Shown here in pieces: positions 1 to 64,000 of a stretch of DNA of 64,000 nt. Position 1 is the stretch's first letter; every line of letters starts with the position of its first letter. The notes under the pieces were generated by a model, which was not told the DNA's origin, made no database searches, and saw only the letters and a program-made list of their open reading frames with translations. Source of the stretch: an uncultured Clostridia bacterium (GTDB lineage: Bacteria > Bacillota > Clostridia > TANB77 > CAG-508); contig CALXKK010000004.1 of the NCBI GenBank assembly GCA_944388935.1, forward strand, positions 17,732 to 81,731, read 5' to 3'. The translations under genes and the position numbers were made by a program.

Positions 1-1
1 T

Positions 2-358
2 CCAGAGGTTAAATTAGAATTCGAAAATCAAGGAATGTATCAAGAATCAAATACCAATAGAGAGATTTGGACTAACCTAATTGAAGATTGCGAAGATGAA
101 GATTTTTTAATTATTGATAAAATTATTAGAAAATCTGAAGCGATGAATATAGAGAAACCTATATATAATGAAGTAGCAAAAAACACTGAAACAGACGAAG
201 AATTTATGATAAATGAAATATGGAAGCAGAAAAAAGTTATGTTATTTTTATCGAATAATTATGAAGATTATATAAAAGCGAAAAAAACCGGATGGAAATG
301 TTTTTGTACAAAAGAAGAATTTGATGTTAATGAGTTTTTGAAATTGATAGAGGTGTAA
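2..358 (+). CDS. 3' end of a larger gene truncated by the window edge (possibly a large helicase-type defence protein)
   Basis: Frame is open from position 2 through ATG35 to TAA358; tightly coupled to the NERD helicase. The product guess is from context only. Confidence 0.5.
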   Translation, partial: PEVKLEFENQGMYQESNTNREIWTNLIEDCEDEDFLIIDKIIRKSEAMNIEKPIYNEVAKNTETDEEFMINEIWKQKKVMLFLSNNYEDYIKAKKTGWKCFCTKEEFDVNEFLKLIEV

Positions 359-361
359 ATT

Positions 362-2077
362 ATGGCTATAATGTACCCAGATAAACCAAAAGAATTTACT
401 GCTAATAGTAAAGAAGATTTAATGTTTGAGGCACTGTCAAAATTGCCCGATACATATTATATTTTTCATTCTTTTAAAATTGTAAATGTAATAGATAATA
501 AAATATATGAAAGTGAAACAGATTTTGTAGTATTTAATCCACAAAAAGGAATTTTATGCATAGAAGCTAAAGCTGGAAATATTAAATATGAAGAAGGAAA
601 ATGGAAATATGGTAGCAATATTATAATGAGTCATGATGGACCATTTCATCAAGCGAGCAACAATAAATGGAAACTAAGCATGCTTATGAGAGAAAATGGA
701 CTTGAGTATATTTTGAAGAAATGTAAATTATTACATGCTGTTTGGTTTCCTTCCATTCCCAAATCTAAGTTTACGGGAATAAATTTACCTCCAGAGGCAG
801 ATTTGAATATTATGTTGACAAGTGAATCAATTAATAATATTGAGGAGGATATTTCTAAAATATTTGATATAAAGTTACCTAATAATGTTGAAACTAATTT
901 AGACTTAAATGAAACAAATTTAATATTAAATAGAATTTTGGCACCACATTTTAATCTTATATCAATTTCGGAAATAAAACTTAATCACAAAAGACAGGTA
1001 TTTAAAAAAATGTTACATGAACAAGTTGCCCTATTAAATTATTTGGAAGAGCAGAATAATGCAATTATAAATGGAATGGCTGGCACTGGCAAAACAGTTA
1101 TGGCGCTAGAAAAAGCAAGGAGACATTCAGTTAATAATGAAAAAGTATTATTTCTTTGTTATAATTATTACTTAAAGGAATATTTAAAAAATAATTATGA
1201 ATATGAAAATGTTGATTTTATGACTATAGATGGATTAGCTTGTAAATTAACAAATTCTTCTAAACCGGATTATGAATCTCTTAATGAAATATTAATTGAA
1301 ATGTATGATAAAGGAACTTTTCCATATAAGCATGTAATTATAGATGAAGGGCAAGATTTTGGTAAATTTAATATAGAAGAAGAGGAAATCTTAGATTTGT
1401 TAAAAGCAAATGTAGTAGATAATGAAAATATAAATGGAACATTTTATCTGTTTTATGATCGAAATCAAATGGTTCAATCATCTAAAATTCCAAACTTTAT
1501 CTTATATGCGGATTGCAAATTGACTTTATATAGAAACTGTAGGAATACAATTAATATAGCAAGGACGTCATTAAGATTTTTAGGAAACAATAAAAATCCA
1601 AAAATGTATGAAGGTGCCTTAATAGGGGAACAAGCAGATATGTATTACGCTACTGATTATGAAGAAGGCGTACATACTTTGAATTATATACTTGATAAGT
1701 TAAACGAAGAAAAATATTCCGATATACAAATATTAACTTGTAAAACTGAAGAAACTAGCTTTTTAAAAGATGAATGCATTGATGGAAAATATTTATATAG
1801 AGGAAGTAAATATTCATTTACTTCATGTAGAAAATATAAAGGTTTAGAAGCAGAGGCTGTTGTTTTAATAGATTTAGATAATAAATTAATGAGAGAAGAA
1901 ATTGAGCAGTTATTATATGTAGGATCATCAAGAGCAAAGTATAAACTTAATATTATCGCAAATTTGAATGAAGATGAATGTGGTTTATTACTTGAAAAAT
2001 ATGGATATAGAAAGGGTAAGAACTTTTATAAATCTTTTGCAACATTATTTAATGCAAGATATAAAACTATAGAATAA
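362..2077 (+). CDS. NERD nuclease domain + SF1 (UvrD/DUF2075-like) helicase
   Basis: N-terminal E-x-D-F...IEAK NERD motif; Walker A GMAGTGKT; IIDEGQD; NCRNT; KGLE; YVGSSRA. Confidence 0.85.
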   Translation: MAIMYPDKPKEFTANSKEDLMFEALSKLPDTYYIFHSFKIVNVIDNKIYESETDFVVFNPQKGILCIEAKAGNIKYEEGKWKYGSNIIMSHDGPFHQASNNKWKLSMLMRENGLEYILKKCKLLHAVWFPSIPKSKFTGINLPPEADLNIMLTSESINNIEEDISKIFDIKLPNNVETNLDLNETNLILNRILAPHFNLISISEIKLNHKRQVFKKMLHEQVALLNYLEEQNNAIINGMAGTGKTVMALEKARRHSVNNEKVLFLCYNYYLKEYLKNNYEYENVDFMTIDGLACKLTNSSKPDYESLNEILIEMYDKGTFPYKHVIIDEGQDFGKFNIEEEEILDLLKANVVDNENINGTFYLFYDRNQMVQSSKIPNFILYADCKLTLYRNCRNTINIARTSLRFLGNNKNPKMYEGALIGEQADMYYATDYEEGVHTLNYILDKLNEEKYSDIQILTCKTEETSFLKDECIDGKYLYRGSKYSFTSCRKYKGLEAEAVVLIDLDNKLMREEIEQLLYVGSSRAKYKLNIIANLNEDECGLLLEKYGYRKGKNFYKSFATLFNARYKTIE

Positions 2078-2124
2078 TTCCAATTTTTATGATAAAATTA
2101 CAAAAAACAAAACGAGGTACAAAA

Positions 2125-3042
2125 ATGACAGAAAAGATAAGACCATTTGTAAAATGGGCAGGAGGAAAAGGAAAATTAATACCACAGCTTAACAATTTTT
2201 ATCCATACGAATTAAAAAATGGAATAATAGAAAGATACATAGAACCATTTGTAGGTGGAGGAGCTGTATTAATAGATATATTACAAAAATATAACGTAAA
2301 AGAAGCATATGCTTTTGATATAAATTTAGATTTAATAAATTCATATAATGTCATAAAAAACAATGTGGAAGAATTAATAACAAATTTACAACAAATAGAA
2401 ACAAAATTTGCACAAGTAGAACCAGAAAAAAGGCAAGATTATTTTTATCATATAAGGGACATGTATAATAGCTATACTTTAGAGAAAGACGAGCAAAATG
2501 CTGAAAGAACAGCTCAATTTATATTTTTAAATAGGACATGTTTTAATGGACTATATAGAGTTAATAAAAGTGGAAAATTTAATGTTCCATTTGGCAAATA
2601 TAAAAATCCTACAATATGCGATGAAGAAAATTTAAGAAACTTAGCAAAACTAATTAAAAATGTACAATTTTTATATGGAGATTATTCAAAATGTTTGGAT
2701 TATGTTACGCAAAATACTTTTGTGTATTTTGATCCTCCATATAGACCATTAAATGTGACATCAGGATTTACATCATATACAAAAGAAGATTTTGATGATA
2801 ATAATCAAAAAGAATTGGGTGAATTTTATAGAAAATTGAATAACAAACATGCAAAATTAATGTTAAGTAATTCAAATCCAAAAAATGTAAATAAAAACGA
2901 TACTTTTTTTGATAACATATATAAAGGGTTTAATATTAATGAAATATATGCTAGCAGGATGATAAATGCTGATGGGAAAGGAAGAGGAAAGATTTCCGAA
3001 ATATTAGTAACAAATTATAATGTTAATAATGGTGATTTATAA
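2125..3042 (+). CDS. dpnM: Dam-family N6-adenine DNA methyltransferase (DpnM/M1.DpnII-like, GATC)
   Basis: KWAGGK, YIEPFVGGG, FNGLYRVN, DPPY; GAGG RBS before ATG2125; first gene of the DpnII-type operon. Confidence 0.9.
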   Translation: MTEKIRPFVKWAGGKGKLIPQLNNFYPYELKNGIIERYIEPFVGGGAVLIDILQKYNVKEAYAFDINLDLINSYNVIKNNVEELITNLQQIETKFAQVEPEKRQDYFYHIRDMYNSYTLEKDEQNAERTAQFIFLNRTCFNGLYRVNKSGKFNVPFGKYKNPTICDEENLRNLAKLIKNVQFLYGDYSKCLDYVTQNTFVYFDPPYRPLNVTSGFTSYTKEDFDDNNQKELGEFYRKLNNKHAKLMLSNSNPKNVNKNDTFFDNIYKGFNINEIYASRMINADGKGRGKISEILVTNYNVNNGDL

Positions 3043-3046
3043 GATA

Positions 3047-3829
3047 ATGTATACAGGTAGATATTATTTTAACGAAAGTCAATTTAAATTAATTAAAGGA
3101 GACACATTTAGAGTTTTAAAAAAGTTTGAAGATAAATCAATAGATACTATATTTGCTGATCCACCATATTTCTTGTCAAACAATGGAATAACATGTAGTG
3201 GTGGTAGGATGGTAACAGTTAATAAAGGAAAATGGGATGAAGCTACATCTTTAAAATATAAACATAATTTTAATAAAAAATGGATAAAAGAATGTTATAG
3301 AATATTGAAAGATAGTGGAACTATTTGGGTTAGCGGAACATTACATAATATTTATTCTATTGGAATGGCGTTGGAAGAAAATGAATTTAAAATATTAAAT
3401 AACATAACATGGCAAAAAACAAATCCACCACCAAATTTGGCTTGTAAAACATTTACTCATTCTACAGAGACAATTTTATGGGCTAGAAAAAATATAAAAA
3501 AATGCAAATATAAATTTAATTATAAACTAATGAAAGAGATGAACAATGGAAAACAAATGAAGGATGTTTGGACAACAAGCTTAACCAAACCATCAGAGAA
3601 AAAATGTGGAAAACATCCCACACAAAAACCATTAGAAATACTAGAGAGAATAATACTGGCATCAACAGATGAAAATGATATAATTTTAGACCCTTTTAGT
3701 GGAAGTGGAACAAGTGGAATTGCAGCATACAAATTAGGAAGAAATTTTATTGGAATAGAAAAAGAAAAACCATATTTAGATTTATCAATAAAAAGATATG
3801 AAGAATTAAAGGAGAAATTAAATGAGTAG
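3047..3829 (+). CDS. dpnA: beta-class DNA methyltransferase (DpnA/M2.DpnII-like)
   Basis: FADPPYFLSN, HPTQKP, DPFSGSGTS; lies between dpnM and dpnB. Confidence 0.9.
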   Translation: MYTGRYYFNESQFKLIKGDTFRVLKKFEDKSIDTIFADPPYFLSNNGITCSGGRMVTVNKGKWDEATSLKYKHNFNKKWIKECYRILKDSGTIWVSGTLHNIYSIGMALEENEFKILNNITWQKTNPPPNLACKTFTHSTETILWARKNIKKCKYKFNYKLMKEMNNGKQMKDVWTTSLTKPSEKKCGKHPTQKPLEILERIILASTDENDIILDPFSGSGTSGIAAYKLGRNFIGIEKEKPYLDLSIKRYEELKEKLNE

Positions 3830-4679
3830 AAATTTTGAAGAGTGGTTGGGAAATTTTAAATTTAGTATTTCAGGATACAAATATTATATTGATTTTGAAA
3901 AGGTTTATAGAAATGTAGATAATATAAAAATAGAATTAAATATTTTAAATTCACTTATTGGAAGTAAGAATATAGAAAAAGATTTCGAAAATATATTAAA
4001 TAAATATCCAGAAACGTTAAAGTGCATACCTATTTTGCTTGCGGTAAGACAGATGGAAATTTATGCTCAGGATGAAGATGGAGCATTTACTTATAATTTT
4101 AAAAAGCAAAATTATAGTATAGCACAGTATAAAGTTTTTATGAGAAAAACAGGCTTATTCGATTTGTTAGAAAATCATATAGTAAATAATTTAGTAGATT
4201 ATTGCTTAGGAGTAGAAACTGGCTTAGATTCAAACGGTAGAAAAAATCGTGGTGGACATCAAATGGAAGACCTTGTTGAATCTTATATAAAGAAGTCAAA
4301 TGTAAAAGAATATTATAAAGAAATGTACTTAACAGATATCGAAAAGAAATGGAATGTTGATTTATCAGCAATATCCGGAAATGGTACATCAACTAAAAGA
4401 TTTGACTTTGTTGTAAAAACAGAGAATATGATATATGTAATAGAAACCAACTTTTATGGGGGAAATGGTGGCGGTTCGAAATTAAATGAAACTGCCAGAA
4501 GCTATAAAATGATTTCACAGGAAGCTGATATGATAGATGGTGTTACATTTGTATGGTTTACAGATGGGACTGCGTGGAGAAGTGCAAGAAGAAATTTGGA
4601 AGAAACATTTAATGTAATGGATAATATATATAATATCAATGATATGGAAAATGGAATAATGAATGAAATATTTAAATAA
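3822..4679 (+). CDS. dpnB: DpnII-family type II restriction endonuclease
   Basis: GVETGLDSNGRKNRGG, KRFDFV, IETNFY, GSKLNETARSY, FVWFTDG are typical of the DpnII/MboI family. Confidence 0.9.
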   Translation: MSRNFEEWLGNFKFSISGYKYYIDFEKVYRNVDNIKIELNILNSLIGSKNIEKDFENILNKYPETLKCIPILLAVRQMEIYAQDEDGAFTYNFKKQNYSIAQYKVFMRKTGLFDLLENHIVNNLVDYCLGVETGLDSNGRKNRGGHQMEDLVESYIKKSNVKEYYKEMYLTDIEKKWNVDLSAISGNGTSTKRFDFVVKTENMIYVIETNFYGGNGGGSKLNETARSYKMISQEADMIDGVTFVWFTDGTAWRSARRNLEETFNVMDNIYNINDMENGIMNEIFK

Positions 4680-4699
4680 AGAAAGAGAAGAATTAATAA

Positions 4700-5232
4700 A
4701 TGGAGATATTAGAAGGTAGTAAATATAGAAATAACAATACTCAAAAATCTATTATGGATATTAAAATAGATGATAATTATACAATATATGTGTTTCAAGG
4801 TAATATATCAAAAAATGATATATTAATAAAATATAGTAAAAATGGAAAAAGAATGAGAACACCAAAGCACATACATTGGGTAATAGATATACTATTAAAA
4901 GAACAAAAAAATCATAATGATGTTATTAAGTTTATACAATGTATGCAAAAGTTATGAAATGAAATTATAGGGTTACAAAGTAATGATTTTATTACATTAA
5001 GTAATACTATAATAAAATATAAAAATAAGATTGATAAACAAATATCAACTTTAAAATTAGAGGGTGGAGAATATCCAGTTAATTTTGTTTTAATTTTAAT
5101 GATATTATTAATGCTTCAAGAGAAAACAAATAGACCAGATGCATACTTATTTAAACGAATTCTTGATGAATTATTAAAAGATAATATGGATATTTTTTCA
5201 ATTGTAAGTACATCAACTTTTAGAGGAAGATA
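4700..5232 (+). pseudogene. Hypothetical protein (~177 codons) interrupted by an in-frame TGA at 4955-4957
   Basis: The frame continues without stops after the TGA (NEIIGLQ...LQEKTNRPDAYLFKR...TFRGR) to TAA5230-5232. Confidence 0.7.
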
Positions 5233-5255
5233 AAAATTAAATGTATAAATAAATT

Positions 5256-5291
5256 GGGGGCAACTTATAGTAGTTGTCTCTTTTTGTTTTT
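5256..5291 (+). terminator. Intrinsic terminator-like hairpin
   Basis: GGGGCAACT-tatagt-AGTTGTCTC followed by a T run; also retained in the decayed copy near 16427-16460. Confidence 0.55.
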
Positions 5292-5304
5292 TAGGAGGGA
5301 TAAT

Positions 5305-6033
5305 TTGGAATATAAACCAAAACAATTTAAATTAGAGGATACAACAATATGGAAATTTAAAGAAAGGGGTAATTGGGCAACTCACAAAGGTGATTATAGA
5401 GGAAATTGTCCACCGCAAGTTCCAAGAAACTTAATTTTAAAATATACAAAAGAAGGTGATATTGTATTAGATACATTCTGTGGAAGCGGAACGACATTAA
5501 TAGAAACTAAATTATTAAACCGAAAAGGTGTAGGGATAGATGTAAATGTAAAAGCACTAAGAATATCTAAGGAACGATTAAATTTTAAAAGTAACAATTT
5601 ATACGAACCAAAGTTAATAAAAGCAGATTCAACTAATTTAAGAGGAATAGTTCCAAATAAGTGCATAGATTTTATATTTGCTCATCCACCATATGCTAAC
5701 ATTATTAAATATAGTGATAATATCAAAGAAGATTTATCAAGATTAGATGTAAACGATTTTTTAAATCAAATTAAATTATTTTCAATGGAATGTTTTAGGA
5801 TCTTAAAGAAAGATAAGTATTGTGCAGTTTTAATAGGAGATATCAGAAAAAATAAAAATATTATTCCATTAGGATTTTATATCATGAATATTTTTAATCA
5901 AACAGGTTTCACTTTAAAAGAAATAATTATAAAAGAGCAACATAATTGCAAAAAAACAGATTATTGGAGACAAAATAAAAATAGGGATTTTTATCTGTTA
6001 GCTCATGAGTATATATTTGTGTTGAAAAAATAG
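5305..6033 (+). CDS. Additional DNA (N4/N6) methyltransferase, TRM11-like fold
   Basis: WATHKGDYRGN, DTFCGSGTT, AHPPY, HEYIFV; TTG start after AGGAGG (the decayed copy has ATG at the equivalent site). Confidence 0.8.
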   Translation: MEYKPKQFKLEDTTIWKFKERGNWATHKGDYRGNCPPQVPRNLILKYTKEGDIVLDTFCGSGTTLIETKLLNRKGVGIDVNVKALRISKERLNFKSNNLYEPKLIKADSTNLRGIVPNKCIDFIFAHPPYANIIKYSDNIKEDLSRLDVNDFLNQIKLFSMECFRILKKDKYCAVLIGDIRKNKNIIPLGFYIMNIFNQTGFTLKEIIIKEQHNCKKTDYWRQNKNRDFYLLAHEYIFVLKK

Positions 6034-6093
6034 TAAAAAAAATAGTAAAATAATTTTGAAAAAAGAGATTTAATGATAGGGAGGTGCTTTTTA

Positions 6094-6843
6094 ATGATTT
6101 ACATTACAGGAGATACTCACAGTGATTTTTCAAGATTTGATGTTGATAAATTTCCTATCCAAGAGGAAATGACTGAAAATGATTATATTATTATATGTGG
6201 CGACTTTGGAGGAATATGGAATTACTTAGTAGAAAGTTCATATGAAAAACATTGGTTAGATTGGCTAAATGAAAGAAATTTTACTACATTATTTATAGAT
6301 GGAAACCACGAAAATTTTACGAGATTATATAAATATCCAGTAGAAGAATGGCATGGAGGTAAAGTACATAAAATAAGAGATTCAGTATTACATTTAATGC
6401 GTGGAGAAATATTTGATATAGATAATAAAAGATTTTTTGCATTTGGTGGGGCTAAATCTCATGATATACAAGATGGAATATTAAATTTAGATGAAGAAGA
6501 AAAAATATATGCTTATAGGAAAAAAAGAGCTTTTTTCAGAATAAGAGATTTTTCTTGGTGGGATTTAGAATTGCCAACCAAAGAAGAGATGAAAAGAGGA
6601 ATAAGAAATTTAGAAAAAGTAAATTATAAGGTGGATTATATTATAACCCATTGTTGTCCTACAAGTGTACAAGCCTTACTTAGCGGAGGATTATATAAAA
6701 AAGATTATTTAACAGATTATCTACAACAAGTATCAGAAAAATGCATATTTAAGAAATGGTATTTTGGTCATTATCATGATAATAAGCAAATAGATTCAAG
6801 ATATATATTACTTTATAAGGATATTGTACCATTGGAATATTAA
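6094..6843 (+). CDS. Calcineurin-like metallophosphoesterase
   Basis: GDTH, CGDFG, DGNHEN, THCCP, GHYH motifs; GGAGG RBS. Confidence 0.9.
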   Translation: MIYITGDTHSDFSRFDVDKFPIQEEMTENDYIIICGDFGGIWNYLVESSYEKHWLDWLNERNFTTLFIDGNHENFTRLYKYPVEEWHGGKVHKIRDSVLHLMRGEIFDIDNKRFFAFGGAKSHDIQDGILNLDEEEKIYAYRKKRAFFRIRDFSWWDLELPTKEEMKRGIRNLEKVNYKVDYIITHCCPTSVQALLSGGLYKKDYLTDYLQQVSEKCIFKKWYFGHYHDNKQIDSRYILLYKDIVPLEY

Positions 6844-7027
6844 AATATATGTACTATTTTTGATTTGACTCACAAATAAAATATTTTTTTGGATTTGTTT
6901 AGAAGAGGAAAATTAAGTGAAGGAATAATAAATAGCATTTATGTGAAAAGTGAAAAAATTGCAAAATGCATGGATTTAATATATAATGTCAACACAGGAA
7001 GATATTTGTAAAAAAATACACAAAGAG

Positions 7028-7073
7028 TCATTTTATGACCAAGACATTTTACAAAAGAATAAAAACTTATAAT
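7028..7073 (+). promoter_or_regulatory. Promoter with TCA-N5-TGACCA box upstream of the helicase/ATPase module
   Basis: GTCA-tttta-TGAC palindrome at 7027-7039, TTTACA at 7048, TATAAT at 7068 (spacing non-canonical). Confidence 0.45.
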
Positions 7074-7112
7074 AAGATAGAATAAATATAAATAAAATTG
7101 TGGGTGGAAATA

Positions 7113-10100
7113 ATGAAAGAAGCAATAGAAAAACTAAAAATTATTCCTAAAGATTATAATTTTAAATACAGTAAAACAATTCAAAAATTTAAGAAAGTAA
7201 TTAAACTTGTTAATATTATGGATGTAAAAATAGAAGATATAAGAAAATATTCTAAAATAGATTATGAAGAAACTTTAAAACTTATAGACGAATTAACTTT
7301 TCGTGGTTTTAGTTTTTCGTCAAATAATAAACATACTATACTTCCATCTTTCAAAATTAATGAAAATGAAGGATATTATATTAATGTAAAGGAGAATTTA
7401 AACAGATTTAATGATATTAACTATAGTTTTATGGGGTTACCAAATTTAAATAAATTATTTGAAATAGACAATGATTGCTTCTTTAATTATATACAACTAG
7501 AATCATTTAAATATTTTAATAAAAATATTGATTTAAATTTACTAAAAAAATATTTTGAAGAATTGGGATTTACATTATTTCCTATAAATAATGCAAAAGA
7601 CATTAATAACAAAATTATTGTAACCAAAGATTTATATATAAAAAAATTTTTAGAAAGTAAGAATATTACAACCTATGGAGAATTATCTAGACTAAATAAA
7701 AATGAGTTATTACTTATTAAATCTACTGGACCAAGAAGAATAGAAAAATTTATAAAAGAATTAGAAGAAAAAACAATAATTATAAAACCGAATAATAATT
7801 TTACAGCATCAAAAAAAATTACAGAATTAAAGCTTTCAAAAAAATTTTTAAAATATTGTGCTTCCAATAAATTCATATATTTATTTCAAATTAATAATCT
7901 TGATTTTTTAATATTGTTGTTAAAACAAAAGATAACAATGAGTGATATAAAAACATTACTTTCACAAAGTATAAAAAATCAGTCAACAGAAAAAATAAAG
8001 GAAGTTAATAGTTTTAACGGTATTATGTCAGAAGTAAAATATAATAAAACAAAAGATATTCTTGTAGATGTGATAAATAATTATAAAATGAAGGATATAA
8101 AACAGTTTGATTATAAAATATTCTTTAAATATAGGTTAACATCAGATATTGCGGAAGATATTACTAAAATTTTAGTAGAAAATAATTATATATTTCATAA
8201 TGAAATATTACCAATTTATCAGTTTAATAAAAAGAAAAAAGTAGTAGATTTCTTCAAAAAAAAATCAGAGCAAAATATACTAGATGAAATGACAAAAGAT
8301 GGAATTGTTTATATATCAGATTTAGTTGATACTAATTTATTAAAATATGTATTAAATTATGCTGATTCTACTAGGCTCTATGATTTTATAAAAAAAGTTT
8401 TTGTTATAAGACAATTAGAGTATTTTGATTTTAAATCTTTAAAGACCATAGATAAAGAAATATACGAGTACTTATTAGACGAAAATATTAACTCTTTAGA
8501 AGAAATAGATTTTATGGAATTATTTAAAAAATTTGATAACAAGAAATTTACAAATTTAATTAATCATATAGATAAGAAGTATATGGGTATTAATTTTTCT
8601 TTATACATTTATAAGAAATTGTTTGAGTTAAAGCAAAAAGAAGATGTAGAAAATATACTATATCGAACAATTATAAACAATGAAACTTTAGAAAGTATAG
8701 GCACAAAAATGGGAGTGACTAAAGAAAGAATTCGCCAAAGAAGGGATAAAGTAAAGGAAACATTTAATGAATATGTGGATTTTTTAGCTAATTATTTAAA
8801 AGATAAGTATGCAAATCAAAAATATTTTGATTTAAATTCATTAGATGAAATTTATAAAGATGATGATGCAATTGTTATAGAAGAATTGCTTAAAGACAAA
8901 GGTCTGGGTTATATAGAGGAATTAGATGTTTTTGTATTTTATAAGGCTGACCAAATTATAAAGATTTATAATAATATTATGCAGGAATTAGGGGATATAT
9001 TTGATTATTCAGAACAAATAGAAAATATAGATAATATACTAGAAGAATACGATATTGATTTTTTACCTATAGAATATTTTGAATATTTTCTTAAAATAAA
9101 TGATTATAAATTAATAAATAATATTTATTGCAAAAAGGATACAAAAGTAGCTTTATTTGATTATACAATGAGAAAATATTATAAAAATAAATTTTACATA
9201 GATGATGATTTTATAAGTGGGTTAATTAATAAAATACATAAAATATTCGGGAAAAAATTAGTTTTCTCTGAAAATCCACACAATATAAAATCGATATTAT
9301 TAAGAGATGAAGATATAATTTTATGTGGTAATAATAGATATATACATATTATAAATGTAAAGCTAAATAAACATTTAATGAAAAATATTAACAAAAGATT
9401 ACATGATTTATTAGAAGAAAAAGAAAATGTTTTTATAAAAAGTTTATATGAAGAATACAAAGAGGACCTATTAAAAACTACATCAATCGATAATGAAATT
9501 TTCTTATATGGGATTATAAGACATTTTTACAAGGAAGAATTCAGTTTTAATAGATTTAATATATCAAAAAATAGCAAAAACCATTATTCTAAAATCGAAA
9601 AAATTGAAAAATTCGTACAGAAATTAAATATACCTATAAAAAAAGAAGAATTACAAGAAAAATTTGATTTGTCAAAAGATCTTATAAATAACATTATGGA
9701 AATATCAGAAAATTTATATTATTGTGATAAAAATACTAAAATTGCAAATATAAATAATTTGAATTTATCCAAAAAATTAGAAAACAAAATGTTAACTAAA
9801 ATTAACGAATCAATAAAGAATGGTTTTGTTTCTACACGTAATTTATATAAAAATATGGAATTAGATTTCATAGAGGCAGGAATTTTAGATAGTGATACTT
9901 TGTATAATATTTTAAAATTAAAATATAATAAAGATTTTAATTACAAGAAACCATACATAGTTAGATTAGATATTGATATAAATAAATTTGATGAAAATTA
10001 TGTTAGAGATAAATATTTTGAAAATTATGATTATATATACAGAGATGATTTTGTTAAGTTTATTGATGAAATGCAATATAAAGCTAGTGTAGCTAATAAT

Positions 10101-10607
10101 GTAATAAAGCAACTGCAAGAATATTTTTTTCAAATTGATATAGATACATATATAAAACCTAATAGTTTTAAAGTAACTGGAGAACAGTTAAATGAAATAA
10201 GAGAATTTTTAGAGAGAAAATTTGAGAATCAAGCTTTTATTGTTTTAAAAGAAATAGAAGCAGATATGAAAAAATTGCCACAAATTAATAGTTATGAATG
10301 GAATCAATATTTTATGAAATCAATTATAAATGAATATTTAAGCGATGATTATATAGAAATATCTAGAGAGGGTATATCTTGGAAATATTATATGCCGATA
10401 TTTGTAAAAAGAAATACTGAAATAGAAAGTTTGAACGATTTGATTATTGACCTAATACTAAAGAAAAATAGGAAAAGATTTATCGATTTTGATGAATTAA
10501 GAAAAATATTAATACAAAATAATTTAATATTTAAGACTATTCCAAGAGATTTTTTTAGAGATGATAGAATTATTTTTGAAAATAATGTTATAAAGATTAA
10601 GGAGTAA
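7113..10607 (+). CDS. Large protein with RNAP alpha-CTD-like repeats and a sigma-70 region-4-like HTH
   Basis: LESKNITTYGELSRLNKNELLLIKSTGPRRIEKF (alphaCTD/HhH-like) and ETLESIGTKMGVTKERIRQ (sigma4-like); coupled to the downstream helicase. Confidence 0.65.
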   Translation: MKEAIEKLKIIPKDYNFKYSKTIQKFKKVIKLVNIMDVKIEDIRKYSKIDYEETLKLIDELTFRGFSFSSNNKHTILPSFKINENEGYYINVKENLNRFNDINYSFMGLPNLNKLFEIDNDCFFNYIQLESFKYFNKNIDLNLLKKYFEELGFTLFPINNAKDINNKIIVTKDLYIKKFLESKNITTYGELSRLNKNELLLIKSTGPRRIEKFIKELEEKTIIIKPNNNFTASKKITELKLSKKFLKYCASNKFIYLFQINNLDFLILLLKQKITMSDIKTLLSQSIKNQSTEKIKEVNSFNGIMSEVKYNKTKDILVDVINNYKMKDIKQFDYKIFFKYRLTSDIAEDITKILVENNYIFHNEILPIYQFNKKKKVVDFFKKKSEQNILDEMTKDGIVYISDLVDTNLLKYVLNYADSTRLYDFIKKVFVIRQLEYFDFKSLKTIDKEIYEYLLDENINSLEEIDFMELFKKFDNKKFTNLINHIDKKYMGINFSLYIYKKLFELKQKEDVENILYRTIINNETLESIGTKMGVTKERIRQRRDKVKETFNEYVDFLANYLKDKYANQKYFDLNSLDEIYKDDDAIVIEELLKDKGLGYIEELDVFVFYKADQIIKIYNNIMQELGDIFDYSEQIENIDNILEEYDIDFLPIEYFEYFLKINDYKLINNIYCKKDTKVALFDYTMRKYYKNKFYIDDDFISGLINKIHKIFGKKLVFSENPHNIKSILLRDEDIILCGNNRYIHIINVKLNKHLMKNINKRLHDLLEEKENVFIKSLYEEYKEDLLKTTSIDNEIFLYGIIRHFYKEEFSFNRFNISKNSKNHYSKIEKIEKFVQKLNIPIKKEELQEKFDLSKDLINNIMEISENLYYCDKNTKIANINNLNLSKKLENKMLTKINESIKNGFVSTRNLYKNMELDFIEAGILDSDTLYNILKLKYNKDFNYKKPYIVRLDIDINKFDENYVRDKYFENYDYIYRDDFVKFIDEMQYKASVANNVIKQLQEYFFQIDIDTYIKPNSFKVTGEQLNEIREFLERKFENQAFIVLKEIEADMKKLPQINSYEWNQYFMKSIINEYLSDDYIEISREGISWKYYMPIFVKRNTEIESLNDLIIDLILKKNRKRFIDFDELRKILIQNNLIFKTIPRDFFRDDRIIFENNVIKIKE

Positions 10608-10609
10608 GC

Positions 10610-12697
10610 ATGAATTTAAGAAATGTTAAAACTAAAATTGTGTATGATAATTCAAAAGATGATATAGAAAGTGATTTATTTATTCCTCTTATGAATGAAA
10701 CAAAGTATTATTATAGGGGGGTTGGATATTTTTCTTCAAAGTGGATTGAAATAACTTTGGAAGGAATTAATTCAATTATAAAAAATAAAGGTAAGATGTT
10801 TTTAATAACATCTCCTAATTTATCAAAAGTTGACTATGAAGCAATTTGTAAAGGAGATTTAGCAAAAAGAAATGAAGTAATATACAAATCTATTATAGAT
10901 GAATTAAATACTAGTAAGCCAGAAGTATTAACATTACTTTCTTGGTTAATAGCAGATGATATTTTAGAAATTAAATTTGCTATATGTAAGAATAAAATAG
11001 GAATGTATCATGATAAATTAGCGATATTTGAAGATGAATCTAATAATACAGTTTGTGTTCATGGTTCAATTAATGATTCTTTAAAAGCTACTTATAATGG
11101 GGAGGGCGTTTCCGTATTTAATAATTGGTCAAATGGACAAGAATATTGTATTTATCATAAAACTAGATTTTTAGAATTATGGAATTCAAAAAATTCATTT
11201 TATTATATAATAGATATGCCAGAAAAGTTAAAGGAATATTTTGTTGATAATACTTATAAAGAAAAAAGGCCATATGATTTTGAAGATGAAAATAGTAATG
11301 GCAAAACTTTAGGAATTGATGATGCACGAAACTATCAACTAGAGGCTATAGAAAAGCTAAAAGAAAATAATTGGAAAGGTATATTCGAAATGGCCACAGG
11401 AACTGGAAAAACTTTTACGAGTTTACTTGCTATGAAAGAATATAAAGAAATGAAAAGAAGACAATTTTTAATAATTGTTGTACCTTTTAAACATCTAGTA
11501 GAACAATGGAAAAAAGAAACAGAAAAATTTGGTTGGTGTAGTGCAATTAAATGTAAAGGAAATAAGACGTCTTGGATAAATAAATTTATTTCTAAAATAA
11601 AAGATTATAATAGTAAATTAATATCAGAAGTATGTATTATTTGCACATATCAAACTGCTTCTAGTGATATATTTATTAATTGGATAGATAAAATTAAAGA
11701 TAATGTATGTTTAATTGCTGATGAATGTCACTATATGGGTTCAAAAGAATATAGCAATTTAATGATAAAAAAAATTGATACTAGATTAGGCCTGTCTGCT
11801 ACACCAGAAAGATGGTTTGATGAAGAAGGAACAAAAAAAATAAGGGATTATTTTGGAAAAACAGTATATAGTTATTCTTTAGAAAAAGCAATAAAAAATA
11901 ATTATTTAACTCCATATAATTATTATCCTGTTGCTGTACGATTAAATGATATTGAACAAGAAGAATATAATATTTTAACAAAAAGAATTAATAAATTGAG
12001 TCTTATAAACAAAAATAAAAAAGAAGAAAAAAATGAAGAATATATTAAAGCCTTAATACGAAAAAGAAAAACGATTATAAATAAAGCAAATAATAAATAT
12101 AAGAAATTAATTGAATTACTAAATACTAAAAACGGAAATGTCTCACATACATTAATATATTGTGCAAAAGGCGAAAATAAGATTGTTACCAAATTGTTAT
12201 ATGAATTAGGATTTAGAGTTCATGATTTTGTATACGAAGTGAGTGACAAAGATAGACAAGATATACTGAATAAATTTGATTCCGGAGAATATCAAATATT
12301 AGTAGCGATTAAATGTCTAGATGAAGGAGTGGATGTCCCAAGTACTAAAACATCATATTTCCTTTCTAGTACTACTAATCCAAGAGAGTTTGTGCAAAGA
12401 AGAGGAAGAGTTTTAAGAAAAGATGATTCTAAGGACATTGCGGAGATATATGACTTTATAGTTTTTCCTAATGATGAAATAGTGGAAGACATAAGTGTTG
12501 GACAAGATATAATTAAGAAAGAATTACCAAGATTTGCTGAATTTACAGAACATGCAAATAATTATTTCGAAGCAAGACATAGAATTTTTAATGAAATAAA
12601 GAAATATAACTTAGAGCCTAGAATGGATTTATTGCCATGGGAAATATATAAAAGGAATAAGGAGGAAGAAAACGATAATGAAGAAGATGAATATTAA
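10610..12697 (+). CDS. PLD(HKD)-nuclease domain + SF2 DExH helicase (resembles Dnd-associated 'restriction enzyme' family)
   Basis: YHDKLAIFED...GSIND; MATGTGKT; DECH; LSATP; LDEGVDVP; QRRGRVLR. Confidence 0.85.
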   Translation: MNLRNVKTKIVYDNSKDDIESDLFIPLMNETKYYYRGVGYFSSKWIEITLEGINSIIKNKGKMFLITSPNLSKVDYEAICKGDLAKRNEVIYKSIIDELNTSKPEVLTLLSWLIADDILEIKFAICKNKIGMYHDKLAIFEDESNNTVCVHGSINDSLKATYNGEGVSVFNNWSNGQEYCIYHKTRFLELWNSKNSFYYIIDMPEKLKEYFVDNTYKEKRPYDFEDENSNGKTLGIDDARNYQLEAIEKLKENNWKGIFEMATGTGKTFTSLLAMKEYKEMKRRQFLIIVVPFKHLVEQWKKETEKFGWCSAIKCKGNKTSWINKFISKIKDYNSKLISEVCIICTYQTASSDIFINWIDKIKDNVCLIADECHYMGSKEYSNLMIKKIDTRLGLSATPERWFDEEGTKKIRDYFGKTVYSYSLEKAIKNNYLTPYNYYPVAVRLNDIEQEEYNILTKRINKLSLINKNKKEEKNEEYIKALIRKRKTIINKANNKYKKLIELLNTKNGNVSHTLIYCAKGENKIVTKLLYELGFRVHDFVYEVSDKDRQDILNKFDSGEYQILVAIKCLDEGVDVPSTKTSYFLSSTTNPREFVQRRGRVLRKDDSKDIAEIYDFIVFPNDEIVEDISVGQDIIKKELPRFAEFTEHANNYFEARHRIFNEIKKYNLEPRMDLLPWEIYKRNKEEENDNEEDEY

Positions 12698-12884
12698 TTT
12701 AAAGGAAGAAATTATTAAATATAAGGCTCCAGAAAAAATAAAAGACATAGCTAATAAAATGTTAGAATTAATTCAAGAAGGAAAAAATGAAGAGAATATT
12801 AAGACAAATATAGATAGAGAAATAACAAATTTAGTTGTTGAAGAAGGTGAAGATGATGAAGTTAATATCAATAGAAATGAATAA
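12678..12884 (+). CDS. Small helical protein overlapping both the helicase and ATPase genes
   Basis: 68-aa ORF with GGAGG upstream; overlapping stop/start arrangement on both sides. Confidence 0.6.
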   Translation: MKKMNINLKEEIIKYKAPEKIKDIANKMLELIQEGKNEENIKTNIDREITNLVVEEGEDDEVNINRNE

Positions 12885-14880
12885 CTTTAGGCAATATTAT
12901 GGAGAAGGAAATATAATAAATTTTAATAAAAATAATTCTAATATTACTGTTATTATTGGTGAAAATGGAGCTGGAAAAACAAGTATATTTAGAGCTATGA
13001 TATTTGCACTTTTTGGAATTAGCGAATTAGAAGAAGATTCAAAAAATGAAAAAGTTCATTTAGTTAATCTTCATAAGTTAGAAGAGAATATGAATAAAAA
13101 AGTAGAAGCTTCAGTAAAAGTTAATTTTGAACACGAAGGTAAAAAATATCTTATTGAAAGAAAAACATATTCACTTATGAAGAACAATAAAGAAGTAATA
13201 AGTTCACCTGATACAGATGTATCTTTAAAAATTATAGATGAAAATGGTATTCTTCAAAATAGAGAAATTACAGATAATGATGAAATATTATCAATTTTAG
13301 AAAAAATTTTAAATCCAAAATTAAAAGATTTCTTCTTTTTTAATGGTGAAAAAATAGAAGAATTAGCCAAAACAGATGCTAAATCTAGAAAGACAATTAA
13401 AGAAGGTATCATCAAACTATTACAAATAGACAATTTGGAATTAGCTATAAAAATATTAGATAAAATGCTAAATGAGCAAATTAGAAAAATAAAGGAATCA
13501 TCTAGTAGTGATTTAGTAAAAAAATATAATGAAAAAGAAGAAAATGAAAAAGATATAGAAAAATTAAATAATGAAATTGATAGGCAAGAGGACGAAATTG
13601 AAACAGCCAAAGAGGAAATTGAAGAGATAACACAAAAAATGAAAAAAAATGAGGGCGTGAAAAAGTATATATCGCAGAAAGAGTATGCTGTAAATTTAAA
13701 AAATGAGCATAAAAATAATTTAAGAAGTAAGCAAGAGGAACTAAAAAAACTTTTACAATCATCTATTGGAAACTTAATTATTGAAAAAACAATAATAGAT
13801 GCTGAATATCATTTAAAAAATGAAAATGAAGAAATTGATATACCAGAAGTGCTTATAGATAAGATACTAAGAGAAAAACAATGTATTTGTGGTAGACATT
13901 TTGAAGATGGTTCAGCTACCTTAGAATTATTTAAAAGTTATAAAATTAATCATGTACAATCTCCTAAATTATTTGAAGAATGGAAGAATGCTATAATTTA
14001 TTCTAAGGCAAAGATTGATGGTAAGAAGCAAGAATTATCTGAAATTTTATCTTCTATAGCAGAAATAAAAGAAAAAATAGACGAACAAACAACAAAAATT
14101 GAACGATATACAGAAGAAATTAAGCAATTTAATTTAAGCAGTGAAAGTGAACTTAAAGAATATCAACAAAGTTTAGAAAAATTAGAATCTAAAAAGAAGT
14201 CAATTGAAACAGAAAAAACTTTAAATTTATATAAAAAAATATCATTACAGCGTAAGGTAGAAGAAATACAAGAAGATATAAATAGACTAGAAATACTTAG
14301 TGAGAAAAACAGGAAAGAAGTGAAGAAAAAACAATATATAGAAAATGTAAAAAATATGTTGGTATCAATCAAAAAAACATATACAGATAAAGTGAAAAAA
14401 CAATTAGCTGAAGAAATGTTTAAGATTTATAAAAAAATGATTAGTGAAAAAGATAGAGACTTAGTTAGTAAAATAGAAGTTGATGATGAATATAGAATAG
14501 ATTTGAAAAATTGGCAATCTATTTCTATTTTACAAGACATCTCAGCTGGTCAAAAGCAAATTATTTCTTTAGCATTAATAATAGCATTGTCAAAATTAGC
14601 ATGTAATGAAAACAATACTATAAATGTTCCTTTATTCATGGATACACCATTTGGAAGAATTTCTGGTGAAAATAGAAAAAATATTATTAATACAATACCT
14701 AATGAGATGGAACAATGGATCTTATTAGCAACAGACACCGAATTAACAAAAGACGAAAAGGAATATTTGTATGCAACTAATAAATGGCATAACTTATATG
14801 AACTAGAACAAAGTGAAATTGGGAAAACTAAAATTAAAAATATAGATAATATAGAAGGATATTTAATAAAGGGAGATTAG
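12853..14880 (+). CDS. SMC/Rad50/DndD-like ABC ATPase with central CxC motif
   Basis: NFRQYYG, GENGAGKTS, FFFNGEKI, coiled coils, QCICGR, SAGQKQ signature, LFMDTPFGRI Walker B. Confidence 0.85.
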   Translation: MMKLISIEMNNFRQYYGEGNIINFNKNNSNITVIIGENGAGKTSIFRAMIFALFGISELEEDSKNEKVHLVNLHKLEENMNKKVEASVKVNFEHEGKKYLIERKTYSLMKNNKEVISSPDTDVSLKIIDENGILQNREITDNDEILSILEKILNPKLKDFFFFNGEKIEELAKTDAKSRKTIKEGIIKLLQIDNLELAIKILDKMLNEQIRKIKESSSSDLVKKYNEKEENEKDIEKLNNEIDRQEDEIETAKEEIEEITQKMKKNEGVKKYISQKEYAVNLKNEHKNNLRSKQEELKKLLQSSIGNLIIEKTIIDAEYHLKNENEEIDIPEVLIDKILREKQCICGRHFEDGSATLELFKSYKINHVQSPKLFEEWKNAIIYSKAKIDGKKQELSEILSSIAEIKEKIDEQTTKIERYTEEIKQFNLSSESELKEYQQSLEKLESKKKSIETEKTLNLYKKISLQRKVEEIQEDINRLEILSEKNRKEVKKKQYIENVKNMLVSIKKTYTDKVKKQLAEEMFKIYKKMISEKDRDLVSKIEVDDEYRIDLKNWQSISILQDISAGQKQIISLALIIALSKLACNENNTINVPLFMDTPFGRISGENRKNIINTIPNEMEQWILLATDTELTKDEKEYLYATNKWHNLYELEQSEIGKTKIKNIDNIEGYLIKGD

Positions 14881-14883
14881 AAT

Positions 14884-15351
14884 ATGGAAGGAATGAAAAG
14901 ATTTAAATTAGAACCAAATTTCTTTATATATAAGAGTAAAAAATATGAAAAAGTTTATGAGACGCTTTTATCTAAAAAAATATTTAATAATATGGCAGAG
15001 ATATTTACTTTTGCATGTATAATTGGATACAAGAATAATAATAAAGTAAAGATAGCTGAAAGAGGAACAGAAATGAGAAGTGAGCACTTTAAAGAGAAAG
15101 AATTGGTACCACTTATGAGCATTATTTTTGAAGAGGCGAAATTTGATAAAGATATTTTTTATGATTATGAACTAATAAAAGCAAAATTTAATGATTTAGA
15201 AGAATATGCGGAAGGAGGAATGGAAATTTTGTGCTCAACTGCTTTTGATGGTCATTGGAATGGATTAGTAATTGATGATGAATATAGTGAGTATGAAATT
15301 GATTTAGCAAGGTATATATTAGATAATTTAAATGCTGAGACTTCTATTTAG
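14884..15351 (+). CDS. DndE/Dnd-associated protein 4-like small protein
   Basis: F...AEIFTFACIIGY and LEEYAEGGMEIL motifs; lies directly after the DndD-like ATPase. Confidence 0.6.
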   Translation: MEGMKRFKLEPNFFIYKSKKYEKVYETLLSKKIFNNMAEIFTFACIIGYKNNNKVKIAERGTEMRSEHFKEKELVPLMSIIFEEAKFDKDIFYDYELIKAKFNDLEEYAEGGMEILCSTAFDGHWNGLVIDDEYSEYEIDLARYILDNLNAETSI

Positions 15352-15405
15352 AATAGTAAGAAATAGTGATATAAGATATAAAATTTTCAATTAAATCATC
15401 TATCT

Positions 15406-15927
15406 ATATTCTTAAATAGGACATATTTTAATGGATTATATAGAGTAAATAAAAATGGAAAATTTAATGTCCCATTTGGCAAATATAAAAATCCTGCAAT
15501 ATATGATGAGAAAAATTTAAGAAACTTAGCTAAGCTAATAAAAAATGTCAAATTTAAATATGGAGATTATTCAAAATGTTTGATGTTACGCAAAATACTT
15601 TTGTGTATTTGGCCCTCCATATAAGACAATTAAATGTGACATCGGAATTTACATCATATACAAAAGAGAATTTTGACGATAATAGTCAAAAGAAGTTGGG
15701 GGGATTTTTATAGAAAATTGAATGAAAAAGATACAAAGTTGATGCTAAGCAATTCTAACTCCAAAAATACTAATAAAGATGATACTTTTTTTGATAATAT
15801 ATATCAAGGATTTAATATTAATGAAATATATACTAGTAGAATGATAAATGCTGATGGCAAAGGTAAAGGGAAAATTTCTGAAATATTAGTAACAAATTAT
15901 AATATTAAAAGTAATGATAATTTATAA
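15406..15927 (+). pseudogene. dpnM: Decayed 3' part of a second dpnM
   Basis: Aligns with 2521-3042 (IFLNRTYFNGLYRVNK...ISEILVTNY) with frameshifts. Confidence 0.85.
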
Positions 15928-15931
15928 GGTA

Positions 15932-16290
15932 ATGTTTACAGGTAAGTATTATTTCAACGAAAATAAATTTAAACTAATTAAAGGAGATATGTTTAGAGCT
16001 TAAAAAAATTTGAAGATAAATCAATAGATACAATATTTGCAGATCCACCATATTTTTTATCAAATAATGGAATAACATGTAGTGGTGGAAAGATTGTAAT
16101 AGTTAATGAAGGAAAATGGGATGAAGCAGATTCTTTAAAGTATAAACATAATTTTAATAAAAAATGGATAAAGGAATGTTATAAAATACTTAAAGATAAT
16201 GGAACTATTTTGAAAAGTGGAATGTTACATAATATATATTCTATAGGAATGACTCTAGAAGAAAATGAATTTAAGATATTAAAAAATATA
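15932..16290 (+). pseudogene. dpnA: Decayed 5' part of a second dpnA
   Basis: Aligns with 3047-3400 (FADPPYFLSNNGITCSGG); frameshift near 16000; truncated. Confidence 0.85.
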
Positions 16291-16339
16291 TAATATAAAT
16301 GATATGGAAAATGGTATATTAAATGAAATATTTAAATAA
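16291..16339 (+). pseudogene. dpnB: Last ~16 codons of a second dpnB
   Basis: aatataaatgatatggaaaatggtatattaaatgaaatatttaaataa matches the dpnB end at about 4631-4679. Confidence 0.75.
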
Positions 16340-16475
16340 AGCATTAATAACAATATTGGTATTTATTCAATTATTATTATATCAACTTTTAGAGGAAGAT
16401 AAAAATTAAATGTATTAATAAATTATGGGGCAACTTATACTAGTTGTCTCTTTTGGCTTTTTAAGGAGGGATAAT

Positions 16476-16903
16476 ATGATTTATAAACCAGATCAATTTA
16501 AATTAGAAGAAACAACAATATGATCTTTTAAAGAACAAGGAAGTTGATCTACTCATAAAGGAGACTATAGAGGTAATTGCGCACCACAAGTGTCAAGAAA
16601 TTTAATTTTAAAATATACAAAAGAATGTGACATCGTATTAGATACATTTTCTAGAAAAAATGTTTAAGAATTATAAAGAAAAATAAGTGATGTGCAGTTT
16701 TAATAGGAGATATCAGAAAAAAAAAGAATATTATTCCATTAGTATTTTGTATCATGAATATTTTTATTCAGACGGGTTTCACTTTAAAAGAAATAATTAT
16801 AAAAGAGCAACATAATTGTAAAAGAACAGATTATTGGCGTCAAAATAAAAATAGGGGTTTTTATTTGCTAGCTCATGAGTATATATTTGTGTTCAAGTCT
16901 TAA
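16476..16903 (+). pseudogene. Decayed copy of the 5305-6033 methyltransferase (internal deletion, TGA codons)
   Basis: Matches YKP.QFKLE.TTI, THKGDYRGNC, KEQHNCK, LAHEYIFV; TGA at 16521, 16545 and 16688. Confidence 0.85.
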
Positions 16904-16988
16904 GATTTTTATATATTTAATTAAAAAATAAATTATTTTATAATATAATATCAATAACAATATGAAATGAAAAAGAAATATAATCAAT

Positions 16989-17037
16989 GCAGTGCATGAC
17001 CAGTTACTTTGAGAGCCTCGTTATTACATTATATAAT
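16989..17037 (+). promoter_or_regulatory. sigmaA promoter with upstream GCA-N5-TGACCA box
   Basis: TGACCA 16997, TTGAGA 17009, 17-nt spacer, TATAAT 17032; near-duplicate of 24218-24266. Confidence 0.7.
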
Positions 17038-17189
17038 TTATTTGGAGTTATACAAAACTAAAAAGTACAAAAAGGCAGTATTATAGTTGTAAGAGAAAGT
17101 AATATAGCTTATGCAATGTGATTGAAATTAATTGCGTTAATGGTGAAATGTTTAGAAAGAAAAATAAAGAAGTTTAGAGGGATTAAAAT

Positions 17190-19023
17190 ATGGGTAAAAA
17201 AGAAAATAAGAAAGATGAAAAGGAAAAGGATGTAATATTAATAAATAAAATGTATACAGGAAGTTATCTTAATGGCAATAAAGGAAATAATATTGGGCAT
17301 GAAATTATAAATTTTTTCAAAGCCTCAGATGGAAATAACTATATATACATAACGCCTTATGGTAAATTTGATTTAACGTATAAAAATAGAATTAAATATG
17401 TTTTATTAACAGATGCAACAATTGGAGGAAAATATAATATAATTGCTAAAGTTGAAGTTGATAATGAAGGATGTTTAATTTATGAAAATTACAGGAATAA
17501 AGAAAGTAAACAATTTGAAAATTTTATTTTAAAAGATAGGTTTAAAGATGTACATAAAGAACAAGCTAAAGATAAAAAATATGGTGGAAAATTACTTTAT
17601 GATGTATACAAAAATAATATTGGAAATGATGAAGCTATTTATGCAACATTTAAGGTTAAAAATGTGATAATGCCAACAAAAACAATTACAGTTAAGATAA
17701 ATAAGCAAAAAGGAAATGAATGTGCAAAAATACAATTAGATGGAGTGACTTTAGAGAATGGAGAATTTAAAAAAGAAAAAAATGATGATAAAATTCCATT
17801 AAATATAGGGGAGAGCAATATTATATATTTACAAGAAGGAAACTTATATAATTTCCTACTAGCTGTAATTAATAATCCAACTTATTGAAAAAAAGAAGAT
17901 AAAACAAAAAAATAGAAGCTGTAAAGGAACATTTAAACAAGAATTTAGATGATAGATATAAAATTGAATTTAATTTTTTAAATTTGATTCAAAAAGAATA
18001 TGATGAAAGTATTTTTACAAATATGTTGGCGTTTTATTTTAATACTGAATATAAAAATGATATAATATTAAATTATTTTTTGGATTGGCTAGAAAAAAAT
18101 GGCAAAATAAAGAATAGCGAAGCTCATATAAAATTTGAAAAAATAGAAGCAGAACACCCAATACAGTTAGAAGATATAGAAAATAAAAATGAAGATACAA
18201 AAGATGATAATAACAAAAATAATAAAGATAAAAAATCTAAGCAAACCAAAAGAGGACGAATAGATTTATTTACCAAAAAAGATAAAAATTTTTTAGTAAT
18301 TGAAAATAAAATAAAATCAAAAATAAATGGAAAAAAAGAGGATGGATATCAGTTAAAATTATATAAAGATAAGTTTTCAAATACGGAAGACAATTTTATA
18401 GGACTGATTTTCGTTCCTAATTATAATTATTATAGGATAAAAAGTGAAGAAGGATATGTTAATGTAGAAAAAAAGGATATACTATAATAGAATATAGTGA
18501 AATTTATGAATTTTTTGGATGGATTTTTAAAGAAAAAAAAAAAAAACAGATAGAATTTCAAAATCCGTTTGCTGAAAAATATTATATAGATTTTATGAAT
18601 TCCTTAAAAGTGCATACACTTAAAGCAGAAGATAAAGAAGAATACAAATTTAAAAATGCAATAAAAAATATAGAAAATGATAAAAATGTATATATAGTAT
18701 ATGTATATAGATTTCGCTTCAAAGGAAATTATAAATATTATGTAGGGACAACTAATAATTTTGATAGAAGAGATGAAGAACTTAGTGAAACGAGAGAATT
18801 TAAAGATTATAAAGCAGATGAAAATATATTTAAAAGTGAGTATATAAAGGATTTAGAAAAAGCTTTTCACATTGAAGAGTTTTTAGAAGAAGAAATTAAT
18901 GAGACAATAAATGCAAGGAAACAGGAAAATAAATTAAATTATGATTATTTAGAAAAAAGAGATATTGAAAATATGTTAAAAATTTATAGAGCACACTATG
19001 TAATTAATAAGGTATTAAGATAG
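17190..19023 (+). pseudogene. Interrupted PD-(D/E)XK nuclease + C-terminal GIY-YIG-like gene (pieces 17190-17888, 17984-18487, 18595-19023)
   Basis: GRIDLF...VIENKIKS PD-(D/E)XK motif; YVYRF...YYVGTTNNFDRR; pieces join by TGA readthrough at 17886 and -1 shifts in A tracts near 17910 and 18470. Confidence 0.7.
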
Positions 19024-19104
19024 ATATCCAAATGTAAGAAAAATATCAATAATTAAGAACGATAATAGTTTAAGTAAAAAGGAAACTAAACAAGGAGATT
19101 AATT

Positions 19105-20190
19105 ATGAAAGAAAATGAAACAAAAGTATGGAGAATAAATATAAAAATAGGAACGAAGAAGTTAGAAGATATGGAAGTTATACAAAAGAAATGTTTACCA
19201 AGTGAAAATGAAAAAGAAGGCAAAGGATATATTGCAATAGGTTGGCCAGTTAATACTAGTGAATTAAACAGTAAAAAAGAATATCAAAAAGAGTTAAAAA
19301 GTAATAATATTAGTAGTAATTTAGCTGAAAAAATGAAAGAGGAATATCAAAAATTAGCATTAAAAACATATATAAAATATGAACAAACTAATACCAATAA
19401 AAAACCAGATGGCAGAATTGGGGTTGTAAATGCAAGCAATAATATATTCAAAATGGCAAAAGGAGATATATGCTTTACAAGATCTAAAGAAAATATATAT
19501 TATATAGGCAGAGTAATGGATGATTATCCAATATTGGCGGAATATGAAGTAACTGGAATTTTTGCAAAAGAGGCCAGTTGGTTAAGAAAAATTTATTGGT
19601 ATAAATTAGGAAGAGAAGATGATGTGCCAAGTAATATTGTTGGATGGTTCATGGAAAGAAGAGAACATACAATAACTGTAACCAATGACGAAAATAAAAT
19701 AAGTTTATCAAAATTGTTAATAAATGAAAAAGAAAATCAAAATTATAATATAAAAAAAATAACAATTAATCAGGATAATTATATCAGTACATTATCTACT
19801 CATATGCTGGAAGAATTAGTGTGCTTATATTTACAAGCCAAATTAAATTATTATTTATATATTTCATCTTGGAAAAAAACAACAAAATTATTTGAATACA
19901 TATTAGTAGAAAAAGATACTCATCAAAAGGCGTATGTTCAAACTAAAGTTGATGAAAAGATAGATTTAACAGATTTTAATACAGAGGAATATAAAGATGC
20001 TAAAATTTATGTGCTTTCTGGAGTGGGTTATACAAATGATAAGCATAAACCTAATATAATCAAATTAAGCGAAGATATAAATGAAAATGGACTAGAATAC
20101 AAAAAAGATTTATATGATTTTTATAAAAATAATATAGATTTATTTGGAAAAGGTATGCAAGTAGAAATGAAGTATTATAAGTTTGAATAG
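19105..20190 (+). CDS. Putative Mrr-like restriction endonuclease with N-terminal EVE/PUA-like region
   Basis: YIAIGW..KGD..YYIGRV N-terminus; LEELV...FEYIL...AYVQTK C-terminus; GGAG RBS. Confidence 0.5.
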   Translation: MKENETKVWRINIKIGTKKLEDMEVIQKKCLPSENEKEGKGYIAIGWPVNTSELNSKKEYQKELKSNNISSNLAEKMKEEYQKLALKTYIKYEQTNTNKKPDGRIGVVNASNNIFKMAKGDICFTRSKENIYYIGRVMDDYPILAEYEVTGIFAKEASWLRKIYWYKLGREDDVPSNIVGWFMERREHTITVTNDENKISLSKLLINEKENQNYNIKKITINQDNYISTLSTHMLEELVCLYLQAKLNYYLYISSWKKTTKLFEYILVEKDTHQKAYVQTKVDEKIDLTDFNTEEYKDAKIYVLSGVGYTNDKHKPNIIKLSEDINENGLEYKKDLYDFYKNNIDLFGKGMQVEMKYYKFE

Positions 20191-20231
20191 AAAATGCTGT
20201 TGTATAAAAAAATACCACCATAAAACCATAA

Positions 20232-20280
20232 GCACCTTGTGACCAACCTACTTACATTACTACAAAACAAATGATATAAA
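20232..20280 (+). promoter_or_regulatory. Promoter with GCA-N5-TGACCA box
   Basis: TGACCA 20240, TTACAT 20252, 17-nt spacer, TGnTATAAA with hexamer at 20275. Confidence 0.55.
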
Positions 20281-20324
20281 ATATTAAGAAAATATCAAAA
20301 ATTTGGAGGAAAAACTAAAATACC

Positions 20325-21821
20325 ATGAATAACATATATTTATCAAAATCAAGATATTGCAAAGCAGTACAATGTAAAAAGATAATTTGGCTAAAAAAAT
20401 ATAAAACTGAATGTGCAATACAAAAAGCAAGAGATACTGTATTAGAAAATGGAACAGCAGTTGGACAACTTGCAAAAGGTTTATTTGGAAAATATGAAAA
20501 TATAGAATTTAATGAAAACCTTAACATTATGATTGAGCAAACTAAAAAATTATTAGCCAATAAGCCGAACATAATAACAGAAGCTTCATTTAATTATGAT
20601 AATAATTTCTGTAGTGTTGATATATTAAAAAATGATTTAGATGGCGTAGAAATCTATGAAGTTAAAAGCTCTACAGAAATTAGTGATATTTATTTAGATG
20701 ATGTTTCTTATCAATATTATATATTAAATAGTTTGGGATTTAACATAAAGAAAGCAAGCATAGTATATATTAATAATAAATATGTAAAGCGAGGAGAACT
20801 AAAATTAAATAAATTGTTTAATATTGAAGACGTAACTGAAATTGCTAAGTCAAAATTACAAGAAATAAAAAATAATATTTCAGAATTAAATAAATATATG
20901 GAAGTCCACAAAGACAATGAACCAAAAGATGATATAGGAATAAAATGCTTTAAACCTTATGAATGTGAATTTTGGGAATATTGCACAAGGAATTTACCTA
21001 AGCCAAATGTATTTGATATTAAAGGTGGTATGAATTTGAACAAGAAGTTCGAAAAATATTATGAAGGAAAAGTTTCTTTTAAAGATTTACAAAATGAAAA
21101 TTTAAATCCTAAATATTTAGAACAGATAAATTTTGAGATAAATGATTTACAACCTAAAATAGATAAAGAAACCATCAAAGATATAATGAAAACCTTGAAG
21201 TATCCATTATATTTTTTAGACTATGAAACATATCAAGTAGCAATTCCTGAAATAGATGGAACTAAGCCATATCAACAATTGCCATTTCAGTATTCGTTAC
21301 ATTTTATTAAAAATGAAGGAGCACCAATAGAGCATAAAGAATTTCTAGCAGAGATAGATGATAAAAACTTCATTAAACATTTCGGAGAACAGCTAATAAA
21401 AGATATACCAGATAATGGAAGTGTTATTATTTATAATAAAGCTTTTGAACCGGCTAGAAATAGAGAAATTGCAGAAATGTATCCGGAGTTAAAAGATGAA
21501 CTGAAGAGAATAAATAGCAATATGGTAGATTTTCTAGTGCCATTTAAACAAAGAAAATATTATACAAAAGAAATGCAAGGCTCTGCTTCAATTAAATGTG
21601 TGTTACCAGCTTTGTATCCTGATGACCCGGAACTTGATTATCATAACCTACCTGTAGTACATAATGGTGGAGAAGCATCAGAAGCTTTCTTAAATTTAAA
21701 AGGAAAATCAAAAGAAAAACAAGAAGAAATCAGGCATGGATTATTGGTATATTGCAAATTAGATACATATGCAATGGTAAAAATATGGATGAAATTTAAA
21801 GAAATAATAGATAATAATTAA
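20325..21821 (+). CDS. DUF2779 domain protein (Cas4/RecB-like nuclease N-terminus + RNase H-like domain)
   Basis: LSKSRY..C, VDIL..EVKSS, C..PYEC.FWEYC, YFLDYET, QQLPFQYSLH, SIKCVLPAL, YCKLDT. Confidence 0.85.
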   Translation: MNNIYLSKSRYCKAVQCKKIIWLKKYKTECAIQKARDTVLENGTAVGQLAKGLFGKYENIEFNENLNIMIEQTKKLLANKPNIITEASFNYDNNFCSVDILKNDLDGVEIYEVKSSTEISDIYLDDVSYQYYILNSLGFNIKKASIVYINNKYVKRGELKLNKLFNIEDVTEIAKSKLQEIKNNISELNKYMEVHKDNEPKDDIGIKCFKPYECEFWEYCTRNLPKPNVFDIKGGMNLNKKFEKYYEGKVSFKDLQNENLNPKYLEQINFEINDLQPKIDKETIKDIMKTLKYPLYFLDYETYQVAIPEIDGTKPYQQLPFQYSLHFIKNEGAPIEHKEFLAEIDDKNFIKHFGEQLIKDIPDNGSVIIYNKAFEPARNREIAEMYPELKDELKRINSNMVDFLVPFKQRKYYTKEMQGSASIKCVLPALYPDDPELDYHNLPVVHNGGEASEAFLNLKGKSKEKQEEIRHGLLVYCKLDTYAMVKIWMKFKEIIDNN

Positions 21822-21835
21822 ACAAGGAGACAAGG

Positions 21836-22408
21836 ATGAACAATGAATATCCATCAAATGGAGAAACAATAGATAAAGTATCAAATAAAATTTATTTAGT
21901 AGAAGATGAAAATGAGAGATTAAAATATATAAAGAATAACACAAATGGCTTAAAAGGAATTGATATAGAAGAGGTAAAACAGATAGAAACAGATTATTAT
22001 AATAATGTTTATGTATTGTTAAATAATGGTTATCTATTTGAAAATGGAGAACTAATAGAAGGAGACATAAATAATATTCATTTCCTTGATGGATTAAATA
22101 TATATGCTTTTACAAATAAAAATCAAATAATACCAATAAATAGAAATAAAGAAGAATGGACGAACTTAGACTATTATTTATATAATGATAATTGCTTATA
22201 TAAAAAGATAATTGCGGATGTGTTATATATTGTTGCATTAACAAAAGATGGAAGAGTTATCTCAACGAACTCTAATCCATCAGGATTAGGTGTAGTACCA
22301 GAAAATTTCCTTAATGTAGATGACATTAAAATAGTAGAAATAGGAGAAGACCTTACAATGCCATTTATAGTAAAAAATAATAAGGAAGTACCATTATATA
22401 TTTATTAA
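21836..22408 (+). CDS. Hypothetical protein (RCC1-like beta-repeat fragments)
   Basis: GGAG RBS; VYVLLNNGYL and IVALTKDGRV segments. Confidence 0.6.
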   Translation: MNNEYPSNGETIDKVSNKIYLVEDENERLKYIKNNTNGLKGIDIEEVKQIETDYYNNVYVLLNNGYLFENGELIEGDINNIHFLDGLNIYAFTNKNQIIPINRNKEEWTNLDYYLYNDNCLYKKIIADVLYIVALTKDGRVISTNSNPSGLGVVPENFLNVDDIKIVEIGEDLTMPFIVKNNKEVPLYIY

Positions 22409-22477
22409 AGGTTATAAAAAATAGGGCTATAAAATTTAATATACCTTATAAAATATCTTATACAAGGAGTTAGAGTT

Positions 22478-22912
22478 ATGGAAATAGATAAAGAAAAGTT
22501 TATAAGAGACATAGAAAAAGATTTAGGAGTAAAAAAATACGAACCTATAGAATATAATGAAAGCTGTGCAGATAATCTTTTTAAAGATATACATTTGGAG
22601 AATTTGGGAGATTTTTTTAAAGATTTCTATGATATATTGAGTCAAGAATATAAGGCTAGTGCATTAGATATAGAGAAAACTTGTAAAATTACTAAGGAAG
22701 AAGTAAAAAACGGATGCGAAAAAGAAATTAAGATTAAACGAAATTTTTTTGATAAAATCGAAAATAAGATAAAAAATAAAAAGGTAAAAATAAAAGTTAA
22801 AATTCCAAAAGAGATAAAAGAAGGACATGCATTACTAGTTTATGGCGAAGGAAATGAAGATGAAAATTTAAATAGAGGAAATTTACTTGTTAAGATAGAT
22901 ATAAAAAAATAG
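22478..22912 (+). CDS. DnaJ C-terminal-domain-only protein
   Basis: ITKEEVKNGCEKEI..KVKIPKEIKEG..GEGN..RGNLLVKI; no J-domain HPD motif. Confidence 0.7.
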   Translation: MEIDKEKFIRDIEKDLGVKKYEPIEYNESCADNLFKDIHLENLGDFFKDFYDILSQEYKASALDIEKTCKITKEEVKNGCEKEIKIKRNFFDKIENKIKNKKVKIKVKIPKEIKEGHALLVYGEGNEDENLNRGNLLVKIDIKK

Positions 22913-23170
22913 TTGAAAATATATTTTACATAATGTAAATCATGGAGGACAATTTAGAAGATTTATTAAAATGAGTAATAAATTAAGGATTTGGTTTATT
23001 CCAGAGCCTTTTATTAATATTGAAAACTTGACCAAAGTAATAAAAAAGACAATTGAATATTTAATAATGTAATGATATACTTTTATTAATTAACCGAGAA
23101 CACATATGATTTTAGTCATAAGATGAATCATATATGGAGATTACAAAAAAAGAAGTTAAGGAGAACTAAA

Positions 23171-24163
23171 ATGGAACTATACGAGAAAAATGGTAATATA
23201 CTTTATATACTAAATGTACTAAAAAAATATACAGATGCAGACCACATGCTATCAATATCACAATTACAAGAAAAAATAGAAGACGAATATGGACAAGCAA
23301 TAGACCCAAGAACCATCAGAAGGAACATCAACCTTTTAAAGGAAAAATTTGAATACGATATAAGCACATATAATGAAAATAAGCAAGGGTATTATATTAC
23401 AAACAATCCAGAAACAGACTTTGAACCTGGAGAAGTTAGAGCAATAATAGATACGTTTAGTTATTCTTCATTTGTAGAAAAAAATCTAGCAAAGGGAATT
23501 ATTAAAAAATGTAAAAAGCTACAAAATATTTATGAAAATGAAAAAATAAAAAATTATAGAGTATTTTCTCCAAAAGGAAGAACTACGAATGCAGAGGTAA
23601 TCAAAAATATAGAAGATATATCAAACAGTATAATGAATAAAAATAAAGTGAAATTTGAATATTGGAAATTTTGTATAGTAGGTGACAAAATAGAAAAGAA
23701 AATTGTAAGTGAACCAACTGTTTCTCCATATGCAATTATCTATGATAAGCAGCAATTTTATATGTTGGCGATTAAAGAGGGTAATACTGAATTTTTCCAT
23801 TACAGATTAGACAGAATAAAAAATCTAAAAGAGTTACAAGATAAAATTACTATCAAAAGGACTGATAAGGATATACAAGAATATGCTAATACATCAGTAG
23901 AAGTGTTTAGTGGCGATGAAGTAGAAATAGAAGCAGAATGCCATTATTATATACTAGAAGATGTAATGGAAAAGTTTGGAGAAAACGTTACTGTTAGGCC
24001 AATTGACAAAGAACATTTTAGTATGAAATTAAAAGCGAATCCTATAGGTTTTAGGTTATGGGCAATGAGAAACATAGATTTAGTTGATGTTAAAAAGCCG
24101 GAAAGCCTTGTAAACAAGTTAAGAGAGATTATAAAGGATGCGGATAAGAGATATAATAAATAA
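23171..24163 (+). CDS. wHTH-WYL-WCX transcriptional regulator
   Basis: ILYILNVLKKYTDADH, DPRTIRRNI HTH, VSPY..YML, YRLDRI; promoter TTGAAT(23053)-N17-TATACT(23076). Confidence 0.9.
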   Translation: MELYEKNGNILYILNVLKKYTDADHMLSISQLQEKIEDEYGQAIDPRTIRRNINLLKEKFEYDISTYNENKQGYYITNNPETDFEPGEVRAIIDTFSYSSFVEKNLAKGIIKKCKKLQNIYENEKIKNYRVFSPKGRTTNAEVIKNIEDISNSIMNKNKVKFEYWKFCIVGDKIEKKIVSEPTVSPYAIIYDKQQFYMLAIKEGNTEFFHYRLDRIKNLKELQDKITIKRTDKDIQEYANTSVEVFSGDEVEIEAECHYYILEDVMEKFGENVTVRPIDKEHFSMKLKANPIGFRLWAMRNIDLVDVKKPESLVNKLREIIKDADKRYNK

Positions 24164-24217
24164 ATTAGATAGACTATCAGCATAGATACTTCATAAAGTA
24201 TAAAACAGAATAACAAT

Positions 24218-24266
24218 GCAATACATGACCAAGCATATTGAAAGCCTCCTTATTACAAATTATAAT
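24218..24266 (+). promoter_or_regulatory. sigmaA promoter with upstream GCA-N5-TGACCA box
   Basis: TGACCA 24226, TTGAAA 24238, 17-nt spacer, TATAAT 24261. Confidence 0.7.
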
Positions 24267-24295
24267 TTTATAAGATGTAATAAGGAGGAATTTTT

Positions 24296-25894
24296 ATGTT
24301 AAAGGAATATGTCTTAGATGCAGAAGATGAAAAAATTATTGATGAACTAGATAATTTATTTGGAGTTATACAAAACAAGGATGTTCTAAAAAATATGGTA
24401 ATGTTTGCTAAATTAAGACAAGACAATGAAATGCAGTTTGGAAATTATAATATAATCATTAGAAATAATTCTTCTTATAATTTATTAACTGATTATTTAA
24501 AGGTATGTGCTAAATTATTTGTAAAAAATAATATTATTCCAAACGATAAAATTTATTATATAGGAGAACAAAAAAGCCAAAAGAAAAATCAAAGAGTAAA
24601 AGGTCCATTTGAAGTAGAATTAAATGAACAAGATAGCATTATAGTTATTAGTAAAAATAGAATAGGTTACGTAGATTTTGAAAGGCAAATGCCAAATATA
24701 GAAAAACTAATACAAAAATATAAAAATAAAATGTTTGTATTTGAAGATACTGATTTTCGCGAAGGACAAATGGATGCTGAATTAGGAAATATTGTAACAT
24801 GGAAGATGACAATAGAAAAAATTTCTTTAGAAGATAAATTTATGTATTGCAAAGATATGCTAGATAAAAATAAAATAAAATATAAAAGACAGGATTTACA
24901 AGACTTTGCAGATCAACCTTTTTGGCAATTAAAAAATAATATTTTACAATTAATTGTAGAGTGTAAAGCAAATGAGATTGATCGTGTTAATTGCGAAATG
25001 TTAAGAAAGAAAAGTGGAAATTCAAAAACAAAACCTGTTAGAAGAAGAACAAAAAAGATTAAAAATCAAACTGCAAAAGATGATTTAGAAGAACTTATAG
25101 GACTTGATGGAATAAAAAGCGAAGTAAACAAGATATTAAATTATGTTAAATTAAATAAGTCTAGAGGAAAAATGCCAACTTTACATATGTGTTTTAATGG
25201 GAATCCTGGGACAGGTAAGACAAGTGTTGCAAGAGTAATAGGTAAGTTGTTTGAAGAAGAAAAAATTTTACCTGGAAATGGTGAATTTGTAGAAATACAT
25301 GGAAGAGATTTAGTTGCTAAATATGTTGGATGGACAGCTTCACAAGTGCATGATATTGTTGAAAAAGCTATGGGAGGAGTTCTGTTTATTGATGAAGCTT
25401 ATAGCTTGGTTTCAGATAGAGCAGGCAGTTTCGAAGATGAAGCAATTGCTACTTTAATTAAGGAGATGGAAGATCATAGAGATGAAATTTGTATTATATT
25501 AGCTGGATATACAGATGAAATGAAAGAATTAATTAAACGAAATCCGGGTTTTGAAAGTAGAATACAGTTCACTATTAATTTTCCAGATTATTCATCAGAG
25601 GAATTATTAGAGATATTCAATGGATTATGCAAAAAAGAAAAGTATAGGCTGTCTAAAGGAACTTCTGAAATCTTACTACAACATTTTGAAGAAGCAAGAC
25701 GTGAAAAAAGTTTTGGAAATGGTAGATATGTTAGAAATATTTTTGAGAAGATAAAATTTGAGCAAGCTGATAGGGTAGTTAGGACAGATTCAAAAAATAT
25801 TAATATGATAACAAAACAAGATATTCAAAATACATTGATGGAACTACAAACGAGTAAACCAGTGAAAAAAGAAAGAAGAGTTATAGGATTTTAG
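24296..25894 (+). CDS. SpoVK/CbbX-like AAA+ ATPase with degenerate N-terminal AAA domain
   Basis: LIGLDGIK, GNPGTGKTSVAR, GGVLFIDEAYSL, ILAGY, NPGFESR, FGNGRYVRN, RVIGF. Confidence 0.85.
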   Translation: MLKEYVLDAEDEKIIDELDNLFGVIQNKDVLKNMVMFAKLRQDNEMQFGNYNIIIRNNSSYNLLTDYLKVCAKLFVKNNIIPNDKIYYIGEQKSQKKNQRVKGPFEVELNEQDSIIVISKNRIGYVDFERQMPNIEKLIQKYKNKMFVFEDTDFREGQMDAELGNIVTWKMTIEKISLEDKFMYCKDMLDKNKIKYKRQDLQDFADQPFWQLKNNILQLIVECKANEIDRVNCEMLRKKSGNSKTKPVRRRTKKIKNQTAKDDLEELIGLDGIKSEVNKILNYVKLNKSRGKMPTLHMCFNGNPGTGKTSVARVIGKLFEEEKILPGNGEFVEIHGRDLVAKYVGWTASQVHDIVEKAMGGVLFIDEAYSLVSDRAGSFEDEAIATLIKEMEDHRDEICIILAGYTDEMKELIKRNPGFESRIQFTINFPDYSSEELLEIFNGLCKKEKYRLSKGTSEILLQHFEEARREKSFGNGRYVRNIFEKIKFEQADRVVRTDSKNINMITKQDIQNTLMELQTSKPVKKERRVIGF

Positions 25895-25916
25895 ATTAAA
25901 TTAAGTTAATGTGGAG

Positions 25917-26765
25917 ATGATAAAAATGATAAAATTTGAAGATTTTTTTAAAGTTGAAAGTGGTAAAGTTAAAGTGAAATTTAATATGAATGCAGGAAAT
26001 AAAAAACTACCAGCATTAGATTTGTTATTAAAAGATGATTATAGATGGATAGAAATGAATAGCTGGAAAACCAAACAAGCTAATAATAATTATGCAGATG
26101 CTGAATATGTTTTAGCTTTTGCTCAATATTATCCTTATGGAAGTAATTATTATATGTTTGGTGGACTATATAAAATAGAAAAAATTATGCCAGAAAAATA
26201 TGACCAGGTTGGATATAATTTAACTTTACAAAATGAATATAAAGAGTATATAAAAAGATTAATAATTAAATTAGATAGACCAGTAGCTAGAGATATTTAT
26301 AATAAACCATTTGAAACTGTACAAAGAGATTTTAATCCTGAAATTTATGAGTTGACGCCATCAGCTAGACTATCTAATTTTACTGGCTATAATAATGTTT
26401 TATTAACTCATAAAGAATTACAAATAATAGCAAAATATGAAGCTCCTGAATGGAAAAATGCTCTAGAGAATGTAAAAGGAGTGTATACAATAACAGACAT
26501 TTCAAATGGAAAGATATATATAGGTTCTGCAACGGGTGAAAATGGAATATGGCAAAGATGGTGTTCTTATGCAAAAGAATTAACAGGTGGCAATAAAACT
26601 TTTATAGAATTGATTAATAATAATGACGAGGAATACATAAAGAATAATTTTACATATTCAATATTAGAAATATTTGATAAAAAAACAAAGGATAGTTATA
26701 TTTTACAAAGAGAAGAATTTTGGAAGAAAGTCTTCCAGACTGTAAAGTTTGGGATGAATAATTAA
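25917..26765 (+). CDS. GIY-YIG nuclease family protein
   Basis: KGVYTITD..GKIYIGSA.GENGIWQRW, FTYSILE, REEFWK, GMNN; start codon uncertain (25911/25917/25926 region). Confidence 0.85.
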   Translation: MIKMIKFEDFFKVESGKVKVKFNMNAGNKKLPALDLLLKDDYRWIEMNSWKTKQANNNYADAEYVLAFAQYYPYGSNYYMFGGLYKIEKIMPEKYDQVGYNLTLQNEYKEYIKRLIIKLDRPVARDIYNKPFETVQRDFNPEIYELTPSARLSNFTGYNNVLLTHKELQIIAKYEAPEWKNALENVKGVYTITDISNGKIYIGSATGENGIWQRWCSYAKELTGGNKTFIELINNNDEEYIKNNFTYSILEIFDKKTKDSYILQREEFWKKVFQTVKFGMNN

Positions 26766-26779
26766 AATTTGAATAAAAT

Positions 26780-26825
26780 GAGAAAAGTGTTATTTAAAAT
26801 AACTTTTAGATAACACTTTTTTTCT
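26780..26825. terminator. Bidirectional terminator between convergent genes (right end of the defence island)
   Basis: AAAAGTGTTA...TAACACTTTT inverted repeat. Confidence 0.7.
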
Positions 26826-26828
26826 ATT

Positions 26829-28343
26829 TCATTCCATCTCTACTTCATCCAAATCCCTTATCGCAGGATTATACAACTGATGACCCTCATAATCGAATCT
26901 AGAACCATGGCAAGGGCAATCCCAAGTCTTATCAAGGTTATTCCAACTAAGCAAACAACCTAAGTGAGTACAAATAGGTTTCACAGCAAATATCTTACCA
27001 TCCTTATCTTTATAAATTCCAACTTTTTCACCATTATATTCAAAAACATGACCAGTATCATTTTCTATATTTTTCAAATCATCTTCAGGCACCTTAAACT
27101 TATTTATCACAAGTGAATTTGCAGTTTCTTTTATCATATTGCCAAGTTCTTGATTATTTTTTATAGGATGCAATCTAGTGGAAACAAAAACATTTTCGTA
27201 TTCATTTTTGCGACCTAAAATCCTGTCTACAATAATATTTGCAGCAACATTAGAAGAGGTCATTCCCCATTTATTAAAACCAGTACCAATGTACATGCCA
27301 GGCATAAAGTGCGAGAACTCGCCAATGTAAGGTATCTTATCAAGCGTAATGCAATCTTCAGTGTTCCATTTGTATAAAACTTTGCAATCCGGATAATATT
27401 TCTTTACTTCGCCTTCTAAAATTTTATATGCATTTGATAAATCTATTTTGCTGCCTGTTTTATGGTCAGCGCCACCAACTAATAATAACTTTTTGCCTTG
27501 AAAATTAGCAAATCTATATGAGAAAGTAGGTTGCTCGGAGTTTATATACATCCCGTCAAATGTTTTGCTTCCAATATCTACAGCGATTACATAAGATGTT
27601 GATTGATACATCTTTAAAAAATAATATCCTAAGCGGTCAATAAAAGGATAATGTGATGCTAGTATTACGTATTTTGATTTTACCTTATGTGTTATAGTTG
27701 ATGTTATAAAATTATCATCTTCTTTTTCTATATTTTGAACCAATGTATCTGTATAAATTTCGCCGGAATTATGAATTATAGCATTTGCTAATCCATAAGC
27801 GTATTTTATAGGATTAAATTGAGCCTGATTTGGAAATTTTATTGCTCCCAACACATCAAAAGGTAGAGGAGTTGATGTTACAAATTCACTATTAAATCCG
27901 AGTGAATTCACAGCTTCATTTTCTAATTTAATTTTTTCTAATTCATTTTCATTTAAAGTATAAACATAACTATCCTGTCTTTCAAAATTGCAGTCAATAT
28001 TTTCAGCTTTTATAATATTTGCTATATTTTCTATTGCTTCCTGATTAGCACATAAATATTGTTTAGCTTGCTCCATACCTACAGAATCAATTAAATATTT
28101 ATATATTAAATTATGCTGGCTAGTTATTTTTGCAGTTGTATGGCCAGAAGTTTTGCTAGCAATATCTGCTTCTTTTTCTAAAATTACAACATTAAGACCT
28201 TGCTTTGCTAAGTAATACCCGCAGGTAAGCCCAAAAATGCCAGCGCCTACAATGCAAACGTCAGTAGTTAAGTCATATTCTAAATTTTTAAAATTTTCTT
28301 TAGAATTTAAAAATAAATTGTCGTTAAGCCATATAGAATCCAT
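26829..28343 (-). CDS. FAD-dependent oxidoreductase with C-terminal Rieske domain (YhfW-like)
   Basis: VGAGIFG, SGHTTAKIT, GFNKWGMT, CTHLGC, WDCPCHGSRF. Confidence 0.9.
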   Translation of the reverse strand: MDSIWLNDNLFLNSKENFKNLEYDLTTDVCIVGAGIFGLTCGYYLAKQGLNVVILEKEADIASKTSGHTTAKITSQHNLIYKYLIDSVGMEQAKQYLCANQEAIENIANIIKAENIDCNFERQDSYVYTLNENELEKIKLENEAVNSLGFNSEFVTSTPLPFDVLGAIKFPNQAQFNPIKYAYGLANAIIHNSGEIYTDTLVQNIEKEDDNFITSTITHKVKSKYVILASHYPFIDRLGYYFLKMYQSTSYVIAVDIGSKTFDGMYINSEQPTFSYRFANFQGKKLLLVGGADHKTGSKIDLSNAYKILEGEVKKYYPDCKVLYKWNTEDCITLDKIPYIGEFSHFMPGMYIGTGFNKWGMTSSNVAANIIVDRILGRKNEYENVFVSTRLHPIKNNQELGNMIKETANSLVINKFKVPEDDLKNIENDTGHVFEYNGEKVGIYKDKDGKIFAVKPICTHLGCLLSWNNLDKTWDCPCHGSRFDYEGHQLYNPAIRDLDEVEME

Positions 28344-28602
28344 GACAACACGCTCCTTAATTCATTGAATAATGTTTCCATTACCCAAATATACATATTA
28401 AAATTATTTGCAAAGATTAATAAATATATTCAAAAATTATAAAACAACATGTAGCAAAAAAATCATAAATTTATTTGAGACATAAACATTTAATAAAAAT
28501 GTAAAATTTTGTAGAAATTCATAAACTATTATGATATATATAAATATATTAGGATATGCTAGAGACATTAGCTAAAAGCGGGATGCTAAGGAGGATAAAG
28601 AT

Positions 28603-28692
28603 ATGAAACGTTTTTTGAAAATCTTAGGAATTATTTTAGGAGTTATATTAGCTTTTATTGTGATAAGAGCAATAATAATTACAGTTTTCTAA
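28603..28692 (+). CDS. 29-aa single-TM peptide MKRFLKILGIILGVILAFIVIRAIIITVF
   Basis: AAGGAGG RBS before ATG; below the ORF-track length cutoff. Confidence 0.55.
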   Translation: MKRFLKILGIILGVILAFIVIRAIIITVF

Positions 28693-28765
28693 AGCATAAA
28701 AATTAATAGAGATAATTCATATTTAATAAAATATATAAATTTACTTATGAGGGGAGAATTTTTTG

Positions 28766-29419
28766 ATGTTTAAAAGGAATAAGGAGTATAGCGAAAAAGA
28801 GCTAAATGAAGGTAAAGAAAGGAAATCAAAGTTGCTTTCTAAATTATTAAAAACAACTAAATCAAAAATTATTTTTATACTAGTATTGGTTATAATAATA
28901 GTTTTAATAATATTAGGTTTTAAAGGAATTAATTTTAATGCAAAGGCTGATGTTACATATTTAAATCAACTTCTAGAAAAGTCTAGCGAATTAACAACCG
29001 CAAAGTTAAAAATTACTGGAATAGAAAATTATAATGATGAAGGTATAACAATTATAAATAGATCAGACTTCACTATGGTGTATACCGCTACAATTAGTGC
29101 AGGAGTAGATTTAAAAGAAGTTAGTATTTCATCTAATGATATTTCAAAGGAAATAGTTGTAACTATGCCAAAAGCAAAAGTTTTTGATTGTCACGTAAAT
29201 CAGAGCGATATACAATATTTTGACGAAAAATTTGCATTATTTAATGTGGATTCGAAAGAGGATGCTAATAAAGCTTGTGCTTTAGCAGAAGAAGATGGAG
29301 TAAAAGAAGCTGAAAATACAGGAATATTAGACTTTGCGGAAACTGAAGCTGAATATGTAATTAAGGATATTCTTACTCCTGCTATTCCAAAAGGATATAC
29401 AATTAAAATTCAAAAATAA
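28766..29419 (+). CDS. DUF4230 family membrane-anchored protein
   Basis: N-terminal TM; SELTT, ATISAGVDL, MPKAKV. Confidence 0.75.
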   Translation: MFKRNKEYSEKELNEGKERKSKLLSKLLKTTKSKIIFILVLVIIIVLIILGFKGINFNAKADVTYLNQLLEKSSELTTAKLKITGIENYNDEGITIINRSDFTMVYTATISAGVDLKEVSISSNDISKEIVVTMPKAKVFDCHVNQSDIQYFDEKFALFNVDSKEDANKACALAEEDGVKEAENTGILDFAETEAEYVIKDILTPAIPKGYTIKIQK

Positions 29420-29621
29420 GATAAAATCTTGTATAACGTAAAAGAAAGAACAAATTCTTGCTATGAGTTTGTTCTTTTTTTGCAAAAAAATGAAAGCATC
29501 AGTGAAGAAAAAAATAAAACATTGACACTTCCTTGAAATAAATCTTTTTCAGCAAAGGTATGAAAAAAGTATGTTTTGACCTTTACTTTACATAATTGTA
29601 ACACATTAAAAATGCAAATGT

Positions 29622-29667
29622 TGTAGAAATTTGTCGAATACATAAAAAAAGTTAAAAAAATGTAGAA
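29622..29667 (+). promoter_or_regulatory. Spo0A-box-like array
   Basis: TGTCGAA at 29632 plus TGTAGAA at 29622 and 29661. Confidence 0.4.
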
Positions 29668-29717
29668 ATTTAGAAGATTTTATGGTATATTGTTTTTGAA
29701 ATCAAGTGGAGGAAAAA

Positions 29718-30091
29718 TGAACAGCAAAAGCATAAAAATAATTTTAATAGAACTAAGCATAGTGTTAATATCAATATTATTGCTCAATACAATTGATATA
29801 GGTGAGTATATTCCAAATTGCTTTTTCTATGAGGCAACAGGTTTACAATGCCCTTCATGTGGTGGAACAAGATGTGTAGTAAATATGCTACATGGTAATT
29901 TTAAAGAAGCATTTCTATTTCATCCAATATTTTTTATTGCAATAGCATATTTAGTACTTGTAAATATAATCTATTTAGTCAATTTGAATAGGAAAAATGG
30001 AATTGCTAAATGGATATATCCAAAACCATATTATGCAATAATTTTTGCAATTATTTTAATTATATTTGGAATTGCTAGAAATATTCTTTAA
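29718..30091 (+). CDS. DUF2752 membrane protein
   Basis: C.FYEATGLQCPSCGGTR..LHGNF.EAF..HP; start approximate. Confidence 0.85.
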
Positions 30092-30160
30092 AAACATATT
30101 AAAGCGCTACATAATATTTTTTACATAATATACAAAAAGAAAAATAGGAGGGAATTTTTT

Positions 30161-30550
30161 ATGGACGAGAACAAAGAAAACGAAGTAAACAATGTTGAAA
30201 GCGAGGTAAATCAAACTACTAATTCTACAAATACTACTACAACAAACGATAGAAAAGGTTTTTCTATTGCAGCATTAGTATTAGGTATAATTGCAATCGT
30301 GCTTTGTTGTTTATGGTATGTATCTATACCTTGTGGTATTATAGCATTAGTTCTTGGAATTTTAGGATTAAAATCAAGCAAGAGAGGAATGTCAATCGCA
30401 GGAATAGTAACTGGTGTAGTTGGTATGATATTATGTGTTGTATTAATAATATCTGTTGTACTAATGGGCGTTAGTATATTTAAAAACGCTAGTGATACAT
30501 TAAAACAATCTACTCCATCAACTTATTACAGATATAATTATGATGACTAA
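30161..30550 (+). CDS. DUF4190 membrane protein
   Basis: SIAALVLGI..LCC..GIIALVLGILG..MSIAGIVTG. Confidence 0.8.
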   Translation: MDENKENEVNNVESEVNQTTNSTNTTTTNDRKGFSIAALVLGIIAIVLCCLWYVSIPCGIIALVLGILGLKSSKRGMSIAGIVTGVVGMILCVVLIISVVLMGVSIFKNASDTLKQSTPSTYYRYNYDD

Positions 30551-30565
30551 TAGAAAAAAATTATT

Positions 30566-30606
30566 GGACCTAAATTGTTGAATTTATAACAATTTAGGTC
30601 CTTTTT
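30566..30606 (+). terminator. Intrinsic terminator
   Basis: GGACCTAAATTGTT...AACAATTTAGGTCC followed by TTTTT. Confidence 0.8.
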
Positions 30607-30732
30607 GGTGTTGACAAAATTATATGGTAAGAATTTTTTTATGAAATCTTTATATATAAAATTAAAAATTGATTGAAAATATAAATTACCTTATAGTATA
30701 ATTAATTACAATTAAAAAAGGGGTTTTTAATT

Positions 30733-31107
30733 ATGGAAGAAAATAATACAAATAATAACAAAGAAAATATAAAGCCAGGAAAAAGTATCGATTTAAGCAA
30801 TAATAATTCATCAAATAATACAAAAACTACGAAAAGTGAAACTAGAAAAGCTTTCAGCTTTGTATCTTTAATTTGTGGAATACTATCAATTGTATTTTCA
30901 TTTTTTGTTGGGATACCAGAGCTATTAGCAATAGTAGCAATAATTATGGGAATACTTGGATTAAAATCAGAAGAGAGACGTGCTTCAATTGTTGGAATTG
31001 TTACTGGTATAATCGGGATGATTTTAAATATATTATTTATAATTGGGGTTTTATTTTTCTTCAATGTTTTATTAAATTTCATAAGTGAGTTTAAAAATAT
31101 AGGTTAA
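30733..31107 (+). CDS. DUF4190-like membrane protein (paralog of 30161-30550)
   Basis: SLICGILSI..GILGLKS..ASIVGIVTG. Confidence 0.75.
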   Translation: MEENNTNNNKENIKPGKSIDLSNNNSSNNTKTTKSETRKAFSFVSLICGILSIVFSFFVGIPELLAIVAIIMGILGLKSEERRASIVGIVTGIIGMILNILFIIGVLFFFNVLLNFISEFKNIG

Positions 31108-31170
31108 AAATAGATATGTCACAGTAAAATAAAAAAAGTTGTACCAATAAGGCACAGAATGGAGGCTAAT

Positions 31171-31662
31171 ATGGGCGAAAAAAATTGTATGGACGAAAAA
31201 GTATCAAATGAAATGCAAGAACTACTAAAAAATTACACGAAAGAAAAATCAAATTTAATTCAAATTTTAAATGAAGTTCAAGAAAAATATGGTTATATTC
31301 CAAAACAAGCACAAGTTGAAATTTCTAATTATTTATCAATTCCAATGGCAGAAATTTATGGTGTCATTACGTTTTATTCTCGTTTTACTCTAGAACCAAA
31401 AGGAAAATATAATATATCAGTTTGTCTAGGCACAGCTTGCTTTGTAAAAGGCTCACAAGCGTTGCTAGATCGTTTAAAGGAAAGATTAAAGATAGAAGAA
31501 GGGCAGACTACTCCAGATGGCAAGTTTTCTATTGATGCAACAAGATGTGTTGGCGCATGTGGATTGGCTCCTGTATTTACAGTAAATAACGAGGTTTATG
31601 GAAAAGCTACTGTTAAAAAATTGGATGAGGTATTAGATGAATATATGAAAAAAGAGGACTAA
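31171..31662 (+). CDS. hydC: Electron-bifurcating hydrogenase 2Fe-2S subunit (HydC/NuoE-like)
   Basis: CLGTACFVKG, RCVGACGLAP; start uncertain (31159/31171/31189). Confidence 0.9.
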   Translation: MGEKNCMDEKVSNEMQELLKNYTKEKSNLIQILNEVQEKYGYIPKQAQVEISNYLSIPMAEIYGVITFYSRFTLEPKGKYNISVCLGTACFVKGSQALLDRLKERLKIEEGQTTPDGKFSIDATRCVGACGLAPVFTVNNEVYGKATVKKLDEVLDEYMKKED

Positions 31663-31742
31663 TTTTTAATGAAACATATAGATATTTAAAGGATTTTGCT
31701 AAATTAACGGAAAAATTTAATATAAACCGAAAGGAGAATTAT

Positions 31743-33602
31743 ATGAAAACTTTAGAAGAAATTCACCAAATTAGAGAACAAAAAAGAAAAGAGCTTGACT
31801 TAAGGGTAAATACAGCAGCAGATACAAGAGAAAAGCATATCTTAGTATGTAGAGGAACGGGTTGTACATCATCTAAGTCACCAGATATTATAGCTAATTT
31901 TAGAAAGATTATAGAAGAAAAAGGTATCCAAAATGTTAGAGTTATACAAACAGGATGCTTTGGACTTTGCGCCAAAGGACCTATTGTTATAATTCGACCA
32001 GAGGATACCTTTTATGCTATGGTAACTCCAGATGATTGTAGAGAGATTATAGAGAAGCATATAGAAAAAGGTGAGATTGTAGAGAGACTTCTTTGTAAAG
32101 ATGTTGACAATACAATGGTTAATCGTTTGGATGAGCTTAATTTCTATAAAAAGCAAAAGCGTATCGCTCTTAAAAATTGCGGTATTATTGACCCGGAGCA
32201 AATTGACGAGTACATAGCTTTTGATGGATATAAGGCTCTAGAGCAAGTTCTTACCCAAATGACGCCTGATGAAGTAATTAATGAAGTTAGTGAATCTGGT
32301 TTAAGAGGACGTGGAGGTGCTGGATTCCCAACTGGTAGGAAATGGTTATTTACGAAACAAGCTGAAGGTGACCAAAAGTATGTTGTTTGTAATGCAGATG
32401 AAGGAGATCCAGGAGCATTTATGGATCGTAGTATTCTAGAAGGTGACCCACATAGTGTGCTAGAAGCTATGGAAATTGCAGGATATAGTATTGGTGCAGA
32501 TAAGGGATATATTTATGTAAGAGCAGAATATCCAATAGCTGTTCAAAGACTTAGAGTTGCAATTGACCAAGCCAGAGATTATGGTTTACTTGGAAAGAAT
32601 ATTTTTGGTACAGATTTTTCTTTTGATATAGAGATTAGATTAGGAGCTGGTGCTTTTGTTTGTGGTGAGGAGACCGCACTTCTAGAATCTATAGAAGGTA
32701 GAAGAGGACAACCACGTGTTAAACCTCCATATCCTGCTAATTCAGGCTTATGGGGAAAACCAACATTAATTAATAATGTTGAAACATATGCAAATATCAC
32801 AAGAATTATTTTGAATGGTGCTAAATGGTATGCAAGCATTGGAACGGAGAAATCTAAAGGAACTAAAGTTTTTGCTTTGGGCGGAAATGTAAATAACATA
32901 GGTTTAGTTGAGGTGCCAATGGGAACTACTTTAAGAGAGATTGTATTTGATATTGGTGGTGGAATTCCTAATGGTAGAGAGTTTAAGGCTGCTCAAACCG
33001 GTGGACCTTCTGGTGGATGTATTCCAAAGGAGCATTTGGACACACCAATAGATTACGAGTCTCTTTCTAGTATTGGCTCTATGATGGGTTCTGGTGGGCT
33101 TATAGTTATGGACGATTCTAAATGTATGGTTAATATTTCTAAATTTTATTTAGACTTTACAGTTAGTGAAAGTTGCGGTAAATGTACTCCTTGTAGAATT
33201 GGTACAAAGAGAATGTTGGAAATTTTGGATAGAATGTGCGAAGGAAAAGCTGATGAGGATGATTTATATAAATTGGAGAAATTGGCTTTAAATATTAAAA
33301 AGTCAGCAATATGCGGACTTGGTCAAACTGCTCCAAACCCAGTTTTAAGTACTTTGAAATATTTTAGAGATGAATATATGGAACACATAAAATATAAAAA
33401 ATGTAGAGCTGGTCAATGCAAAGCTTTGGCTAATATCGAGATTGATCCAGAGAAATGTAAAGGTTGTGGAATTTGCAAGAGAAATTGTCCTGTTAACGCA
33501 ATTACAGGAGAGCCAAGACAACCACATAAAATTGACCCAGATGTATGTATTAAATGTGGTACTTGTGTTGATAAATGTCCGTTTAAGGCTATAAAAAAAT
33601 AG
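31743..33602 (+). CDS. hydB: Hydrogenase NADH/FMN-binding subunit (HydB/NuoF-like)
   Basis: GLRGRGGAGFPTG, CNADEGDPGAFMDR, ESCGKCTPCR, two C-terminal 4Fe-4S motifs. Confidence 0.95.
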   Translation: MKTLEEIHQIREQKRKELDLRVNTAADTREKHILVCRGTGCTSSKSPDIIANFRKIIEEKGIQNVRVIQTGCFGLCAKGPIVIIRPEDTFYAMVTPDDCREIIEKHIEKGEIVERLLCKDVDNTMVNRLDELNFYKKQKRIALKNCGIIDPEQIDEYIAFDGYKALEQVLTQMTPDEVINEVSESGLRGRGGAGFPTGRKWLFTKQAEGDQKYVVCNADEGDPGAFMDRSILEGDPHSVLEAMEIAGYSIGADKGYIYVRAEYPIAVQRLRVAIDQARDYGLLGKNIFGTDFSFDIEIRLGAGAFVCGEETALLESIEGRRGQPRVKPPYPANSGLWGKPTLINNVETYANITRIILNGAKWYASIGTEKSKGTKVFALGGNVNNIGLVEVPMGTTLREIVFDIGGGIPNGREFKAAQTGGPSGGCIPKEHLDTPIDYESLSSIGSMMGSGGLIVMDDSKCMVNISKFYLDFTVSESCGKCTPCRIGTKRMLEILDRMCEGKADEDDLYKLEKLALNIKKSAICGLGQTAPNPVLSTLKYFRDEYMEHIKYKKCRAGQCKALANIEIDPEKCKGCGICKRNCPVNAITGEPRQPHKIDPDVCIKCGTCVDKCPFKAIKK

Positions 33603-33669
33603 TTGCGAATTAACACAGAACTGAGATTGCACATAGAAAAATAAAGCCTAATTAGAAGGGAGAATTAAT

Positions 33670-35421
33670 ATGGATGAAAATTTAGTTGCATTAACTATTG
33701 ACGATAAAGAAGTAAAAGTAAAGCAAGGGACTACTATCTTGCAAGCTGCAAAACAAGCTAATATAGATATTCCTACCTTATGTTTCTTAAAAGATATTAA
33801 TGAGGTTGGAGATTGTAGAATGTGCATAGTAGAAGTAGATGGAAGAAAAGGTTTTGCGACTTCTTGTATTCAAAAAGTAGAAGAAGGTATGGTTGTACAT
33901 ACGCATTCACCAGCTGTTATGGAAGCTAGAAGAGTTATACTAGATTTAATATTATCAAATCATCATCGTGATTGTTTAACTTGTACTCGTAATGGAAATT
34001 GTGAATTGCAAGCATTGGCAATGAAATTTAATGTTCAACATGTGGAATTTGAAGGCGAGATGACGGAGCATAAAATTGATGATAAATCACCTGCAATTGT
34101 TAGAGATTTTAACAAGTGTATTTTGTGTAGAAGATGTGTTGCTGCTTGTAAGAATGTTCAACAAATTGGCGCTATTGATTGCATTAATAGAGGTTTTGAA
34201 TCTTGCATTTCTACAGTTGGAGATAATAGTTTAAATGATGTTAACTGTACTTTTTGTGGTCAATGTATAGAAGCTTGCCCAACAGGAGCGTTAAAAGAAA
34301 AAGAATACATTAAAGATGTATGGAGAAATTTAAAAGATCCAGATGTATATACTGTTGTTCAAACAGCTCCGGCTGTTAGAGTTGCATTGGGCGAAGAGTT
34401 TGGAATGCCTATTGGAACAAATGTAACAGGTAAAATGGTCTCTGCTCTAAAGAGTTTAGGATTTGATAGAGTATTTGACACAAATACTGGTGCAGATTTA
34501 ACAATTATGGAAGAAGCAAATGAATTTGTAGAACGTTTTAAAAATCAAGATTGTCTTCCAATGATAACATCTTGTAGTCCAGGCTGGGTAAGGTTTGCAG
34601 AGAAAAATTATCCGGATTTATTAGGACATTTGTCAAGCTGTAAATCTCCTCATCAAATGTTTGGAGCAATGGTAAAATCATATTATGCAAAAAAATATAA
34701 TATTGATCCAAAGAAAATATGTATGGTTTCTGTTATGCCTTGTATTGCTAAAAAATATGAGTGCCAAAGAGAAGAGATGGAAGTTGATGGCGTTCGTGAT
34801 GTTGATTATGTAATTACAACAAGAGAGTTATCTAGAATGATTAAACAAGCAAATATTGAATTTACACAATTAGAAGATGATGTATTCGATGAGCCAATGG
34901 GAGAAGCTACAGGTGCTGGTGCAATATTTGGAACAACTGGTGGTGTTATGGAAGCAGCATTAAGAACTGCAGCAGATACATTGGAAGGAAAGGACTTACC
35001 ACAATTCGAATACACTGCAGTAAGAGGTGGTAAAGGAAGAAAGGAAACAACAGTAGAGATTGCCGGAAAAAAGATTAAAGCAGTTGTAGTAAGTGGCCTA
35101 AGTAATGCTAGAAAAGTAATGGACGAGATAAGAGAAGGCAAAGCAGATTATCAATTTGTAGAAATAATGGCATGTCCAGGAGGATGTGTAATGGGCGGAG
35201 GTCAACCTATAAAGAGCTCAAAGATAAGAAGTGAGGTTGATGTAAGAAAATTAAGAGCAGATGCTCTATATACAATAGATGAAAAGAGCGTTATAAGAAA
35301 ATCGCACGAAAGCCCAGTAATGAAGCAAATGTACGCAGAATTCTTGCAAAAGCCAGGAAGCGAAATAGCACACAAATACTTACATACACATTATACGCCA
35401 AAGAAATTGTATGATATTTAG
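33670..35421 (+). CDS. hydA: [FeFe]-hydrogenase catalytic subunit (group A, trimeric)
   Basis: H-cluster motifs TSCSPGW, MPCIAKKYE, EIMACPGGCVMGGGQP; N-terminal FeS clusters. Confidence 0.95.
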   Translation: MDENLVALTIDDKEVKVKQGTTILQAAKQANIDIPTLCFLKDINEVGDCRMCIVEVDGRKGFATSCIQKVEEGMVVHTHSPAVMEARRVILDLILSNHHRDCLTCTRNGNCELQALAMKFNVQHVEFEGEMTEHKIDDKSPAIVRDFNKCILCRRCVAACKNVQQIGAIDCINRGFESCISTVGDNSLNDVNCTFCGQCIEACPTGALKEKEYIKDVWRNLKDPDVYTVVQTAPAVRVALGEEFGMPIGTNVTGKMVSALKSLGFDRVFDTNTGADLTIMEEANEFVERFKNQDCLPMITSCSPGWVRFAEKNYPDLLGHLSSCKSPHQMFGAMVKSYYAKKYNIDPKKICMVSVMPCIAKKYECQREEMEVDGVRDVDYVITTRELSRMIKQANIEFTQLEDDVFDEPMGEATGAGAIFGTTGGVMEAALRTAADTLEGKDLPQFEYTAVRGGKGRKETTVEIAGKKIKAVVVSGLSNARKVMDEIREGKADYQFVEIMACPGGCVMGGGQPIKSSKIRSEVDVRKLRADALYTIDEKSVIRKSHESPVMKQMYAEFLQKPGSEIAHKYLHTHYTPKKLYDI

Positions 35422-35448
35422 GGATTGGAGGACGGTCCTAAAATCCCT
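35420..35448 (+). repeat. REP-like palindromic unit
   Basis: AGGGATT-ggaGGACGGTCCTA-AATCCCT; related units at 37675, 57944 and 62863. Confidence 0.7.
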
Positions 35449-35482
35449 GTTTGAAATTTATCATTGAAATGGAGAGATTTAT

Positions 35483-36013
35483 ATGAATACTGAATACGAA
35501 ATTAGAGTTCTAGAAATTAACAAACAGAAACTTATAGAAAAGCTCGAGAAACTAGGTGCTGAGTTTAAAGGCGACAATGAACAAAGAAGATATGTTTATG
35601 ATGTGATTCCAAAGGAAGATGGCAAATGGATTAGGTTAAGAACTAATGGTAAAAAAACTACACTTACATATAAAAATGTTGTAGATACTACTATAGATGG
35701 AACGAAAGAATTGGAAGTAGAAGTTTCTGATTTCGAAAAAACAAATGAGCTATTAGAAAATATGGGAATAAAAAATAGGGGCTATCAAGAAAATCGAAGA
35801 ACTCAATATGTTCTAAATGGTGTTGAAATTGATATTGATTCATGGCCTATGATTCCTACATATGTCGAGATTGAAGGCAAGAATGAGGATGAGGTCTTAA
35901 AAACGCTAGATTTACTAGAGTTACCAAATGACAAAGTTACAACTTTGGACGTTGATAGTGTTTATAAGAAATATGGAATTAATCTGAAAGATATAAAAGT
36001 GTTGAAGTTTTAG
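35483..36013 (+). CDS. CYTH-domain protein (class IV adenylyl cyclase-like)
   Basis: EYEIR, WIRLR, LTYK, ELEV, IDIDSWP, YVEIEG. Confidence 0.85.
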   Translation: MNTEYEIRVLEINKQKLIEKLEKLGAEFKGDNEQRRYVYDVIPKEDGKWIRLRTNGKKTTLTYKNVVDTTIDGTKELEVEVSDFEKTNELLENMGIKNRGYQENRRTQYVLNGVEIDIDSWPMIPTYVEIEGKNEDEVLKTLDLLELPNDKVTTLDVDSVYKKYGINLKDIKVLKF

Positions 36014-36032
36014 AGATAATGGGGCAAGATAT

Positions 36033-37465
36033 ATGAATGAACTTGATGTTAATGAAGTAGTAAAATACTTTTTCGAAATAAGCAAAATTCCAAGAATGTC
36101 TGGTAAGGAAGAAAAGATAGCAGACTATGTAGAAAATTTTGCGAAGGAGAGAAATTTAAAATATATAAGAGATTCTTACAATAATATAATCATATTTAAA
36201 GAATCAACAAATCATAATAAAAACGATGAAAGCATAATGTTGCAATGCCATTTAGATATGGTGTGCCAAAAAGAGGAAGATTCCAATCATGATTTTAGCA
36301 AAGATGGTTTGGATGTTTATATTGATGGAGATTTTATTAAAGCTAAAAATACTACACTTGGTGCAGATAATGGAATAGGAATTGCTATAATATTTGCAAT
36401 ATTAAATTCTAATAAGATAAGTCATCCAAGAATAGAAGCTATATTTACAGTACAAGAAGAGACAACTATGGAAGGAGCACAAAAGATAGATGTCAGTGTG
36501 TTAAAAAGTAAAAAGATGATATGCTTGGACAATATGAATGAAGATGAATTATGGATTGGATGTGCTGGAGCCAAAATATTTGAATACGATATAGAATGTA
36601 ATAAACAAGAGAATAATGGAAATTATGCATTAATAAAAATAGGAATAAATGGCTTTAGAGGCGGTTATTCTGGAAAAGATATATCTAAAAATAGAGGAAA
36701 TCCTATAAAAGAAATGGGAAATTTACTGAACGACTTATATGCAAAATTTAATATTTATTTAAAAAATATTCATGGCGGTAGAAAAGTAAATGTAATACCA
36801 AGAGAGTGTTATAGCGAAATATACATTAAAAAAGATGATTTTAATAAAGTAAATCAAGAAATAATGAATTATGATAAATTATTAAAGCAGAAAAATTCAA
36901 ATGATAATGAAAATATTAGTATTAATGTAGAAAAAATTGAACAAATAGACAATTATAGTTATGACGCCAATACGACTAAAAAAGTTATAAATATCATAAA
37001 AGATTTAAAAGATGGCGTGTACTATAAAGACAAATATGGAAATCCACTAGTTTCATTAAACATAGAAAAATAGAAAGTCTTGTTGACAAAATAAAAATTT
37101 CTTTTTCTATTAGAACAAATAGAAGCGAAATAGAACAAAAGTTAGAAAAACAATTGGATGATATAGTTAGTAAATATAATATACTAAAAAGTAAAAGCGA
37201 ATTATCAGGGTATGAGCATATAGAAAGGTCAAAATTTGTAGATACCTGTAAAACGATATATAAACAATATTTTAATAAAGAGCCTAAAGTGATAGATATG
37301 CATATATGTTTAGAAGCGGGCTTTTTTGCAAACAAAATACCGGAATTGGATTTTATTGCGATAGCACCAAATATATATGATGCTCATAGTCCAAAAGAAA
37401 GATGTTCAATAAGTTTTTTAAAGAGGGTATATAATTATATTGTTTTGATATTAGAGCAAATATAA
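36033..37465 (+). pseudogene. pepD: M20 aminoacyl-histidine dipeptidase (PepD), frameshifted near 37065
   Basis: LQCHLDMV, TTLGADNGIG, QEETTM; after a -1 shift the frame continues KIESL...MHICLEAG...DAHSPKER. Confidence 0.75.
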
Positions 37466-37674
37466 TATATGTAAAAAGACAATGCAAATTAATGCATTGT
37501 TTTTTCTTACCATACTGACTACCCATCCTAATAGAAAAAAATAAAAAATAACTATATAATAACAAAGGAAAATTTATGAAAAAATGAAACACACAATTAA
37601 TAAAGCCTTGCAAAAAATAAACAAATAAAATAAAATTAGCATGTAGCTTAGTTTTAAAAATTTACATAAAATTT

Positions 37675-37702
37675 GAACTTTTAAGGTCCGTCCCTAAAGT
37701 TC
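37675..37702 (-). repeat. REP-like palindromic unit (inverted orientation)
   Basis: Minus strand GAACTT-tAGGGACGGACCTtaa-AAGTTC. Confidence 0.6.
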
Positions 37703-37723
37703 ATAAAGGAGGAGCGAAAAACC

Positions 37724-38575
37724 ATGGTAATCGACAAAATAAAAAAGGTTAATGGTACCGAAGACGAGAAGCCACACAAAAATACGAAAGCATCAGATAT
37801 GTTAGTTGGAAAATGGGTTAAATGTGATGCTTGTAAAGAAATTTTGTATAAAGATGATGTACATAAAAATTTAAGTGTATGTCCAAACTGTGGCAAGCAC
37901 TTTAGAATTTCTGCAAGAAGAAGAATTAAACAAATTATAGACGAGGGAACTTTTGAAGAGACATACGAGAATTTACCAGAAACAGACCCAATTAAATTTG
38001 ATGGTTACTTAAAGAAAATTGAAGCTTTAAGAGAAAAAACAAAAATTCAGGAAGCAGTTAAAACTGGTTTTGGAGCAATAAATGGTAATAAAGTTGTAAT
38101 TGCAGTAATGGATAGTAACTTTCTTATGGGTAGTATGGGAAGTGTTGTTGGTGAAAAGATAACACTTGCTATAGAAGATGCAATAAAAGATAAATTACCT
38201 TTTGTAATTTTCTGTGTTTCGGGTGGTGCTAGAATGCAAGAAGGAATGGTTTCTTTAATGCAAATGGCTAAAACTTCTGCAGCTATGGCAAAGTTAGATG
38301 ATGAAGGTTTACTAAGCATTACAGTTTTAACAGACCCAACAACGGGTGGTGTTACAGCAAGCTTCGCAAGTTTAGGAGATATAATTTTAGCAGAGCCAAA
38401 TGCATTAATAGGATTTGCAGGACCTAGAGTAATAGAGCAAACCATAGGTCAAAAATTGCCAGAAGGTTTCCAAAGATCAGAATTTTTATTAGAACATGGT
38501 TTTATAGATAAAATAGTTGAAAGAAAAGATATGAAAAAAACATTAGCACAAATATTAGAGTTGCATAAAAACTAG
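37724..38575 (+). CDS. accD: Acetyl-CoA carboxylase carboxyltransferase beta
   Basis: WVKC..C..CPNC zinc finger, [30 protein letters not shown]. Confidence 0.95.
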
Positions 38576-38592
38576 AAAGGAGATGAAATTAA

Positions 38593-39393
38593 ATGAGTAA
38601 AAAATCAGCTTGGGACATAGTTATGCTAGCAAGGGATAGCCAAAGACCAAAAGCAAAAGATTACATAAATTCAATAGTGGATGATTTCATCGAATTTCAT
38701 GGTGATAGATATTTTGGAGATGACAAATCTATTATTGGAGGAATAGGAAGAATTAATGGAACAGTAGTTACTGTTATAGGTCAGGAAAAAGGTAGTACAA
38801 CCAAAGAAAAGATGGAAAGAAACTTTGGTATGACTAATCCGGAAGGATATAGAAAAGCATTAAGACTTATGAAACAAGCAGAAAAATTCCATAGACCTGT
38901 AATTACTTTCGTAGATACCCCAGGAGCATATCCAGGATTGGGAGCAGAAGAGAGAGGTCAAGGAGAAGCAATAGCAAGAAACTTAATGGAAATGTCAAGA
39001 TTAAAAACTCCAATTATTGCAATTGTAATTGGTGAAGGTTCAAGCGGTGGAGCTTTAGCAATTTGTGTTGGTGATAGAATTGCAATGCTAGAAAACAGTG
39101 TGTATTCAGTATTATCACCAGAAGGTTTTGCAAGTATTCTTTATAAAGATGCAAGTAAAAATAAAGAAGCAGCAGAAAAAATGAAAATCACTGCAAAAGA
39201 CCTAAAAGAACTAGGAATAATCGACGACATTATAAAAGAATCAGATAATCAAGAAGAAAATTTAGAGTTTGTATCAAAAGAATTAAAAGAATATATTACG
39301 AAAACTCTAAAGAAATTAAATAAGTTAAGTACCGAAGATTTATTAAATCTTAGATATGAAAAATATAGAAAAATAGGAAAGATGGAGGAGTAA
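38593..39393 (+). CDS. accA: Acetyl-CoA carboxylase carboxyltransferase alpha
   Basis: [43 protein letters not shown]. Confidence 0.95.
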
Positions 39394-39396
39394 ATT

Positions 39397-40167
39397 ATGT
39401 TATTAGAAAACAAGAAAATCGTTTTAATGGGTGTAAGAAACAAATGGAGTATAGCTTGGGGAGCTGCACAATCAGCTCATGAAAATGGTGCACAATTAAT
39501 TTGTACATATAATCCAAGTGAAGGTTCAGAAAAATTAGCAAAATTATTAGAGGAATTCCCTGGAACAAAATTATATCCATGTGATGCAAGTTCAGATGAA
39601 AGTATTAAAGATTGCTTCGCTGCAATAAAAGCTGATTATGGAAAAGTTGATGGAATTTTACACAGTATAGCACATGCTTTTACAGATGATTTAAGAAATG
39701 ATTTTGTAAATACTTCAAGAGAAGGATATTCTCATGCATGTGATGTTAGTGCATATTCTTTAGTAAAAATAGTTAATGAAGCTGTTAACCAAGATGTATT
39801 AAATGAAGGTGCAAGTATAGTTACATATACATATTATGGATCAGAAAAAGCAGTTCCTGGATATAATGTTATGGGTGTAGCTAAAGCAGCATTAGAAGCA
39901 AGCGTTCGTTATTTAGCTCAAGATTTAGGTAAAAAAGGTTTAAGAATAAATGCAATTTCTTCAGGACCAATAAAAACTTTATCAGCTAAAGGAATTAAAG
40001 ACTTTGGTTCTATAAGAAATGTTATAGAAGAAAAAGCTCCAATGCATAAAAATGTTACAATTGAACAAGTTGGAGATGCAACAACATTCTTATTCAGCAA
40101 TATGTCATCAGCAATTACTGGAGAAGTTATCCATGTTGACAATGGATTCTCAACAGTTGGTGTTTAA
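39397..40167 (+). CDS. fabI: Enoyl-ACP reductase FabI
   Basis: GVRNKWSIAWG, YNVMGVAKAALEASVRYLA, GPIKTLSA, TGEVIHVDNG. Confidence 0.92.
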   Translation: MLLENKKIVLMGVRNKWSIAWGAAQSAHENGAQLICTYNPSEGSEKLAKLLEEFPGTKLYPCDASSDESIKDCFAAIKADYGKVDGILHSIAHAFTDDLRNDFVNTSREGYSHACDVSAYSLVKIVNEAVNQDVLNEGASIVTYTYYGSEKAVPGYNVMGVAKAALEASVRYLAQDLGKKGLRINAISSGPIKTLSAKGIKDFGSIRNVIEEKAPMHKNVTIEQVGDATTFLFSNMSSAITGEVIHVDNGFSTVGV

Positions 40168-40175
40168 TACATTAA

Positions 40176-40290
40176 CCACTTTTATAAGAAAAGTGGCTTC
40201 GCCACATGTGCACAATTGCTTCACAATTGGCACGTACATAGGTAACTTAACCTTGTTACTCCGGAAAAATCTGGCGATTTTTCCTATGTA
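40176..40290. other. Multi-hairpin structured intergenic element
   Basis: Consecutive inverted repeats (detailed in findings). Confidence 0.55.
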
Positions 40291-40294
40291 ATAA

Positions 40295-40331
40295 AAAAAT
40301 CCTTTGGACTTTATAGTTCAGGGGATTTTTC
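40295..40331 (+). terminator. Intrinsic terminator after fabI
   Basis: AAAAATCCTTTGGACT-ttat-AGTTCAGGGGATTTTT. Confidence 0.7.
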
Positions 40332-40354
40332 TGAATATTTATTGGAGGAAAATA

Positions 40355-40687
40355 ATGGTAAATTTATTCTTTAAAGTTAATGATAAATTTTTGGTACATA
40401 AATGTGAAAATGAAGAGGCAGAAAAATATGGAGATTTCTTAAATTATCCCAAAAGTCACATGGAAATATGGGAGGAGTTTTATGCTAAAAAATATCATGT
40501 AGATTTTGATTTTTTTCCAAGAGGTAGAGTAGTTTACAATGTAAACGAAAAATGTTATTACATTTATCACGACAAATGTATAACAGACCTAACAGAAATT
40601 TTAGAAGATTACAAAAGCGAGAAATATAAAATTTGCACGGATTATCATTATCAATGTCACAAATGTAATAAAAATTATGTGATTTAA
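40355..40687 (+). CDS. Hypothetical protein
   Basis: GGAGG RBS; FFPRGRVVYN, HYQCHKC. Confidence 0.7.
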   Translation: MVNLFFKVNDKFLVHKCENEEAEKYGDFLNYPKSHMEIWEEFYAKKYHVDFDFFPRGRVVYNVNEKCYYIYHDKCITDLTEILEDYKSEKYKICTDYHYQCHKCNKNYVI

Positions 40688-40727
40688 GCGAAGAAGCAAT
40701 GTGACTGGTAGAAAGGATTGGTTTATT

Positions 40728-41633
40728 ATGAATATAAAAATAACAAAAAATATAGAAGAAGCAAACTGTATAACTCATAGTGGTATATTTCACTGTGATG
40801 AAGTTTTTTCTACAGTATTATTTTCAAAGATTTTACCAAAAGTTATAGTTTGCAGAACGCCAGAAGTAGAACAGGTTAGAGACAACCAATATGTTTATGA
40901 TATAGGCGGAGGAGAGCTAGACCATCATCAATTTGGTGGAAATGGAGAAAGAGAAAATGGAGTAAAATATTCATCTTGTGGACTTGTTTGGCGCAAATTT
41001 GGAAAAGATGTAATAAAAAAATATACTGACGAAAAGATTGAGGAAGTTTGGAAAAAGTTAGATAAAGATTTAGTGCAATACATTGATGCTGGGGACAATG
41101 GACAAATTCCAACTATCGATTTAGATTATAAATTAGTACAATTAGCAGGAATAATATCAGCATTTAATCCAAATTGGGATGAAGAAGTAGATCCTGACGA
41201 TAAGTTTATAGAGGCAGTAAAATTTGCAAATGTAGTTTTTGAAAATTCAATAAAAAGTACAATTTCTAAAGTAAAAGCGAAAGAAGAAGTAGAATTAGCC
41301 ATTAATAATTCGAAAGATGGGATTATGGTTTTGAATAAATATTTACCTTGGAAAGAAACTTTATTAGAATCAGATAATGAAAAGGCAAAATTAATAAATT
41401 TTGCAGTATTTCCTTCTAATAGGGGTGGATATAATGTTTATACTGTTCCTGTTCAAGTGGGGTCATTTGAAAGCAGGAAATTATTACCAGAAGAATGGGC
41501 AGGATTAAGAGATGAAGAATTACAAAAAGTAACAAACGTAAAAACTGCAAGTTTTTGTCATAACAAGCGATTTATATGTGTAGCAGGAACAAAGGAAGAT
41601 GCTTTAAAATTGGCTAAAATGGCGAATAATTAA
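40728..41633 (+). CDS. MYG1 family exonuclease
   Basis: THSGIFHCDE, YDIGGG.LDHHQ, YSSCGLVW, SFCH. Confidence 0.9.
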   Translation: MNIKITKNIEEANCITHSGIFHCDEVFSTVLFSKILPKVIVCRTPEVEQVRDNQYVYDIGGGELDHHQFGGNGERENGVKYSSCGLVWRKFGKDVIKKYTDEKIEEVWKKLDKDLVQYIDAGDNGQIPTIDLDYKLVQLAGIISAFNPNWDEEVDPDDKFIEAVKFANVVFENSIKSTISKVKAKEEVELAINNSKDGIMVLNKYLPWKETLLESDNEKAKLINFAVFPSNRGGYNVYTVPVQVGSFESRKLLPEEWAGLRDEELQKVTNVKTASFCHNKRFICVAGTKEDALKLAKMANN

Positions 41634-41875
41634 TTTTCTTAATATAATATTGACATTATATTTGCTTAATGATATTATTATAAATGTAAAAATTTGTTAA
41701 ACAAATGATAAACCTAAAATGATATGTATATTTTTACATATAGATATATTTATTTTTAGGGGAGGTGAAAATTTATTATTATATCATATTTTCAATTTTA
41801 TTATAAGAGAAAGAAAATATAAGTGAAAAATTAAAAAATGCAAAAGAAAATTTAATAAAAAAGGAGAATTAAAAA

Positions 41876-43006
41876 ATGAAAAACACAAAGAAATTATTAA
41901 TTGCTTTATTAGCAGTGGTTGTAGCATTAATCGTAATGCCAAATGTTAGCAAAGCAGCTACAGTAGAAGTAAATGATGAAACATCTCTAAGAGAAGCTAT
42001 AGCAACAGCTCAATCTGGAGATACAATTTCATTAGCTGCTGATATAACAGTATCAGGACCTATAGTTGTTGAAAAAGAACTTACAATTAATGGAAATGGA
42101 CATACTGTAACAGGTTCAGATAGTTGGACATCTACTTCAGGAAATCAAACTATGTTTGCAGCACAATTATCTGGGGCTCACCTTACATTAAATAATATAA
42201 AATTAAATAAAGGACCAAAATATGGTGTACAAACATATAATGGTGCATATGTAGCATTAAATAATGTTACTATTTCAGACTTCAATTATGGTGGAGTTCT
42301 TGTAAATGGTGGAACTCTTTATGTACAATATCTTACTTTAGGACAAAATGGAGCAACTTATAATGGAATAGAAATAGATAGAGGTGTTAATGTAACATCA
42401 GAACCTACAATTATAATGAATGGAACATTAAGTTCTACATCTAAAAAAGATGTTGTTTATGTAGCTGAAAATGCTGGAACAGTAAAAATAGAAAACAAAT
42501 CTATGACAAATAATCAAATTGTTGTATCAGGAGATCAATTAATGGTAACAGATAGAAATAATAGTGTTTTATCTGTATCATCAATACCTGACAGTGCAAC
42601 AGTTACAGCTGGAGCAGTAAAAGCTGTTTTAACAGTAGTTTATGATGGAAATTCTAAAGATATTTTAGTTAATTTAGGAAACACCGTTACAGCTGACTAT
42701 ATTGAATCACAATTAGGACTAGCAAAAGGATATACAGTAGAAGGATTCTATACAGATAAAGATTATACAAGCAAATTTGATTTTTCAAAAGCTATAAGTG
42801 CAGACACAACATTATATGCAAAAGTTACTGAAGAACAAAAACAAGCAGAAAATACAACAACAGAAAATGTTGTTGAAACAGAAGAAAATGAAGGAGAAAA
42901 AGATGAAACACCAAAAACAGGTGTAGCTAACTATGTTGGAATTGCTGCTTTAATAATTGTAGCTTCTGTAGCAACAATATATTTTATTAGAAAAAATAGA
43001 ATATAA
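41876..43006 (+). CDS. Sortase-anchored surface protein (beta-helix-like region + InlB B-repeat-like)
   Basis: Signal peptide; GYTVEGFYTD..FDFSKAISADTTLYAK; TPKTG + TM + RKNR tail. Confidence 0.8.
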   Translation: MKNTKKLLIALLAVVVALIVMPNVSKAATVEVNDETSLREAIATAQSGDTISLAADITVSGPIVVEKELTINGNGHTVTGSDSWTSTSGNQTMFAAQLSGAHLTLNNIKLNKGPKYGVQTYNGAYVALNNVTISDFNYGGVLVNGGTLYVQYLTLGQNGATYNGIEIDRGVNVTSEPTIIMNGTLSSTSKKDVVYVAENAGTVKIENKSMTNNQIVVSGDQLMVTDRNNSVLSVSSIPDSATVTAGAVKAVLTVVYDGNSKDILVNLGNTVTADYIESQLGLAKGYTVEGFYTDKDYTSKFDFSKAISADTTLYAKVTEEQKQAENTTTENVVETEENEGEKDETPKTGVANYVGIAALIIVASVATIYFIRKNRI

Positions 43007-43084
43007 TATTTTTATATTATAATAATTTAAGGGATAGACATATCTTTTGTCTATCCTTGTAAATTTATTTTATGGAGATAGACG

Positions 43085-43867
43085 ATGGCAAGACATGTAA
43101 ACCCTAAGCATTTAAAACAAACAACAAAAAAACAAAGGAATTTAATTTACATATTTTTTACAATATTGATTATTGTATGTGTAGTATATCTTATATTTTT
43201 TATTAAAAATAAAAATGCTGGTATTCAAGAAAGTAGTGCTTTAAGTAATGTTACAATAGATGAAAGTAAAGTTAATGATACAACTACAGAGAGAATGCTA
43301 CAAGTTCAAGAATTACAAAAAGAAAATCCAGACATAGTTGGTTGGATAGAAATTGTAGGAACAAAAATAAATTATCCTGTATTGCAAGGTACCGACAATG
43401 ATTATTATATGACTCATAATTATAAAAAAGAAGAAGCAAAAGATGGTTCTATCTTCTTAGATAAAGATTATAATTGGGATATTCCAAGTAGCAATTTATT
43501 AATGTATGGACATAATATGGGTGATGGAGAGATGTTCCAAGATCTTCTAAAATACGAAAATGAAGATTTTTATAATGAGCATCCTACTATAAGATTTACT
43601 ACAGCAAGTGAAGATGCAGAATACGAAATTATTTCAGCTTTTAAATCTAGAGTATATTATAAATCAGAAAAAAATGTATTCAGATATTATTATTTTATAA
43701 ATGCCAATAATGAAGATGAATATAATGAATTCGTTAATAATGCAAAAGAAGCATCACTTTATGATACTGGAAAAACAGCACAATATGGAGACCAACTAAT
43801 GACTTTATCTACATGTTCATATCACACAGAAGATGGAAGATTTGCTGTTGTTGCAAGAAAGAAATAA
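43085..43867 (+). CDS. srtB: Class B sortase
   Basis: NPDIVGWI..GTKINYPVLQ, YGHNM, TLSTC, GRFAV. Confidence 0.9.
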   Translation: MARHVNPKHLKQTTKKQRNLIYIFFTILIIVCVVYLIFFIKNKNAGIQESSALSNVTIDESKVNDTTTERMLQVQELQKENPDIVGWIEIVGTKINYPVLQGTDNDYYMTHNYKKEEAKDGSIFLDKDYNWDIPSSNLLMYGHNMGDGEMFQDLLKYENEDFYNEHPTIRFTTASEDAEYEIISAFKSRVYYKSEKNVFRYYYFINANNEDEYNEFVNNAKEASLYDTGKTAQYGDQLMTLSTCSYHTEDGRFAVVARKK

Positions 43868-43931
43868 AATGAAAAAAAGTACTTGACAACAAAAGTTTAA
43901 TTGTGCTATTATAATTGTTGTTAGCAGTAAT

Positions 43932-44015
43932 GCGGATGTGGCGAAACTGGCAGACGCGCTGGTCTTAGGAACCAGTGCCTATGGCGTGGAGGTTCGAGTC
44001 CTCTCATCCGCACCA
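43932..44015 (+). tRNA. tRNA-Leu(TAG)
   Basis: GCGGATG/CATCCGC acceptor stem, anticodon arm CTGGT-ctTAGga-ACCAG, long variable arm, GGTTCGAGTCC, encoded CCA; TTGACA promoter at 43883. Confidence 0.97.
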
Positions 44016-44219
44016 TAGCAAGCAAAGAGAGATTATTAAATCTCTCTATTTTTTTGCTTTAATGCAAAAGTAAAATATAAATAAATATGATATTTCAAAC
44101 TTGCAAACATTTATTATAAATGATATATATTAATCATAATTATTTGAAACCATATTGAAGCTTTATATATTATTTCACAAGGTTCCAATGATGAAAATAT
44201 AAAGAAAGAAGGTTTTTTA

Positions 44220-44816
44220 ATGGACAATGAAGCAGTAATTAACAAAAGAGTAAGGGATTTTTCAAAGGGTATTGATATTATGCAAACAATATTAATTTTC
44301 CTTATAGCTCTATTAGTACCAACATTTTTAGGAGGACTTCTAAGCAAAATTTTTGGAACAACAAGTGTTATATCTACGAATTCACAACTTATAGTTGGAA
44401 CAATTGTAAATGCAGCATTAGTAACATCAGCAATTAATTTAAAAGGATGGGCAAAAATTCTAGGAGTAGTTACAATGCCTAGTATATCTACAATATTGAG
44501 TGGATATGTATTTGGAACAGCTTCTGTATATATGGTGTATATGATACCAGCAATCTGGCTTGGTAATTTTGCATTAATTTATTCATACAAATTATTAATG
44601 CTAGGTAAAAATAAACATTATTTTCTAGCTGGTGTAGTAGGAATAGTTGTAAAAGTTGCAATTATTTTTGCATTATTTAATATAATTAATTTATTTGGTG
44701 TTTTCCCAGAAAAATTGATAGAAAACTTAAGAAATGCAATGGGATTAACTCAACTTATAACAGCTACATTAGGAGTAATAGTAGCATTTGTAATATATAA
44801 ATTAGAGAAAAAATAG
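44220..44816 (+). CDS. Integral membrane protein, ECF S-component-like
   Basis: QLIVGTIVNAAL, MIPAIWLGN, QLITA; about 6 TM segments. Confidence 0.65.
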   Translation: MDNEAVINKRVRDFSKGIDIMQTILIFLIALLVPTFLGGLLSKIFGTTSVISTNSQLIVGTIVNAALVTSAINLKGWAKILGVVTMPSISTILSGYVFGTASVYMVYMIPAIWLGNFALIYSYKLLMLGKNKHYFLAGVVGIVVKVAIIFALFNIINLFGVFPEKLIENLRNAMGLTQLITATLGVIVAFVIYKLEKK

Positions 44817-44839
44817 TATTGCCTAAAGGAAATGATAAC

Positions 44840-45511
44840 ATGTCAAAAATATTGATTGTGGAAGATGATAAAAAGTTAAGAGAAGAGTTAAAGATTTTTC
44901 TAGAAAAACATGGATACGAGGTAATAATCCTAGAAAAATTTGATAATACAATTGAATATATTTTAAAATCTAAAGCAGATTTAGTTTTATTGGATATAAA
45001 TTTACCAAATATGGATGGAGAGTATGTATGCAAAGAAATAAGAAAAGTTTCTGATGTCCCTATAATGATTGTAACTAGTAGGGATAATGAATTGGACGAA
45101 CTTTTAAGTATAAACAATGGTGCAGACCAATATATTACAAAACCATATAATATCCAAATCTTGCTTGCAAAAATAGAAAGATTATTAAAGAGAAGCAAAG
45201 ATAGTCAAACTAATCAAAATAAAATAGATTGTGGAGATTTCGTTTTGAATATTTCTAAAGGAACAATAGAAAGAGAGGATAAGGTTTTAGAGCTTACAAA
45301 AAATGAATTGAAGATTCTTCATTTCCTTGTCTTAAATAAAGGAGCAATTGTTTCTAGAAATGACATAATGGACTATTTATGGGATAGCGAAAGTTTTGTT
45401 GACGATAATACTCTTACTGTTAATATGAAAAGATTAAGAACAAAATTAGATGAAATTGGTTTAAACGATGTAATAGAGACAAAAAGAGGATTGGGGTATA
45501 TATTAAAATGA
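44840..45511 (+). CDS. OmpR-family response regulator (BceR/GraR-like)
   Basis: ILIVEDD, LLDINLP, GADQYITKP, DDNTLTVN, TKRGLGY. Confidence 0.9.
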   Translation: MSKILIVEDDKKLREELKIFLEKHGYEVIILEKFDNTIEYILKSKADLVLLDINLPNMDGEYVCKEIRKVSDVPIMIVTSRDNELDELLSINNGADQYITKPYNIQILLAKIERLLKRSKDSQTNQNKIDCGDFVLNISKGTIEREDKVLELTKNELKILHFLVLNKGAIVSRNDIMDYLWDSESFVDDNTLTVNMKRLRTKLDEIGLNDVIETKRGLGYILK

Positions 45512-46524
45512 AATTTAAAAGCTATTTAAAAGATAAAATATTATATATTGTATTGCTAATAGTTGCAATTGCAACTATAGAAATTTTTCTAATTCCATAC
45601 GAGATCCCTATATATATAAAGATATATGTTGCAGTAGCTATAATAATATCTTTTCTAATAGCATTTTTAGTAGAATATTATTCTAAGAAGAACTATTATG
45701 AGACTATAAAAAGCAGAGTAAAGGAATTACAGGAAGGATATTTAATTACAGAGGTTTTGCCTCAATCAAATTTCTTAGAAGCTAAAATACTAGAAGAGCT
45801 TATTAGAGATATAGGAAAATCTATGTTAGAAAATGTAAATAAATATAAGTATTTACAGGAAGACTATAAAGAGTACATAGAATTATGGATTCATGAAATA
45901 AAAATACCAATAGCTACAAGTAAAATGATTGTAGAGAATAACAAAAATGAAATTACAGAAAGCATTGATGAAGAATTAGATAAAATAGAGAATTACACTG
46001 AGCAAGCACTATTCTATGCAAGAAGTAATGCTGTTGAGAAAGATTATATTATACGAGAAATAAATTTAAAGGAAATAGTAAATGCAAGTATATTAAAAAA
46101 TAAAATGCAATTAATACAAAATAAAATATCAATTACCACAGAAAATATAGATAAAACAGTATATACAGATAGTAAATGGTGTATTTTTATAATAAATCAG
46201 ATAATTCAAAATTCAATAAAATATTCAAAAGAACAGAATAAAAAAATAGAAATATTTGCAGAAGAAAAGAAAGAGAAAATCATTTTAAATATAAAGGATA
46301 ACGGAATCGGAATAAAGAAAGGTGAAATTACAAGAGTTTTTGAAAAAGGTTTTACTGGAGTAAATGGAAGACTAAACGGTAAAAAGTCAACTGGAATAGG
46401 ATTATATTTATGTAAGAAATTATGTAACAAACTAGGAATAGGACTAGAACTAAATTCAGAAGAAAATGTAGGAACTGAAGTAAAATTAATATTTCCAGTA
46501 GGAAGCTATAATAAATTTAAATAA
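45508..46524 (+). CDS. Intramembrane-sensing histidine kinase (BceS/GraS-like)
   Basis: Two closely spaced TMs; WIHEIKIP, DSKW..FIINQ, KGFTG.NGR, STGIGLYL. Confidence 0.9.
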   Translation: MKFKSYLKDKILYIVLLIVAIATIEIFLIPYEIPIYIKIYVAVAIIISFLIAFLVEYYSKKNYYETIKSRVKELQEGYLITEVLPQSNFLEAKILEELIRDIGKSMLENVNKYKYLQEDYKEYIELWIHEIKIPIATSKMIVENNKNEITESIDEELDKIENYTEQALFYARSNAVEKDYIIREINLKEIVNASILKNKMQLIQNKISITTENIDKTVYTDSKWCIFIINQIIQNSIKYSKEQNKKIEIFAEEKKEKIILNIKDNGIGIKKGEITRVFEKGFTGVNGRLNGKKSTGIGLYLCKKLCNKLGIGLELNSEENVGTEVKLIFPVGSYNKFK

Positions 46525-46529
46525 ACGAA

Positions 46530-46570
46530 GCAGGTGGCACTAACAATCAAAAGATTATTGTGCCACCTGT
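46530..46570 (-). terminator. Conserved 3' hairpin of cassette 1
   Basis: CAGGTGGCAC...GTGCCACCTG; homologous to 50935-50978. Confidence 0.75.
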
Positions 46571-46592
46571 TTTACCGAGCAAAGCCAAAATT

Positions 46593-47108
46593 CTAGCCTA
46601 GCTGATGTTTAATCCAGGTCCGTATCTCCGGAATACTGGAATTGTACAGGGGGTCTCTGGACTTCCTAAACGAGACAGAGAGCTCGCCGTCTGAATTAAA
46701 ATCAACGAGGCGTCGCAAGACCTCTCCCTTATGAAGTGTGCCTTGGTAGTGACCATCGTGTAAACCCTCATCCTCCAAGCCAATAAACTGTGTAGCTTTC
46801 TCGCTCGGATCGATGAAGAAGTTTACAGGTGTTAGCAGACTACCATAAGCATTGTGTTCGTTGTACCTGAAGGTAAAACCTTCATCAAAGAAGCGTTGTT
46901 CATAAGAGAACAAGCAAACTCTGACTTCGTGCCAACCATCTTTATGTTCAATGAAGGCAGCACTGCTTTTGTATTGGTCAATCCTGAAATACAGGTATTT
47001 ATCCATGAAGTGCTTACAGGGACGAACACTGAAACTGAATTCGTTATCGAAGAAGCAATCAAGCTCCGAAATAATCGAAAACAGTTCATCTGCCATTAAC
47101 TCATTCAT
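46593..47108 (-). CDS. Unknown protein, GLHDGHYQ family, copy 1
   Basis: Paralog of 51004-51546; GGAG RBS 7 nt before ATG47108; GC-rich relative to neighbours. Confidence 0.8.
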   Translation of the reverse strand: MNELMADELFSIISELDCFFDNEFSFSVRPCKHFMDKYLYFRIDQYKSSAAFIEHKDGWHEVRVCLFSYEQRFFDEGFTFRYNEHNAYGSLLTPVNFFIDPSEKATQFIGLEDEGLHDGHYQGTLHKGEVLRRLVDFNSDGELSVSFRKSRDPLYNSSIPEIRTWIKHQLG

Positions 47109-47160
47109 TTGTTGCTCCAATTTTGTTGCGTTTGTGTCCTACGAATGTAATTAATCTATA

Positions 47161-47234
47161 AATACCTCCTATACAAATCTGTTCAACTTACAAATGTATG
47201 TCAATTATAGCACTTTATTTATATATTATCAAAT
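47161..47234 (-). promoter_or_regulatory. Conserved promoter/leader of cassette 1
   Basis: Minus strand TTGATA-N17-TATAAT with TGn extension; 56/74 identical to 51601-51674 without gaps. Confidence 0.8.
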
Positions 47235-47254
47235 CTTACAAAATTGTAAGATTT
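47231..47254 (+). promoter_or_regulatory. BceR/GraR-type binding palindrome upstream of the ABC transporter
   Basis: AAATCTTACA-aaat-TGTAAGATTT, further TGTAAG downstream, TATAAT at 47293. Confidence 0.75.
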
Positions 47255-47328
47255 ATGTAAGAAAAAACAATTGTATAGAAATAAAAAGCTAGTATAATAA
47301 AATTAAGAAATTTGAAAGGAGCTTAAAG

Positions 47329-48096
47329 ATGGAAAGAGTTTTAGAGGTTAAGAATATCGAAAAATATTATGGGAATAAATCAAATTTAACCAAAGCAATA
47401 GATAATATTAGCTTTAATATTGAAAAGGGTGAATTTGTTGGAATAATGGGAGCATCAGGCTCTGGAAAAACCACGCTTTTAAATTGTATTTCTACAATAG
47501 ACAGGGTAACAGCAGGTAAAATAATAATAAATAATCAAGATATTACTAAGCTAAAAGGAAATCAATTAAATAAATTTAGAAGAGAGGAATTAGGATTCAT
47601 ATTTCAAGATTTTAATTTGCTAGACACATTAACCGCATTCGAAAATATTGCATTAGCACTTACAATACAAAGAGTAAAGCCAAAGCAAATAGAAGAAAGA
47701 GTAAATGAAATTGCTAAGAAATTAGACATTACAGATATTTTAAATAAATATCCATATCAAATATCTGGAGGTCAAAAGCAAAGAGTTGCATCTGCAAGAG
47801 CAATAATAACAAATCCAAAGCTAATATTAGCAGATGAGCCAACAGGAGCTTTGGATAGTAAATCTGCAAGGCAGTTGTTAGAGAGCTTTGAGGATTTAAA
47901 TAAAAAATTAAATGCTACGATTTTGATGGTTACGCACGATTCGTTTACCGCTAGCTATGCAAATAGAATTTTATTTATTAAAGATGGAAAAATTTTCAAT
48001 GAACTTGTAAAGGGAGAAGACACAAGAAAACAATTCTTCGAAAAGATAATAGAAGTTCAAACCTTATTAGGAGGTGAACTTGGAGATGTTATTTAA
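47329..48096 (+). CDS. BceA-type ABC transporter ATPase
   Basis: GASGSGKTTLLN, ISGGQKQR, ADEPTGALDSKS, MVTHD. Confidence 0.92.
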   Translation: MERVLEVKNIEKYYGNKSNLTKAIDNISFNIEKGEFVGIMGASGSGKTTLLNCISTIDRVTAGKIIINNQDITKLKGNQLNKFRREELGFIFQDFNLLDTLTAFENIALALTIQRVKPKQIEERVNEIAKKLDITDILNKYPYQISGGQKQRVASARAIITNPKLILADEPTGALDSKSARQLLESFEDLNKKLNATILMVTHDSFTASYANRILFIKDGKIFNELVKGEDTRKQFFEKIIEVQTLLGGELGDVI

Positions 48097-50155
48097 ACTT
48101 GCATTAAAAAATATGAGAAAAACAATTAAGGATTTTGCAATTTACTTTTTAACATTAGTACTTGGTGTTGCAATATTTTATATGTTTAATTCTCTAGATA
48201 GCCAGGAAGCAATGTTTCAAGTTTCAAACTCTACAAGAGAAATGATAAAATTAATGATAACTATGTTAGGTTTTGTTTCTGTTTTTGTTGCAATAATATT
48301 GGGACTTTTAATTGTGTATGCAAATAATTTCTTGATAAACAGAAGAAAAAAAGAATTTGGAACATATATGTTACTTGGAATGGGAAAAGGTCAAATTTCT
48401 AGAATTTTATTATTTGAAACTATATTAGTAGGGTTAATATCTTTAATTGTAGGATTGATAATAGGAATTTTTGCTTCACAATTTATGTCTATACTGGTAG
48501 GTAAATTGTTTGCAGCAGATATGAGTAAATTTGAATTTGTATTTTCTAAAGATGCTTGTATTAAGACTTGTATATATTTTGCAGTAATGTATGTAGCAGT
48601 AATGATATTTAATACATTTACAATTTCAAGATATAAATTGATTAATTTGCTAAATGCTTCTAAGAAAAATGAACAAATAAAAATTAAAAACTTATGGGTA
48701 TGTATAATTGTATTTATTTTGGGAGCAGTTATGCTTGGTTATGCTTATTACAAAGTAACTGGAGGAATTTCAGAATTGTCTACCGAAGAGAAAATGATTC
48801 CAATTATATTAATAGGTATTGTTAGCACAATATTGATATTTTGGTCAGTATCTGGCTTTATATTAAAACTTGTTCAACTAAAGAAAAATATATATTTTAA
48901 AGATGTAAATATGTTTGTGTTAAGACAACTACATAATAAGATAAATACAACAGTTGTAAGCATGTCTGTCATATGTTTAATGTTGTTTATGACAATAACA
49001 ATACTTTCCTCATCTTTATCATTAAATAATACAATGAGAAGAGACCTGGAAAAAATGACTCCGGTAGATTTGAATCTATATAAAACAGCTAATTTGCCAG
49101 AAACAGAGAAATTTTCTAAAGCACAAATTGAAGATTCTAAAAAAACTATGATTCAAACCTTGGAAGAAAATGGCTTTGATATGAATAAACTTAAAGATGT
49201 TATTGAAATTCCAATTTATGCAACAAATGAGCTAACTTGGAGGGATACTTTAAAACCTGTATTTGAAGAAATACAAGCACAAAATCCAACACTTTTATAT
49301 GATACAGCTGAGGAAATAGTAAAAGTTTCTGATTACAATAAAATTGCTAAGTTATATGGAGAGAAAGAGTATAGTTTAAATGATGATGAATATATAATTT
49401 TATGTAATTTTGATAATATGACATCAATTAGAAATAAAGCAATTAAAGCAGGTAGTACAATAAATATAAAAGGTAAAGAATATAAATCAAAATATGATGA
49501 GTGTCAAGAAGGATATATAGAAATGGCAGCTAGCAAAATAAACACGGGAATAATTTTAGTACCGGATAGTTGCGATTTAACTGAAGATATGAAAGAAGAA
49601 GCATTTTTAGCTGCAAATTATAATGCAAATACAAAAGAGGAAAAAGAAGAAATAGAGAAAATATTTACAGGTGAAAACAATTCTGAATTCTATAATAATT
49701 TGGAAGAAAAAGATATATCAATAGATGGTATGACAAAAATATCACTTATAGAATCTAGTTCAGGTGTTGCAACAATAGTATTGTTTATCTCAATATATTT
49801 AGGTATAATATTCTTGATAGCAAGTTCAGCAATACTTGCATTAAAACAATTAACAGAAAGCTCAGATAATAAGCAAAGATATACTATTTTAAGAAAAATA
49901 GGTGCAGACGAAAAAATGATAAATGGAGCATTATTCAAGCAAATAGGAATATTTTTCTTAATGCCTTTAATATTAGCGATAATACATTCAATATTTGGAA
50001 TACAATTTGTTATGACAATGATGAGTGTATTAGCGGACGCAAAAGAATTATTACCATCAGTAATAGCAACAGTAATAATATTAGGCGTAGTTTATGGCGC
50101 ATATTTCTTAGCAACATATTTAGGTAGCAAAAACATAATAAAGGAAGAGGAATAA
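48086..50155 (+). CDS. BceB-type (FtsX-like) permease
   Basis: YANNFLINRRKKEFG, large extracellular loop, YTILRKIG. Confidence 0.9.
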   Translation: MLFKLALKNMRKTIKDFAIYFLTLVLGVAIFYMFNSLDSQEAMFQVSNSTREMIKLMITMLGFVSVFVAIILGLLIVYANNFLINRRKKEFGTYMLLGMGKGQISRILLFETILVGLISLIVGLIIGIFASQFMSILVGKLFAADMSKFEFVFSKDACIKTCIYFAVMYVAVMIFNTFTISRYKLINLLNASKKNEQIKIKNLWVCIIVFILGAVMLGYAYYKVTGGISELSTEEKMIPIILIGIVSTILIFWSVSGFILKLVQLKKNIYFKDVNMFVLRQLHNKINTTVVSMSVICLMLFMTITILSSSLSLNNTMRRDLEKMTPVDLNLYKTANLPETEKFSKAQIEDSKKTMIQTLEENGFDMNKLKDVIEIPIYATNELTWRDTLKPVFEEIQAQNPTLLYDTAEEIVKVSDYNKIAKLYGEKEYSLNDDEYIILCNFDNMTSIRNKAIKAGSTINIKGKEYKSKYDECQEGYIEMAASKINTGIILVPDSCDLTEDMKEEAFLAANYNANTKEEKEEIEKIFTGENNSEFYNNLEEKDISIDGMTKISLIESSSGVATIVLFISIYLGIIFLIASSAILALKQLTESSDNKQRYTILRKIGADEKMINGALFKQIGIFFLMPLILAIIHSIFGIQFVMTMMSVLADAKELLPSVIATVIILGVVYGAYFLATYLGSKNIIKEEE

Positions 50156-50239
50156 CAGAAATTTGAGGCTGTTCGTAAAATTACTTTTATGGAAAAATAG
50201 TAATATCTAACTCAATTTCTGATAAGAAAGAAGGTGGCA

Positions 50240-50929
50240 ATGATGAAAAAAATAATACTTGTAATATTACTTATATTATTAAGCTTTGGAGCTATTTTTG
50301 TAAGCAAAGGCTATGATATGTACAAAGAAGCAATAGAAGAAACTCCTCTAGAAAAAAAGGTTGAAGAAATACAATCAAAAAAGAATTATACTAAACTTTC
50401 AGAATTGCCACAAACATATATAAATGCTGTGATTTCTGTAGAAGACCATAGGTTTTACAAGCATCATGGAATAGATGTAATTGCAATTGGACGAGCTATT
50501 ATAAATGATATTAAAGCAAGAGACTTAGTAGAAGGTGGAAGTACAATAACTCAGCAGATTGCAAAAAATGAATATTTTACACAAGAAAAGAAATTTACAA
50601 GAAAAATTGCGGAAGTTTTTATGGCTCATGAATTAGAGAAAAATTATTCAAAAGATGAAATATTGGAATTATATATAAACACAATTTATTTTGGAAATGG
50701 ATATTATAATATTGTAGATGCATGTAAAGGCTATTTTGGAAAAGAGCCTAAAGATATGACTGATGGAGAGTGCATAATGCTTGCAGGAATACCAAATGCT
50801 CCATCTGTATACAATCCCAAAGAAAATTCTACACTTGCAAAACAAAGACAAAAGCAAGTAGCAGATAAAATGGTGGAATATGGATATTTAACGGAAGAAG
50901 AGAAAAATAAAATATTAAATAGTAAGTAA
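50240..50929 (+). CDS. Monofunctional peptidoglycan transglycosylase (GT51)
   Basis: EDHRFYKHHG, GGSTITQQIAKN, RKIAE, KDEILELYIN. Confidence 0.9.
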   Translation: MMKKIILVILLILLSFGAIFVSKGYDMYKEAIEETPLEKKVEEIQSKKNYTKLSELPQTYINAVISVEDHRFYKHHGIDVIAIGRAIINDIKARDLVEGGSTITQQIAKNEYFTQEKKFTRKIAEVFMAHELEKNYSKDEILELYINTIYFGNGYYNIVDACKGYFGKEPKDMTDGECIMLAGIPNAPSVYNPKENSTLAKQRQKQVADKMVEYGYLTEEEKNKILNSK

Positions 50930-50934
50930 GAAAT

Positions 50935-50978
50935 AGCCGGTGGCACAAATAATCTTAATGATTATTGTACCACCGGCT
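50935..50978 (-). terminator. Conserved 3' hairpin of cassette 2
   Basis: AGCCGGTGGCAC...GTACCACCGGCT. Confidence 0.75.
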
Positions 50979-51003
50979 TAAAATGTGTAGCCAAGGCTAG
51001 TAC

Positions 51004-51546
51004 TTAGCCTACAAGCTTTCTAATCCAGTCCCGGATTTCCGGAATCCTGGACTCGTAATGGAGGAAGTTTGCTAACCGATAGGATACCTCAAAATTAAGA
51101 GGGGTGATTCTTACGTATCGATGCAGAATCTCTCCACCGTGAAGAATACTTTGATAGTGGCCATCGTGTAAGCCAGAGTCTCTAATGCCAACGAACTGCG
51201 TGGTAAATGCATCATGCTCGATGAAGAAGTTAATAGGCTTCTCCATAAGCCAAAGTTCACTCAGGGTGTTTTGGAATATGAAGGAAAAACCTTCTGCATA
51301 GTATGGTTCGTTTTCATATAGCAACCATAGTCTGAACTCTATGGTGCCATCCCCATGCTTAAAGTAAGCGCCGGTGCAGTGATACTTTTTTCCAATAACC
51401 AAATGGATATATCCATCTAGGCCAATCGAGTCAAGCTGAACGTCGAAGCCAAACACCTTCTTAAAGAATCTTCCAAGGGTCTCAATATCAAAGGAGATGG
51501 ACTTCTTGTCCATATCGAACTTTTCTCCGTCAAAAAGGACACTCAT
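51004..51546 (-). CDS. Unknown protein, GLHDGHYQ family, copy 2
   Basis: Paralog of 46593-47108; GGAG RBS 6 nt before ATG51546; GC-rich. Confidence 0.8.
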   Translation of the reverse strand: MSVLFDGEKFDMDKKSISFDIETLGRFFKKVFGFDVQLDSIGLDGYIHLVIGKKYHCTGAYFKHGDGTIEFRLWLLYENEPYYAEGFSFIFQNTLSELWLMEKPINFFIEHDAFTTQFVGIRDSGLHDGHYQSILHGGEILHRYVRITPLNFEVSYRLANFLHYESRIPEIRDWIRKLVG

Positions 51547-51600
51547 GATGTACTCCATTCTGTAAGCGTACCAACGAAACAAAAAGAATTATGTTACAAT

Positions 51601-51674
51601 ATTACCTCCAATACAAATTAGTTCAACTAACAATTACAAACCAATTATAGCATATTATGTAGATTACATCAAAT
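51601..51674 (-). promoter_or_regulatory. Conserved promoter/leader of cassette 2
   Basis: Minus strand TTGATG-N17-TATAAT with TGn extension. Confidence 0.8.
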
Positions 51675-51760
51675 AATAAAGGTAGAAAAGGAAATGATTG
51701 ATAATTACTCACCTTAGTGGTATTATATAGAAAATTTAGTAAGTCAATCAAGGAGTAACT

Positions 51761-52357
51761 ATGGTAGAAAATTTTATAGAAAAAATAGAGATAGAGGATG
51801 AAATTAACAATGAAGTAATAGAAGGTATTTCAAAAAAGAATCTTAGTATATACAAAAAAGATATAAATCATTCTAAATTTATACATACAGAAATAATTGA
51901 TAGTGAGTTAGAAAAAGTATATTTTAAGGATGTAACTTTTGATAATTGTAATTTTTCTAATACTTCTTTTGAAACTTGTAGCTTTATAAATTGCAAATTT
52001 GTAAATTGTAAAATGACTGGATGTAGTTTTATAGAAAATACATTTATGTCAGTGCACATAAAAGATTCAAACTTAAATTATGCAAATATGTCCAATACTA
52101 ATTTTAATAATTTAAAATTAAAAGATACAACATTTATAAACTCATATATACAAGATTCAATTTTGAAAAATACGAAATTTGATAATATTGACTTTACAAA
52201 ATCACAAATATTTAATACTCGTTTAAAAGACATAGATTTGTCAACATGTATAATACAAGGTTTATCAACAACATTAGCAGATATAAAAGGTGCTATAATA
52301 AATGAACTTCAAATTATGGATTTGGCATATCTATTAAATATAAAAATAAAAGATTAG
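51761..52357 (+). CDS. Pentapeptide repeat protein
   Basis: VTFDN CNFSN TSFET CSFIN CKFVN repeats. Confidence 0.9.
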   Translation: MVENFIEKIEIEDEINNEVIEGISKKNLSIYKKDINHSKFIHTEIIDSELEKVYFKDVTFDNCNFSNTSFETCSFINCKFVNCKMTGCSFIENTFMSVHIKDSNLNYANMSNTNFNNLKLKDTTFINSYIQDSILKNTKFDNIDFTKSQIFNTRLKDIDLSTCIIQGLSTTLADIKGAIINELQIMDLAYLLNIKIKD

Positions 52358-52366
52358 GAGGAAAAA

Positions 52367-52648
52367 ATGATTAAACATATAGTAATGTGGAAATTTAAAG
52401 AAAATACAGAAAAAGAAATGAATGAATTTTTAGAAGGATTAAAAGCTTTAGAAAATCAAATTAAAGAGATAAAAAGTATGCAAGTTGGCAAAAATATTGA
52501 TAATGATGAATATGATGCAATTCTAATTTCTGAGTTCGAAAATCTAGAAGATTTACAAAAATATAAAACAGATCCAAGGCATGTTAGAGTTTCTAATATG
52601 TGCAAAGAAATTAGAACAAAAAGAACTGCATTTGATTTCGAGGAATAG
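52367..52648 (+). CDS. Dabb (stress-responsive A/B barrel) protein
   Basis: MIKHIVMWKFK...Y..DPRH. Confidence 0.85.
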   Translation: MIKHIVMWKFKENTEKEMNEFLEGLKALENQIKEIKSMQVGKNIDNDEYDAILISEFENLEDLQKYKTDPRHVRVSNMCKEIRTKRTAFDFEE

Positions 52649-52706
52649 GCTTTTTGTCTATTCTTTTATAATGTAATGGATAAAAAGACAAATAAAGGAG
52701 GAGTAA

Positions 52707-54185
52707 ATGTCAATAATTCAAATTAAAGGTTTAAATTTTAGATATGATGGTGGATTTAAAGATATTTTTGAAAATGTAAATTTAAATATAGATACAAATT
52801 GGAAACTTGGTTTAATAGGTAGAAATGGAAAAGGAAAATCTACTTTACTAAAAATATTATGTGGAGAATTAAAATTTAATGGAAAAATAATAAAGAATGT
52901 AGAAATTGATTATTTCCCTTTCAAAGTAGATGAGGATAAATTAACATTGAAAATAATTCAAGAATTATGCATGGCAGAAGATTGGGAAATAATAAAAGAA
53001 TTAAATATTATGAATTTTGATATAGAAGCATTGTATAGAAATTTTTCAACATTAAGTGGTGGCGAAAAAATTAAAGCTATGCTTGTAGCCCTGTTTTTAA
53101 AAGAAAATAATTTCTTATTAATAGATGAGCCTACTAACCATCTAGATGAACAATCAAAAGTAGATGTGGAAAATTATCTAAAGAACAAAAAAGGATTTAT
53201 TTTGGTTTCTCATGATAGAAATTTGCTAAATGCATTAACAGACCATATTATGGCTATAAACAATTCAAATATAGAAATCATTCAAGGTAATTATTCTGTT
53301 TGGAAAGAAGCTTTTGATAGACAAAATGATTTTGAAATGAAACAAAATGAAAAGCTAGGAAAAGAAATAAAAAAATTAGAAAGAGCCAGCAAAGAAAGTA
53401 AAAAGTGGTCTAATGCAGCAGAAAAAGAAAAGCAAAACAAAACAGGTAGTAAAGAATCTATAGACAGAGGATTTCTTGGACATAAAGCTGCTAAAATAAT
53501 GAAAAAATCAAAAATACTTGAAGAAAGAAAAAATAAAAATATTGAAGAAACAAAAAAGTTGTTAACTAATTTGGATAAAGTAGAAAAACTAAAAATTGTC
53601 CCATTAGTATACGAAAAAAGAGAATTGATAACGGCAACAAATTTTCAAATTATATATAATAAGCCTTTATTTAAACCACTTGATTTTTCTGTTCAAAATG
53701 GTGATAGAATTTATATTAAAGGAAAAAATGGTGCTGGAAAATCTAGTATTATAAAAGCAATTGTTAATAAAGATACAAATTATACAGGAAGCTTAAATAT
53801 TGGAAATAATTTAAAAATTTCTTATGTGCCACAAGATACAAATAACTTAAAAGGTTCATTAAAATCATTTGCAATAGAAAACAAATTAAACGAGTCTATT
53901 TTTAGAGCTATGTTAGTGAAAATGGGAATAAGCAAAGAAGAAATGGAAAATAACTTAGAAGACTTAAGCGAAGGTCAAAAAAAGAAGATATTGTTAGGTA
54001 AAAGCATATCAGAAAATGCGCATATATACATTTGGGATGAACCATTAAATTATATAGATATAATAACTCGTGAACAAATAGAAAATATGATTTTAGAATA
54101 TATGCCTACTCTTCTATTTATTGAGCATGATGAGATGTTTTGTGAAAAAGTAAGTAATAAACCACCTATAATTTTAGAAAACTAG
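52707..54185 (+). CDS. ABC-F ribosomal protection-like ATPase (Lsa-like)
   Basis: F.YDG..IFENV...IDTNWKLGLIGRNG.GK; two NBDs; GFLGHKAAKIMK linker; YIWDEPLNYID. Confidence 0.85.
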   Translation: MSIIQIKGLNFRYDGGFKDIFENVNLNIDTNWKLGLIGRNGKGKSTLLKILCGELKFNGKIIKNVEIDYFPFKVDEDKLTLKIIQELCMAEDWEIIKELNIMNFDIEALYRNFSTLSGGEKIKAMLVALFLKENNFLLIDEPTNHLDEQSKVDVENYLKNKKGFILVSHDRNLLNALTDHIMAINNSNIEIIQGNYSVWKEAFDRQNDFEMKQNEKLGKEIKKLERASKESKKWSNAAEKEKQNKTGSKESIDRGFLGHKAAKIMKKSKILEERKNKNIEETKKLLTNLDKVEKLKIVPLVYEKRELITATNFQIIYNKPLFKPLDFSVQNGDRIYIKGKNGAGKSSIIKAIVNKDTNYTGSLNIGNNLKISYVPQDTNNLKGSLKSFAIENKLNESIFRAMLVKMGISKEEMENNLEDLSEGQKKKILLGKSISENAHIYIWDEPLNYIDIITREQIENMILEYMPTLLFIEHDEMFCEKVSNKPPIILEN

Positions 54186-54264
54186 ATAATTCTTTAGGAT
54201 TTTCTTGAATTAAAGAGCCAAAAAGAGTATAATAAAGACGGAAAAATTAGATAGGAGTAGATAA

Positions 54265-55020
54265 ATGCCTAAATTTTTTGTAAAAACAGAAAATCTAAAA
54301 GAAAATGAAGAAATATGGATTACGGGTGATAATGTAAATCATATAAAAAATGTACTAAGAAAAAAAGTTGATGATAAACTTAATATTTGTAATTCAGATA
54401 CTAGTACAAATTATGAATGTGTTATCAGAAGTATAGAAGAAAATAAAATAGTTTGTAAAATCCTAAATGAATTGAAAAGTAAATCGGAAGCAGATTTGAA
54501 CATCACAATTTTTCAAGGATTGCCAAAAGCAGATAAAATGGAATTAATAATTCAGAAATGTACAGAATTAGGAGTAAAAAAGATTATTCCTGTAATTACA
54601 AAAAGAACAGTTGTTAAGTTAAAGGAAAAAGACAAACAAAACAAATTAAATAGATGGCAGAAAATTGCTGAAGTTGCAGCAAAGCAATCTGGACGAGATA
54701 TAATTCCAACAATAGGAAATATAATAGATATATCAAACATAGATTTTGATGGGTATGATAAAATCCTTGTATTATATGAAAATGAGGAAAAAACAAGTAT
54801 AAAAGCAGAAATAGAGAAATTAAAGAATAGTGGCAAAGAAAATTTAAATATAGGAATTGTTATTGGTCCAGAAGGTGGATTTGAACAAAAAGAAATTAAT
54901 AAAATAAAAGAAAATAAAAATGTATCTATAGTAACATTAGGAAAAAGAATTTTAAGAACAGAAACAGTAGCATTAGTAGTAAGCGGAATATTAATGTATG
55001 AACTAGGAGATTTAAATTAA
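54265..55020 (+). CDS. rsmE: 16S rRNA m3U1498 methyltransferase
   Basis: HIKNVLR, KADKMELIIQKCTELG, IGPEGGF, LGKRILRTET. Confidence 0.95.
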   Translation: MPKFFVKTENLKENEEIWITGDNVNHIKNVLRKKVDDKLNICNSDTSTNYECVIRSIEENKIVCKILNELKSKSEADLNITIFQGLPKADKMELIIQKCTELGVKKIIPVITKRTVVKLKEKDKQNKLNRWQKIAEVAAKQSGRDIIPTIGNIIDISNIDFDGYDKILVLYENEEKTSIKAEIEKLKNSGKENLNIGIVIGPEGGFEQKEINKIKENKNVSIVTLGKRILRTETVALVVSGILMYELGDLN

Positions 55021-55032
55021 GGAGTGTTAAAT

Positions 55033-55926
55033 ATGTCTAAAAAGAATAAAAAAGCAAATAAAAATCAAGCGAAAAAAACAACTAATACTACAAAAGAAAT
55101 AATGCAAGAGAACGAGAATAAAGAAGAAATAAAGGAAAAAGTGCAAGAAGCAGATAAAAAAGAAAATAATGCTGAAGTAAATAAACAAACAGAAGAAAAA
55201 ACAAGAGATAAAAATGATGATAAAAAAGCCAAGAAAACAAAAGACGAAAAACTAAAAGACGAGAAAGCAGAAAAAATAGTAGCTGAAATAGAAAAAGAAA
55301 AGAAAAAGAACAAAAACATGTCAAAAGAATATGAGAAAAAAGCGAATAAAAACATCTTTAGAAACATCATAATTGCAATTGTTATATTAGCATTTTGTAT
55401 ACTAAAAATATTGGGATATATGAATATAAGAGAAGATATTTTTGTTGTAGATTTAAAAGTCTTTAGTATATCAATTTTAGTATTTTCAATTATTTTATTC
55501 GAAAGAAGCTACAAAACTATAAATTTAACTTTATTTACTCATGGCTTGGAAGCACTGTTTGTAGCAATCGTAACTTTGTGCGAAGTATATATTTATCAAT
55601 TATTTATAGATAAATTTGTTATGGTTATAGCAATAGAAGCTTTACTAATATCTGTATATTATATAATTAAGTGTATCAGAATATATAGTAAAACTAAGAA
55701 AGAATATTTAAAAAGCTTAAATGATATAAGTGAAATTGTTAAAGAAGAAAAAATCATAAGAATAGAAACTCATAGAAAAAGGAATAAAAAAGATAAAGAG
55801 CAAAAAGAAAATAAAGAAAAGCAAGAAGATAAGAAAGATAAGGAAGTAAACCAAAAAGAAGAAACTAACACAAATAAAAAAGATAAAAAGAATAATTCAA
55901 ATAAAAAATCAAAAAAGAAAAAATAG
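55033..55926 (+). CDS. Hypothetical membrane protein with charged low-complexity termini
   Basis: Four TM segments flanked by K/E-rich tails. Confidence 0.7.
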   Translation: MSKKNKKANKNQAKKTTNTTKEIMQENENKEEIKEKVQEADKKENNAEVNKQTEEKTRDKNDDKKAKKTKDEKLKDEKAEKIVAEIEKEKKKNKNMSKEYEKKANKNIFRNIIIAIVILAFCILKILGYMNIREDIFVVDLKVFSISILVFSIILFERSYKTINLTLFTHGLEALFVAIVTLCEVYIYQLFIDKFVMVIAIEALLISVYYIIKCIRIYSKTKKEYLKSLNDISEIVKEEKIIRIETHRKRNKKDKEQKENKEKQEDKKDKEVNQKEETNTNKKDKKNNSNKKSKKKK

Positions 55927-55938
55927 GAGTGCAAAAAA

Positions 55939-56820
55939 ATGATACGAAGTATGACAGGATTTGGAAGAGGTTTTTATTCTACTACAGAAAGAGAGTATAC
56001 TGTAGAAATTAAATCTGTAAACCATAGGTATGCAGATGTTAATATAAAACTTCCATATGTTTTAAGTTTTGCAGAGGAGAAAATAAAGAAGAAGATTTTA
56101 GACAAAATAGAAAGAGGAAAAATAGATGTTAGTATAACTTTTGTAAATAATAGTGATTTAGGTAAGAAAATAACTATTAATAAAAGTTTAGCAAAAACAT
56201 ATATCGAAGAATTAAGAAAACTACAAGAAGAAAATAATATAATTGATGACATTTCTACTATGAAAATATCTAGATTGCCAGATGTTTTAAATATTCAGCA
56301 AGATGATAATTCTGATATTTTATGGGAAGAATTGGATAAAGCATTAGAGGAGGCAATTAATTCTTTAGTTGTGGCTAAAGAAAAAGAAGGCAATAAATTA
56401 GCTGAAGATTTGTTAAACAGATTAAATATTATAGAAGAGAATATTTTAAAAGTTTCAGAATATTCTACTGGACTTATTGAACAATATGTAGTAAAATTAA
56501 GGGACAGAATAAAAGAAATGCTACAAACAGATATTGTGGATGAAGCAAGAATTTTACAAGAGGTAGTTCTATATGCAGATAAATCATCAATAGAAGAAGA
56601 AATCACAAGACTAAAAAGTCATGTTGCACAATTTAGAGAACTATTGCAATCTGAAAGTATTAAAAAAACAGGAAAAAGGCTAGATTTTATAATACAAGAG
56701 ATGAATAGGGAAATTAACACAATAGGTTCTAAGTCAAATTGTTTGGAAATAACAAACTTAGTAATAGACCTAAAAACTGAACTTGAAGATGTAAGAGAAC
56801 AAGTTCAAAATATAGAATAG
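55939..56820 (+). CDS. yloC: YicC/YloC endoribonuclease
   Basis: MIRSMTGFG, KSVNHRY, GKRLDFIIQEMNREINTIGSK, REQVQNIE. Confidence 0.95.
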   Translation: MIRSMTGFGRGFYSTTEREYTVEIKSVNHRYADVNIKLPYVLSFAEEKIKKKILDKIERGKIDVSITFVNNSDLGKKITINKSLAKTYIEELRKLQEENNIIDDISTMKISRLPDVLNIQQDDNSDILWEELDKALEEAINSLVVAKEKEGNKLAEDLLNRLNIIEENILKVSEYSTGLIEQYVVKLRDRIKEMLQTDIVDEARILQEVVLYADKSSIEEEITRLKSHVAQFRELLQSESIKKTGKRLDFIIQEMNREINTIGSKSNCLEITNLVIDLKTELEDVREQVQNIE

Positions 56821-56833
56821 GAAGTGATTTTTA

Positions 56834-57082
56834 ATGCAATTAGTAAATATTGGTTTTGGCAATATAGTATCTGCAAATAGAATTATAGCAATAGTAAGCC
56901 CGGAATCTGCACCAATAAAAAGAATGGTTCAAGAGGCTAAAGACAAAGGTACTGCAATAGATGCTACATATGGTAGAAGAACAAGAGCTGTACTTATTAC
57001 AGATTCAGATCATTTAATACTTTCTGCTTTGCAACCGGAAACAGTAGCATCAAGATTAGATAAAAATTTAGAAAATAATTAA
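56834..57082 (+). CDS. remA: RemA/DUF370 regulator
   Basis: [38 protein letters not shown]. Confidence 0.95.
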
Positions 57083-57095
57083 AGGAGGAATTATA

Positions 57096-57284
57096 ATGTT
57101 AGTTAAACCATCTGTAACAGATTTATTAACAAAGGTAGACAACAGATATACTTTAGTAATTATGGTGTCTAAAAGAGCTAGACAAATAGCAGCAGGAAAA
57201 CCAACTGTAACAAATGTAAAATCTAATTCAGCTGTAACACTAGCAACTAATGAGGTAGCTGAAGGAAAGGTGGTATTATGTTAG
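57096..57284 (+). CDS. rpoZ: RNA polymerase omega subunit
   Basis: PSVTDLL.KVDNRYTLV..SKRARQI. Confidence 0.9.
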   Translation: MLVKPSVTDLLTKVDNRYTLVIMVSKRARQIAAGKPTVTNVKSNSAVTLATNEVAEGKVVLC

Positions 57285-57853
57285 TTATACTATCTGGTGT
57301 TGCTGGAGCTGGTAAAAATACAATTCAAAAAGAATTAATAAAAAGAATGGAAAATGTAATTGCTATACCTTCTTATACAGACAGAGAAATTAGACCTGGA
57401 GATGTGCCAGGGGAAACATATAATTTTGTCTCAACAGAAGAGTTCGAAAGAATGATAAGAGACCACGAATTATATGAATACGATGTACATCACAATCATT
57501 ATTATGGAACATCAAGGAAAATTCTAAACGAAAAAATGAAAGAAGGAAAAGTCATCGTAAAAGATATCGATGTAAATGGAACTCAGAATTTAATAGAGTT
57601 ATTAAAAGAAGATACAAAAGTAGTAACTATATTCTTAAGAGTCCCAAAAAGTGAATTACAAAGAAGATTAGAAAGTAGAATAGATAATCCAAGTCCAAAA
57701 GAAATTCAATTAAGATTAAACAGATTTGATTACGAAGAGTCAAAAATTAGTCTATATGACTATGTAATAAAAAATAATGATTTAGAGAAAACTGTAAGCA
57801 TTATACAAAAAATAATCGAAGAAGAAACGAAAGTAGAAAATCCAGAATTTTAA
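57278..57853 (+). CDS. gmk: Guanylate kinase
   Basis: SGVAGAGKNT, YNFVSTEEF, YYGTS, DIDVNG, YDYVIKN. Confidence 0.9.
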   Translation: MLVILSGVAGAGKNTIQKELIKRMENVIAIPSYTDREIRPGDVPGETYNFVSTEEFERMIRDHELYEYDVHHNHYYGTSRKILNEKMKEGKVIVKDIDVNGTQNLIELLKEDTKVVTIFLRVPKSELQRRLESRIDNPSPKEIQLRLNRFDYEESKISLYDYVIKNNDLEKTVSIIQKIIEEETKVENPEF

Positions 57854-57943
57854 TGGACTTATTGTTTAAGATATTGTTGTTCTATCTATTTCATAGTTTT
57901 ATGGGGTTAGAAAAGAATAAATAATATCTTTTTTTATATCATC

Positions 57944-57971
57944 GGGATTTAGGGACGGTTCTAAAAATCCC
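57944..57971 (+). repeat. REP-like palindromic unit
   Basis: GGGATT-tAGGGACGGTTCTaaa-AATCCC; related GACAGGGGACCGTT at about 58015-58028. Confidence 0.7.
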
Positions 57972-58051
57972 TTTTTAAAGCCGTGGTCGGAATCTTTTGT
58001 TCCGTTTTAACAAAGACAGGGGACCGTTACCAAATTCTTGGAGGAGAAGAA

Positions 58052-60292
58052 ATGATAGCAGAAATTATTATAGATTCCAGTGTAAAAACTCTTAATAGAA
58101 TATTTGATTATAACATACCAAAAGAAATGGAAGACAACATATCTATAGGTAGCAGGGTGCTCATTCCTTTTGGAAGAAGCAAGAAGTTAGAAGAAGGTTT
58201 TGTAACAAATATTAAGGAAAGTACAGATTTTGAGGTAAAAGATATTGCAAAAATAGAGGAACAATCATTGTCAACAGAAAAAATTGCTTTATCAAAATGG
58301 ATGGCAAAAAGATATTTTTCTAATGTCTCAGAATGTATGAAACTAATGCTAAGACCGGGTACTACAACTAAAAATTTTGCGAACAGAATGAGGGATAAAA
58401 CAGCATTATTCGTAAGTTTAAATATGCCAAAAGAACAAGTATTACAGTATATAGAGGATAAAAAAATAAAATCCGAAAAGCAAAAAGCAATTTTATATTA
58501 TGTAATACAAGTAGGTTCTGTTATGCAGGCTGAATTAATAGAAAAAACAAATACTTCTAGAGGAATAATAAAAACATTAGAAAAAAATGGATTCTTAAAA
58601 ATACAGCAACAAAAGGTAGTAAGAAATCCTTTAAGTAATAAGAAAATTAATAGAACTAAAAATCTAAAATTTACAGAAGAACAAGAGTTGGCATATTCAA
58701 AAGTAGAAGAATCAATAGATAACAATGAATATAAGAAATTCTTGTTGTATGGAGTTACTGGTTCTGGTAAAACAGAAATATATTTACAATTAATAGAAAA
58801 AATAGTTGAACAAGGTAAAAGTGCAATAATGTTAGTACCAGAAATTTCGTTAACACCTCAAATGATTAATAGGTTTATAGAAAGATTTGGAAAAGAAATA
58901 ATATCTGTTTTACATAGCAAGTTGTCCATTGGAGAAAGACATGATAGTTGGGAAAGAATTGAAAATGGAGAAGCAAAGATAGTTATTGGAGCAAGGTCAG
59001 CAATTTTTGCACCAGTACAGAATCTGGGAATAATAATAATAGATGAAGAGCACGATTCTTCGTATAAATCAGAAATGGCACCAAGATATAATGCAAAAGA
59101 AGTAGCAACTGAGATTGCAAAATATAATAAAATTCCTCTTTTGCTAGGTAGTGCAACTCCGGATATAAAAACTTTTTACGAAGCACAAAATGGTAAAATA
59201 GAACTTTTAAGATTAACTAAAAGGGCTAATAATTCTAATTTGCCAAATATACAAATAGTAGATTTAAGGCAAGAACTTGCAAATGGCAACAAGACAATGA
59301 TTAGCTTTAAATTACATAAATTGATAGAAGAAAATTTAAAAAATAAAAAACAGACAATTCTTTTCTTAAATAGGAGGGGTTTTTCTACATTTATAATGTG
59401 TAGAGATTGCGGATATGTTGCAAAATGTAAAAATTGTAACATAAGTCTTACATACCATAAAAAAGAAGGAAAACTAAAATGCCACTATTGTGGATACGAA
59501 GAGCCTTTAATAACAGTATGTCCAAATTGTGGGAGTAAGAAAATAAGGCATTTTGGAACAGGAACGCAAAAATTAGAATTAGAAATAAATAAAATGTTCC
59601 CTAAGGCATCCACTATTAGAATGGATATAGATACAGTAACGAAGAAGAATTCTCATGAAGAAATATTAAGAAAATTTAATGAAGAAAAAATAGATATATT
59701 AATAGGAACTCAAATGATTGTTAAAGGACACCATTTCCCAGATGTTACGTTGGTTGGAGTGGTTTCTGCGGATGGAAGTTTAAATATAGATGATTATAGA
59801 GCTAGTGAAAGAACATTCGATTTACTTGTACAAGTTGCAGGAAGAGCTGGAAGAGAACATTTGCCAGGTAATGTAATTATTCAAACATATAATCCAGATA
59901 ATTATAGTATTCAATATGCTAAAAAACAAAATTATGAGGACTTTTACAATATAGAAATAAAGTTAAGAAAGCAATTGAGATATCCGCCTTTTTGTGATAT
60001 AATAATGTTTGGAATAAGTGGTGAACAAGAAGAAATTGTTACAAAAACAGCTAATGAATTATTCAATAATTTAGATAAAAATATAAAAGAGGCAAATATA
60101 TCTGCTAACCTTTTAAAACCTTTGCCTGCACCAATAGACAGAATAAAAAACAGGTTCAGATGGAGAATTATTATGAAAACAAATATAAATGATAAATTAA
60201 TAGAAATTATTAATAATTGTTTATATGATAAAGAATTGTTAAAAAATAATGCGAGAGTTATTGCAGATATAAATCCTACAAACATGATGTAG
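58052..60292 (+). CDS. priA: Primosomal protein N'
   Basis: GVTGSGKTE, VPEISLTPQ, DEEHD, four CxxC pairs, QVAGRAGR; GGAGG RBS before ATG58052. Confidence 0.97.
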   Translation: MIAEIIIDSSVKTLNRIFDYNIPKEMEDNISIGSRVLIPFGRSKKLEEGFVTNIKESTDFEVKDIAKIEEQSLSTEKIALSKWMAKRYFSNVSECMKLMLRPGTTTKNFANRMRDKTALFVSLNMPKEQVLQYIEDKKIKSEKQKAILYYVIQVGSVMQAELIEKTNTSRGIIKTLEKNGFLKIQQQKVVRNPLSNKKINRTKNLKFTEEQELAYSKVEESIDNNEYKKFLLYGVTGSGKTEIYLQLIEKIVEQGKSAIMLVPEISLTPQMINRFIERFGKEIISVLHSKLSIGERHDSWERIENGEAKIVIGARSAIFAPVQNLGIIIIDEEHDSSYKSEMAPRYNAKEVATEIAKYNKIPLLLGSATPDIKTFYEAQNGKIELLRLTKRANNSNLPNIQIVDLRQELANGNKTMISFKLHKLIEENLKNKKQTILFLNRRGFSTFIMCRDCGYVAKCKNCNISLTYHKKEGKLKCHYCGYEEPLITVCPNCGSKKIRHFGTGTQKLELEINKMFPKASTIRMDIDTVTKKNSHEEILRKFNEEKIDILIGTQMIVKGHHFPDVTLVGVVSADGSLNIDDYRASERTFDLLVQVAGRAGREHLPGNVIIQTYNPDNYSIQYAKKQNYEDFYNIEIKLRKQLRYPPFCDIIMFGISGEQEEIVTKTANELFNNLDKNIKEANISANLLKPLPAPIDRIKNRFRWRIIMKTNINDKLIEIINNCLYDKELLKNNARVIADINPTNMM

Positions 60293-60306
60293 AAAAGGAG
60301 GAAAAA

Positions 60307-60780
60307 ATGGCAATAAGATTAATAAGACAAAATGGTGATGAAATATTAAGAAAAAAGGCAAGAGTGGTAGAAAAATTTGATGATAAATTAAAAGAGCTTG
60401 CGGATGATATGATAGAAACTATGCACAAAAATAACGGAGTAGGTTTAGCTGCTCAACAAGTTGGAATTCTTAAAAGATTAGTTGTAATTGACATATATGA
60501 TGGAAAAGGACCAATTGTATTGGTAAACCCAGTAATTACAAAGAAAAAGGGTGAACACGAAGTGGAAGAAGGTTGCTTAAGTTTTCCAAATGAGTTTGCA
60601 GTACTTATAAGACCAAAAGAAGTAGAAGTTGAATACTATGATTTAGAAGGAAATAAGAAAAAATTAAAAGCAAAAGATTTATTAGCACAAGCTATTTGCC
60701 ACGAGACAGAGCATTTAGACGGAATATTATTTATAGATAATATGTTGCCTGGAACATTAGAGGTAGTACAACCAGAATAA
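60307..60780 (+). CDS. def: Peptide deformylase
   Basis: GVGLAAQQVG, EGCLS, HETEHLDG. Confidence 0.95.
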   Translation: MAIRLIRQNGDEILRKKARVVEKFDDKLKELADDMIETMHKNNGVGLAAQQVGILKRLVVIDIYDGKGPIVLVNPVITKKKGEHEVEEGCLSFPNEFAVLIRPKEVEVEYYDLEGNKKKLKAKDLLAQAICHETEHLDGILFIDNMLPGTLEVVQPE

Positions 60781-60797
60781 ATTTATTTTAAAGGAGA

Positions 60798-61799
60798 ATG
60801 TTGATGTTAAAAGTATTGTTTATGGGAACTCCAGATTTTGCAAAAGAATCATTAAAAAGTATTTATGATGCAGGTTTCGAGATTATTGGAGTAGTTACAA
60901 ATCCAGATAAACCTAAAGGAAGGGGTATGAAACTTACATCTTCACCTGTAAAAAAATATGCAATGGAAAAGGATTTGCCAATTTATCAACCAATAAAAGT
61001 AAAGAAAAACGAAGAATTTATAAATGAGATTAAAGAATTAAATCCTGATGTTATATGTGTTGTAGCATATGGAAAAATATTGCCAAAAGAAATTTTAGAA
61101 ATTCCAAAATTCGGATGTGTAAATGTACATGGATCATTACTTCCAAAATATAGAGGAGCTGCGCCAATTCAATGGGCAGTGCTAAACGGAGACAAAACTA
61201 CTGGTATTACTACAATGTATATGAACGAAGGCATGGATACTGGAGATATAATTCTAAAAAAAGAAGTAGAAATTGGAGAAGATGAAACAACAGGAGAATT
61301 ATGGGACAGACTTTCTAAAATTGGAGGAGAACTTTTAGTAGAAACATTAAAATTAATAGAAACCGGAAAAGCTCCAAGAGAAAAACAAACAGGAGAAAGT
61401 TCGTTAGCACCAATGCTTAGTAAAGAAATGGCATTAATAGATTGGGAAAGTTCTGATGTTTATAAAATTCATAATTTAATAAGAGGACTTAACCCAATTA
61501 TGGGAGCATACTCTTATGTAAATGGTAAAAAAGTAAAATTTTGGAAAGCAAAAGCAATAAGCAAAGAAGAATTCTTTACTTATAAAACAGAATTTCTAGA
61601 ATACGAAAGCAAATTCGATAGATTAGTCCCTGGAACGATTTTAATAGCTGATGCCAAAGATGGCTTATATATAAGAGCTAAAGAAGGTGTTTTAAAAGTA
61701 TTAGAGATTCAAGGAGAAAATGCAAAACGAATGGCTACTCCAGATTTTTTAAGGGGAAATCACCTAACAGCAGGCATGATATTTTCTAAAGAGAGATAA
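60798..61799 (+). CDS. fmt: Methionyl-tRNA formyltransferase
   Basis: FMGTPDFA, NVHGSLLPKYRGAAPIQ, MDTGD. Confidence 0.97.
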   Translation: MLMLKVLFMGTPDFAKESLKSIYDAGFEIIGVVTNPDKPKGRGMKLTSSPVKKYAMEKDLPIYQPIKVKKNEEFINEIKELNPDVICVVAYGKILPKEILEIPKFGCVNVHGSLLPKYRGAAPIQWAVLNGDKTTGITTMYMNEGMDTGDIILKKEVEIGEDETTGELWDRLSKIGGELLVETLKLIETGKAPREKQTGESSLAPMLSKEMALIDWESSDVYKIHNLIRGLNPIMGAYSYVNGKKVKFWKAKAISKEEFFTYKTEFLEYESKFDRLVPGTILIADAKDGLYIRAKEGVLKVLEIQGENAKRMATPDFLRGNHLTAGMIFSKER

Positions 61800-61895
61800 C
61801 AAATTTTTTGGTAAAATGGTTGTAAAAATATATAGAAATTGATATACTTGTTACAGATTTTTATTATAAGTATATCAATTTTTTTTATTGGAGGT

Positions 61896-62294
61896 ATGGA
61901 AATGGACGAAAACAATGAAAACCTAGTAGAAAACATATTAAATGAAGAAGAAGATAACATAAATATTTATGAAGAAGTAGTAACAACAATAGCTGGAATT
62001 GCTGTTTCAGATATTTCTGGAGTAGCAGAAATGGCAGGCGGAATAGCAGGAGGAATCACAGAAGTTCTAAGCGGAAAGAAAAATTTAAGTAAGGGTATTA
62101 AAGCAGACATCGATGGAAATAATGTAAAAATAGATGTAAATATTATTGTAAATTATGGTGTCCGTATTCCAGATGTAGCTTTTGATATTCAAAACAAAGT
62201 AAAAAATTCTGTAGAAAGTATGACAGGTTTAAGAGTGGAAGAGGTTAATGTGCACGTTCAAGGCGTAAATATAGAACAAACAGAAGAAAACTAA
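61896..62294 (+). CDS. Asp23/Gls24 family protein
   Basis: VVTTIAGIA, YGVRIPDVA..IQ..VK..VESMTGL.V.EVNVHVQG. Confidence 0.9.
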   Translation: MEMDENNENLVENILNEEEDNINIYEEVVTTIAGIAVSDISGVAEMAGGIAGGITEVLSGKKNLSKGIKADIDGNNVKIDVNIIVNYGVRIPDVAFDIQNKVKNSVESMTGLRVEEVNVHVQGVNIEQTEEN

Positions 62295-62306
62295 GGAGGA
62301 ATACGA

Positions 62307-62861
62307 ATGAAAATTATAGATAGGTTTATATTAATTGTATTTTCAATATTAATATTTATATTAGCAGTAATAACTTCAAGCATAATATTTGGCTGGATAG
62401 ATTTAAATAATTTAACACCATATATAGATTCTGCACTATCAACAGAGCCAGCTTCAAACATAATATTAGGAGTTTCTATAGTATTATTATTAATGGCATT
62501 AAAAGCAATATTCTTTGGTGGAAAAGATGAACGAGCTACTAAAGATGGCATATTAATGGAAAATGATAATGGTAGATTATTAATTTCTAAGGATACATTA
62601 GAAAACTTAGTTGTAAATATTGTTAAAGGCTTCGATGGAACAGAAAATGTTGTAGCAAAAGTTGGATTGGATAAGGAAAACAATTTAAGAGTATATATTA
62701 CATTATATGTACATCCAAATGTTGTAATAAAAGATATAACAGCAAGTATTCAAAACAGAGTAAAAGAAGCAATAAAGAAAACATCAGACTTAGAAACTAA
62801 AGCAGTAAATGTAAGAGTTAGAAATATTACTCCAACAGTAGAAAACAATGTAGAAGGATAG
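62307..62861 (+). CDS. amaP: Alkaline shock response membrane anchor AmaP
   Basis: Two TMs, G.LLIS, position after the asp23-family gene. Confidence 0.75.
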   Translation: MKIIDRFILIVFSILIFILAVITSSIIFGWIDLNNLTPYIDSALSTEPASNIILGVSIVLLLMALKAIFFGGKDERATKDGILMENDNGRLLISKDTLENLVVNIVKGFDGTENVVAKVGLDKENNLRVYITLYVHPNVVIKDITASIQNRVKEAIKKTSDLETKAVNVRVRNITPTVENNVEG

Positions 62862-62862
62862 A

Positions 62863-62894
62863 AAGGGATTAAGGGACGGTCCTTAAAATCCCTT
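62863..62894 (+). repeat. REP-like palindromic unit
   Basis: AAGGGATT-aAGGGACGGTCCTtaa-AATCCCTT. Confidence 0.7.
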
Positions 62895-62945
62895 CTTAAT
62901 CTGTAGCAACATGTAATTTTGTGAGTAAGGAAGGAATGAGCGCAT

Positions 62946-63149
62946 ATGAATAATTTTAAAGATTTTGTTTCTGAATATAGTGGAGCTATAATAGGTGCTG
63001 TAATTGCAATTTTAATTTTATTAACAGGTTTATATAAATTGATAGTTGGCATTATTTTAATTGTATTAGGAATCTTTATAGGAAATTATATTCAAAGAAA
63101 TAAATATGCTGTAAAAGAAAAATTAAAAAATTTTATAGACAAAATGTAA
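62946..63149 (+). CDS. DUF2273 small membrane protein
   Basis: GAIIGAVIAILIL.TG; conserved amaP-DUF2273-nusB synteny. Confidence 0.8.
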   Translation: MNNFKDFVSEYSGAIIGAVIAILILLTGLYKLIVGIILIVLGIFIGNYIQRNKYAVKEKLKNFIDKM

Positions 63150-63161
63150 GAGGGGAATTAG

Positions 63162-63569
63162 ATGGAAAAATCAGCTAAAAGAGAATTAACATTTAAAATT
63201 TTATATAGTATTCAAATTAATAAAGAAATGAATGAAGAAGAGTTACAAGCACTTTTTGAAGAAAATAATTTAAAAGAAAAAGATAAAGAGAGTATCGAAA
63301 AAGATATAAATGGTATAAACGAAAATATAAATGATATAACAGAAAATATCTCTAAAAATCTTAAAGATAATTGGACTATAGATAGAATATCTAAGATTGA
63401 TAAAGCTTTATTAATGCTAGCTATATATGAAATTAAATACAAAAATATTCCTTTTAAAGTAGTTATAAATGAAGTTGTAGAACTTGCCAAAAAATATGGA
63501 GAAGATACATCTGCTTCATTTATTAATGGAGTATTAGCGAATGTTGTTAAGGAGTTAGATGTAAAATAA
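63162..63569 (+). CDS. nusB: Transcription antitermination factor NusB
   Basis: [30 protein letters not shown]. Confidence 0.95.
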
Positions 63570-64000
63570 TGGAATATAAAGCACTTTCAGTATCAGAATT
63601 AAATAGTTATATAAAAAATAAATTTGCAGATGACGAATATTTAAATAATATTTTGATAAAAGGGGAAATATCTAATTTTAAACATCATTATACAGGACAT
63701 ATGTATTTTACATTAAAAGATGACAATTCTTTAATTAAATGCATAATGTTTAAATCTTATACATCTAATTTAAAATTTGTACCAAAAGATGGAATGAGTG
63801 TACTTGCTTTTGGTACTGTTTCAGTTTTTGAAAGAGATGGAGTATACCAACTATATTGCAAGGCAATGCAAGAAGATGGTATGGGAAGTCTTTATAAAGC
63901 ATACGAAGAATTAAAAAACAAATTAGATAAAGAAGGATTATTTAGCCAAGAACATAAAAAGAAATTGCCAGTGATGCCTAAGATTATAGGTGTTTTAACT
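63569..64000 (+). CDS. xseA: Exodeoxyribonuclease VII large subunit (5' part, runs off the window)
   Basis: LSVSELNSYIK, GEISNFK.H.TGHMYFTLKD, G.YQLY, LDKEGLF...KK.LP..PK.IGVLT. Confidence 0.95.
   Translation, partial: MEYKALSVSELNSYIKNKFADDEYLNNILIKGEISNFKHHYTGHMYFTLKDDNSLIKCIMFKSYTSNLKFVPKDGMSVLAFGTVSVFERDGVYQLYCKAMQEDGMGSLYKAYEELKNKLDKEGLFSQEHKKKLPVMPKIIGVLT

What the first reader, a model, noticed from the sequence alone, without database searches (positions are those of the whole stretch)
46530..51674. Two dispersed, self-contained, GC-rich single-gene cassettes encoding an unknown GLHDGHYQ protein family
Seen: 46530-47234 and 50935-51674 have the same build, read on the minus strand against the + strand flow: sigmaA promoter, conserved leader, ORF of about 170-180 aa, conserved hairpin. 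The proteins share EGF.F, P.NFFI, TQF.G..D.GLHDGHYQ..LH.GE.L.R (24/40 identical in this core) and Y.S.IPEIR.WI...G, but their N-termini diverge. Hand-counted 60-mers are 47-50% GC (46621-46740, 51121-51180) versus 28% in the adjacent kinase gene (46441-46500). Both sit between unrelated housekeeping genes, with no transposase, integrase, terminal inverted repeat or obvious target duplication. Inference: a dispersed family of promoter-ORF-terminator units, possibly spread in trans (RT- or recombinase-mediated) or a diversifying effector/immunity repertoire. The conserved HDGH plus a downstream H suggests a metal-binding site. I do not recognise the protein family.
Basis: partly seen in the sequence, partly recalled or inferred. 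Interest (0 to 1): 0.85.

Follow-up and report, generated by a model that had tools for sequence, protein, structure and literature searches.

The report
Orphan gene pair flanking Bce module
Two related, foreign-looking genes of an undescribed small protein family sit as stand-alone units on either side of an antimicrobial-peptide resistance operon in a chicken-gut bacterium; they look like ordinary acquired accessory genes in variable slots, not a new kind of mobile element.

Summary
Two minus-strand genes (171 and 180 aa, 36% identical, E 9e-33) each carry a near-consensus sigmaA promoter, a ~95-nt leader and a very stable 3' hairpin. Their GC3 is 0.50/0.51 against a genome mean of 0.158.

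- These are the only two copies of protein, leader and hairpin in the 1.63-Mb genome. The leader occurs nowhere else in the public collections scanned.
- The family is rare: 24 hits among 1.84 billion representatives. It occurs in 10 of 26 genomes of the genus and matches no Pfam, NCBIfam, PHROG or PADLOC model. A confident AlphaFold model has no convincing fold match.
- GLHDGHYQ is private to these two proteins.
- Both copies lie in hypervariable slots flanking a Bce-type module. Relatives leave these slots empty or fill them with other small genes.
- No TIR, TSD or shared recombination site was seen. The conserved unit includes the untranscribed promoter, which argues against RT-mediated copying.
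- Orthologues show purifying selection (dN/dS 0.08-0.28).
- About 25 other GC-rich one- or two-gene islands exist in the genome, so this is general horizontal acquisition.
- Copy A's promoter abuts the BceR-type operator, a weak lead to function.

The parts
46531..46569 (-). Cassette A 3' hairpin. It starts 7 nt after the kinase stop codon, so it can serve as a bidirectional terminator for the kinase gene (+) and gene Z-A (-).
   Evidence: Pattern match. RNA fold of 46525-46600: -31.1 kcal/mol, z -5.6, 0 of 200 shuffles as good. Inverted repeat I5. The simple terminator scan did not call it.
46593..47108 (-). Gene Z-A: 171 aa from ATG 47108, stop TAG 46593-46595. Soluble and acidic, with no membrane segment.
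   Evidence: identical to P0001; max hydropathy 0.67. GC3 0.497. AlphaFold model pLDDT 85, pTM 0.84.
47109..47203 (-). Leader of Z-A, about 95 nt from the -10 element to the ATG. It holds the conserved block 47163-47188 (ending in GGAGGTA) and the working Shine-Dalgarno GGAG at 47115-47118.
   Evidence: No significant RNA structure (z -1.1).
47204..47232 (-). SigmaA-type promoter of Z-A: TTGATA, 17-nt spacer, TATAAT with extended TG.
   Evidence: 11 of 12 consensus positions.
47233..47252 (.). Host Bce-type response-regulator operator, a palindrome (ATCTTACAAAATTGTAAGAT). It abuts the Z-A -35 element on one side and faces the weak-(-35) promoter of the ABC ATPase gene on the other. It belongs to the host, not the cassette: it is kept in empty-site genomes.
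   Evidence: Fits the published consensus AnnTTACnAnnnnGTnAG on both strands and is one of 3 such loci in the genome (consensus from PMC10858260, passages read). Conserved in the empty sites of G011, G015, G008 and G005.
50936..50977 (-). Cassette B 3' hairpin. It starts 7 nt after the transglycosylase stop codon.
   Evidence: Fold -37.2 kcal/mol, z -8.1. Homologous to the hairpin behind G013-type genes: local score 44 against a shuffle mean of 15, 0 of 2000 shuffles as good.
51004..51546 (-). Gene Z-B: 180 aa from ATG 51546, stop TAA 51004-51006.
   Evidence: P0003 differs at one residue. GC3 0.506. Sister to Z-A in the family tree, support 100/97.
51547..51643 (-). Leader of Z-B, about 97 nt, with the conserved block 51603-51628.
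   Evidence: No significant structure (z +1.5).
51644..51672 (-). SigmaA-type promoter of Z-B: TTGATG, 17-nt spacer, TATAAT with extended TG. No Bce-type operator lies next to it.
   Evidence: 10 of 12. No box in this region.
44819..46524 (+). Context: OmpR-family response regulator (44819-45511) and a short histidine kinase (45508-46524).
   Evidence: Pfam Response_reg + Trans_reg_C; HATPase_c.
47329..50155 (+). Context: ABC ATPase (47329-48096) and a 693-aa FtsX-type permease (48074-50155), i.e. a BceAB-like transporter lying between the two cassettes.
   Evidence: Pfam ABC_tran; FtsX.
50234..52357 (+). Context for slot B: a monofunctional transglycosylase gene (50234-50929) and a pentapeptide-repeat gene (51761-52357).
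   Evidence: Pfam Transgly; Pentapeptide.

Best explanation
Z-A and Z-B are two sister paralogues of a rare, undescribed family of small soluble proteins. The predicted fold is an N-terminal helix, a sheet of about nine beta-strands and a C-terminal helix.

Each gene is an autonomous transcription unit: a strong sigmaA promoter, a ~95-nt leader, the ORF, and a stable hairpin that can also terminate the convergent host gene.

They are horizontally acquired accessory genes. They sit in two hypervariable intergenic slots on either side of the transporter genes of a Bce-type (BceRS-BceAB-like) antimicrobial-peptide resistance locus.

They are not members of a self-mobilising cassette family. The slots are general gain/loss hotspots. 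Their contents are most simply exchanged by recombination in the conserved flanking genes, or by illegitimate insertion (inferred).

The high GC reflects foreign origin, as it does for about 25 other small GC-rich islands in the same genome.

Function is not shown. My best guess, at about 20%, is a cytoplasmic accessory protein tied to the cell-envelope stress response. The reason is that the slot-A promoter abuts the BceR-type operator at the same spacing in two deeply diverged clades of the family.
For: Real genes:
- Confident model, pLDDT 85, pTM 0.84.
- Family conserved along its whole length.
- dN/dS 0.08-0.28 among four orthologues, with dS 0.15-0.23, similar to the neighbouring ABC gene at 0.06-0.24.

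Rare orphan family:
- 24 of 1,835,955,588 representatives at E<=1e-3.
- 10 of 26 genus genomes, 2 of 301 in the order sample, 1 of 399 scored in the class sample. Each count includes G000.
- 0 families in Pfam and NCBIfam at E<=10. PADLOC gave 0 families and PHROGs nothing below E 0.11.

Foreign composition:
- GC3 0.497 and 0.506 against a mean of 0.158, sd 0.058, placing them among the top 7 of 1135 ORFs.
- About 25 other GC3 0.4-0.58 islands exist.
- Homologues in G015 (GC3 0.55) and in another genus, G313 (0.49 against 0.10-0.15 in its neighbours), show the same pattern.

Hotspots:
- Slot A, 19 genomes examined: empty in 4, X and/or Y only in 6, and a Z gene in 9 including G000.
- Slot B: the transglycosylase gene lies next to the pentapeptide gene in 5 genomes. 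Of these, 3 are empty, 1 holds an unrelated 108-aa ORF, and only G000 holds Z.
- G011, the relative whose ABC ATPase is most like G000's (95%), has an empty slot A and no Z.
- One metagenome contig skips 46526-47224. Another replaces 50927-51756 with 1104 other letters.

No mobility signature:
- Only 2 copies of protein, leader and hairpin.
- Leader absent from genome contigs and metagenome contigs.
- No bounding TIR or TSD.
- No shared flank among 28 island ORFs.

Operator link:
- The box fits the published consensus.
- 8 of 14 Z genes in the genus have it within 260 nt upstream. In 6 of them it ends ~25 nt before the -10 element.
Against: - No donor was found. No GLHDGHYQ-type relative appeared in genome contigs, viral contigs or metagenome contigs, and none in the exhaustive protein search beyond P0001 and P0003.
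- The non-coding promoter, leader and hairpin (76-80% identity) are better conserved between A and B than the ORF (52% nt). Simple acquisition does not predict this. It needs either constraint on the flanks or ORF exchange inside a conserved socket.
- All but one of the 14 Z genes in the genus lie in slot A or B. This could mean long residence and local duplication rather than repeated import.
- Both Z promoters are near-consensus and would not need an activator. Copy B has no operator. A BceR link is therefore weak.
- No expression data exist, and function is untested.
Confidence: 0.6

Rival explanations
1. Resident family with a conserved 'expression socket'. An ancestral Z gene has long sat next to the BceR operator in slot A. 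Promoter and terminator are kept by selection, while ORFs are replaced or diverge quickly. Copy B is a local copy of the A-type unit, from the -35 element to the hairpin. The high GC3 is a property of the family, not a sign of recent import.
For: - The operator-to-(-10) spacing is the same (~25 nt) in G000-A (clade I) and in five clade-II genes.
- The hairpin is homologous across clades.
- Flanks are more alike than the ORFs.
- A and B are sisters.
- 13 of 14 Z genes in the genus lie in slot A or B.
- G013-type genes are inherited vertically with their neighbours.
- Every family member measured has GC3 well above its host.
Against: - G011, the relative whose ABC ATPase is most like G000's, has an empty slot A and no Z.
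- GC3 of 0.5 is hard to keep over the long A/B branches (0.73 and 1.11 changes per site) in a genome at 0.158, unless selection holds it there, and no such selection is known.
- About 25 unrelated GC-rich islands show that import from higher-GC donors is common here.
- The extended -10 is a common promoter form in this genome (91 copies of TGCTATAAT), so part of the promoter likeness may be convergence.
Confidence: 0.2
2. A family of cassettes mobilised in trans, by reverse transcriptase or a site-specific recombinase, that spreads promoter-ORF-terminator units.
For: - The units have sharp, matching ends, at the -35 element and at the hairpin.
- A contig joint lies at those ends.
- Z genes occupy three different slots in the genus, plus a fourth kind of site in G313.
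- A conserved hairpin could in principle be a recombination site.
Against: - There are only two copies, and no unrelated ORFs carry these flanks.
- The untranscribed promoter lies inside the conserved unit, which excludes a simple RNA intermediate.
- No TSD or TIR.
- No recombinase or RT among the neighbours scanned.
- The slots also hold unrelated genes without these flanks.
- Other GC-rich islands share no site.
Confidence: 0.05
3. A diversifying immunity, antitoxin or anti-effector repertoire: small, variable cytoplasmic proteins kept as orphan immunity genes.
For: - The proteins are small, soluble and acidic.
- Paralogue arrays of up to three occur in G014.
- Distribution is patchy.
- Other orphan small genes, X and Y, share the hotspot.
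Against: - No toxin or secretion gene lies next to any copy examined.
- No match to the immunity or defence models in Pfam or PADLOC.
- Purifying, not diversifying, selection where measurable.
Confidence: 0.08
4. A clade-specific metal-binding protein or enzyme that uses H117, D118, H120 and H126 of the GLHDGHYQ..LH stretch.
For: The motif is identical in both diverged copies. It lies in a loop modelled with confidence, block pLDDT 81-89.
Against: - The motif is absent from the other 19 of the 21 aligned family members, which have unrelated residues there.
- Invariant family residues lie elsewhere (E76, I99, Q107, S157).
- No fold or sequence match to any metalloprotein.
- The geometry could not be checked, because no model coordinates are available to scripts (one search found no non-FASTA file in /data).
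Confidence: 0.07

Closest known systems
Horizontally acquired orphan (ORFan) accessory genes in intergenic hotspots or 'islets' flanked by conserved core genes
   Same: - Compositional outliers.
- Patchy presence with clean empty sites.
- Hotspots that hold different unrelated genes in different genomes.
- No mobility genes seen.
- Many such islands in the same genome.
   Different: The two copies keep recognisably related promoters, leaders and terminators although the ORFs have diverged to 36% identity. One promoter sits at a fixed distance from a two-component-system operator.
Bce-type antimicrobial-peptide resistance modules (BceRS-BceAB, PsdRSAB, GraXSR-VraFG) and their regulons
   Same: - The locus has an OmpR-type regulator, a short kinase, an ABC ATPase and a large FtsX permease.
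- An operator fitting AnnTTACnAnnnnGTnAG lies upstream of the transporter genes.
- Precedent for an extra cytoplasmic cofactor gene in such a module: GraX in S. aureus (PMC3128592, abstract and passages read).
   Different: Z has no sequence or fold likeness to any described module component. It is transcribed away from the transporter genes, is missing from most genomes that have the module, and copy B has no operator. Regulation by BceR is not shown.
Integron gene cassettes (ORF plus attC hairpin)
   Same: Single-ORF units that end in an imperfect, conserved hairpin.
   Different: Z cassettes carry their own promoter. They are not arrayed next to an integrase or attI site. The hairpin is followed by T-rich sequence like a terminator. 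No other gene in the genome shares the hairpin.

Membership tests
Any curated protein family (Pfam-A, NCBIfam, PHROGs, PADLOC) | Significant profile-HMM match | tested here: not met
   Pfam and NCBIfam: 0 families at E<=10 for both proteins. PADLOC: 0 families for 5 family members. PHROGs: nothing below E 0.11 for the same 5.
Any solved or viral predicted fold | Structural match clearly above background | tested here: inconclusive
Bce-type regulon member | Operator matching the Bce-like response-regulator consensus just upstream of the promoter | tested here: met
   Met for copy A only: box 47233-47252 abuts the -35 element at 47232-47227. Not met for copy B, which has no box.
Bce-type regulon member | Induction by peptide antibiotics through the response regulator | not testable with these tools
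   No RNA run holds the stretch. This needs culture work.
Transposable element (IS or MITE) | Terminal inverted repeats and a target-site duplication at the ends of the insert | tested here: not met
   Empty-site comparison and repeat search show no repeats at the cassette ends. The only exact 14-nt direct repeat (46406-46419 and 47251-47264) lies inside the kinase gene and beside the operator, not at the insert ends.
Retro-copied (RT-mediated) unit | The copy is limited to the transcribed region | tested here: not met
   A/B likeness includes the -35 and -10 elements (77% across that segment) and stops just upstream of the -35 (30% beyond it).
Integron cassette | Promoterless ORF with an attC site, arrayed beside an intI gene and attI site | tested here: not met
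   Each unit has its own promoter. The copies are single and 4.4 kb apart among host genes. I did not search the genome for an integrase gene.
Polymorphic-toxin immunity protein | Adjacent cognate toxin gene, or a match to a known immunity family | tested here: not met
   Neighbours are regulator, kinase, ABC, transglycosylase and pentapeptide genes. Neighbours of homologues are X, Y or housekeeping genes. No immunity-family match.

The most novel reading that the evidence does not exclude
Probability: 0.1. Interest if true: 0.6.

Novelty: new member of a known kind. Interest (0 to 1): 0.35.

Why it matters
This finding matters modestly. It adds a well-delimited, confidently folding orphan family with no known structural relative, confined almost entirely to one genus of small-genome, very AT-rich gut bacteria.

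It also shows that this genome is peppered with about 25 small GC-rich imports. Of the 10 I sampled, 8 have no Pfam family. That makes the genome a useful case for studying how single foreign genes, with their own promoters and terminators, settle into a streamlined genome.

The fixed position of the slot-A promoter beside a Bce-type operator gives a cheap, testable lead. The question is whether these modules recruit lineage-specific accessory proteins.

The finding does not reveal a new mobile-element mechanism.

Tried and rejected
- Word-indexed homologue search found only the query itself.
- ESM Atlas, two queries: no hit at 0.8 or above.
- Rfam on 46000-52500: only a chance miRNA hit, E 0.38, 22.7 bits against a gathering score of 110.
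- Leader as structured RNA: rejected, z -1.1 and +1.5.
- Peptide-pattern scans with the two-protein alignment A4 found no relative in genome contigs, viral contigs or metagenome contigs.
- Leader pattern: 0 matches in metagenome contigs and genome contigs.
- RNA evidence: no RNA holder listed. The RNA runs offered were single-cell libraries that only share the label 'organism A' with DNA run X3, and I did not lay them.
- Parts of the stretch without cover in some runs are not used as evidence.
- Complex prediction of Z-A against the kinase cytoplasmic part, the regulator and the ABC ATPase returned no answer: score 0.00, mark 0.32.
- Promoter-core likeness (18 of 18 nt between copy B and the G015 gene) is played down, because TGCTATAAT occurs 91 times in the genome.
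- Mini-ORFs after the conserved GGAGGT in the leaders were considered by eye and dropped, as they are not conserved between A and B.
- The 14-nt direct repeat 46406/47251 was rejected as a TSD, because it does not bound the insert.
- Literature: no paper holds the family's motifs. No paper was found with the Bce-like / divergently transcribed / hypothetical protein term set. Supplements were not consulted and could hold operator lists relevant to the box.
- Rows left out. Of the 24 hits, I fetched 18. P0001 is the window's own protein, P0007, P0009 and P0014 are fragments, and the long multi-stretch hits P0021 and P0022 were not examined.
- The tree used 25 rows. It omitted P0002, P0004, P0005, P0006 and P0008 (which stand for genus loci already included) and the fragment P0016.
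- The ORF set behind the GC3 statistics is a crude list of ATG ORFs of 150 aa or more and includes some non-genes.

Full report
**1.
- Two minus-strand ORFs lie at 46593-47108 and 51004-51546.
- The supported starts are ATG 47108 and ATG 51546, each 6 nt after a GGAG. They give 171 and 180 aa and agree with database proteins P0001 and P0003.
- The proteins are 36% identical, E 9e-33.
- GC rises from 0.22-0.30 in the flanks to 0.42-0.48 inside the ORFs.
- At third codon positions the contrast is extreme: 0.497 and 0.506 against a genome mean of 0.158, sd 0.058. That places them among the top 7 of 1135 crude ORFs.

**2. Each gene is a complete transcription unit.**
- The promoter scan ranks TTGATA-17-TATAAT (47232..47204) and TTGATG-17-TATAAT (51672..51644), both with an extended TG, among the four best of 41 promoter-like sites in 46300-51900.
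- The -10 element lies 95 and 97 nt before the start codon.
- Both 3' hairpins are very stable: -31.1 and -37.2 kcal/mol, z -5.6 and -8.1, with 0 of 200 shuffles as good.
- Each hairpin starts 7 nt after the stop codon of the convergent host gene, so it can end transcription from both sides. The simple terminator scan did not call them.
- Between the copies, promoter (77%), leader (76%) and hairpin (80%) are more alike than the ORF (52% nt) or the spacers (41-45%). Likeness stops just upstream of the -35 element and just past the hairpin.
- The leaders show no significant RNA structure and match no Rfam family.

**3. The family is not dispersed.**
- Protein, leader and hairpin each occur exactly twice in the 1.63-Mb genome.
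- The leader motif has no exact match in genome contigs or metagenome contigs.
- No unrelated ORF was found with these flanks.

**4. The protein family is real, rare and unnamed.**
- Six same-genus genomes gave 25-32% identical homologues.
- A nine-sequence profile found the family in 10 of 26 genus genomes, with up to three copies in one genome.
- Wider samples gave 2 of 301 in the order and 1 of 399 scored in the class. Each count includes G000.
- An exhaustive profile search of 1.84 billion representatives gave 24 hits at E<=1e-3 and 11 at E<=1e-10.
- No library recognises the family.
- AlphaFold gives a confident model: pLDDT 85, pTM 0.84. It has an N-terminal helix, about nine beta-strands and a C-terminal helix.
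- The proteins have no membrane segment and are acidic.
- In the 21-sequence alignment the invariant residues are M1, E76, I99, Q107 and S157, and the C-terminal 'S.IPE.Q.W' motif is widely kept. GLHDGHYQ occurs only in the two window proteins. Other clades have Cys-rich or unrelated residues nearby.
- Four orthologues show dN/dS of 0.08-0.28, with dS like that of the adjacent ABC gene. They are therefore functional genes under purifying selection, inherited with their neighbours in that subclade.

**5. Both copies sit in hotspots around a Bce-type module.**
- The neighbours are an OmpR-type regulator, a short kinase, an ABC ATPase, a 693-aa FtsX permease, a transglycosylase and a pentapeptide-repeat protein.
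- Slot A is the gap between the kinase gene and the ATPase gene. Across the 19 genomes examined it looks like this:

| Slot A content | Genomes |
|---|---|
| Empty (about 125-190 nt) | 4 (G011, G015, G008, G005) |
| Y only | 1 |
| An X-like gene only | 1 |
| X and Y | 4 |

- X and Y are further small genes without a Pfam family.
- G011, the relative whose ABC ATPase is most like G000's (95%), has no Z at all.
- Contigs from four independent studies reproduce cassette A and its junctions. Three of the four (X3, X8, X10) also bridge cassette B.
- One contig joins 46525 to 47225, which are exactly the cassette's ends. Another replaces 50927-51756 with 1104 other letters.
- The tool warns that joints at this likeness setting can come from related organisms. 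That is how I read them: as relatives with other slot contents.

**6. No mobility signature was found.**
- The empty-site comparison and a repeat search show no terminal inverted repeats and no target duplication at the cassette ends.
- The conserved unit includes the untranscribed promoter, which a simple RNA intermediate cannot explain.
- The genome holds about 25 further one- or two-gene islands with GC3 of 0.4-0.58. Of 10 sampled, 8 have no Pfam family, one is an alpha-amylase and one a GNAT acetyltransferase.
- These islands share no flanking sequence, and each has its own unrelated terminator hairpin.
- The Z cassettes are therefore two cases of a general influx of single foreign genes, not a special cassette system.
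- A Z homologue in another genus (G313) repeats the pattern. It is a lone minus-strand gene, GC3 0.49, between two plus-strand genes (tRNA-synthetase-like by eye) at GC3 0.10-0.15.

**7. Relationships within the family.**
- A and B are sisters (support 100/97) on long branches. They sit in a clade with the other GC-rich genus member (G015, GC3 0.55) and four metagenomic proteins.
- The resident slot-A genes of other species (GC3 about 0.30) form separate clades.
- Inference: synonymous sites between A and B are saturated, yet both keep GC3 at 0.5 in a genome at 0.158. I therefore infer that they diverged elsewhere and arrived recently.
- Two findings cut the other way. The hairpin is homologous across clades (B against G013-type, 0 of 2000 shuffles as good). 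The operator-to-promoter spacing in slot A is also shared across clades. These keep a 'resident socket with exchanged ORFs' reading alive, which I put at about 20%.

**8. A lead to function.**
- The palindrome at 47233-47252 fits the published Bce-like response-regulator consensus AnnTTACnAnnnnGTnAG on both strands. It is one of three such loci in the genome (consensus from PMC10858260, passages read). BceR-type regulators bind inverted repeats (PMC3128592, passages read).
- The box is kept in empty-site genomes, so it belongs to the host's transporter promoter.
- It abuts the -35 element of Z-A. Eight of 14 Z genes in the genus have the box upstream, and 6 have it at the same ~25-nt distance from the -10 element.
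- Positions inferred from the hexamers, with no mapped transcription starts: the box centre lies near -46 for Z-A and near -62 for the ABC promoter. By eye, the ABC promoter has a weak -35 element.
- Against a regulatory link: the Z promoters are near-consensus and need no activator, and copy B has no box.
- I put a Bce-linked accessory role at about 20%. It is a hypothesis, not a finding.

**9. Verdict.** The interpretation as a trans-mobilised or diversifying cassette family is not supported. The best reading is a pair of acquired orphan accessory genes in variable slots of a Bce-type locus. Interest is moderate to low (0.35). The protein family and its possible tie to the Bce operator are the parts worth a bench test.

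Noticed in passing
G000 genome, e.g. C1:192618-194024, C2:17680-19515, C2:54392-55255, C6:57267-59547, C7:62343-63360, C11:165-2549, C21:12238-13833, C30:6631-7536: About 25 short islands of one to three genes have GC3 of 0.40-0.58 in a genome at 0.158. Each is flanked by host-like genes and has its own unrelated terminator hairpin. Of 10 sampled, 8 have no Pfam family, one is an alpha-amylase and one a GNAT acetyltransferase. Several form small paralogue groups: three on C6 and two on C7.
   Followed up: partly
Slot A in relatives, e.g. L008:2573-2956 (X) and L008:2018-2389 (Y): Two more small orphan families share the kinase/ABC hotspot. X is 125-136 aa, looks helical by eye and has GC3 0.40. 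Y is about 125 aa with GC3 0.22. Neither has a Pfam match. They occur with or without Z.
   Followed up: partly
L026:1420-1893 (G313, another genus of the same family): A distant Z homologue (E 1.2e-8) is a lone minus-strand gene with GC3 0.49. It lies between two plus-strand genes (glycyl- and tryptophanyl-tRNA-synthetase-like by eye) at GC3 0.10-0.15, and has its own promoter-like sequence and a GC-rich hairpin.
   Followed up: partly
window 46406-46419 and 47251-47264: An exact 14-nt direct repeat, ATTTATGTAAGAAA. One copy is inside the 3' end of the kinase gene. The other is the half-site-like element just after the operator. It may be chance, or a second regulator half-site within the kinase coding region.
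   Followed up: no
window 47163-47203 and 51603-51643: The conserved leader block contains TGTAAG/TGTATA (copy A) and TGTTAG/TGTATT (copy B), which resemble operator half-sites, about 17 nt apart. In G013-type genes the conserved GGAGGT is the working Shine-Dalgarno, but here it lies ~50 nt upstream of the start codon. Seen by eye and not tested.
   Followed up: no
G000 C10:55275-55290; window 29588-29601: A second strict CTTACA-N4-TGTAAG palindrome elsewhere in the genome, and a looser TTACA-N4-TGTAA palindrome inside the window. They could be further targets of Bce-type regulators.
   Followed up: no
Slot B in relatives (L028-L033, L038-L041; L037): Upstream of the pentapeptide gene, ten genomes carry a 310-406-aa ORF. 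In six of them a 77-80-aa ORF follows it. G011 instead carries a 108-aa ORF that looks hydrophobic by eye. This intergenic site is therefore also a general variable spot.
   Followed up: no
window 46575-46599 and 50985-51009: Both cassettes have a second small stem-loop overlapping the stop codon (GGCUAG.../GGCUAA...), upstream of the main hairpin.
   Followed up: no
window 44200-52400 in public runs: Twenty DNA runs from seven studies hold part or all of the stretch. By their records most are chicken-gut or faecal metagenomes, and one study is a synthetic metagenome. In two of the four runs laid (X8, X10), the cassette bins carry only low depth while the flanks gain depth from related organisms.
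   Followed up: partly
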